DNA of 40,256 nucleotides from Bdellovibrionota bacterium (lineage in GTDB: Bacteria > Bdellovibrionota_C > UBA2361 > JBGSMV01): NCBI GenBank assembly GCA_041739995.1, contig JBGSMV010000038.1:1-40256 (forward strand). The letters are read 5' to 3'. The notes beneath the pieces were generated by a model. The model saw only the letters and a program-made list of their open reading frames with translations, ran no database searches and was not told the origin of the DNA. Below are positions 1 to 40,256 of the stretch, piece after piece (position 1 is the stretch's first letter; the number at the start of each line of letters is the position of its first letter). The translations under genes were made by a program, and so were the position numbers.

Positions 1-195
1 GGGGCGATAATTGAGTATGTCGGACAGTTGATGGAAGTAGATGTGTCTGGCATCGAACCCATGAGCCACGTGCACGGCTCTCAAAACATCTTTCGAGCAG
101 ATGAAGCGCAAGGACAACTACCAATCGAAGCTTTGATGAGTAATGTCCCTGACCACTCAGGTCGTTTCATTCGAGTCCCGTTGATAGTTGAGTAA
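1..195 (+). CDS. gatC: Asp-tRNA(Asn)/Glu-tRNA(Gln) amidotransferase subunit C, 5'-truncated (not in ORF track)
   Basis: Frame 1 reads GAIIEYVGQLMEVDVSGIEPMSHVH...FRADE...LMSNVPDHSGRFIRVPLIVE* (TAA 193-195), a typical GatC C-terminus, directly upstream of gatA. Confidence 0.92.
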   Translation, partial: GAIIEYVGQLMEVDVSGIEPMSHVHGSQNIFRADEAQGQLPIEALMSNVPDHSGRFIRVPLIVE

Positions 196-279
196 GGGAC
201 GGGCGGATTTTTATTTGAGATTTCATTATTCAATCTGTTGCCGCTCGCCAAGCAGCAACCAACTTTTCCATGAGATAGT

Positions 280-1788
280 ATGACTGAATTGCATTCGCTT
301 GGACTCCAGGAACTTAGAACCGGCCTTGATAATCGCGAGTTCTCCTCCTCCGAGCTTGTCCAAGCACTACTTACACGCGCCAAGTCAGTCTCTAAGCTCA
401 ACTGCTTCATAGATATTCTAGAAGATTCCGCGAAAAAATCTGCCTCAGTTGCGGACCAGACCCTTGGCAAAGATCACGGAAAGCCGCTGCTCGGCATCCC
501 AATTGCCCTTAAGGATAACATCTTAAGTGTGGGCTCCCGAACTACTTGTGCGAGTCGAATCCTGCACAACTTTCAGTCGCCGTACGATGCCACGGTAACA
601 AAGAAGCTTAATGACAGCGGCGCTATAGTTTTCGGCAAAACCAATATGGATGAGTTCGCCATGGGCTCGTCCTCTGAAGCCTCTACCTGCGGTCCGGTCT
701 GCAACCCATGGGACACCTCCAAAGTTCCTGGCGGCTCAAGCGGCGGTTCCGCTGCAGCCACCGCAGCAAGCATAGTGCCCGGAGCACTCGGCACCGACAC
801 CGGAGGCTCAGTACGACAACCCGCTTCGTTGTGCGGCATTTACGGTATTAAACCTACATATGGCCGCGTGAGCCGTCAGGGCGTAGTGGCCTTTGCCTCC
901 TCGCTTGATCAAGTCGGATGTTTTGCCAGGAGCGCTGGAGATCTTGCTGTTCTTACTAGCGCGCTGTGTGGCCACGATCCTCTGGACTCAACTTCAGTGC
1001 CACGCTCTGACAACTCTTTCGAGGTTCCTGCTGGCGCCAATATCAAAGGACTTCGTATCGGCGTGCCGCGCGAATATTTCATAGAGGGCGTTGAGCCAGA
1101 GGTTGAGAGCGCTGTTCGAAAGGCAATCAAGTCACTAGAAGACCAAGGAGCTCAGGTAGTAGACATTTCTCTACCCAACACCCACCACGCCGTTAACGTG
1201 TACTACGTGATTGCGCCCGCGGAAGCCTCTTCTAACCTGGCCCGCTTCGACGGCATTCGCTACGGCCACAGAGCCAGCGATTGTAAGGATTTAAAAGAGT
1301 TGTATTACAAATCTCGCTCCGAAGGTTTCGGTGAAGAGGTCAAGCGCCGTATTCTGGTAGGCTCTTTCGTACTTTCAACTGGATATTACGACGCCTATTA
1401 TCTGCGAGCTCAAAAAGTTCGCACACTCATCGCACAAGATTTTAAGGCGGCCTTCGAGAGCCAATGCGATCTAGTAGCCTGTCCTGTAGCCCCAACCACA
1501 GCGTTTGGCATCGGCGAGAAAGTCGACGACCCGGTGTCCATGTATTTAAACGACGTCTTTACCATCCCAGTGAACCTCGCTGGTCTTCCAGGAATGAGCG
1601 TCCCGTGCGGCTTAGACTCCAAGAACCTGCCCATTGGACTACAACTGATTGGCAAACCCTGGGATGAGTCTACGTTGTTTCGTGTCGCGGGAGCCTATGA
1701 ACATGCTACCGACTGGCACACAAAACGCGCGCCAGACAGTTCCTATGTCGACGCAACTGGCAGCGCCAAAGATTCGAGGAGATCTTAG
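280..1788 (+). CDS. gatA: Amidotransferase subunit A (amidase signature family)
   Basis: Motifs IALKDN, GKTNMDEFAMGSS, PGGSSGGS, LGTDTGGSVRQPA, EASSNLARFDG, GFGEEVKRRI; lies in gatCAB order. Confidence 0.97.
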   Translation: MTELHSLGLQELRTGLDNREFSSSELVQALLTRAKSVSKLNCFIDILEDSAKKSASVADQTLGKDHGKPLLGIPIALKDNILSVGSRTTCASRILHNFQSPYDATVTKKLNDSGAIVFGKTNMDEFAMGSSSEASTCGPVCNPWDTSKVPGGSSGGSAAATAASIVPGALGTDTGGSVRQPASLCGIYGIKPTYGRVSRQGVVAFASSLDQVGCFARSAGDLAVLTSALCGHDPLDSTSVPRSDNSFEVPAGANIKGLRIGVPREYFIEGVEPEVESAVRKAIKSLEDQGAQVVDISLPNTHHAVNVYYVIAPAEASSNLARFDGIRYGHRASDCKDLKELYYKSRSEGFGEEVKRRILVGSFVLSTGYYDAYYLRAQKVRTLIAQDFKAAFESQCDLVACPVAPTTAFGIGEKVDDPVSMYLNDVFTIPVNLAGLPGMSVPCGLDSKNLPIGLQLIGKPWDESTLFRVAGAYEHATDWHTKRAPDSSYVDATGSAKDSRRS

Positions 1789-1791
1789 TTC

Positions 1792-3240
1792 ATGGATTTC
1801 GAAGCAGTTATCGGACTTGAAGTTCATTTACAACTTCGCACCAACAGCAAGATATTTTCAGGCGCATCCGCTGAGTACGGCGGAACTCCAAACGAGTTCA
1901 TCGACACGGTGACTCTCGGACTGCCTGGCTGCTTGCCAGTGCTCAACAAGCGTGTGGTCGACTTCGCGATCATGATGGGTCTTGCGGTCAATTGCGAGAT
2001 TCGCAGTTTGAATCGCTTCGCTCGCAAGCACTACTTTTACCCAGACCTTCCTAAGGGCTACCAGATTTCTCAGTTTGATGAGCCAATCTGTGAGCGCGGC
2101 CACATTCACGTACACTTCGCAGAGTCTACGCGCGCCATCGGGATTAAGCGCATTCACATGGAAGAGGACGCGGGCAAGAACATTCACGACTCGCGCACTC
2201 ATGCGTCACTCGTGGACTTAAATCGCGCAGGCGTACCGCTGTTGGAAATAGTTTCAGAACCTGACTTGCGGACTCCGGCCGAGGCAAGCGCCTATCTAAA
2301 AACCATTCGACAAATTGCGCGCTATCTAGAAATTAGCGACGGCAATATGGAAGAAGGCAGCTTACGCTGCGATGCAAACATTTCCCTGCGCCCGGTTGGT
2401 CAACTCAAATTTGGCACGCGCACAGAGATTAAGAATCTTAACTCGTTCAAGTTCGTCGAGCGCGCGCTTGAATACGAGATTGCTCGCCAGCTTTCAGTCC
2501 TGAAGAGCGGAAAGCTAGTGAGTCAAGAAACACTTTTGTTTGATAGTGGCGAAGGAGTCACTCGCTCGATGCGTACCAAAGAGGAGTCTGCTGACTACCG
2601 ATATTTTCCGGACCCAGATCTTCCCCCGCTTAAAATTGAAGAAAGCTGGATTGAAGAAATTCGCTCCACGCTGCCCAAACTTCCCGAGCAGCGTACCAAA
2701 GAACTCTGCGATGTGTATGGTTTAAGCCTGTATGATGCCGCGATTCTTACGGCTGAACGCGCCTGTGCTGATTACTTCGAAGCAGTATTTAAATCTTGTG
2801 ACAACGCCAAAGCCGCCTGCAATTGGATTACTTCAGAGCTCTTCGGGGGCTTGAATAAGGCAGGCCTCGACATTTCCGCCTCCCCCGTATCAGCAGCGCA
2901 CCTCGGAGAGCTCATTCTGCTGGTCGAAGGCGAAACCATTAACGGAAAAATCGCCAAGATAGTTTTCGAAGAGATGTTTGCGACCAGCAAGGCTCCAAAG
3001 CAGATCGTTGAGGAAAAGGGCCTGCGACAAGTCACCGATGAATCCGCGATTCAAGCGCTTGTAACTCAAGCTTTCGCCAACAACGCAGGACAAGCCGCGC
3101 TGTTCGTTGAAGGTAACGATCGTCTCCAGCCATTTTTTGTCGGTCAGGTAATGAAGCTGTCTAAGGGGAGCGCTAACCCGCAGAAGGTGAACGAAGCTCT
3201 TGTTGCTCACGTAGCCCGGCTGCGGAAGAACCCCGCATAA
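1792..3240 (+). CDS. gatB: Amidotransferase subunit B
   Basis: Motifs VIGLEVH, RKHYFYPDLPKGYQISQ, HMEEDAGK, DLNRAGVPLLEIV, LRCDANIS, DYRYFPDPDL; C-terminal YqeY-like FFVGQVMK. Confidence 0.97.
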   Translation: MDFEAVIGLEVHLQLRTNSKIFSGASAEYGGTPNEFIDTVTLGLPGCLPVLNKRVVDFAIMMGLAVNCEIRSLNRFARKHYFYPDLPKGYQISQFDEPICERGHIHVHFAESTRAIGIKRIHMEEDAGKNIHDSRTHASLVDLNRAGVPLLEIVSEPDLRTPAEASAYLKTIRQIARYLEISDGNMEEGSLRCDANISLRPVGQLKFGTRTEIKNLNSFKFVERALEYEIARQLSVLKSGKLVSQETLLFDSGEGVTRSMRTKEESADYRYFPDPDLPPLKIEESWIEEIRSTLPKLPEQRTKELCDVYGLSLYDAAILTAERACADYFEAVFKSCDNAKAACNWITSELFGGLNKAGLDISASPVSAAHLGELILLVEGETINGKIAKIVFEEMFATSKAPKQIVEEKGLRQVTDESAIQALVTQAFANNAGQAALFVEGNDRLQPFFVGQVMKLSKGSANPQKVNEALVAHVARLRKNPA

Positions 3241-3275
3241 ACTTCGCTAAGCTATTCAGAGAACCCGCACAGCGG

Positions 3276-3722
3276 ATGAGTGCACACATGCAGGAGTTTC
3301 AGTTTGAAGAACCAGACTCTGAGACCAGAGTTCTCTACCTTGAAGTTCCGAACGAGTCAGTAGTCCTACTTCAAGGCGCCTTTGAACTCTCTGAAGGTCT
3401 GGGAATAGTCCGAACAATCTATGAAGTTCACACCAATCGGACAGGCCGCTCCCTAAAAGGGCAAAATACAAGCGAAAGTGGCGACGCACCTGTCATCGCC
3501 ATCATCACCACAGCGAGTCAGACCGAATTATGCACAGAGTTCGTTACCAGAATTCTGGGAGACAAGCGCGCAATCACCGCGGACAGCCAGCCCAATATTG
3601 GTGGGAGCCCCCTCCTTGCCCCTTCTAAGCAAGCGTCGTGGCGAGCTATCGCTCCTCAAGATCCAAGAGTAGTAGGATCCGTTTCACGCGGATTGCACGG
3701 CGATAATTCCAACGAACTCTAG
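3276..3722 (+). CDS. Hypothetical protein, DUF4911-like
   Basis: LYLEVPNESVVLLQGAFELSEGLGIVRTI resembles the DUF4911 pattern (recalled, not searched); follows gatB on the same strand. Confidence 0.55.
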   Translation: MSAHMQEFQFEEPDSETRVLYLEVPNESVVLLQGAFELSEGLGIVRTIYEVHTNRTGRSLKGQNTSESGDAPVIAIITTASQTELCTEFVTRILGDKRAITADSQPNIGGSPLLAPSKQASWRAIAPQDPRVVGSVSRGLHGDNSNEL

Positions 3723-3887
3723 ATTTCTTCCCAGTTTCGAACCTGCCCAACCGTGCAAACCCCAACGGGATGTGCTTGGGCTTCTTTGTCCATAGTAATA
3801 TTTTTGAGCTCCACGACTCGGCGCAATAGGATCATAGGGGCCTTATGGAGAAAACGCGAGCACACGCTCAGCCTCCAACGGAAGGAA

Positions 3888-3934
3888 AATGAATTACACA
3901 ATGAGTTTAGCGAGAAAAATACTTTAAGGAACTT
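3888..3934. repeat. Dispersed intergenic repeat family A, copy 1
   Basis: AATGAATTACACAATGAGTTTAGCGAGAA matches 8761-8789 at 25/29 positions; similarity continues to GAACTT. Confidence 0.6.
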
Positions 3935-3963
3935 CTGATTCAGCACCTTAGCGAGTGCGCAAA

Positions 3964-4455
3964 TTAGTCTGTGTGGTCGTGTCGTCGAGCGTATACATCA
4001 AGACGCCGGCTGATTGGTCGGAGAACCACCAAGACTATCAAGGAAGCAATGGTCGCTGATGCAGCCAATGCGTATTCTCCTAAACCCGCCGCTGTCCCCA
4101 TGGCGGCTGCAACCCAGATCGAGCCCGCAGTTGTCAAACCCTTAACTTTAGTATCGCCATCGATCCTGAGAATTGCGCCCGCACCAAGGAAGCCCACACC
4201 TGCAGCTACGCCCTGCACCACGCGCGTTACTTGGTGTAAATCTCCTGCGGCAGTTGCAATCCCGGCAATAGTAAAGACAGCGGATCCCAAGGCAACCATC
4301 ACGTGCGTTCGCAAGCCTGCAGATTGTCCAGCCAATTGTCGCTCGGCACCGACGATACCACCGAGAAATATCGCAAGCGCCAAACGAAGCATGTCATCAA
4401 AAAACGTGGGGACATCGAATTGTAAAGCCGAAAAAATGACGGGCGTTTCAACCAT
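3964..4455 (-). CDS. MgtC/SapB family membrane protein (N-terminal domain only)
   Basis: Motifs GGIVGAERQ, AGLRTH, RVVQGVAAGVGFLGAG, VKGLTTAGSIW. Confidence 0.9.
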   Translation of the reverse strand: MVETPVIFSALQFDVPTFFDDMLRLALAIFLGGIVGAERQLAGQSAGLRTHVMVALGSAVFTIAGIATAAGDLHQVTRVVQGVAAGVGFLGAGAILRIDGDTKVKGLTTAGSIWVAAAMGTAAGLGEYALAASATIASLIVLVVLRPISRRLDVYARRHDHTD

Positions 4456-4706
4456 TGGACTACCGCAAAAACAATCCCTAGATCATTAACACGCCAATCG
4501 GCAACGGCAAGCGGGATAACGGCTCGATTGTCGAAGCTCCGAGTATAAGAATCCTTTAACCTCCGGGTAGTGCCGTGGAAGGTGATCGTTGCTCCAAGGG
4601 CAGCTGCGTCGCGCAGCGAAATGAATAACTATTCTAAAGCCTGAATCGCATATCAGGCCGAGACATTTTTGGCTTCAAGGATTCTGAATTCCGCGCGCCG
4701 CTGTCT

Positions 4707-5996
4707 TCATTCTTCTAGAGATGGCGAGGTGACGTGAGACTCTTGAACACGCTGCGGCCCAGTCAAGCCTCCGTCGAGGGGTCGATCATCGACTTCACTG
4801 CGAATTGGGCAAGAGATCCACAGCAATACGATTCCCGCAACGGCGGAGAAAAATGAGCCGACCAAAATGCCGATACGGTCGTCGACGGCGTAGTCTGGCC
4901 CGCCCCCGCCTTCAAAGGCGAGCGATCCTATGAAAAGGCTCATGGTAAAACCGATCCCGCAGAGAACCGCCATGCCGTAGACCTGTGCCCAAGTAATACC
5001 ACTGGGCAACTGGGCGATGCCGCTCTTGACGGCCAGCCAACTAGCACCAAAGACGCCGATCTGTTTTCCTACGAATAAACCCAAAGCGATTCCCAGTGGC
5101 ACGGAGGCGAGCAAAGACTCGGGGGACAACCCGACAATCGGTACACCGGCATTACCGAAGGCAAAAATGGGGAGGACTCCGAAGACGACCCATGGGTGAA
5201 GTCCATGTTCGAGCCGGTAGACCATGGCTGACTTGTCAGCGGCATGCTTGCCGGCTGGGATGAAAGCAGCGAGGGCTACTCCGGCCAGCGTGGCGTGCAC
5301 CCCTGACTTGAGAACCGCAATCCACAAGACGATGCCGAGCAGGACGAATGCAGCCATTGACTTCACGCCGAGGCGGTTCAGTACCGCAAGAGCGCCTAGC
5401 ACAACAGCGGCAATCCCGAGCGACAACGGAGAAAGCTGGCTGGTGTAGAAGACCGCAATAATGACGATTGCTGCGAGGTCGTCGATCACCGCGACTGAGG
5501 TCAGAAGCACTTTCAGCGCGACGGGAACGCGACTTCCAAGAATAGCCACGATCCCAAGGGCAAAAGCGATGTCGGTGGCGGCGGGAATGGCCCAGCCATT
5601 CATGGCAATTGGATCGCCCCAGTTGATGAAAGCGTAAATCGCCGACGGCACGACGAGACCACCTAGGGCGGCCAACAATGGAAGGGAGACCTGGCGGAGA
5701 TTCGAAAGATTGCCAAAAAGGATTTCGCGCTTAAGTTCGAGCCCGATGAGCAAGAAAAAAACCGCCATCAATCCATCGTTGACCCAGAGTAACAGTGGTT
5801 TGTGGATCTTCCATTCGCCAATGCCCACCACGGCTGGTGTCTCCAGTAGTGCGCCATACCAGCTCACTCCAGCATTCGCCACCACCAAGGCGGCTGCCGT
5901 CGCAAGCATTAGAAGAACGCCCGGTGCAGCCTGGTGCTGGATCACGCGCGATACGAATCGGAGCAACGGGTGTGGAATCGTGGGGGCAATGTTCAT
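4707..5996 (-). CDS. nhaA: Na+/H+ antiporter NhaA
   Basis: Motifs WVNDGLMAVFF, GLELKRE, GWAIPAATDIAFALG, AVIDDL, KSGVHATLAGV, LCGIGFTMSLFI. Start moved to ATG 5996, which has a GAAGGAAA SD. Confidence 0.95.
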   Translation of the reverse strand: MNIAPTIPHPLLRFVSRVIQHQAAPGVLLMLATAAALVVANAGVSWYGALLETPAVVGIGEWKIHKPLLLWVNDGLMAVFFLLIGLELKREILFGNLSNLRQVSLPLLAALGGLVVPSAIYAFINWGDPIAMNGWAIPAATDIAFALGIVAILGSRVPVALKVLLTSVAVIDDLAAIVIIAVFYTSQLSPLSLGIAAVVLGALAVLNRLGVKSMAAFVLLGIVLWIAVLKSGVHATLAGVALAAFIPAGKHAADKSAMVYRLEHGLHPWVVFGVLPIFAFGNAGVPIVGLSPESLLASVPLGIALGLFVGKQIGVFGASWLAVKSGIAQLPSGITWAQVYGMAVLCGIGFTMSLFIGSLAFEGGGGPDYAVDDRIGILVGSFFSAVAGIVLLWISCPIRSEVDDRPLDGGLTGPQRVQESHVTSPSLEE

Positions 5997-6329
5997 GGCG
6001 TTTCCTTCGGTGCGCTTCAGGACAGGACTACCACGCACCGACCACGGGTGAAACCAGCACGTGCCTCAGCGCTCAGATCTGGTCGCCTTCGTGCCACTGC
6101 CTATCCTTGGCCTCCCTCTTTGGTCTTCTCATGCGGTAATTTTTCTACGTGTACGCACGTGCTCGCATTCAAATCATCGCCGCTCTGGGCTGATTCCCAG
6201 GCGCTTCTAGTACGCGCTACATCAGGCGCTCTTTCACCCCTCAATAGCGGCCTACTGCTATGTTTTCTTCGTCTAAAAAGGCTCTCCGCTTAGAGCTCTC
6301 CATCTTCGGTATTTCGAGAGAAGAGTTTC

Positions 6330-6435
6330 GTGGGGGCCCGGTCCGCACACGGTCCCGCCCAGCCCCGTCCTACGGCCCCTCCCACTGCCTCAGGGAACTT
6401 GGGGTGAGGCATAAGCCCGCCTCGCTTGAGGTTCC
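6330..6435 (+). ncRNA. Candidate structured RNA: two GC-rich hairpins with C-rich loops
   Basis: GUGGG-GGCC/GGCC-CCU-CCCAC stem with inner ACGG/CCGU and loop UCCCGCCCAGCC; second hairpin GGAACUU-G-GGGUGAGGC/GCCUCGCUU-G-AGGUUCC whose G-U pairs form on the + strand. Confidence 0.35.
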
Positions 6436-6638
6436 AAACTAAGGGGTAGTAATGTGCTCGAAAGCAAAAGGCGCTTTGTTAGCCTTGACGATACGCTCAG
6501 AGGCAGGGAGCATCCCTACTCTCGTGTTTCCGAAGCGCCTGGCTGAGTGCCAGCTTCAGGGATACAGGCCTTGGGCGAGTAAGAGAGCCTGCTACACAAA
6601 GCTCTCATCAAAAGAATGAACTAGGAGTTGGACACGCT

Positions 6639-8618
6639 ATGCTTCGCACACTACACCGCTTTCGCCTCGTATTCTTGGTGATACTGCTTCTCTCCTCCTT
6701 CGCCCTGGCTTTCAGCGGCTTCGCCTATAGCTGGATCACTCCCAACACTGAACGGCAAGCTATAATGATTGACGACTCAGGCGTTTCCTTTCGCGATCTT
6801 GAGAATGAGCGTAAGGAACTCGATCAGATCTATCGTCAGCAATTTGGAGAAAATTACTTTCGTATCTTAGAGCAGTTGAAAGTTAATCTGCAGGAACAAG
6901 CCACAGACCGCGCCATACAGAGCCATCTCCTAACACGCGAAGCTGACCGAATTGGTTTTGCGGCAAGTCCCCAGACGGTTGCCAACCAACTTGCGTCCGA
7001 GTTCGGATCGTTTCCAAACCCTCGCGAACAGTATTCTCAATTTCTTATGTCCATCGGAATGAGCTCCCAAGAATTTGAAGAGCGCATCCGACAAGGTCTA
7101 ATCCGCTCCCAACTCGAGCAAATCGTCAGAGATTCATCCCTGCCTTCTGACCGCGAAGTAAGAGCCTCCATTGCGCTTGAGAAAACTAAATACTCCGTCG
7201 ACTACGTCATGCTTCGCCCTGAAGACCATATGGACGAGGTCTCCGCTCCCAGCGATGCCTCGATTCAAGAATACTACGAGGAAAACGCGAGCGAATTCGA
7301 GCTGCCTGAGCGAGTGACCTACGCCTTTGCAACCCTCGATCCAGCCAAGTTCCTTGATATCGTGGAAGTGTTTCCTGACGACGTAGAGCTATACTACACC
7401 GATCACGAGCAGAACTTTACTACGCCTGAGCGACGCACCGTGCGACTCATTCGTGTTAACGAGAAAGAAGCAGCCTCATCCAAAGAGACCGCAGCAAAGA
7501 AGACTGCGGCGAAGCCTTCCGAAAACGGCGGCGCCAATGAAGAATCCGCAAAGTCAAAACCATCAGACACCTTACTGAAGAAGCTTGAAGGCGGCGCGGA
7601 CTTTGCTGCCACGGCCAAATCTTCTTCTACTCATGAAAGCGCTGCCAATGGCGGCCTACTCGGAACACTTAACCAAACAGAGCTGGCGTCGAAACTCGGC
7701 GAGCCCCGCGCTCGTGAAATATTCGCTCTCTCAAAAGGCAAAGCAGCAGTACTCCAAACGGCAGAGACTGATTCGTCCGACCTGATTCTCATTGAAGAAA
7801 TTATTCCTGCCTCTCTCAAGAGCCTAGAAGAGGTACGCACAGAGATCGAAGCTGAGCTGCGTGCTCGCGAAGCGCCCGCATTCGTTGCGGCTAAAGGCGA
7901 AGAGCTTTTAGAAGAGTGGAAAAGTGCCGACAACTCACTTGCGGAGTTCATTGCTTCTGAAAGCCTGAAGGGTCGCGAACTCTCGGTGAGCACCTCAGCC
8001 TCGCTTGCTGACGAGAATGCGAGCCCCGAGGGGTATCCAGGTCTGACACTTAAGGTTCTTGAGGGCGCCGATGGCAGCCGCTCCTTGATTGACCTTGGAC
8101 AACACACTTTGCTGGTCGAAGTATTGGAGCGCAAAACTTCTGAAATTGCGTCACTCGATGCGGTGAAATCTAAGATAGTAGAGATTCTCAAGAGGCGTGA
8201 CTCTACTTCCAAAGCCCGCGAACTGGCTCAACTGATCGTTGACGAGATGAGCTCCGGCAAACACACGCTACTATCTGAAGCTGCTCAACCAAGTGGCCAA
8301 AAACTGCTTACTCTTACCGATCTCACTCGCGAGCAGTCCAACGCCCCATTTAATGATGGAGACCTAGAGCGTGCTGTTTTCTCTGAGACGAAAGCTCCTT
8401 CGAAGGTTTCCCAGGTTCACGTTAAAGACGGGGCCTATTACGTGGTGCAGGTCACTGCTATCACGCCGCCAACGACCGAAGAGGTCGAGAAAGAGCTAGT
8501 AGAACAGCGTGATGAAGAAGCGACCGCAATGTCGGGAATAATTCTGGCTTCGCTCCTAAACGACCTCAAGGCTTCATCCCGCATTGAATTTGGCCCGGGA
8601 GTGTTGGGGCAAAACTAA
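6639..8618 (+). CDS. ppiD: PpiD-like periplasmic chaperone (N-terminal TM anchor, SurA_N-like and parvulin-like domains)
   Basis: N-terminal TM helix, YYEEN...F..PE repeats, DFAATAKSSSTHESAANGGLLG parvulin-like segment, 659 aa; AGGAG SD upstream. Confidence 0.8.
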   Translation: MLRTLHRFRLVFLVILLLSSFALAFSGFAYSWITPNTERQAIMIDDSGVSFRDLENERKELDQIYRQQFGENYFRILEQLKVNLQEQATDRAIQSHLLTREADRIGFAASPQTVANQLASEFGSFPNPREQYSQFLMSIGMSSQEFEERIRQGLIRSQLEQIVRDSSLPSDREVRASIALEKTKYSVDYVMLRPEDHMDEVSAPSDASIQEYYEENASEFELPERVTYAFATLDPAKFLDIVEVFPDDVELYYTDHEQNFTTPERRTVRLIRVNEKEAASSKETAAKKTAAKPSENGGANEESAKSKPSDTLLKKLEGGADFAATAKSSSTHESAANGGLLGTLNQTELASKLGEPRAREIFALSKGKAAVLQTAETDSSDLILIEEIIPASLKSLEEVRTEIEAELRAREAPAFVAAKGEELLEEWKSADNSLAEFIASESLKGRELSVSTSASLADENASPEGYPGLTLKVLEGADGSRSLIDLGQHTLLVEVLERKTSEIASLDAVKSKIVEILKRRDSTSKARELAQLIVDEMSSGKHTLLSEAAQPSGQKLLTLTDLTREQSNAPFNDGDLERAVFSETKAPSKVSQVHVKDGAYYVVQVTAITPPTTEEVEKELVEQRDEEATAMSGIILASLLNDLKASSRIEFGPGVLGQN

Positions 8619-8760
8619 CAAGGAGCGGCTTGAGACGGCTGGCTGACAGCACGTTCTCATGCTCTGAGCCCTATATCTCCAGGCTACCTCATAGATTTCT
8701 GAATCAAGACTTCCGCGAATAATTCTCGCCGCGCTCGCTGACCTCTTTGTGAATATATTT

Positions 8761-8816
8761 AATGAATTAGACAAGAAGTTCAGCGAGAACAGCGAGAAAC
8801 ATCTTCAAGTGAACTT
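8761..8816. repeat. Dispersed intergenic repeat family A, copy 2 (internal 9-bp tandem duplication)
   Basis: AATGAATTAGACAAGAAGTTCAGCGAGAA followed by a second CAGCGAGAA; similar to 3888-3934. Confidence 0.6.
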
Positions 8817-9054
8817 TCCACTGAGGACAATCAAGGGCCTATGTAAATGGTTGTGATTCGCATTCGAAGCTCACGCTGCCGCTCTCATATTTTTGTTTGG
8901 CTAGTGAATCTATCACCACCACTGGCATAGCTATGCTCTAGATACGCTTGAAGATATTCACTTCACACCTCCTTGCGCTCTGCGACCGTGAGCGGGATCC
9001 TCAGAACGTACTAACTTTTCACGTCTAAGAGGTTTCACTTTAGCAGGCTTTTCA

Positions 9055-9453
9055 ATGACCACATCTTATAACAAATCTAAGAGCTCAAACTCTCGAAGAA
9101 GCTTTCTTCGAAATGCAGCATTCGCCGTAGGCGCCGTTCCCGCTCTTCACATACTGGGAAACGGTAACATGGCCTTTGCGCAAGGCGCTCCTACCACTGC
9201 GGTAGATCCAGAATCGCCAATGGGCAAAGCGCTCGGTTATGTACACGATCATGCCAAGGCTGATGTTGCGAAATTTCCCGCAGCAAAAACAGCGGTCGCA
9301 AACGGAAGCAACTGCGCAAAATGCGCTCTGATGACACAGGGCGGATTAAAGGCCGACGGTCAGACAGGGGCGTGGGGACGCTGCACTCTTTTCCCGACTG
9401 GTCTCGTAAATGAAAATGGCTGGTGCATGTCGTTTGCTCAGAAGCCTGCTTAA
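9055..9453 (+). CDS. High-potential iron-sulfur protein (HiPIP) with Tat signal peptide
   Basis: Twin-arginine SRRSFL, AFA cleavage site, ALGYVHD, and four Cys in the HiPIP pattern CAKC...GRCTLF...VNENGWC. Confidence 0.88.
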   Translation: MTTSYNKSKSSNSRRSFLRNAAFAVGAVPALHILGNGNMAFAQGAPTTAVDPESPMGKALGYVHDHAKADVAKFPAAKTAVANGSNCAKCALMTQGGLKADGQTGAWGRCTLFPTGLVNENGWCMSFAQKPA

Positions 9454-9467
9454 AGCTTTGAGCGTTC

Positions 9468-9509
9468 AAGGCGTGTGGTCCACTGGTCACCAGTGACCAC
9501 ACGCCTTTT
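9468..9509 (+). terminator. Intrinsic terminator after HiPIP
   Basis: AAGGCGTGTGGTC-CACTGGTCACCAGTG-ACCACACGCCTTTT: long stem followed by a T run. Confidence 0.8.
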
Positions 9510-9652
9510 CTGATTTAACTGGATCCCTAATGGTGCTGAAGACCTTCAGGCACCGACTCCCTCGATAGTTAAACATCTTGCGCTCAGAAGAGCAGTCGCT
9601 GAGCGAATTGCGATAGTCCAAGCATACAAAACCAAGCAGCCTGTTCTTGCTG

Positions 9653-9994
9653 CTATGCTTTCTTGACGAATTCCGACTTTAGCTTCATCGCTCCAAATCC
9701 ATCGATTTTACAGTCGATATTATGATCGCCTTCGACTAGGCGAATGTTCTTTACCTTCGTACCCACTTTGAGCATTGACGTAGCGCCCTTAACTTTAAGT
9801 CCTTTGATGACCACGACAGAATCTCCGTCCTGGAGCACATTGCCATTAGAATCGAGAACTGCGTCAGCTGACGGCGCAGGGGGGACAATCGCTTCAAGCA
9901 CCCATTGATGGGAACACTCCGGACACACATAGAAATTGCGATCTTCGTAGGTAAATTCGCAGTGGCATTGAGGGCATGGAGGCAGTTGTGTCAT
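9653..9994 (-). CDS. phnA: PhnA/YjdM zinc-ribbon protein
   Basis: Motifs LPPCPQC...YED...[43 protein letters not shown]. Confidence 0.92.
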
Positions 9995-10223
9995 AGAGGC
10001 TTTTCCTAATTTAGCCGAGAAGCTACTGCGAAATCCAACTTCACGCCAAACCGCGATCTAAAGTAATTCATAGCCGCCCTCTTTGTGGACATTCTCGAAC
10101 CGGCCTCTTCACAATAGTTACCCCACAGCAACCTTGCTCGACCCTCGCCCACCGGGTATCGACATGATGCAGTTGCCTCAACTCCCGTTCTGAAGCACAT
10201 TTGCCCCTAACGGCTAATTCACC

Positions 10224-11249
10224 ATGAGAACTAAATCACGCCCAAAACTTTCAAGGATAAGCGAAAGTCGCCTTCTGGCGACCCGCATGTGCGACCTCCC
10301 CATTCGCATTGAGGGCACCGAAATTGGCGCTCGAATTAAGCGCCTCTACCAAGAGCTCGAAGCTAAAAACATCACTTTTAAGCCACATGTGTGGATTGGC
10401 GAGGAATGGTTTTCTCCTGATTTCTCTCCTGGCTTCGCAGTCCCTTTTTATCTCACTCACCCACGCCTCATGCGCCTGGAAGAGAAGATGATGCTCCAAG
10501 CTGAAGGGGCAGGCGAAATTGAGTGCATGAAGATCTTGCGGCACGAGGCAGCGCATGCCATCGACACCGCTTACCGACTCCACTTTAGAAAACGCTGGAG
10601 AGAGACGTTCGGATCGTTCGCCGCGCCGTATCCAGATACCTATACCCCCAAACCCTCAAGCAGGAGCTACGTTCAGCATCTAAATTACTGGTACGCGCAA
10701 GCGCATCCCGCAGAGGACTTTGCCGAAACGTTCGCGGTGTGGCTTACGCCCGGCTCAAAGTGGCGCAGCACTTACCGTGGCTGGGCTGCTCTTCGAAAGC
10801 TTGAATGCGTTGATGAAATAATGAGCGAAATAGCAGGCAGGTCCCCTACACGTAAAAGTCGTGCACGCGATGGAGATCTAAGCACTCTAAAATTGACCCT
10901 CCAAGAACACTATGCTTCAAGACAAGAGAAGTATGCCGTCTCGTGGTCTCGAGCATACGATCGCGATCTGTTAAGAATCTTCGCCTCCGATAAACGTAAG
11001 ACCAAGGCGTTATCTGCCGCGGCTGCAATACGCGCCCTACGAGTTCCCATTCGCTCTGTGGTCGCGGAGGGCACCGGAGTGGCTATCTATACGATAAATC
11101 ATTTAATTGATGAGATAATCGATCGCTGCAAGCAGCTTGAATTGCGAACAAAAAAATCTCTATCAGCGACCAGGGAAGATCTCGCGATAATGCTCACCGT
11201 TCACACCATGAGATTTATTCACTCAGGACAGTTTCAAGTAGCACTCTAG
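10224..11249 (+). CDS. Putative zinc-binding metallopeptidase (zincin-like)
   Basis: LRHEAAH (HExxH) plus YAQAHPAEDFAETFAVWL, characteristic of this family. Confidence 0.82.
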   Translation: MRTKSRPKLSRISESRLLATRMCDLPIRIEGTEIGARIKRLYQELEAKNITFKPHVWIGEEWFSPDFSPGFAVPFYLTHPRLMRLEEKMMLQAEGAGEIECMKILRHEAAHAIDTAYRLHFRKRWRETFGSFAAPYPDTYTPKPSSRSYVQHLNYWYAQAHPAEDFAETFAVWLTPGSKWRSTYRGWAALRKLECVDEIMSEIAGRSPTRKSRARDGDLSTLKLTLQEHYASRQEKYAVSWSRAYDRDLLRIFASDKRKTKALSAAAAIRALRVPIRSVVAEGTGVAIYTINHLIDEIIDRCKQLELRTKKSLSATREDLAIMLTVHTMRFIHSGQFQVAL

Positions 11250-11319
11250 GCATTCTGCCAGTAGTATCGGGCTCAATATTTCACACACGCCTCGTCACTA
11301 TTTTGTTTGAGGAGCCGTT

Positions 11320-12378
11320 ACGGGTACAAAGAAGAAAAAATCGCGTAGCCTGCGCAGATCTCTAAGAATTTCCATTCTTACTGATAAGGGGTTAATTCCT
11401 CCGTTACACGTCGACGATCCTGAAGCGATTGCGGGCGAGAGGTGGCGTATGGAATACGACGTCATGGCTACGTTGCGCGAACTGGGCCACGATATTTCGT
11501 TTATTGAAGTGTTTGACGATATCGCCGCAGTGCGTCAGGCAATTGTTGAGCAAAAGCCCCACATCGTGTTCAACATGTTTGAGCAATTTGACGGCAATGC
11601 ACTCTTTGACCAGCATCTTATAAGTTACCTCGAACTGCTTCGGGTGCCGTACACAGGCGCCAACCCCAGAGGCCTGACCCTTGCTCGCGACAAGTCTTTA
11701 TCAAAGAAACTTCTTAGCTACCATCGCATCCCGGTTCCTCAATTTATCGTGGTACCCAAGGGTCGAAAGGTGCGTGGATTTCAGAAACTCAAATTTCCAC
11801 TTTTCGTAAAGTCTCTAGTTGAAGAGGGCTCGCTCGGAATTTCGCAAGCCTCGATTGTCTACGATGAGCAAAAGCTTGTCGAACGCGTTGCTTTCATACA
11901 CGAGAGCATCGGAACCGCGGCACTTGTCGAGCAATACATCGAGGGGCGCGAAATGTACGTCGGTGTTATGGGCAACAACCGACTAGAAACCTTTCCATTA
12001 TGGGAGCTGCGTATCACTAACCTCGCAAAGGGAATGGCAGCTATAGCGACCGACAAAATCAAGTGGGATAGAAATTATCAAAAGAAAGTCGGTGTAGAGA
12101 CTGGACCGCCAACCAACCTCGACCCCGCCGTAGCCCGTCAAATCATTCAATATGCCAGGCGCGCCTACAAGGCCCTCTATCTCTCAGGTTATGCGCGCAT
12201 GGACTTTCGAGTCACGGCCGACAATCGCATTTTCTTGCTAGAAGCAAATCCAAACCCAGACCTGACCTGTGGAGAAGATTTTGCAGAATCTGCGGAGGTG
12301 GGTGGGATTTCATATGAGGCTTTGCTTGAGCGAATAGTGGCTCTCGGTTTGAAGTGGGTTCCCGGAGTAGACGGCTAG
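11320..12378 (+). CDS. D-Ala-D-Ala-ligase-like ATP-grasp protein, probably starting at a non-canonical ACG
   Basis: Motifs VFNMFE, PYTGA, DKSLSK, FPLFVKS..EEGSLGI, LVEQYIEGRE, GYARMDFR, LEANPNP. The frame is open from 11311, and SD GAGGAG (11309-11314) lies 5 nt before in-frame ACG 11320. The ORF-track start is 11449. Confidence 0.85.
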   Translation, partial: TGTKKKKSRSLRRSLRISILTDKGLIPPLHVDDPEAIAGERWRMEYDVMATLRELGHDISFIEVFDDIAAVRQAIVEQKPHIVFNMFEQFDGNALFDQHLISYLELLRVPYTGANPRGLTLARDKSLSKKLLSYHRIPVPQFIVVPKGRKVRGFQKLKFPLFVKSLVEEGSLGISQASIVYDEQKLVERVAFIHESIGTAALVEQYIEGREMYVGVMGNNRLETFPLWELRITNLAKGMAAIATDKIKWDRNYQKKVGVETGPPTNLDPAVARQIIQYARRAYKALYLSGYARMDFRVTADNRIFLLEANPNPDLTCGEDFAESAEVGGISYEALLERIVALGLKWVPGVDG

Positions 12379-12419
12379 CAATCTTCCTACAAAAGTTGTC
12401 TGTTACTCAGAGCAGGCCA

Positions 12420-12974
12420 TCAGATCAAGCCATGCGACCGCGCCAGCAGAATTGTTGCCAACGTTTTTCCATCCTGAATTTGATTCTCTCGAATCGCGGC
12501 ATCAAGCTCTTCAATGGTCATGTGCACCACCTCGATCTCCTCGTCTTCGTCTCCTTCAGCGCTCGCCTCTGAAAGTCCCTTGGCAAGAAAGATGAATTGC
12601 TTCTCGTCACAAAAACCAGGAGCCGGAAATAGTTCCCCCAATGAAATCCACTCAGTTGCCGATTTTCCGATTTCTTCAGCAAGCTCTCGCTTGGCCGTAG
12701 CAAGTGGCTCCTCATTAATTTCGCGCGTTCCAGCAGGAAGCTCCAAAAGTGCGCAGTCGACAGACCATCGATACTGCCGCACAAGCACAACCCGTCCATC
12801 ATTATCAATCGGAAGCATCACTACGGCTCCGGGGTGACGCACCACTGTCCGCACTATTTCCTTACCAGAGGGGTGCAAATAACTGACTTCATCGATGACG
12901 AACGGTCGCGTACGTAGTAATTCCTTGCTCGACTGCGCTCGCCTAGTCATCCCTGTCTTTAAATCTCCAGTCAT
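12420..12974 (-). CDS. NUDIX hydrolase, ADP-ribose pyrophosphatase-like
   Basis: Motifs HPGAV, LVRQYR, ELPAG...E..LATAKRELAEEIG (Nudix box), APGFCDE, IQDGKT. Confidence 0.9.
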   Translation of the reverse strand: MTGDLKTGMTRRAQSSKELLRTRPFVIDEVSYLHPSGKEIVRTVVRHPGAVVMLPIDNDGRVVLVRQYRWSVDCALLELPAGTREINEEPLATAKRELAEEIGKSATEWISLGELFPAPGFCDEKQFIFLAKGLSEASAEGDEDEEIEVVHMTIEELDAAIRENQIQDGKTLATILLARSHGLI

Positions 12975-13238
12975 CCTTCCCCCACTTATTTACTGAACAA
13001 ACTTGCTGCTACTTTCCCTAAATCCTGAGCAATACGGGAACAGAGAGCCAGCAAGGCCTAGCTCTTTCTGCTATCTCGTTGAAACTACCTAACCTTTTCC
13101 TCTTCAAGCGAAGCCCAGAGCCAAATCAGCCTCCGTAGCGCCTCACAAGCATATGTTACCGAACGCTCCTCTTCTTTAATAACACTCTTCTCAGACCGTC
13201 GCCGCACCCTTGGCGCTACTTTTGTCAAACGATTCTCT

Positions 13239-14063
13239 ATGGTACTCGCCCTCGCAAAATCACCACGTCCTAAAGACGACAACGATCTAGGAAACCTTTC
13301 CAATCGATTTTCAGGCCGTTTTGAAACACCTGCGCTTGAGACCATCAAAGCATCTGACCTGCGTCACCTAAATAAGATCGCCCGCCTGGATAACGAAGCG
13401 AGTTACATTCTCGAACTAGGACCACTGAGCACACTCTCTGCCTATGGCACTACGGTTCAGGTCAGGAGCACCAAGTCAGAAGCAAAAATTCCAGGCACTG
13501 AACTTCGCTCTCCGCCCATTCATTTCATGACTGAGGGCGAGTTTTTTCGACTTGAAGAAGCCGTTGGGCGAATTACATTTCTAGAAACGAGTGCGGGTGA
13601 AGGGGCGTCAGTCACCACGGCATGGTTCGACGCAGCAGTGGGCGTGCGGGGCGCTATAGAGATTCCCGTGTCGGGATTTGAAGGAGAGACGCTCGCTCCC
13701 CAAATTATGCTTTCTGGTTCTAAAATAAAACATCTGACTTGTCTTATCGCCCACGAGCTTGAACATGCTGCAGGTCGTGGCGAGTTTGCCGCATTCCGTA
13801 AACAGCACGATCTTGAGTTTCAGTTCGGACTCTCGCCGAATCTAGAGTCCAATCTTGAAATAATGAAATATATCGAGAGCTTCTATGATCATAACGAGAT
13901 CGCAGACGCCGCTAAAGAGTTCAGCGCTCACTGTAAAGAGCATTCTTGTCCTGAAGATGAGCGCCAGTACTGGGCCTGGGTCGAAGCATGTGAGGAGAAA
14001 GATAATGAGCGCTGGGCGGCGCAGCAGGAGCACGACGACTTACGTGACTTTGAACAGGACTAG
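13239..14063 (+). CDS. Hypothetical protein with HExxH motif and acidic C-terminus
   Basis: 274-aa ORF with LIAHELEHA followed by E (GRGEFAAF); no family recognised. Confidence 0.6.
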   Translation: MVLALAKSPRPKDDNDLGNLSNRFSGRFETPALETIKASDLRHLNKIARLDNEASYILELGPLSTLSAYGTTVQVRSTKSEAKIPGTELRSPPIHFMTEGEFFRLEEAVGRITFLETSAGEGASVTTAWFDAAVGVRGAIEIPVSGFEGETLAPQIMLSGSKIKHLTCLIAHELEHAAGRGEFAAFRKQHDLEFQFGLSPNLESNLEIMKYIESFYDHNEIADAAKEFSAHCKEHSCPEDERQYWAWVEACEEKDNERWAAQQEHDDLRDFEQD

Positions 14064-14133
14064 CCCGCTGAATCGCCAAGTTTTTAAGAACAACTTTTGT
14101 TAGATCTAGCTGAAGATTACCCGTGATCGTTCT

Positions 14134-14157
14134 TCACCACAGAGGGCTCAGTGGTGA
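14134..14157. terminator. Hairpin between convergent genes, possible terminator
   Basis: TCACCAC-AGAGGGCTCA-GTGGTGA inverted repeat; weak U tails. Confidence 0.35.
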
Positions 14158-14222
14158 GTTCAGACGCCCACCGCTGCAAGACGCTATCTAAACCGGGCAT
14201 GGCGAAGCCATCGCGCTCTACT

Positions 14223-15695
14223 TCAAGCGTCTTTACGAGAATTAAGTTTTAACGCGTCTTCAATCGCCCGCAGAACTGCTTTAAACACGGTGAGTAGTTC
14301 AAAATCTTGGCGGTCCAAGAGCTCGGTGCCGCATTCGACATAGAGAACGCCGAGCGGATTCTCGCCGCCTAGTCCTCCCACCACGAACGCACGCTCCGCG
14401 CCCTCGGCCCTACTCATATACGGTGCGGGCATAGCAAGCGCCGCAAGCAGCGGATTATCCGTGGATAGCCTGCCTCCAAAACTTAGGGTTTCAACTTTCT
14501 GCAGCGCTATTCGACCAAACTTCAACCTCGGGATGAGTTCCATCCGACTAGGCTCAATCGTTGCGATGATTCCCGCCTCGAATCCAGTTACCGGAATTAT
14601 CTGACTCAAGATTCTGGAAACTGCCGATTTTGAATCAAACGACTCACCCAACGTCTCATAAAACTCGTTCAATCGCTGACGAATATGCAGCGGACATCGC
14701 TCCACAAACGGGTTTGTCTTCTGTGATCCCCGACGCTTCGCTTCTTGAAGGCGACGCTCCGGATCTATCTCGTTAAGTTCACTGAACGCCGAAGGATTTG
14801 CACTCTGATAGGCACCGCCATAGCGAGTCACCGCGTCACGAATGACCTTCATTCCATCCGACCCAAGCGACCGATTGAGCACTTCCTTCGCTTCCTCCCA
14901 AGAGGCCTGCGCCTTAGGATAGCGCTCAGGGTCGTTTGCTTGTGCGAGAACTTCACCGACCCGACAAATTTCAGCCAACTGCCAAGCCGTCTTACTCAGA
15001 CCTGACTCTGGCAAATACTCCCCGGTCGCATTCACTGCGGCCTCCAGGTCAGGATCCGGACAGAAACTCTCGAGGATAGAGTGGCCCAAAACTTCGGGTG
15101 AAAAGCCAAGTTGAAGCATCAGCTCTCGGTCGAGTGCTTCGCCGCCACCAACGGCGCGCTGCGCCTTGTCAAAAACGGTCGGATAGTTCCAAGCCACGAG
15201 CAGTAGCCCGAGCTGTCGAAACAATGAGGACAGAAAGGCAGCTTCTGAGTCTAGCTCAGTGCGACTTGCCAATACTTCCGCGGTCGCGGCACTAACGAGC
15301 GTGTATCGCAACTGCGCTGCTTGGGAGTCTTTGGTGTTCTCTAGGGAATGACTTGCAAGTGCTTTCTCGGCTCGATCCAATAAACTGAGTATCTCAGTAG
15401 AAGAAATCCCTTCAAACGGTACCTCGGGAGAAGTCAGAAGAATCGAAGCATCGAGTTTTCGTTGAGACTGAAGTAGTTCCCGAAGGCAAAACGAGAAGAG
15501 CCCCAGATCTCGCTTGAGATCCGCGAGCAGAAACTCTGAACCGAGCTCGTAACGCCCCTCGCGAACTCCCGCACGAACCGCTTTCAGTACTTCTGGGTTG
15601 TAGGGCAACCAATGTTTTGAGACATGCTCGACCGCACGCGAGAGACGTCTCTCCGTATACTCACTCGATTTTTCGCCCGCCTCAGCCCTCGACAT
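14223..15695 (-). CDS. HDOD-domain-like signalling protein
   Basis: ADLKRDLGL, AFLSSLFRQLGLLLV, ELMLQLGFSPEVLG..ILESF resemble a degenerate HDOD; C-terminal GAF-like segment (PLGVLYVE). Confidence 0.65.
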   Translation of the reverse strand: MSRAEAGEKSSEYTERRLSRAVEHVSKHWLPYNPEVLKAVRAGVREGRYELGSEFLLADLKRDLGLFSFCLRELLQSQRKLDASILLTSPEVPFEGISSTEILSLLDRAEKALASHSLENTKDSQAAQLRYTLVSAATAEVLASRTELDSEAAFLSSLFRQLGLLLVAWNYPTVFDKAQRAVGGGEALDRELMLQLGFSPEVLGHSILESFCPDPDLEAAVNATGEYLPESGLSKTAWQLAEICRVGEVLAQANDPERYPKAQASWEEAKEVLNRSLGSDGMKVIRDAVTRYGGAYQSANPSAFSELNEIDPERRLQEAKRRGSQKTNPFVERCPLHIRQRLNEFYETLGESFDSKSAVSRILSQIIPVTGFEAGIIATIEPSRMELIPRLKFGRIALQKVETLSFGGRLSTDNPLLAALAMPAPYMSRAEGAERAFVVGGLGGENPLGVLYVECGTELLDRQDFELLTVFKAVLRAIEDALKLNSRKDA

Positions 15696-15730
15696 GCATT
15701 ATCACTCGACAGAGTTTATCCAAGACTTCA

Positions 15731-15746
15731 TGCAATTTCTTGTCCG
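15731..15746 (-). promoter_or_regulatory. Possible sigma54 promoter for the HDOD gene
   Basis: Minus strand CGGACAAGAAATTGCA has GG-N10-GC with a perfect TTGCA but a weak -24 element. Confidence 0.35.
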
Positions 15747-16078
15747 TACTCTGCTACCACCAAAAGACACATAAATTCAAATAGTTACCCCTGCGCTCAC
15801 TGTTTCATTAGGTAGTCAGATTCCCTATAGATTTTGGGGCGAACAGCCATTTGGGCACGTCAAATCTGGGTTAGGAGGGAATCCGTTGTCGTTATCGCAG
15901 CTTATCCTGTTTAGAGGCCTTCTGTTGCTGCCGATGATCCATGCTGAGACAGGCAAGTACCCTGCTGGTTTCGCATGCGTAAAGATGAAGTTGCGTACTG
16001 GCGTAGAAATCGCGGTTCGCCTGCTGTTGAACCGCAAGTTAGTGTTCCACGCGCCGCCAGGGGAAGAGGAAACAAGAA

Positions 16079-16876
16079 ATGTATTTCTTACAGTCACTGG
16101 GACCTGAAGTCGAAGCACTTAATCGCCGAGCAAAGGAACTCGTAAATTCACTGTGCGATAAGATTACGCCGATTCAATCCCAATCAAAGATCCCCACACG
16201 TCAAGATGTTTACTCGTCACCTGAACGGCAGGGCAAGCTCTATCGCCTCATAGATGGGACACTCTCCTACTCGCGAGGCGACAAAGTTCTATTCTACTTT
16301 GATCCCGGAGACCTTGTCGGCGTTGAACAATCTCTCATTGGAACAACAACAAAGATTCTCAGTGATTTTGCGGTGGTAGTTGATGTCTATGACGCGAACG
16401 ACTTCTTAGATGCCGCTCATGCCGCCCCTGAGCTGAATAGACTTTGGACAGAGTACCTGGCCTTAAATCAGGGCATGCTCTCAGCTCTTGTCGGAAATCT
16501 TTTCAAAGATGAGATCTGCGCACCACCTGACATCAACGTATTTATGGAAGGCCAGTCGATTATCGAAGAAGGTACTCGCGCAGAAAGCGTTCACCTATTG
16601 ATTGATGGGAGCGCGGATGTCTTCATTCAGGGCTGCCCCGAAGACACAGTCAGTCGCGGCGAGCTGATCGGTGTCGTCTCCGCCCTGTCAGGAATTCCAT
16701 GGAGCATCACCGTCACTGCAAAGGAACCTTGCATGGTGATGAGTCTTCCCAAGGAGAATTTTCTCCATCTGGTCGAAAGCCGTCCTTCTGCATACCTGAA
16801 GCAAATTGAAGATATGGCTCGGTTGATGATCGACTTAGGCGAGCAGTCTCTGAAGGTGCGCATAAGCAATTTCTAA
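16079..16876 (+). CDS. Cyclic-nucleotide-binding domain protein (two cNMP-like domains, no HTH)
   Basis: LYRLIDGTL...PGDLVG and IIEEGTRAESVHLLIDGSADV...GELIG...ITVTAKEPC. Confidence 0.75.
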   Translation: MYFLQSLGPEVEALNRRAKELVNSLCDKITPIQSQSKIPTRQDVYSSPERQGKLYRLIDGTLSYSRGDKVLFYFDPGDLVGVEQSLIGTTTKILSDFAVVVDVYDANDFLDAAHAAPELNRLWTEYLALNQGMLSALVGNLFKDEICAPPDINVFMEGQSIIEEGTRAESVHLLIDGSADVFIQGCPEDTVSRGELIGVVSALSGIPWSITVTAKEPCMVMSLPKENFLHLVESRPSAYLKQIEDMARLMIDLGEQSLKVRISNF

Positions 16877-17203
16877 TTATTCCGTGAAATTTTAAACCGC
16901 AGCAACAAGACTCAACGCAGTGCCCCGAGCGCGCTCCATCGCATGTAGTTTTGTAGTCTCAGACCGGCACTTGGTGTTGTCGGGTACGCCTACATCGAAG
17001 GGCGCAAACTAACGCTTACAAAAAACTGATATTGTGGTGCGACGCGTTCATAAACATTTTGCGCGCAGTCTCGCGAGCTTGAGCCACCTCAGTAATTCGC
17101 AGAAATGGAAAAATGGAGGAGGATTATTAGAGTGTGAATTGCGACACAAAGCCTAGTCGCCCAAAGTCGGCCGCCATCTCAGCTCCTCGGATAGTTCGAT
17201 GCT

Positions 17204-17221
17204 GTGGTATTGCAATACCAC
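17204..17221. promoter_or_regulatory. Perfect 18-bp palindrome, candidate operator
   Basis: GTGGTATTG|CAATACCAC, about 300 bp upstream of the permease gene. Confidence 0.45.
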
Positions 17222-17513
17222 GGGACGCGTCAACGGCAGCGGGTATTAATTACCATCAGCTCAGCCAACGGTTGCCGGTTGCACCAGTGCGGCGAAGCGT
17301 TTATGGAAAGGATATGCCTTTAACTCCCTTCGCGGAGAGTTTTCCAGGGTTGGGGCTCTCAAGTTTTGAGGTTCCCAGCGGTTGTACGCCCAAAACGCAG
17401 ACGGGATTGCAGAAGCTTCATCCTTCAAGCCATCCCCTTGAAACATTTCGGCACATTACTCAATTTTTTGGGCGATGTAGCCCCGCTCTAGGAACCAACA
17501 AAGGGGATATCGA

Positions 17514-18857
17514 ATGAAGAGCAGTTCGGAAGAAACGAATCTTGTACCGACCATGGGACTCTTTGCGCTCGTAATGTATGGCCTCGGCGACATGCTCGGC
17601 GCTGGTATCTACGGCCTCGTGGGCGTTGCCGCTGGATTGATGGGGAACATGCTGTGGGTGTCATTCCTCATCAGTATGTTGGCCGCTCTGCTTACCGGGC
17701 TCTCATATGCGTCGCTTGGTTCACGACACCCGCGCGCTGGTGGCGCTGCCTACGTCGTGGAGCGTGCGTTTAAGCGGCCATTTCTCTCTTATATGGTGGG
17801 GCTTGCAGTAATGGCCTCGGGCTTTACCTCAATGGCGGCAGCGGGGCGTGCATTCGCACAGTACGCCGAGGTCTTCGCCCCAGCCCTAGCGCCTGGTTTT
17901 ATTATCGCTACATTTCTGCTGGCGCTTGCGCTTATCAATTTTCAGGGAATTAAAGAGTCATCCGCATTCAACATCCTCTGCACGATATTGGAACTTGGGG
18001 GACTGTTTTTTATCATCGTCGTCGGGCTGCGCTATTGGGGAACAGTTGATCTCTTTGACGCCACCTCGGTAACGAACCCTACGGGAGAACTTACGACGAT
18101 TTTACTGATGCAGGGTGCGGTGCTGACCTTCTACTCATTCATCGGGTTTGAGGACATGATCAACGTATCAGAGGAAGTCAAGGATGCCCCACGAGTATTC
18201 CCGAAAGCGCTCGTGATCGCGCTTGTCCTTACTTCTATAGTTTATATTTTAGTGAGCATCACTGCAGTCTCGGTGGTCACACACTCTGAACTGGCAAGAG
18301 CTCAAGGCACTATTTCCGAGGCCACAGGCCCACTTGCCAAGGTAGCAAACGTTGCTGCACCTTGGCTGAACACTAGTGTATTTACTGTGATAAGTCTGTT
18401 TGCAATCGCGAACACCGCACTTCTGAATTTCATCATGGGCTCACGCCTCGCGTACGGGATGGCGCGTGAGGGTCTGCTACCACGTGTACTTGGCCGAGTT
18501 CACAAGACTCGCCGAACACCTCACATCGCAATCCTGGTGTTGTTTGGAATCGTTCTAGTCTTGAGCCTTATTGGCGACCTATCTCACCTCGCTTCAGCGA
18601 CAAGCCTTCTCATGTTGACAGCTTTTGTCATCGTCAACGGCTCTTTGATTGCACTGAAACGCAGGCACTCTGAGCCGCATGGCTTATTTGAAGTCCCGAT
18701 GTTTGTTCCGGTTCTAGGAATTATTGTTTGTAGCGCCATGATCGCCAGCAGAATTTTCAACGGCGACTCGCAAGCCCCACTGATTGCTGGAGGCATATTA
18801 GTGGCGATCGCAACGCTCTACCTGATTCTGCGTCCCAAGCCGACTGTGGCTCGATGA
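17514..18857 (+). CDS. APC family amino acid permease
   Basis: Motifs GLGDMLGAGIY, LSYASLGSRHPRAGG, FYSFIGFED...SEE, SRLAYGMAREG.LP, RTPHIAI; about 12 TM helices. Confidence 0.92.
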   Translation: MKSSSEETNLVPTMGLFALVMYGLGDMLGAGIYGLVGVAAGLMGNMLWVSFLISMLAALLTGLSYASLGSRHPRAGGAAYVVERAFKRPFLSYMVGLAVMASGFTSMAAAGRAFAQYAEVFAPALAPGFIIATFLLALALINFQGIKESSAFNILCTILELGGLFFIIVVGLRYWGTVDLFDATSVTNPTGELTTILLMQGAVLTFYSFIGFEDMINVSEEVKDAPRVFPKALVIALVLTSIVYILVSITAVSVVTHSELARAQGTISEATGPLAKVANVAAPWLNTSVFTVISLFAIANTALLNFIMGSRLAYGMAREGLLPRVLGRVHKTRRTPHIAILVLFGIVLVLSLIGDLSHLASATSLLMLTAFVIVNGSLIALKRRHSEPHGLFEVPMFVPVLGIIVCSAMIASRIFNGDSQAPLIAGGILVAIATLYLILRPKPTVAR

Positions 18858-19012
18858 GGAGCATCGATGGTCAGTGATTGGAAGTTCTCGCCTATCCTCT
18901 TCCCTAGCACCGCACAATCTGGCTGAAAGCGATCTTCCAAGACTCGCGGCAGCCAGTCTGGCCCGTGGTAGAGAATCCGATACAGCGGACTCTCCTGCTA
19001 CAGCGCGAGACT

Positions 19013-19927
19013 CTACTCAATGCCGCGTGCACGCTCTATTGCGCGATAAACTTGATAAACAGCCTGTAGCTTAGGAACTGAGATACCGTGCTTTTGGGCA
19101 CGCCGCTCAACTTCCCCAAGAACAAAACTCATATCACTGGCTCGACCAGCTCTCAGATCGACTAGATGCGAATTAATGTTCGCAGCAAACGGCCTGACGA
19201 TGTGTAACAGCCGATCATGCGTCAGATCGGTAATAGAGCACCCATCAGCAGCCGCGACTTGCAGAGCTTCGTCGAACATTGCCAGCCCCAGCTCGCGAAG
19301 CGTTGGAATATCGAGTACCGCCGAGTTGGGCCTATCTACAATCGTGCAAAGCGGATTCACAAACACATTTACAAGTACCTTGCGCCATTCGGCCTCAAGC
19401 ACCGACGGTACGGTGCTCGTTAAAATTCCGTTAGGAATTAGCAGCTCTTCCGCGAACTTTTCAACCCACGGCTCTTTGGGAGCCAAGATTGCCCGGTCTC
19501 CACCTGAAAACCGGACTGTGTATGGTTTTTCGCGCACAACTCCAAAGCTACAAAGCATGCGTGCTACCGCCACGGTCGCAGGCAGTCCGGCCGCCCGCGC
19601 CGCATCAAGAATTCCAAGTCCATTCTGAATCAAAACAATTTTTTGTGAAGTGATGGCTGCAAACAGCGCTGTCAGCGAGCTCAGTTGGTGCGCCTTTACG
19701 CAGACAAGAACAAGGTCGGCTTCGCCTAGCAAGCCTCGCGCTTGTTCGGATTCAATTGGCGCCTGCTCGAGTGCGACGCTTTTAAATGCGCTCGCTCCCG
19801 TAACCTCGATGGTCGTAGCTCGATCCTCTCCTGAGATTCGAGGAATGAGCGAAACCTCTGCCCGTCGCGAGAGTAGCGCCGCAACAAACAACCCCATCGA
19901 GCCGATCCCCACAATGCAAACTTTCAC
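19013..19927 (-). CDS. Ketopantoate reductase (PanE/ApbA) family protein, divergent
   Basis: Motifs IVGIGSMG, VCVKAHQ, IQNGLG, WRKVLVN...NPL; overlaps the upstream gene by 4 bp. Confidence 0.82.
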   Translation of the reverse strand: MKVCIVGIGSMGLFVAALLSRRAEVSLIPRISGEDRATTIEVTGASAFKSVALEQAPIESEQARGLLGEADLVLVCVKAHQLSSLTALFAAITSQKIVLIQNGLGILDAARAAGLPATVAVARMLCSFGVVREKPYTVRFSGGDRAILAPKEPWVEKFAEELLIPNGILTSTVPSVLEAEWRKVLVNVFVNPLCTIVDRPNSAVLDIPTLRELGLAMFDEALQVAAADGCSITDLTHDRLLHIVRPFAANINSHLVDLRAGRASDMSFVLGEVERRAQKHGISVPKLQAVYQVYRAIERARGIE

Positions 19928-22770
19928 GATTTCTCCTGTGGACCGGTGCCCTTAAGAATCTGCTTGATTTGCAGCTCAATGGAATTCTTCAATCTGACAC
20001 TCTCAGCCCACTCTGCGCCATTCGGATGCTCCACCACACCAAAGGTTACTAAAATTTGAGCGCGTCTCGGCAACCAAGTGCCCTCAGGCAGTAAATCTCT
20101 CAGTCCTGAAATAGCGACAGGAACAATTGGAACCTGCGCTCGCGCAGCCGCAACGAACCCGCCCATCTTAAACGGAAGAATCTCTCGATCGCGCCAAAAT
20201 CCCCCCTCGGGAAAGAACACCAGCGAGCGCCCACTCTTTAGTGCACTCTCAACCTGCTCAAGATCTTGCGCACTCTGCTCCATGTTCTGGCGCTCCATCC
20301 ACAACACGCCGATTCGGGGGAATAACGCCTGAAATACCGGCGCATTCAGAAAATCGCGCTTTGCCACAAAAGCAAATCGAGACGGCAGCACCGCGCTCAG
20401 CAGCACCGCATCGGCATAGCTCTGATGATTACTCATAATCATGCAGGCTTCTTTAGGAAGGCACTCCAATTCCTTAACCGTAAGGCGAACAAAGCAGACA
20501 CGCACAAGAACCTGCGCCACTCTCCGCAGGAAGGAACGATTCAATCGAGCACTTCGACACGCGAAGACAAAGGGTGCTGACAACCCAATGAGCAACAAAA
20601 AACAAACCCAGCACCACGCCCCATAGAGAATGCCCATGGTCATAGCTGGCAGACCACAAGTAAAGCGAAGAGAACTCGCAAGAAATGCTCGTGCGCGAAG
20701 CAGTAGAAGCTGTTGCCGCCCTGAGGCTTGTTTCCCTAAGGTCCCGCGTCGAAATCGCTCTTTACAGTCGCTGCGGCGCAACTTGCCACTGGAGGTCTTT
20801 GGTATACTGCGCGGCGGCACCAGCACTACTTGATCGGGAGCAATATCAAACACACCGCAAACTCGCGTGATAATACCCTGCTGCAACTCGCTGCGCTCCG
20901 CAGGGTCACGAAGCTTGGTCTCCGCTACTATCACGAAATTCTCTTGTCCCGACTCACTCGCGAAGCCAAAAGCAACCACGCATCCTCGACGCACGCCCTC
21001 AACTTGCCCCGCCTCGTCTTCAACATCTTGCGGCACCAGGTTTCTGCCGGCTCTAATGATGAGATCTTTTCTTCTACCGACGACAAAAATATCCGCCCCG
21101 AGTCTTGCAGCAAAGTCCCCTGAGTTTCTCCACTTACCGTCCAGAAGCTGCTTGGTGGCTTCTGCATTCTCAAAATACCCCTCAGTCACTGAAGCACCAG
21201 CAAACTGCAGCTCTCCAATATGCCCTTCTTCGGCCTCGCGCCCTCGCTCGTCAATAATTCGCACCTCGTGCCCGGGGAGTGCTTCTCCGCAACTCACCAA
21301 CCGCATAGTGTCGTGTCCTACCGGTACTTCCTTTAAACTTCCAAACTCTTGAAGAGCCGCCCTACTGCTCACTACGATTCTTGGTGGCTTCGCTTCTCGA
21401 GGAAACAGAACACCCAGCGAGCTCTCTGCCAATCCGTATACCGGACGCATAACATGTTCCTGAAAACCACAGGCGGCGAATCTCGAACTAAATTGCTCGA
21501 TGGTGTTGGCACTTACGGGCTCAGCACCGTTAAAGGCTATGCGCCAAGAAGAGAGATCAATTCCAGAAAGCTGCTCCTCTCTAATTCGATCGACCGCCAG
21601 TTGAAACGCAAAATTAGGTCCGGCCGAGATTGTCCCACGGTAGCGACTTATGCTCTCAAGCCAACGTATGGGATGAGAAATGAAGCTGAGTGGTGACATC
21701 AGTACCAAGGGAACGCCCGTCACTAGGCTGCCCAGCCAGGCACCGATTAGTCCCATATCATGGTAGAGCGGCAGCCAACTCACACACACGTCACGCTCAT
21801 TCAGCGACAAGACTTCGGTCATTGCACGAACATTGGCTATTAAGTTGGCGTGGGAGAGCATGACGCCCTTCGGCTGCCCAGTGCTGCCCGACGTATATTG
21901 TAGTAGCGCAAGCTCGCTTGAATCGGCCTTCGAAAATGGACTCGGGTGATTTTGCCGCTTCAACAACTGAGGTGTGACTACCGCTCGCAAGCTCGGCACC
22001 GCTGCGCGCAACAACGAAGAGAACGGAAGCCCCTCGGGCGGCAATACCAAGGCGGTTACGCCAGCATTTTTGAGAATTTGAATCTGCCTACTAAGATGCT
22101 CCTCTAGTCGCTCCAAAGAAGAAGGCGGATAGATTGGCACCGGAACTGCACGAATCAGCAACGCACCAAAATAAGTGCTCAGAAAATCCACCCCAGTCGG
22201 AAGCATGATTCCGACTCGCTCACCCTCTCTTACTCCCACTGATAAAAGGAAGCTGGCGGCTGATTCTGCGACCGCGAAAAACCCTGCATAAGTAAGCTGC
22301 GGCGTCCCTTCTTCGAAAGGAAAGGTGACATGCACGGCGTGCGGCTGAGTCTCAACATGAAACCTCAGCGCGTCCGTGAGTGTCGTCACTTCAGAAGGAA
22401 ACCCTACCCAGCGCGGCTTTGATTCTGGTATGGGTCGAGCAATCTGAGCAGCTCTATCCTCGATTGAAACACTCTCGGCACCACCGCGCTGCTTTTGAAG
22501 AACTACCTCAACTAGCGCAGAAACATCGCGCGCTTCGAGCACAGAGCGTTCCGGCAGAGCTAACTGTAGACGCTCTTCGATGCGCCTGAGCAACTCCATT
22601 CGAGAGAGAGAATCCAACCCAAGATCATCACTAAGTCGCGCCCTCACTCCGAGAGCAGCCCCGGCTCCAGGTCGAATTTCCTCGACTACTTCTCGCACCA
22701 CCACAAGCACTGATTCAACTACCATCTCCTCAGATGACGCACTGCCAGATTGTTGGGGTGGTTCGCTCAT
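19924..22770 (-). CDS. Trifunctional ACP / fatty acyl-AMP ligase / PlsC-type acyltransferase
   Basis: ACP: LGLDSLSRMEL. FAAL: LQYTSGSTGQPKGV, SWLPLYHDMGLIG, YGLAE, PKTSSGK. Acyltransferase: NHQSYAD, FVAK, FFPEG. Confidence 0.9.
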   Translation of the reverse strand: MSEPPQQSGSASSEEMVVESVLVVVREVVEEIRPGAGAALGVRARLSDDLGLDSLSRMELLRRIEERLQLALPERSVLEARDVSALVEVVLQKQRGGAESVSIEDRAAQIARPIPESKPRWVGFPSEVTTLTDALRFHVETQPHAVHVTFPFEEGTPQLTYAGFFAVAESAASFLLSVGVREGERVGIMLPTGVDFLSTYFGALLIRAVPVPIYPPSSLERLEEHLSRQIQILKNAGVTALVLPPEGLPFSSLLRAAVPSLRAVVTPQLLKRQNHPSPFSKADSSELALLQYTSGSTGQPKGVMLSHANLIANVRAMTEVLSLNERDVCVSWLPLYHDMGLIGAWLGSLVTGVPLVLMSPLSFISHPIRWLESISRYRGTISAGPNFAFQLAVDRIREEQLSGIDLSSWRIAFNGAEPVSANTIEQFSSRFAACGFQEHVMRPVYGLAESSLGVLFPREAKPPRIVVSSRAALQEFGSLKEVPVGHDTMRLVSCGEALPGHEVRIIDERGREAEEGHIGELQFAGASVTEGYFENAEATKQLLDGKWRNSGDFAARLGADIFVVGRRKDLIIRAGRNLVPQDVEDEAGQVEGVRRGCVVAFGFASESGQENFVIVAETKLRDPAERSELQQGIITRVCGVFDIAPDQVVLVPPRSIPKTSSGKLRRSDCKERFRRGTLGKQASGRQQLLLLRARAFLASSLRFTCGLPAMTMGILYGAWCWVCFLLLIGLSAPFVFACRSARLNRSFLRRVAQVLVRVCFVRLTVKELECLPKEACMIMSNHQSYADAVLLSAVLPSRFAFVAKRDFLNAPVFQALFPRIGVLWMERQNMEQSAQDLEQVESALKSGRSLVFFPEGGFWRDREILPFKMGGFVAAARAQVPIVPVAISGLRDLLPEGTWLPRRAQILVTFGVVEHPNGAEWAESVRLKNSIELQIKQILKGTGPQEKS

Positions 22771-22798
22771 TGCTCACATCCTAGTGGCGACGTCGCTC

Positions 22799-23263
22799 TC
22801 ACTTTTTGCGTTTTAGCTGTGGTGATACTTTATCAAAAATTGGAATTGACTGACCTCGATCGTCCACTGCCACCATCACCACTTCGGCTGAGGTGACGCT
22901 TCGACAATCCCTGCTATCCACTCCACGGGTGGATTCTACATCGACACGAATAGCGATCGAACTATTCCCGAGCTTCACTGTCTCAGCATAAAAGCTCACG
23001 ACATCACCGACGAAGACTGGAGCGATGAAGTCCACCTCTCGGATTACTTTGGTGACATACTTACGTGGGCTCACGGTACGCGCGTGCTGTGTGGCTGCAA
23101 GATCAAGCAGACTTAGTATGTGTCCACCGAAAATGCTTCCCAGCGGATTAGTATCTCGCGGCAGCATCAAAGTGCGAATGGCTGGCTCTCTACTCCCGGT
23201 AGATCGACGGCTCGTCGTTCGAGGGCGCTTAGCTGCTTTTTGAGACGGTTTCTTTGAACTCAT
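22799..23263 (-). CDS. yciA: Acyl-CoA thioesterase, YciA-type hotdog fold
   Basis: Motifs MLPRDTNPLGSIFGG, VDFIAPVFVGD, VMVAVDDRG. Start reassigned to ATG 23263 with a GGAGAG SD. Confidence 0.85.
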   Translation of the reverse strand: MSSKKPSQKAAKRPRTTSRRSTGSREPAIRTLMLPRDTNPLGSIFGGHILSLLDLAATQHARTVSPRKYVTKVIREVDFIAPVFVGDVVSFYAETVKLGNSSIAIRVDVESTRGVDSRDCRSVTSAEVVMVAVDDRGQSIPIFDKVSPQLKRKK

Positions 23264-23288
23264 AGCGGTACTCTCCGTAAGAGAGACA

Positions 23289-23371
23289 AGGTTATCCGAG
23301 AGTAGTGGTGCCGCGCTAGTGTGGCAGCCACCGGGCGAAATTGCCTTTCTAGGTAGTTTTTCACAAACTCC
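23289..23371 (+). repeat. Structured dispersed repeat family B, copy 1
   Basis: Gapless 59/83 identity (hand count) to 29097-29179 with compensatory changes in stems. Confidence 0.75.
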
Positions 23372-23602
23372 AGGGAAGCGCAGAACCTGAAACTGCAGCA
23401 CCTGACGGTGCTTCGTGGGCCGATTTTCGTTCCAGCGACGCTGAGTCACCGGGTAGCCACACCTGCCCCTGCCGCGGTGGGACTGTCCATTACCATCGAC
23501 ATGTGGGGAGTACCTGAGTTCATTTTTCGGGCAGTGAGCGCACTGCTTCCGATCGCCATTCAGGCATCGAGATCCTCTTAAGTTCTAGTATGAAAATCCC
23601 CG

Positions 23603-24076
23603 TTAGAACGGCTCATTGAGCATAACGACCGATGTTTCAAGCGTCGTGAGCGGACGTCCGAAGTAGGTAACCGGCATGCGCGCGGTAAGCGCAAAGAGCT
23701 GGTTCGGCAATCCCGCTGATTCGATTTCGCAATTTCCCAGTGATCCGACCAAGCCACTAACAGTGCATACTCTGATGTTGTCCACTGACAACCCCACGCC
23801 ATACACACGAGCCCGCTCTTGTACCTGATGCTTCATGAAAAGTTCACGAGAATCGCCGCTGCCTACCAGTCCAGTAATCATGGCACGACTGGTGACCGAG
23901 AGCGCATGCTGCACCGCAACATAGCGATACACAATAAGGGTGAATTCAAGCAGCGAGAAGACTACGATCGAGAAGATTCCAAGAGTCAGCGCCGCCTCAA
24001 CCATGGTTGCCCCGCACTCATTTGTCCTTAGCGCGTTGGTATTCCTGGGGTACGTACGCTCGGCATATTTTCTCAT
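23603..24076 (-). CDS. TadE-like minor pilin
   Basis: Prepilin motif GATMVEAAL plus TM helix and the ALSVTSR (AAREGAR-like) segment. Confidence 0.82.
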   Translation of the reverse strand: MRKYAERTYPRNTNALRTNECGATMVEAALTLGIFSIVVFSLLEFTLIVYRYVAVQHALSVTSRAMITGLVGSGDSRELFMKHQVQERARVYGVGLSVDNIRVCTVSGLVGSLGNCEIESAGLPNQLFALTARMPVTYFGRPLTTLETSVVMLNEPF

Positions 24077-24092
24077 AGTCAGGTCTCCGAGT

Positions 24093-25601
24093 TCAGTCGA
24101 CGAGCCGCGGTTTTTTTATCTCGAGAAACACCTGATAAAATGCGCCGACGAGATCCCCAGGACTGGGGGCTTCTAGATACATTCCTCGCGGAGACCCCAT
24201 TCCAATGGCGGGGCGGCAGTGTGGGAAAAGATCGAAATCCTGATAGTTGTTTTCGGGGTTAGTACTATACAGGGGGAGAAACGGCGGAGCTGCAGGGGGC
24301 TCACAGCCGCCCTCAACACTTTGATCGCATAACATGTCAACGGCTGCATCGTTCGCCATGCGACGCAGCAGGTACGGACGAGTAGTGGCATCGGCGCCAC
24401 CAGCGTCTCCGTCGAAGCATCCTTGCGGCTGCCATGGTGGTTCCGGCGGAATCACCGTGCTACCGATTGGCCATCCTGTGCGGCAAAAATGCGTGCCGTC
24501 ATTCCCCAAACCAACCGTGTAAACTTTTATTCCCTCGCGCCGCGCCTGATCCGTCTGCCAGATAGTGCGATATATATCCCCAGTACCGCCCATTAACACT
24601 TGATCGTTATTTCCGGGTGTTACTGCATTCCAGGTGCCGGCGGGGCTATAGGGGTGCGGTCGCTGTGGAGAGCGTATCCGAAAGTTTACGTGCCCACAGC
24701 CAGTATCAAGCGGGGGGACCGACGCGTTTTCATGCATGCCGGGCAGTTCGCTAAGCCACACATCATCATTGTCACCAATTGGACGTCTAAAATGCTGAGG
24801 AGTTCCGTCCGTCATGACTATCATGACTTTCTCAACCCCTGAGGGAAATCCCGCGGGAGCAGCGGCAAATTGCTGGCGTCCGGTCACGAGACCACAGGCA
24901 ATGCATGTTCCACCGTTAGCAACGATCTGATTGATCGCTTGCTGGTGAGCAGCAAAGTCGGCAGGATGGTACAATTGAAGCGGGATATTTACGGTGACGC
25001 GACGGTCGCGATTGGCGTACGAAACCACCCCGAACCAGTCGCCCGAGTCGAGCAAGGACACAAACTGGGAAGCGGCCGCGCGAAGTGCGTCGATCTTGCG
25101 TACGCCATTCATTAACTCGCCCATGGAGCCCGAGCGATCAAGCACGAGAAGCACCGCTATTGGAGGAACCCCCGCGATTGAATTTGCACTTAGTTGCACG
25201 TGATAAGGAATTCCTGGAATTAATTGAAGGAAGCTGGTGGGCGATAGGGCTCTCCCCATTACCTCAAGGCGATTGTTTATGGGACGACCAAGGTTATCGC
25301 TGATAACCTCTACGTTTACATTGATATCAGCGGTAGCGAGGTCGTCTGCGAGTCCAGCGCGGACCATATTCTCGCGCGCAACTCGATCGGCGATGGATTG
25401 AATATCCAAAGATGGACGACGGTTTAGTTCCTGCATCGCTGCAATAGTGCCAGCATCAACGGCCCGTTGCAGGCGCACTTGTCTCAAAAAAGCATGCCCT
25501 CCGTCGATAGTTAATCCAATCACAAGCAGAAGCGACACTAGTGTGATTGCGAGAAATGGTAGGTAGAAACCGGATTCACCGAGTTGATAGCGGCGTTTCA
25601 T
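24093..25601 (-). CDS. TadG-like protein with vWA domain
   Basis: ESG.YL prepilin-like N-terminus, IDGG, LQRAVDAG; vWA MIDAS LVLDRSGSM, GGT, VMTDG, IKVYTVGLG. Confidence 0.85.
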   Translation of the reverse strand: MKRRYQLGESGFYLPFLAITLVSLLLVIGLTIDGGHAFLRQVRLQRAVDAGTIAAMQELNRRPSLDIQSIADRVARENMVRAGLADDLATADINVNVEVISDNLGRPINNRLEVMGRALSPTSFLQLIPGIPYHVQLSANSIAGVPPIAVLLVLDRSGSMGELMNGVRKIDALRAAASQFVSLLDSGDWFGVVSYANRDRRVTVNIPLQLYHPADFAAHQQAINQIVANGGTCIACGLVTGRQQFAAAPAGFPSGVEKVMIVMTDGTPQHFRRPIGDNDDVWLSELPGMHENASVPPLDTGCGHVNFRIRSPQRPHPYSPAGTWNAVTPGNNDQVLMGGTGDIYRTIWQTDQARREGIKVYTVGLGNDGTHFCRTGWPIGSTVIPPEPPWQPQGCFDGDAGGADATTRPYLLRRMANDAAVDMLCDQSVEGGCEPPAAPPFLPLYSTNPENNYQDFDLFPHCRPAIGMGSPRGMYLEAPSPGDLVGAFYQVFLEIKKPRLVD

Positions 25602-25602
25602 A

Positions 25603-26400
25603 CTAGAATACTACCTCCTCATGCGCGCGTAATATTCCGAAGTCCCATGGGCGCGGTTGTATAAAGTCGGTAGCCACGTCAACTTCAATTGCAAACCCTC
25701 GTGCAGTCATGAGATCGGCATTTCCACGAGCTACTTGATCTCCAGCCCAGAAGCGGCTCTTTGCCAAAGAGGCCTTCTCATCAGGGGTTCCTCCTCCCTC
25801 CCAAATATCCTCGTAGAGGCGCCCAATATCATCAGACGCATGATAAAAGGCAGTTCCGGCTTGCGTCATGATCATGCCGCCGAGCATCAAATCGCCAAGC
25901 ATCAAGGTTGGATTTTCGGGGCTCTCGCCGCAGCTGCATGAACAAGCCGTAGAGCTGAAGGAACAAGCCGTTAGTTCGCTTAGGTAGTCACCATTTCCAT
26001 CCATCCAGTCAAATCCATCGAAAGAACAAGGTGGTGCTGCGCAGGTTACGCACTGATGAGTGCTGCAGCGCCCATAGCGCAAGGTGATGCGCGGGTTTGG
26101 CCCCATGATAGTGGGTGCCGCCGACAGCATCTCTGATACCTGGTGCCGTATGCAGTCAAGTATCAAGCCCTCCGAGGTGGCCCGAGAACAGCGCCGCAGA
26201 ACAATATTCGCAAGCTCTCGAGCAACCAGAGAATTTTTCTGGTGAGTATAAATCGTAAAGCCGACCGACAGAGTTCCAAAAAGTAAGCCAGTCACAATAG
26301 GCAGCGTTAGAATAAACTCGATGAAGGCAGAGCCGCGCACTTCGCGGTCAATCGAATGCCGTCGCGAGAAAATTGAACGTAATGCGGCAGTCACCCCCAT
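25603..26400 (-). CDS. TadE-like minor pilin with Cys-rich insert
   Basis: RGSAFIEFILTLP prepilin motif, VARELAN, about 9 Cys. Confidence 0.78.
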   Translation of the reverse strand: MGVTAALRSIFSRRHSIDREVRGSAFIEFILTLPIVTGLLFGTLSVGFTIYTHQKNSLVARELANIVLRRCSRATSEGLILDCIRHQVSEMLSAAPTIMGPNPRITLRYGRCSTHQCVTCAAPPCSFDGFDWMDGNGDYLSELTACSFSSTACSCSCGESPENPTLMLGDLMLGGMIMTQAGTAFYHASDDIGRLYEDIWEGGGTPDEKASLAKSRFWAGDQVARGNADLMTARGFAIEVDVATDFIQPRPWDFGILRAHEEVVF

Positions 26401-26408
26401 AGAGAATC

Positions 26409-26885
26409 CTACCTTGATCCCAGAGCCCCAAAGGGCAAGGCAACCTCATTCACAATGGCTCTAGCTAGCGCTACTGTTTGTGTGCTCCAAGGCGCGCGCG
26501 CTAATCCATACTGCTTCGATCGGGCAAACTTAGCGCCAAAGGAAGGCAGTAGCGCGATCTCCTGTGTACTTTGACCACGCAGTGGCACTGCGCCGATATC
26601 GACTTCGACAATACGATCCCCTGCCGAAAGATTGGGGCTTTGTGCTTCATCGACACGTGACCACACCGAACGGGCTACGTGAAAACTGGTTTCAGTACAG
26701 TGACATGACGCGACTTGCAGTGGAGTTAACTCTTTAATATTGGTGCGAAATGAACATCGAATGCCAATGTGCTCGCTGGCAGACTTGTCTTTCGCTGGAG
26801 TTTCGCCGGCAAGCGCATGGGGCGCGTTCGCCAGTATTATGGATAAAGGGAATAGGGTGGCACCTAGGCCTGACGGTCTACACAT
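26409..26885 (-). CDS. Hypothetical exported protein, first gene of the tad minor-pilin cassette
   Basis: ATG 26885 is preceded by GAGGAG, followed by a signal-like LFPLSIILANAPHALA, and lies downstream of a sigma54 motif. The ORF-track start 27029 is upstream of that promoter. Confidence 0.5.
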   Translation of the reverse strand: MCRPSGLGATLFPLSIILANAPHALAGETPAKDKSASEHIGIRCSFRTNIKELTPLQVASCHCTETSFHVARSVWSRVDEAQSPNLSAGDRIVEVDIGAVPLRGQSTQEIALLPSFGAKFARSKQYGLARAPWSTQTVALARAIVNEVALPFGALGSR

Positions 26886-26949
26886 AGCTCTCCTCGTACT
26901 TTTTTCACCAAGTCCCAAAGGAGAGCACAACACCGTCAATTGGTAGAGA

Positions 26950-26965
26950 TGCAACATGTATGCCA
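26950..26965 (-). promoter_or_regulatory. Sigma54 (-24/-12) promoter for the tad cassette
   Basis: Minus strand TGGCATACATGTTGCA = TGGCAY-N5-TTGCA with exact GG-N10-GC spacing. Confidence 0.7.
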
Positions 26966-27191
26966 CTGCCCGATGGCACCGCACTTGGACTATGGAACCA
27001 TTTCCGGCGATTTCGTCTTCGAATTTCACTTATCGCGTAACAGTCACCAATTCATCCGGAGATTTCGTACAGCATGGAAATTGCAGCAGCTGTCAGAAGA
27101 AGCGCAGTCAGGGGCAGTTCTCCCTGATGGCTTTTGCCGCCTTACTAGGCGCTCAGGGTTTGCACGTTTTTGGTCATAGTTACCTAATGGA

Positions 27192-28811
27192 ATGTTTATG
27201 ACGAGGACCTGCCTGCTCCTGGCGATAGCTTCGTGTATTGGGTGCTTCTCTTCAGCCTCCGCATGCACGTTGCCGGCAGGCTATGAGCCTATTACCACCA
27301 AGGCACAACTTCAAAGTATCCGAACGTGCTACCCCAGTACATCGTGTCCGACTGATGCCGGTGTCTCGTATAACGACCGCCACTACATGGTGATGAATGA
27401 TATCGAGGTAGCAAACTTCGCGCCCATCTTCACTCAATTTCGAGGCAAGCTGATTGGTTGTCATGACAACCCGCCGGTGCTCAGAAATACCCGCATTGTC
27501 TCGGCTAGCGCTGGATATGTTGGCTTGTTTGCGCAGATTGCCGGTTCAGCGGAAATCAAAGATCTTGTGTTTGAGAACTTTGAAATCTCCGCTGCAGGAA
27601 ATGCCGCCGTGGTGGCGGCTCAGATGCTCGGAAACGCGCAGGTGCATCGGATTGTCTTTCGAAAAGCATCGACAAGTGATCTTGCGCGTGTTCGGTCCAC
27701 CGGCTCTCAAAGCACTGGAGGAAACGCGGCACTTGTAGCTGCATTCGCCGATCAGACGAGCGAGGGTAGCTGCCTTCCGTCGGTGGGACAGTCGAACGCA
27801 AGCTGTTTGAGCATTCGTGATATCACTATAACAGGTGTCACCGGCAGCAGCGGACCCGGCACGTTGCCGGAGGTGGAAGCGCTAAAGGGTAACGCGGGCG
27901 GCATCGCTGCACGCATGGCAGACGGCGTAATTTCTGGGGTTGTTGGCTCAATCGCAGTGAAAGGACACGAGAGTGCTGGCGGGATAGTGGCGTCGCTGTT
28001 TCCGGCCGAGGCGACCGGAGCCTTGATTGAGAATGTGCGCCTCTCTGCTGATGTAGAGACGCTCGAGTATGGAAATTTCCCCTGTTACCACGTTACGCAA
28101 CTTGCCTGCGGAAGCGCTGGCGGTGTTGTGGGAGTTACCACAGGGCCCAGCACTATTTATCGAAGTGGTATGACTGGTTCCGTGCGTGCTCATCTGTTTG
28201 CGGGCGGTCTGGCCGGAAATATCGCGCACGCAGGCTCTGTCATTGAGAACTCATATGTGCAAAGCGACGTGCGGCAGCTGCATGCTTCGCAGCTAGAAGA
28301 CCAAGAGATTGGAGGCGCAGCTGGCATTGCAGGCAATGCCGCAGGGACGATGCGCTTCGTTTATTCGTCGGTCACCGGCTTAAGCGCCATGTTCGATCGC
28401 GCCAGTGCCTTTGTGTATTCGGCCGAATCTGGAGTAGCAGTCTATGATTCCTTCTATGACGCAGAGCTTCTCCCTAGTGCGCTGACAGGGCTCTCCCTGG
28501 GCGTGGGACTTCTTACCAATGAGCTTCAATCGGAACCAAGCTCGCCGCTATTCCCGTATGCTACGTGGAGCACGAGCATTTGGGGCTTCCAAGATGGAAG
28601 CTATCCTTTTCTACACGACAGCATGCCGTGCTATGTCGATTTCGATGGCAATGGCACTATTGGTGTCGAGGATATCTTTGCATTCTTAAGTTATTGGTTT
28701 GCGGTGAATCCACTGGCTGACGCAAACTCTAACGGGCAGGTGCAAGTGGATGATATATTCACGTTCCTCTCCTTGTGGTTTCTGGCCATGGCGGGCGGCG
28801 GAAGCTGCTAA
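27192..28811 (+). CDS. Secreted GLUG-repeat protein with C-terminal GC-type dockerin-like domain
   Basis: Signal peptide; YVGLFA and AGGIAA/AGGIVA/AGGVVG/AGGLAG repeats; tail CYVDFDGNGTIGVEDIFAFLSYWF...ADANSNGQVQVDDIFTFLSLWF...GSC. Confidence 0.8.
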   Translation: MFMTRTCLLLAIASCIGCFSSASACTLPAGYEPITTKAQLQSIRTCYPSTSCPTDAGVSYNDRHYMVMNDIEVANFAPIFTQFRGKLIGCHDNPPVLRNTRIVSASAGYVGLFAQIAGSAEIKDLVFENFEISAAGNAAVVAAQMLGNAQVHRIVFRKASTSDLARVRSTGSQSTGGNAALVAAFADQTSEGSCLPSVGQSNASCLSIRDITITGVTGSSGPGTLPEVEALKGNAGGIAARMADGVISGVVGSIAVKGHESAGGIVASLFPAEATGALIENVRLSADVETLEYGNFPCYHVTQLACGSAGGVVGVTTGPSTIYRSGMTGSVRAHLFAGGLAGNIAHAGSVIENSYVQSDVRQLHASQLEDQEIGGAAGIAGNAAGTMRFVYSSVTGLSAMFDRASAFVYSAESGVAVYDSFYDAELLPSALTGLSLGVGLLTNELQSEPSSPLFPYATWSTSIWGFQDGSYPFLHDSMPCYVDFDGNGTIGVEDIFAFLSYWFAVNPLADANSNGQVQVDDIFTFLSLWFLAMAGGGSC

Positions 28812-28913
28812 AGCGTGCGCCGGAAAAGGTCTGGCAGGGCGGTGGATGCCTTTTGACCTCATCGCGAGTGTACGATTCATAAATACCTAGGCAATGGCGA
28901 GCGGGGTGCGACG

Positions 28914-29066
28914 GAACACTAGCCGATGTTAGTTGGTCAGTTCAGGGAATTGCGTTACCCTACTATTTACGAGCAGTGAGAAGTGCACACTTCTCGGCCT
29001 CAACCAGTAAGAGCGCAGTCTTTGCCGGCCGCATGCGACAAGAAGACTAATCATCGGCTTTAGTTC
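28914..29066 (+). other. ~150-nt imperfect rod-like hairpin element
   Basis: Nested pairings AGCCGATG-TTAGT/ACTAATCATCGGCT, AGGGAATTGCGTT/AGCGCAGTCTTT, TACT/AGTA, GAGAAGT/ACTTCTC. Confidence 0.5.
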
Positions 29067-29096
29067 AGGTGAGATTGCGCCTGAGACCATAGGGAG

Positions 29097-29179
29097 AGAT
29101 TTCTAGAAAGTGGCACTGCCGCGCCCGAGTGGCGGCCTCCTAGAGAGATTGCCTTTCCAGGCAATCTTTCACACACTCC
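29097..29179 (+). repeat. Structured dispersed repeat family B, copy 2
   Basis: Matches 23289-23371; contains the perfect hairpin AGATTGCCT-TTCC-AGGCAATCT and ends TTTCACACACTCC. Confidence 0.75.
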
Positions 29180-29336
29180 GTGTGGGCAGCGTCCAAAATC
29201 GGGGCACCTGAGGACTACGGGCAGGAGACCAAACGATGCGAAACAATCGCCGCAAATCCTCGGGCCACTTGACGAGGCTCGGCTACCTGAATTTCGGTCT
29301 GCCGGCGCTGAGCTCCCCTTGGTTTTTGCTACGCAA

Positions 29337-31151
29337 ATGAACATCGCAAAACTTTCACTTTCCCCCATTGGGGCATTAATAACTGCCGGCATCACCCTGC
29401 AACTCGCGAGCGTGTCCGGCATGTACGCCGGGCTCTCTCACTATTCATTTTTTATTCTCTGGCTAACACACATCGGTGCCCTAAGCCTCGCCGCTGTGCT
29501 TTCACTCAAAGAGATAATTCGCTTTGCGCAAACTAGCCTAACGCCAAAGTCATCGTGGCTACTGCTGACCTGCTGCGCGCTGTGCTGGACTGCTGCGTTG
29601 ATACTGGGCTTTTTGCCAATCACTGCGCGCGACGCCTTAATTCACCACCTGGCGGTACCTAAATGGTGGATCAATGAAGGCCTCATCACTCCTACTTCGT
29701 GGCACGACTGGTCCTTCTATCCAATGCTATTGCAAACTAGCTTTGCAGGGCTGATGCAAGCGGGTGGGCTTTCGCTTACTCCACTCTATCACCTGCTCTA
29801 CGCCATCATTCTCGCAGGCCTCTCTGGTAAACTCGCATCAGATCTTGGCGGAGAGCGCCATCGTCTGCCGGCAGTGTTTCTGTGCGCGTCGTTGCCGGTC
29901 GTTATTAAACTCTCCACGGTCCCTCTCGTAGATCTAGGGCTCGCTGTTTATTGCCTCGCCGCTTTGATTCTGGTGGTGAAGTGGTTTGAACGTCCCGACT
30001 GGATAACAAGCCTTAGTGCCGGAGCTGCTGTCGGGTTGGCGCTTAGCACGAAGCCAAATGCGCTGCTGTTTGTCGCGGTTCTTGTGCCATGGATCGCAGC
30101 GACCACCGCTCGAGTCGCAATGTCGGAGCGAGCCAGAATAAAGCCTCTAATAATTGGAGCTATTGTGGCAATCATTGCCGCAACGGCGGTCTTCTCCCCC
30201 TGGCCAATTCAGAATGCCGCACTGACTGGAAATCCCATCTATCCACTGGCTCAGAGTGTTGTTGGTCTCTCCCAAGTTACTACCCTGGATCAGGATAAGC
30301 CGCGCAAGCTCTCTCCTCTAGAAACGCGGCGCCTACTACATGGTGAAAGCTGGGCTCAAATTGCTCTTTTACCCATTCGAATTTTCATAGAGGGCCAAGA
30401 CGATAATCCCAAGCTCTTCGATGGAAGACTAAGCCCCCTGCTGCTCTTTGCCTTTGTGCTGCTGTTTTTGTCTCCAAAGAGCCGCGGTCTTACTTTTGTA
30501 CTTGGAAGCTGCCTGTCATATCTCGCCGTCGCTCTACTACTTACCGATACCCGCGTGCGCTACCTCGCTCCAATCTTTGGTCCACTGTGCGCACTCGCAA
30601 GCCTTGGAATTATGCGAGCGACCGATGGCAAGCGTCACGCGCCCCTTCTACTTGCGCTCCTGGCATTTGCTCAGATGGTATGGGCTGGAATCTACCTGGC
30701 TGGATTGGTGCGCCATGTCAGAGCGATTGAGTTTTTTAGTGGTAAGTATTCTCGCGAAGAATATCTCACGCGCGCAGTGCCCGAGTACACCCTTGCACGC
30801 GAAATGGCGAAATCACTGGACAGCAACTCAAAAACATACCTGGTACTTACGGGAAATCGGTTCTTTTATTTTGATACGCCAGTCGAATCGGCCGGGCATA
30901 CTTCAGCAGCGCAACTCCTTGCTTGGGTTAACGCTGCTCAAACTCCCGAGGAACTCGCCAGCACTCTTCGAGCGCAAGGCTTCACGAACTTGCTCGTGCA
31001 CATGCCTCGGCTTACAAAATTGGTCGAAGTATCTCTGAGCAGCTCCAAGCAGAAACTCTTGAAGGAGTTCTTTAACTCCTCGCTGATGCGGCTTTCTGAG
31101 CGTCGCGGCACAGTACTTTTTTCGCTCAACCCATCGTTTGAGCCGCAATAG
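29337..31151 (+). CDS. Polytopic GT-C fold glycosyltransferase (ArnT/PMT-like)
   Basis: DALIHHLAVPKWW, GLALSTKP, PW...N...TGNPIYP, RYLAP; many TM helices. Confidence 0.75.
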   Translation: MNIAKLSLSPIGALITAGITLQLASVSGMYAGLSHYSFFILWLTHIGALSLAAVLSLKEIIRFAQTSLTPKSSWLLLTCCALCWTAALILGFLPITARDALIHHLAVPKWWINEGLITPTSWHDWSFYPMLLQTSFAGLMQAGGLSLTPLYHLLYAIILAGLSGKLASDLGGERHRLPAVFLCASLPVVIKLSTVPLVDLGLAVYCLAALILVVKWFERPDWITSLSAGAAVGLALSTKPNALLFVAVLVPWIAATTARVAMSERARIKPLIIGAIVAIIAATAVFSPWPIQNAALTGNPIYPLAQSVVGLSQVTTLDQDKPRKLSPLETRRLLHGESWAQIALLPIRIFIEGQDDNPKLFDGRLSPLLLFAFVLLFLSPKSRGLTFVLGSCLSYLAVALLLTDTRVRYLAPIFGPLCALASLGIMRATDGKRHAPLLLALLAFAQMVWAGIYLAGLVRHVRAIEFFSGKYSREEYLTRAVPEYTLAREMAKSLDSNSKTYLVLTGNRFFYFDTPVESAGHTSAAQLLAWVNAAQTPEELASTLRAQGFTNLLVHMPRLTKLVEVSLSSSKQKLLKEFFNSSLMRLSERRGTVLFSLNPSFEPQ

Positions 31152-31246
31152 AGGGGCGAGCCGGGACAAAGGCACAAGAATCTCAGGCCCTCCCATAACT
31201 CCAAGACTAGGTTGTTTTCACAGGTTTTTAGTGGGTTCTGTTGGCC

Positions 31247-32539
31247 ATGTCGCCGTTTCGACTTGCATTTGCGCTGCTAAGGATTCCGCGACTTTTTGCT
31301 GCACTCATTCTCTTCCCCTTACTTCTCAGCCTTCTGATTGTATTCGCCCAACTCGTGCTCACTACTGCGGCCTCTCGCTTTGCTGCGGTTGATAGCTCCG
31401 CTTTAGAACAACACTACGAGAGACGCAGAGAATCGGACCTCGGCAAACTTTTGGTTCTTGGCGACACAGCGCTTGCTCCACTGCAGATCTGTCGCTGGAA
31501 CGAGGTTCCTACGTCTGAGGGTCTTCGCGAAGTTCCACCGGGGCCACAATGTGCCCCCGATCGTCTGGACGCAGCACTCCATGTAGCCTCGCCCCACGAT
31601 TTTGATGCCAAGGACTATGTGCGCCTGCTTGACGGCTGGGTTGAGCGCCTACATGTGTGCAAATCTTGTCGTCCAGATATCGTGATTTCAATTGCGGAAG
31701 ACTCTATTCGCTCTGATGTATATAGCACCCAAGCACTTATTCTTTTGCAACTCTCAAGAAACAACCAAAGCGTTCAAGAACACTTCATAGCGGCGACACG
31801 AGAGCGCGATCAATTGCGCGCTCTGACCGGAGAAACTCACTTTCACTCTGTCGGACTGCGTTCTTCGATTAACCTAGATCAATCGAAGCGAATGTTGACA
31901 GTGATTGTAAACGTGGCGGGCTTGGTTATCGTCGCACTGTGGCTTGCACTTAAATCACACCGAAAAGTTCTCGACTACTTCGCAAAAAACGGCGCGCTAT
32001 TACCGATGGTTGCCGCTACAGGAAAGCGTTCCTTCTACGGCGCTCTGTGGGTGCTTACTATTCTGCGAGTTAGTGCTTTTTTGGCAGCAGCCGTACCACT
32101 GACTCTCTATGGCATTCATGAGCTTCTCGACTCAAGCGAAGATATTCCGGTCCTGTTTCCAGAGCGCGCCGAACTTGTTCTGTGGCTTATCGCGCTCACT
32201 TCAAGCTTTGCATTAGCGGCGCTGATTGCTTCGCTCGCCGACCTTAGGCACCGACACGAGCTGTTAAGTGTCCTGTACCGCTATGTACCGCTCGGATTTT
32301 GCATGCTTGGTACCGCATTATGGACTGCCACTTTTATCTTTGATGGTCCTCTATTTGGCACGATTCGCTCAGGAATTACCGCTCTTCCGATTCTAGGGAT
32401 GGGCCCAATTCTTGTTGCTCCCGCACTGAAACCAGAGCTTTCGGTTCTGGTGGTACATGGAGTGCTCACTCTCATTCTCCTAGGCTTCGCGGTCCGAGCG
32501 AATACGCGTTGGTTTGCTGCTCATCTGGATGAACTCTAG
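31247..32539 (+). CDS. Membrane protein, probable ABC exporter permease
   Basis: One TM helix, an extracytoplasmic domain with Cys residues, then about 5-6 TM helices; adjacent to an ABC ATPase. Confidence 0.65.
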   Translation: MSPFRLAFALLRIPRLFAALILFPLLLSLLIVFAQLVLTTAASRFAAVDSSALEQHYERRRESDLGKLLVLGDTALAPLQICRWNEVPTSEGLREVPPGPQCAPDRLDAALHVASPHDFDAKDYVRLLDGWVERLHVCKSCRPDIVISIAEDSIRSDVYSTQALILLQLSRNNQSVQEHFIAATRERDQLRALTGETHFHSVGLRSSINLDQSKRMLTVIVNVAGLVIVALWLALKSHRKVLDYFAKNGALLPMVAATGKRSFYGALWVLTILRVSAFLAAAVPLTLYGIHELLDSSEDIPVLFPERAELVLWLIALTSSFALAALIASLADLRHRHELLSVLYRYVPLGFCMLGTALWTATFIFDGPLFGTIRSGITALPILGMGPILVAPALKPELSVLVVHGVLTLILLGFAVRANTRWFAAHLDEL

Positions 32540-32549
32540 GGAAGAATTT

Positions 32550-33482
32550 ATGCAGGTTGAAGTCTCGTGCAAAAATCTTATAGTGAACTACGGAGTTCAC
32601 TGCGCGTTATCAATAGAGCACCTTACTCTTCGCGGTGGAGTCGTAGCACTGTTAGGACATAACGGTGCGGGCAAATCTACTTTGATGAAGGCGCTGCTCG
32701 ACCTTCTGCCACATCCTCCAAGATCACTACAGGTGCGTGGCCCCGATGGAGAACTATTCACGTCGTCATCGCATATGGCCTTCTGTCCCGAGACGGGTGC
32801 GATTTTTGAGGACATCTCTGTGGCGGAATACGTCGGTCTATGGTGTCGACTGAAGCACCACGATTCGAACTACTATCGAAAGGCAGGCCAGACCTACATG
32901 GAACTGCTCGAAATCTCTCCGTTATTGAGAAAGAAGGGCCGTGAGCTTTCGAAGGGTCAAAGACGCCGAGTCCAGACTGCTATCGGATTTTTGACCAAGC
33001 CGCGACTATTTTTGATTGATGAGCCGTTTGATGGGCTTGATGTTCAAAGAACTCAAGAATTAGCAGACATCATCCTCGCTCACCGAGAGTCTACTAGCTT
33101 CGTTATCTCTTCACATCGAATGGATGTGATGGAACGCCTCGCCGATGCAGCCTTGGTGCTTGAGCAGGGACTAGTAGCAACGGCGGGCAGCATTGAAGAT
33201 GTCTGCAAATCGCTTGCTGGATCGAATCTGCTCATCACTCACGCGGCGAATCCAACCCACCTATGTGAAATGTTAAAAGCGCAGCTACCGAGCGCGCTTG
33301 TTTCACAACTTGGAGACCAGGTTTCGGTAACCGGGCACACGCTAGATCCAGATCGAGTTAGGTCACTGGTCACGTCGGTCGACCAAAACGGCGCACGTCT
33401 TATAAATGGCCGAGCGTCTCTGACTGATGCGATGAGCATTCACCTGCGCGCAGCACACGCGCGCGCCGCCCCCAACAACTAA
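32550..33482 (+). CDS. ABC transporter ATP-binding protein
   Basis: Walker A GHNGAGKST, signature LSKGQ, Walker B LIDEP, H-loop SSH. Confidence 0.92.
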   Translation: MQVEVSCKNLIVNYGVHCALSIEHLTLRGGVVALLGHNGAGKSTLMKALLDLLPHPPRSLQVRGPDGELFTSSSHMAFCPETGAIFEDISVAEYVGLWCRLKHHDSNYYRKAGQTYMELLEISPLLRKKGRELSKGQRRRVQTAIGFLTKPRLFLIDEPFDGLDVQRTQELADIILAHRESTSFVISSHRMDVMERLADAALVLEQGLVATAGSIEDVCKSLAGSNLLITHAANPTHLCEMLKAQLPSALVSQLGDQVSVTGHTLDPDRVRSLVTSVDQNGARLINGRASLTDAMSIHLRAAHARAAPNN

Positions 33483-33754
33483 AGGCTATCTACCAAACCA
33501 CCAACTTCGTGCTTGCTGCTATGAGCACATGGTCCCCATCGTTGCACGTGCGGCCTGTGGAAAACTAGCTTAACTTACTGAACTTAATCTGCAAATACTT
33601 GGCCACGCTGTACATTCCATGAAAAGTATGACGACTTAATTTGCCTGGCGCCTCAGCGAAACCTGCCGGCCCTACTTGTGTTCCATCGAGCCCAGAGTAT
33701 TGTACAAGCATCTGAACTCGTTGAATTTATTGCGTGATTAGCTGTGCGGCGCTT

Positions 33755-34069
33755 ATGGCAAGAACTGCGCTCTCCACCCAGGAGGTTCTATCGCACCTAG
33801 ACTCACTGCCCGGTTGGACGTTCCTCGAAGGAAAACTACAGCGCGAGCTGATTTTCGATACTTTTGTAGACGCGTTTGCTTTCATGACGAAAGCCGCACT
33901 CGTATCTGAGCGACTTAATCATCATCCAAATTGGTCCAATTCCTATAACCGCGTGCTAATACAAGTTCTTACCCATGATGTGAACGCGGTAACTGAAACA
34001 GACCTGCGGTGGGTGCGGGAAGTGAACCGGTTTATTGAAGACAACACTCCGACTACTAGCGCGAAGTGA
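33755..34069 (+). CDS. phhB: Pterin-4-alpha-carbinolamine dehydratase
   Basis: LPGW, F..F..AFAFM, ERLNHHPNWSNSYNRV...THD....T..D. Confidence 0.9.
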   Translation: MARTALSTQEVLSHLDSLPGWTFLEGKLQRELIFDTFVDAFAFMTKAALVSERLNHHPNWSNSYNRVLIQVLTHDVNAVTETDLRWVREVNRFIEDNTPTTSAK

Positions 34070-34326
34070 TTAAATAAGTAGCGCACACGGCTTGCCAAGG
34101 TGTGCATAGTTAAAGCTTTAGAGGGTATAGTGTGTACCAGAACTTAAGCGAGTTTGAGTTTGCACGGGCACTAATATTCAGGTTTCTGATTTCTTGAAAA
34201 ATGGCCCAGAGCCGCCATTTTCCTGTCTTATTTCATGCTCCACACTATTTGTTGCTTGGCCTCGCGTCTGCTCGGCGAATATAGTAATTCGCATAGCTTA
34301 TGAGAATTACTATATAAGCAGGTTTC

Positions 34327-37101
34327 ATGGTCACGTTTCTCCTCAAGAAAGTCTTTGGCACCTCAAACGATCGTATCCTCAAGTCTTTGAAGCCACTCGT
34401 CACAAGAGTCAACGAACTCGAGCCGCGCTTTCAAGCCATGTCGGACACTGAGCTCAAGGGCCAGACGGCACTCTTCCGCGAACGCCTAGAGAGAGGCGAG
34501 TCACTCGATGACGTTGAACCAGAGGCATTTGCTGTCGCACGCGAAGCGGGCAAGCGTGTTCTTGGAATGCGGCACTTTGATGTGCAGCTAGTCGGTGGCG
34601 CGATCTTACATGACGGACGTATCGCTGAAATGCGAACCGGAGAAGGTAAAACCTTGGTCGCCACTTTACCAGCCTACCTCAATGCATTAACCGGAAATGG
34701 CGTTCATATTGTTACAGTCAATGACTACCTCGCTCGCAGAGACTCCGAGTGGATGGGCCGTCTTTATAACTTTCTCGGGATCTCAGTCGGCGTGGTCTAT
34801 GCCGGCATGGAAGAGTCAGAGAAGAAGAGTGCGTACCTAGCGGACATTACTTACGGCCAGAATAATGAGTTCGGCTTCGACTACCTTCGCGACAACATGA
34901 AGTTCTCGCTCGAGAGCATGTATCAACGCTCGCATGCCTTTGCGATCGTTGACGAAGTGGACTCCATTCTGATTGATGAAGCGCGAACGCCGCTCATTAT
35001 CTCTGGGCCCGCGGAAGACTCCTCTGAGCTCTACATCAGAATCAATAAAATGATTCCTCAGCTCGTTCGGGAGCAGCACTACCAGGTCGATCTTAAAACA
35101 AAACAACCTACCCTGAACGATGAGGGCATTGCTCTGGTCGAGCGCCTCCTCGCGGTCGATAACCTCTATGACCCGGGCAATATTGACCTAGTCCATCACG
35201 TCAACAATGCACTTAAAGCCCACTCTATCATGCAGCGCGACGTCGACTATGTCGTTCGTGACGGGGAAATCTTAATCGTTGATGAGTTCACCGGCCGACT
35301 CATGGCAGGGCGCCGTTGGTCAAACGGTTTGCATCAGTCAGTTGAGGCAAAAGAAGGGGTTCACATTCAGCGCGAGAATCAAACTCTCGCCTCTATTACC
35401 TTTCAGAACTACTTCCGCATGTACAAGAAGCTCTCCGGAATGACCGGAACCGCTGACACGGAAGCTGCTGAATTCAAGACCATTTACGGCCTCGACGTGG
35501 TGGTCATACCCACCAACAAGAAGATGGTGCGTATCGACGACAGCGACCGAGTCTTCCGCTCTCGAGAAGAGAAATACCAAGCCGCAGTTGAGGACATTGA
35601 AGAGATTCAGGCCACGGGCCAACCCGTCTTAGTGGGCACCATCAGCATTGAGCAAAGCGAACTCGTCGCTAAACTTCTCGAAGAGCGCGGAGTTCCGCAC
35701 AACGTCCTAAATGCCAAGCAGCACGAACGCGAAGCTGAAATTGTTGCTCAAGCAGGAAGACTATCGTCCGTCACCATCTCCACAAACATGGCAGGCCGAG
35801 GCACTGACATCATGTTGGGCGGAAATCCTGAACATCTCGCTGCTGAAGAGGCCGGCACTCGCGATCGAGACGATCCAGCTTATAAAGCAGCCCTCGAGAA
35901 AGCGCGCCTCGCCTGCGCAGAGGACCGCGAAAAGGTCGTCGCCGCTGGCGGTCTCTTTATCATGGGCACAGAACGCCATGAGAGCCGTCGCATAGACAAT
36001 CAGTTGCGTGGTCGATCGGGCCGCCAAGGCGACCCTGGGCACTCGCGCTTTTATGTGTCACTCGAAGACGACCTCATGGCGAGATTCGGTGGCGATCGCA
36101 TCCGTGCGATTATGGACCGAATCGGCTGGGATAAGGGCGTTGCAATCGACGGCAACTTAATTAGTCGCTCAATCGAAACTGCTCAGAAACGCGTCGAAGC
36201 CTTCCACTTTGAAGCGCGTAAACACGTGACCGAATACGACGACGTGATGAACAAGCAGCGTCAGGTGATATATGCACTTCGTCAAAAGCTTGTGCGCGGT
36301 GAGCATATCCGAGATTCAATCCTCGAAATGGCGGACGACTCCCTTGAGCGGGTGGTCCTTGATGTCTGCGACGAACGTGTTCGCCCACATGAATGGGATG
36401 TCGAAAAAGTTGCTTCGAGCTTTAAGACACTCTTTAACAGCTCTTCGATTAGTGCCGACGCGCTCCCCAGAGATCGCCAAGGCATGTACGACATCGTCCG
36501 CTCTAAGGCTCGTGAGCTTTACGAAGAACGTGTTCACGGACTAGACCGAAAGCTCAAAGCGCTGGATGCAATCTTTCGCGAAGAGCAAGCTCACGAAGAC
36601 GGGGAGTCAGACGAGCCTTCACCAAGCAGCCCTGTCACTGACAAGGGCTTCTTTGACTTTGAACAACACACGGTCCTAGAAACCCTCGACAATCTCTGGA
36701 ACAACCACATTCGAGAGATGGAACATCTTCGAGAGGGTATCGGCTTACGTGGATATGGCCAGCGCAATCCGCTGTACGAATATCAGCGCGAAGGCTTCAT
36801 CCTCTTCCAAGCCCTGCTCCAAACGCTGCATGAAAATGTCCTTCATCGCATTTTCTTCTCAGAACCTCCCGATCCAGATGCGCTAAGGGCGCAGTTGCGA
36901 GCGGAACGAGAACGCAGAGCAGCGCTCGAGAAACAAATGCAGATGACTCACGAAAGCTCGCTTGAACCCGGTGCGAACAAAGGCGAGCCTGGAAGTGGCA
37001 TGCCCAACGGTAATGGCTCATCCTCCTCCCAAACGATTGAGGATCGGCGTGCTAAGTTAGCAGCTCAGCGAAAGGCACGGCGTCGCTCAGGTAGATTATA
37101 A
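34327..37101 (+). CDS. secA: Preprotein translocase ATPase SecA (no C-terminal zinc motif)
   Basis: Motifs AEMRTGEGKT, VTVNDYLA, DEVDSILIDEARTPLIISG, TNMAGRGTDI, HESRRIDNQLRGRSGRQGDPG. Confidence 0.98.
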   Translation: MVTFLLKKVFGTSNDRILKSLKPLVTRVNELEPRFQAMSDTELKGQTALFRERLERGESLDDVEPEAFAVAREAGKRVLGMRHFDVQLVGGAILHDGRIAEMRTGEGKTLVATLPAYLNALTGNGVHIVTVNDYLARRDSEWMGRLYNFLGISVGVVYAGMEESEKKSAYLADITYGQNNEFGFDYLRDNMKFSLESMYQRSHAFAIVDEVDSILIDEARTPLIISGPAEDSSELYIRINKMIPQLVREQHYQVDLKTKQPTLNDEGIALVERLLAVDNLYDPGNIDLVHHVNNALKAHSIMQRDVDYVVRDGEILIVDEFTGRLMAGRRWSNGLHQSVEAKEGVHIQRENQTLASITFQNYFRMYKKLSGMTGTADTEAAEFKTIYGLDVVVIPTNKKMVRIDDSDRVFRSREEKYQAAVEDIEEIQATGQPVLVGTISIEQSELVAKLLEERGVPHNVLNAKQHEREAEIVAQAGRLSSVTISTNMAGRGTDIMLGGNPEHLAAEEAGTRDRDDPAYKAALEKARLACAEDREKVVAAGGLFIMGTERHESRRIDNQLRGRSGRQGDPGHSRFYVSLEDDLMARFGGDRIRAIMDRIGWDKGVAIDGNLISRSIETAQKRVEAFHFEARKHVTEYDDVMNKQRQVIYALRQKLVRGEHIRDSILEMADDSLERVVLDVCDERVRPHEWDVEKVASSFKTLFNSSSISADALPRDRQGMYDIVRSKARELYEERVHGLDRKLKALDAIFREEQAHEDGESDEPSPSSPVTDKGFFDFEQHTVLETLDNLWNNHIREMEHLREGIGLRGYGQRNPLYEYQREGFILFQALLQTLHENVLHRIFFSEPPDPDALRAQLRAERERRAALEKQMQMTHESSLEPGANKGEPGSGMPNGNGSSSSQTIEDRRAKLAAQRKARRRSGRL

Positions 37102-38360
37102 TGGAAGAGACTCGCCCTTTTTCTCTCTACGTACATATCCCCTACTGTCTGCAGAAGTGTCCGTATTGTGACTTTAATACCTACGCCCTTTCTTCAATTC
37201 CAGAACGTGACTACGTCGCAGCGCTTTTGGCAGATCTTGATTTCCGCGCTTCTCAGGCCGAATGGCGCCAGAGACCTATGCAGTCAATCTACTTCGGAGG
37301 GGGAACGCCCTCTCTCTTCTCAGTCACCTCGCTGCGCAAGCTTATCTCTGAAGCCTGCGGACTCTTCCCTGTAACTAACAACATCGAAGTGGGACTCGAA
37401 GCCAACCCCGGAACGGTGGACTCAGAGAAGCTTGCGGCCTACGAAGAAGGTGGGGTCAACAGAATTAGTTTTGGCGCTCAGTCACTTCAATTGCAGACGT
37501 TGCGCTCCCTAGGGCGCGTGCACACACCTGAAGATGTCATTTCAGCCGTGTCCCTCGCACGAAGCGCCGGGCTTACTAACATCAACCTTGACTTGATGTA
37601 CGGTGCGCCGGGACAGACGATGGACTCCTTAAATGAAGATCTTCAGCGATACATAGAGCTTGGCGTGCCGCACATTTCGCCGTATGGACTGACCATTGAG
37701 AAAGGCACCCCTTTTTTTAACAGCTTTCGCAAAGGCCTGCTGCCACTTCCCAAAGAAGATGTCATCGCCGAGATGATGGAAGAAATTAATCGATTCCTTC
37801 CGATCCATGGCATCGCCCACTATGAGATTAGTAATTTTGCTCAGCCTGGATTTGAAGCACGTCACAATTTTGCTTATTGGAATGGGGATGATTATTTAGG
37901 GATAGGCGCCGGAGCGCACAGCTGCATAACCGCATGGGATGAAGGCAAGAAGGTCAGTGCTCGTCGTTGGTCTAACTATGCCCTGCCCGCGCGCTACATG
38001 AAGCACGCATCTTCTGAGGGAAAGGCGGAAGGCTGGACCGATGATCTCGCGGTGCCTGACCTCATGTTTGAGTTTTTCTTTTTGGGATTAAGAAAGATTG
38101 CAGGAGTTCCAATTGCTGACTTTTCTAAATTCTTTCACATTTCGGTTGAAGAGGCATATCCAGCGCTCCTAGAGATTCTGGCGACCGAAGGTATGCTGGC
38201 CTCAGAACATGGGCACCTTAAGCTTACCCCGCGAGGCTTGATGGTTGCTGATAGCGTGATTGAACACTTTGCCTCGCCTGAACACATCCCTTCACCAGAA
38301 CCTGTCGCCCTGGTCGAGCCGGGCCGCCTTGCGATACTGGGTCAACAAGCTGGAGCATAG
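37101..38360 (+). CDS. hemW: Radical SAM heme chaperone HemW
   Basis: LYVHIPYC...CPYCDF, YFGGGTPS, EANP, YEISNF, HNxxYW; TAATG overlap with secA. Confidence 0.9.
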   Translation: MEETRPFSLYVHIPYCLQKCPYCDFNTYALSSIPERDYVAALLADLDFRASQAEWRQRPMQSIYFGGGTPSLFSVTSLRKLISEACGLFPVTNNIEVGLEANPGTVDSEKLAAYEEGGVNRISFGAQSLQLQTLRSLGRVHTPEDVISAVSLARSAGLTNINLDLMYGAPGQTMDSLNEDLQRYIELGVPHISPYGLTIEKGTPFFNSFRKGLLPLPKEDVIAEMMEEINRFLPIHGIAHYEISNFAQPGFEARHNFAYWNGDDYLGIGAGAHSCITAWDEGKKVSARRWSNYALPARYMKHASSEGKAEGWTDDLAVPDLMFEFFFLGLRKIAGVPIADFSKFFHISVEEAYPALLEILATEGMLASEHGHLKLTPRGLMVADSVIEHFASPEHIPSPEPVALVEPGRLAILGQQAGA

Positions 38361-38424
38361 CTGCGCTGCCGTTGCGCGCCTGCTTCCTATACACAAAACG
38401 AAACTTTCCAAAGTAGCTCGCCAC

Positions 38425-38472
38425 AAAAAAAGCTCGGGGGAAGCAAGACTTTCATCTTATTCCCCCCGAGCT
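38425..38472 (-). terminator. Intrinsic terminator, minus strand
   Basis: AGCTCGGGGGGAATAAGAT-GAAA-GTCTTGCTTCCCCCGAGC followed by T7. Confidence 0.8.
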
Positions 38473-38623
38473 GGGTTGGTTTGGGTGTAGGTATACGGGC
38501 TTGACCGTGAAGCTTTACTAGTTCGAGTGTGACCACTATCTCCACCGCTCTAGAAACCATCTGGCATCTGCTCGGCGAATACAAAGTAGCGCTTCGAACT
38601 AGCTCAACTCTCAATTAAGCTAA
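38425..38623 (-). ncRNA. Candidate sigma54-dependent small RNA (~200 nt)
   Basis: Bounded by a sigma54 motif and an intrinsic terminator; long internal stem CUAGUUCGA/UCGAACUAG; no credible ORF inside. Confidence 0.6.
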
Positions 38624-38633
38624 TAGGGTATAA

Positions 38634-38650
38634 AGCAATCCGTGTGCCAA
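38634..38650 (-). promoter_or_regulatory. Sigma54 (-24/-12) promoter
   Basis: Minus strand TTGGCACACGGATTGCT matches YTGGCAC-N5-TTGCW. Confidence 0.82.
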
Positions 38651-38923
38651 GCTAATCGACCCCCTCACTTGGTGATGTTACTAAAATGTCATCAAATAGC
38701 ATTAATCTACTGGGGAGATTTGGTGGCCTCGAAGAACCGAAACCTACCGATCGAAACCCCCATATATCTTCCAATGCGATATCTTACTAATAATATTAAT
38801 ATTGTTCTCGAGTCCTAAATACGAGCACTGCTCAGGTCCATGTCAGTCCATTTCTAGTTGGCATTGAGAGCGGCACTCTCTCATGCTCTACTCAATAACT
38901 GGCGATATTTGACACTAATAGAC

Positions 38924-39790
38924 ATGGCGAGCCAGGAGCAACATATCTTTCGTATCTGCAGGCTTTTGATTAAGCCTGCGATTCGCTTTGCGCTGCGCTC
39001 CAGCATACTCCTGCAAGATTTGATTCAAATCGCCAAAGAGGTCTATGTCGAGCTCGCCGAAGAGGAGCTACAAAAAGCTACCGGAAAGATCAACGTGAGC
39101 CGACTTAGCGTCATGACCGGGGTACACCGACAAGACGTCACCAAGTTTTTTAGAGACCGAGAGTCTCTACTCATCGAGTCTCCTCAGAGCCTATTGGGCA
39201 AGGTCATCGCGACCTGGTCACATGCACCAAAGTTCACCAATCAATCTGGTCGACCTAGAGTGCTCACCTACGAAGGTGCCACAAGTGAGTTCTCTAAGCT
39301 GGTGTCGAGCATCTCGACCACGGTAAACCCAGGTACCGTTATCTTTGAGCTTGAACGCAACGGGGCAATCGTAAAATCTGCAAGGGGCGTAAAGCTAGTA
39401 CGTGGCACAGTCGCTTCGGGGATGTATCCAGAACGCGCCTATTCACTGCTTGCCAGAGATATCGACACACTCACCACGGTGGTGCAAGAAAATCTGGCGG
39501 CTCAGGATGACGAGAGTGAGGCAGGACACGCCCACTATCGCACTTCCTTTGACAATTTATTTATTGCTGATTTGCCCAAGGTTCGAGATTGGATCGTTCA
39601 GCGCTCGCGCGCTTTTCACAAGGACGTACGCGACTATCTCGCACAACACGACGCCGATTACATTCAGAATCGAATTGGGGCAAAAGAGGCAGGTGGCAAA
39701 GTAATTGTCACTTTATTCTCGCATTCCAGCCCAGGCCTTCAAGTCTTGGAGCAGCACTCCGATAAGACTTCTTACGGGCTTCGGCGTTGA
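38924..39790 (+). CDS. DUF6502-like protein
   Basis: LLIKPAIRFAL, K.VYVELA, NVSRLSVMTGVHRQDV, VIATW, PRVL...G..SEFSKLV pattern (recalled). ATG 38924 preferred over TTG 38858. Confidence 0.7.
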   Translation: MASQEQHIFRICRLLIKPAIRFALRSSILLQDLIQIAKEVYVELAEEELQKATGKINVSRLSVMTGVHRQDVTKFFRDRESLLIESPQSLLGKVIATWSHAPKFTNQSGRPRVLTYEGATSEFSKLVSSISTTVNPGTVIFELERNGAIVKSARGVKLVRGTVASGMYPERAYSLLARDIDTLTTVVQENLAAQDDESEAGHAHYRTSFDNLFIADLPKVRDWIVQRSRAFHKDVRDYLAQHDADYIQNRIGAKEAGGKVIVTLFSHSSPGLQVLEQHSDKTSYGLRR

Positions 39791-40256
39791 GAGGCCGAAA
39801 GACTATTTTGGGAATTGGTAAACTCATCGCTCCCTCGGTTCCCATCGTCTTTGAGTCGCGGCGACTGACGTGCATCCTGCCCTTCTAGCCCTTCTGAAGA
39901 GTCGTCCGAGGGCATCCGTGCACAATCAACTTCCATCTCGAACCACGTCACCCTAAAAGTGCCATCCGTTAACATGACGCTATCTCCGCATCGTGCAATG
40001 CACTGCCCCGATACTTCTCTACGATACTCACAGAATCCATTTCCATTTCTAGTCGTACTCTCTGTTTCTCCTCCCAAGTTTGCGAGTTCGATACTCGCGT
40101 GCACATGCTTTTCGGAAACGGTGTTGGAAACGCTATTGAGCGCTAGAGGGGCAAAAAGACAGATGCTCGCCAATAGAAGCGTATATTCAATGACCGACGT
40201 ACCGCTACTGTGCCGACCACGACGCAAACCACGAGAAAGATTTAAACACCAGCTAT
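39772..40256 (-). CDS. Flp/Tad prepilin-like protein with extended C-terminus, probably 5'-truncated
   Basis: G-TSVIEYTLLLA prepilin/Flp motif; the frame stays open to the window edge; C-terminal Cys residues and an acidic tail. Confidence 0.65.
   Translation of the reverse strand, partial: SWCLNLSRGLRRGRHSSGTSVIEYTLLLASICLFAPLALNSVSNTVSEKHVHASIELANLGGETESTTRNGNGFCEYRREVSGQCIARCGDSVMLTDGTFRVTWFEMEVDCARMPSDDSSEGLEGQDARQSPRLKDDGNRGSDEFTNSQNSLSASQRRSP

Follow-up and report, generated by a model that had tools for sequence, protein, structure and literature searches.

A candidate sigma-54-dependent non-coding RNA gene between hemW and a DUF6502 gene in a Bdellovibrionota bacterium

Sigma-54-dependent small RNAs (sRNAs) are an established kind of bacterial regulator. 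In GlmY/GlmZ, Qrr, CrcZ, and Pxr, a signal-gated activator is linked to fast post-transcriptional control. The Qrr1-5 RNAs of Vibrio depend on sigma-54, act by base-pairing, and have both an accessible seed and a terminator; they are Hfq-dependent siblings that have one conserved seed in common. GlmY and GlmZ, each with three stem-loops, are similar in size to the RNA considered here. Passages of PMC3045617 describe GlmY and GlmZ of the Enterobacteriaceae as sRNAs transcribed from sigma-54 promoters under an activator, while the text excerpted from PMC7073468 presents GlmY as a decoy for RapZ. Excerpts of PMC5113210 depict CrcZ as a sigma-54-dependent, protein-titrating sRNA, and those of PMC11187230 depict CJnc230 from Campylobacter as an RpoN-dependent base-pairing sRNA.

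Pxr, from Myxococcus and Cystobacter, is restricted to one lineage. According to the relevant passages of PMC5568312, it is an intergenic sRNA that apparently has its own sigma-54 promoter and multiple predicted stem-loops ending in a terminator; the same passages give it a length of 108 nt, two or three short stem-loops, and a position directly downstream of the sigma-54 activator gene nla19. Among the papers listed in a limited literature search, no description of a sigma-54-dependent sRNA in Bdellovibrionota-like bacteria was found.

The window analyzed here is a stretch of 40,256 nucleotides from a metagenome-assembled Bdellovibrionota genome (3.8 Mb, 81 contigs, 91% complete). The lineage is a deep, Bdellovibrionota-like one, with its best SecA identities (58-62%) to metagenome-assembled genomes labelled Myxococcales, Deltaproteobacteria, Kofleriaceae, and Bdellovibrionales. 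Near its end lies what appears to be a stand-alone non-coding RNA gene of about 199 nt, which would extend from 38623 to 38425 on the minus strand. The unit displays several hallmarks of an sRNA gene, namely, its own promoter, an intrinsic terminator, an intergenic position, and no coding potential. Its promoter, terminator, predicted structure, and lack of a coding signal can be read directly from the DNA, and its interpretation as a sigma-54-dependent non-coding RNA is plausible. An earlier note on this DNA had proposed such a self-contained, non-coding unit, flanked by hemW and a DUF6502-like gene and new with respect to Rfam, with a consensus sigma-54 promoter, a long imperfect stem, an unstructured C/A-rich stretch, and a GAAA-capped terminator with U7; all of these elements are recovered in the analysis below.

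The locus shares with Pxr, as portrayed in those passages, the intergenic position, the sigma-54 promoter, the stem-loops followed by a terminator, and the restriction to a lineage. In contrast to the 108-nt Pxr, the window RNA would be about 199 nt long with one long hairpin, and no activator gene is found on its contig. With GlmY and GlmZ, as described in the excerpted text, it has in common the similar size and the activator-controlled sigma-54 promoter, which for the window unit is a proposal; however, its sequence and fold are unrelated to theirs, and it has no Rfam match. As with Qrr, several sigma-54-driven sRNA genes (here candidates) occur in one genome, but Hfq is not found here, and the four candidate units lack one common seed, having only a loose AUACC-containing C-rich motif between them. 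The window unit plausibly resembles the known sigma-54-dependent sRNAs but belongs to none of their families.

The minus-strand sequence TTGGCACACGGATTGCT at 38650-38634 contains a perfect match to the sigma-54 pattern TGGCAC-N5-TTGCW (0 mismatches over 38649-38634), with TGGCAC as the -24 element, a 5-nt spacer, and TTGCT as the -12 element. The GG at -24, the GC at -12, and the exact spacing are all present in this segment, and the flanking nucleotides, a T before and TTT after, are like those of other intergenic sigma-54 sites of the genome. It is the sole 0-mismatch match within the window, where the pattern is found five times at up to one mismatch versus 1.77 expected from shuffles. Genome-wide, TGGCAC-N5-TTGCW occurs at 10 sites, seven of which fall in the non-coding 16% of the genome, a fraction defined as the remainder left by crude codon-based gene calls. 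Control patterns with the wrong spacing (N3, N4, N6, N7, and N8) yield 19 sites in total, 2 of them intergenic, and the reversed pattern yields one site. On the basis of this intergenic enrichment and the spacing and reversal controls, a perfect sigma-54 site in an intergenic region of the genome very probably represents a genuine promoter. In the standard sigma-54 promoter geometry, transcription starts about 12 nt downstream of the -12 GC; with that GC at 38636-38635 (minus strand), the start would lie at 38622-38624. No sigma-70-like promoter is detected in 37900-39200.

The genome encodes rpoN (PF04552, one match, E 1.9e-61), and the Sigma54_activat family (PF00158) gives 10 strong matches at E <= 1e-38 among the 14 listed. 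None of these genome-wide Sigma54_activat matches is located on the window contig. The promoter and the DUF6502 gene are divergent and have an AT-rich control region in common (38651-38857, GC 0.40-0.45). Upstream of the promoter there are an AT-only palindrome at 38789-38806 and weak repeats; no convincing activator-binding site is identified in 38651-38857, nor is any convincing 9-mer motif shared with the regions upstream of 26 other sigma-54 sites. The suggestion that the RNA might belong to the same sigma-54 regulon as a tad cassette finds little support. The TadE/TadG-like genes (23603-26400, minus strand) are preceded by a sigma-54 motif with one mismatch at 26965-26950, which indicates only a common sigma factor; as noted, there is neither a shared upstream motif among the 26 sites nor an activator gene on the contig.

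On the same strand, 218 nt downstream of the promoter, is a terminator hairpin (38472-38431) with a 12-bp outer stem, a bulge on either side, a 6-bp inner stem, and a GAAA loop. Its arms are 38472-38455 and 38448-38431, and the T7 run that would form the U-tract occupies 38431-38425. This run belongs to the minus strand alone, which orients the terminator for a transcript of that strand; on the plus strand, which is that of hemW, the same hairpin is followed by a poor U-tract. A simple terminator scan does not list the hairpin at 38472-38431. Hairpins followed by at least six T residues at dG <= -18 are scarce, with only 42 in the 3.8-Mb genome, 26 of which are intergenic. Sixteen of these 26 lie within 150 nt of the end of a gene on the same strand, and the other 10 are orphans, of which the window terminator is the strongest (dG -27.7). 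Two of the 10 orphans, the window unit and one at C42:66016(+), have a sigma-54 motif with up to one mismatch within 400 nt upstream, compared with a rough expectation of about 0.04 (78 such motifs in 7.6 Mb of strand).

The minimum free energy (MFE) fold of 38624-38420 (minus strand, 205 nt) has a predicted dG of -78.6 kcal/mol and a z of -5.36, and 0 of 200 shuffles fold as well. The plus strand of the region reaches only dG -63.4 (z -2.37); because it folds far worse, the predicted structure signal is strand-specific, and G-U pairs make the 5′ hairpin specific to the minus strand. This predicted hairpin is an irregular element of 122 nt (38620-38499) with several internal loops and bulges; taken alone, it has a dG of -47.5 kcal/mol and a z of -4.2. 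The stems that had been named for the long imperfect stem, with the inner pairs GCUAC/GUGGU and UCGCCG/CGGUGG, are reproduced by the MFE fold. The hairpin is followed by a G-poor, C/A-rich linker of 26 nt (38498-38473, RNA nt 127-152), which is predicted to be single-stranded, with unpaired probabilities mostly of 0.5-0.99, and is proposed as a seed or binding region. A CUCC/CCUC anti-Shine-Dalgarno core is absent from the linker, and the whole RNA contains only two GGA triplets.

The unit has no coding signal and no credible open reading frame (ORF). Its largest frame, of 75 aa, begins with a TTG at 38614, about 9 nt from the inferred transcription start and without a ribosome-binding site, and extends through the terminator. 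Its codon score is 1.35, versus 32.5 for the adjacent DUF6502 gene. It has no homologue among proteins of 41-132 residues and no Pfam match.

The RNA gene is convergent with a hemW-like radical-SAM/HemN_C gene on the plus strand (37101-38360), whose stop codon is 64 nt beyond the T-run. The divergent neighbor, also on the plus strand, is a DUF6502 (PF20112) gene at 38858-39790, one of 10 paralogues in the genome; its true start is probably the ATG at 38924. The DUF6502 protein has no match among PDB sequences, and a literature search for DUF6502 by name found no paper. A general pairing of DUF6502 genes with divergent sigma-54 promoters was considered and rejected, as this arrangement is found for only 2 of the 10 own paralogues and for none of the eight loci examined in relatives.

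The region is contained in five listed sequencing runs, all of DNA, from hot-spring, biofilm, and sediment metagenomes. Contigs of four of the DNA runs confirm the arrangement of hemW, promoter, and DUF6502 gene: contigs X1 and X2 span the hemW 3′ end through the promoter, and contig X4 spans the RNA 5′ end (38580) through the promoter into the DUF6502 gene. Variation inside the RNA across these contigs amounts to one substitution and one change in the length of the T-run. The substitution, found in one run at 38460, replaces a bulged A of the terminator stem, which faces the bulged C, by G; in two runs, the contigs have a T-run that is shorter by one T. These variants are too few for a sign of constraint to be read from them and provide no covariation.

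Rfam includes a model of Pxr. With Rfam 15, the whole window has no match at the gathering score, and at E <= 10 a single match appears in 38300-38900, to bxd_3 (E 4.7) at a position outside the RNA; neither Pxr nor any other family matches inside it. The possibility of a 6S RNA was rejected, as the ends of the RNA are not paired together, its internal loops are small and are followed by a free linker and a terminator, and RF00013 finds nothing genome-wide at E <= 1. The unit is single-copy in its own genome. BLASTN against 40 relatives returns chance-level matches only (best E 0.0027), and three matches of the linker that were inspected all fall within coding sequence or repeats. With the single window sequence and its fold as the basis, a covariance model finds nothing in the four other genomes of the family (E <= 1) or in the order's 90 further genomes (E <= 0.1). 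Of the order's 91 genomes, only this one thus has the RNA, and, with no homologue, there is no covariation evidence.

The earlier note had named the hemW 3′ locus of related genomes as the place to look for conservation, and the unit is absent there, which by the standard of that note counts against it, though the whole locus is rearranged in these genomes. All four family genomes have a hemW orthologue (52-67% amino-acid identity). In three of them (G001, G003, and G004), a gene for about 450 aa comes directly after hemW on the same strand; tblastn finds no counterpart of this gene in the genome studied here. Three of the four relatives have no sigma-54 motif after hemW, and in G004 there is one imperfect match with N4 spacing. 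A scan of public genome contigs anchored on the DUF6502 protein confirmed no related locus, and a HemW-anchored scan of metagenome contigs found no close relative (best 45% identity). The window gene is probably young and species-specific, having only recently joined the lineage's small set of sigma-54-driven sRNAs; taken alone, it is an unconserved candidate in a metagenome-assembled genome.

Three other candidate members of this set are found in the same genome. Besides the orphan terminator at C42:66016(+), these are C52:19866(-), an orphan terminator with a sigma-54 motif of two mismatches, and C74:5139(+), found through its orthologue in G001. All three are conserved in relatives along with their promoters, and none matches Rfam at E <= 1; matches to microRNA models in one locus (L247) are due to an unrelated palindrome. 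A further possible pairing of a sigma-54 motif with a terminator, C67:22060, was discarded because it lies inside a small secreted-protein gene.

The C52-type RNA, of about 100 nt, is present in 18 of the 91 genomes of the order and in 7 of 21 families (BLASTN). In 12 of the 12 loci fetched, a TGGCAY-N5-TNGCW-like element is located 55-82 nt upstream of the core CUGACUCCU, which is invariant and single-stranded and is followed by a terminator. The promoters were recognized by pattern in 10 of these loci and by eye, as TGGCAC-N5-TTGT/ATGC, in the remaining two (L260 and L265). The C42-type RNA is longer (281 nt, z -3.15). In its orthologue in the same-genus genome G001, the promoter is kept, the 30-nt hairpin loop is identical, and the stem is compensated; the loop also has one public record, which is labelled Bdellovibrionota. 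In the G001 orthologue of the C74-type RNA, the promoter, a 15-nt 5′ piece, and a 21-nt linker are kept, and the terminator stem is compensated.

The blueprint common to these units and the window unit has four elements: a sigma-54 promoter first, then a 5′ hairpin that varies, an unpaired G-poor stretch that is fixed, and finally a terminator. The C52-type RNA, with a promoter of sigma-54 type and a single-stranded G-poor stretch, thus has the same design as the window RNA of its genome; however, the window RNA is twice as long and occurs in 1 rather than 18 of the 91 genomes, and the CUGACUCCU core belongs to the C52-type RNA. The presence of the same blueprint in three conserved units raises the prior for the window unit being a working gene of the same kind. 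The four units have no alignable sequence in common and offer no evidence of homology. The loose AUACC-containing C-rich motif that is common to all four was noticed post hoc.

With slightly more confidence than doubt, we propose that an activator-gated sigma-54 promoter gives rise to a terminated non-coding RNA of about 199 nt, the linker of which pairs with G/U-rich mRNA segments without Hfq. Sigma-54 RNA polymerase would initiate at the -24/-12 promoter only when one of about 10 activators is switched on, and transcription would stop at the very strong intrinsic terminator. The long 5′ hairpin may act as a stabilizing or protein-contact domain, and the exposed linker would engage the mRNA stretches. 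Transcription of the RNA, its dependence on an activator, and its action in trans are steps that we infer from the arrangement of these elements. Neither Hfq nor ProQ is found in the 91%-complete genome, while CsrA is encoded.

Pairing is the weakest step of this proposal, as the predicted targets do not rise above shuffles, the linker contains no CUCC-type core, and it shows no preference for the DUF6502 paralogues and their 5′ regions. Over 2924 start regions, the best linker duplex (-34.7 kcal/mol) is within the range of ten shuffled seeds (-30.1 to -37.5), and the motif complementary to the linker, GGTATNGGAG, has 28 matches with no enrichment at gene starts. These results of the target prediction, which had been recommended as a check, together with the missing CUCC/CCUC core, lend no support to the previous suggestion of a C-rich seed that pairs with G-rich ribosome-binding regions. 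The null target scan weakens the case for a known target mechanism but leaves that for the existence of the RNA untouched.

Given that no target stands out above chance and that the unit is unique to the species, it may instead be a relic or a neutral by-product, that is, a promoter and leader stranded by the rearrangement after hemW, or a chance unit beside a hairpin that ends hemW, which is perhaps transcribed with no selected function. The whole segment after hemW differs from that of three family relatives, and a possible source for such a leader exists in the genome: the C23 DUF6502 paralogue faces a perfect sigma-54 promoter followed by a leader with a hairpin and T-run and then by a gene for a small secreted Cys-rich protein, such that the window unit could be a leader of this type minus its gene. 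However, apart from the promoter core, the window unit does not resemble the C23 unit in sequence, and no remnant of the C23 protein is detected, the only tblastn match covering 3 residues (E 36). Moreover, hairpin, linker, and terminator all remain intact and show unusual stability, the perfect T7 run is on the minus strand and not on that of hemW, and the design equals that of three conserved sRNA units of the same genome. Such an origin without function is, in our estimation, unlikely. The lack of a standout target also fits an RNA that does not pair with mRNA at all but binds or titrates a protein through its long hairpin or C/A-rich stretch, in the manner of GlmY or CrcZ, which in the excerpts of PMC3045617 and PMC7073468 (GlmY) and of PMC5113210 (CrcZ) provide sigma-54-dependent precedents. 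A hairpin of 122 nt far exceeds what a typical seed-bearing sRNA requires, and CsrA would be available as a partner. In contrast, the two GGA triplets are too few for a CsrA sponge, a CrcZ-like trap for Hfq is at odds with the failure to find Hfq, the RNA has no repeated binding motifs, and the GlmY, GlmZ, CrcZ, and 6S models of Rfam do not match it. Overall, titration of a protein appears improbable.

The orientation of the unit raises the question of whether its product acts in cis. As it faces hemW, with 64 nt between its T-run and the stop codon of that gene, read-through antisense RNA or polymerase collision could modulate the hemW 3′ end, and the weak plus-strand U-tract suggests that hemW transcripts may extend into the RNA gene. 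Such convergent action is very improbable, however, since the terminator (dG -27.7, T7) is strong enough that little read-through is expected, and the terminated RNA would not overlap the hemW coding region. A still slimmer chance attaches to a small protein, encoded by the 75-aa TTG frame (or its 57-aa ATG version) or by a hydrophobic 22-aa ORF that starts inside the terminator loop. Although open frames are present and a G-rich stretch precedes the ATG at 38455, both frames cross the terminator, which would leave terminated transcripts without a stop codon; in addition, the TTG, about 9 nt from the presumed transcription start, has no ribosome-binding site, and its frame has the low codon score and the lack of homologues and Pfam matches given above.

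Returning to the proposed activator-gated, trans-acting RNA, the four units together permit a broader, tentative reading. It is possible, though doubtful, that they form a bank of at least four sigma-54 sRNAs with one blueprint, in which the 5′ hairpin evolves fast and the exposed G-poor seed is fixed as the stems drift, in an uncultured Bdellovibrionota-like lineage that apparently lacks Hfq and ProQ; the window RNA would be the youngest of them. If this is true, signaling through enhancer-binding proteins routinely proceeds via sRNAs in these bacteria, and the window locus represents a recent sRNA birth in a rearranged intergenic region. For experiments and comparative target prediction, the conserved C52-type family is a better entry point than the window unit. 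If expressed, the window unit would add a species-specific regulator to the class of sigma-54-dependent sRNAs and, together with the three conserved units, would show that sigma-54 serves several sRNAs, with no known RNA chaperone, in a lineage that is poorly sampled.

Three further units of the source genome (G000; 3.8 Mb) share the design of the window unit, the candidate sigma-54-driven non-coding RNA. The C52-type RNA (contig C52, about 19866-19740, minus strand; locus L252 about 141-267, relatives L254-L266) is a candidate sRNA of ~100 nt that forms a conserved family, found by BLASTN in 18 of the 91 genomes of the order and in 7 of its 21 families. It is preceded by a sigma-54-type promoter (TGGCAY-N5-TNGCW) and comprises a variable 5′ hairpin, an unpaired core, and a terminator. 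The core, CUGACUCCU(C/G/U)GUUAAG, is invariant and predicted to be unpaired. No match to Rfam 15 was found at E <= 1.

The C42-type unit (contig C42, 66016-66320, plus strand; locus L215 about 317-622) places a sigma-54 promoter ahead of a predicted structured RNA of 281 nt (z -3.15), which ends in a strong terminator and has no Rfam match. One hairpin loop of this RNA reads UCCUCCGAUACC(AC)n. Compared with the orthologue in the same-genus genome G001 (contig C176, about 16374-16625, minus strand; L222/L249), 30 nt of the loop are identical, and changes in the stem are compensated. A single exact 20-mer match occurs in genome_contigs (L253). The C74-type unit (contig C74, about 5139-5340, plus strand; locus L251 about 240-440) harbors a sigma-54-type promoter, CGGCAC-N5-TTGCA, and a predicted RNA of ~170-200 nt. 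Three elements are unchanged in its G001 orthologue (contig C173, about 7511-7710, plus strand; L247 about 1500-1700), namely the promoter, a 5′ segment of 15 nt, and the unpaired linker of 21 nt; the terminator stem exhibits compensated changes between the two genomes.

Canonical intrinsic terminators (dG <= -18 and T>=6) are scarce in the source genome, with 42 sites in 3.8 Mb, and 10 of these have no gene ending on the same strand within 150 nt. Five of the 10 orphans have an assigned context: four belong to the window unit, the C42 unit, the C52 unit, and a 5S rRNA gene whose end carries the site (C7:57177), and another (C1:11855) lies downstream of a Gly-rich gene overlooked by the gene caller. 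The genome encodes CsrA; searches for Hfq and ProQ in it found neither. At the level of the assembly, at least 11 contig ends (e.g., C1:46, C7:46, C9:46, C28:45, C61:19, C6:63662, and C10:70398) carry an identical 16-mer, TGGGAGCGAAGTTGCT, at a distance of ~20-45 nt; the assembly is probably interrupted there by a repeated element.

The divergent neighbor of the window unit, a DUF6502 (PF20112) gene (window 38858-39790, plus strand), belongs to a multicopy family with 10 copies in the source genome (the other nine at L043-L051); G001 has 15 matches, and three other family genomes have 3-6 each. The copies share 28-40% mutual identity. A sequence search returned no PDB match, and a literature search found no paper naming the family. 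Two of the 10 copies in the source genome face a divergent perfect sigma-54 promoter. The C23 unit (contig C23, 43482-43981, plus strand; locus L045/L216), divergent from a DUF6502 paralogue, carries a palindrome with 13-bp arms upstream of a perfect sigma-54 promoter, followed by a 5′ leader containing a hairpin and a T-run, and then a gene for a 131-aa Cys-rich, secreted-looking protein.

Within the window, a sigma-54 motif with one mismatch, TGGCATACATGTTGCA (26950-26965, minus strand), precedes a series of TadE-like and TadG/VWA-like genes (23603-26400, minus strand). The position of this motif ahead of the TadE-/TadG-like genes suggests that these pseudopilin genes are sigma-54-driven.
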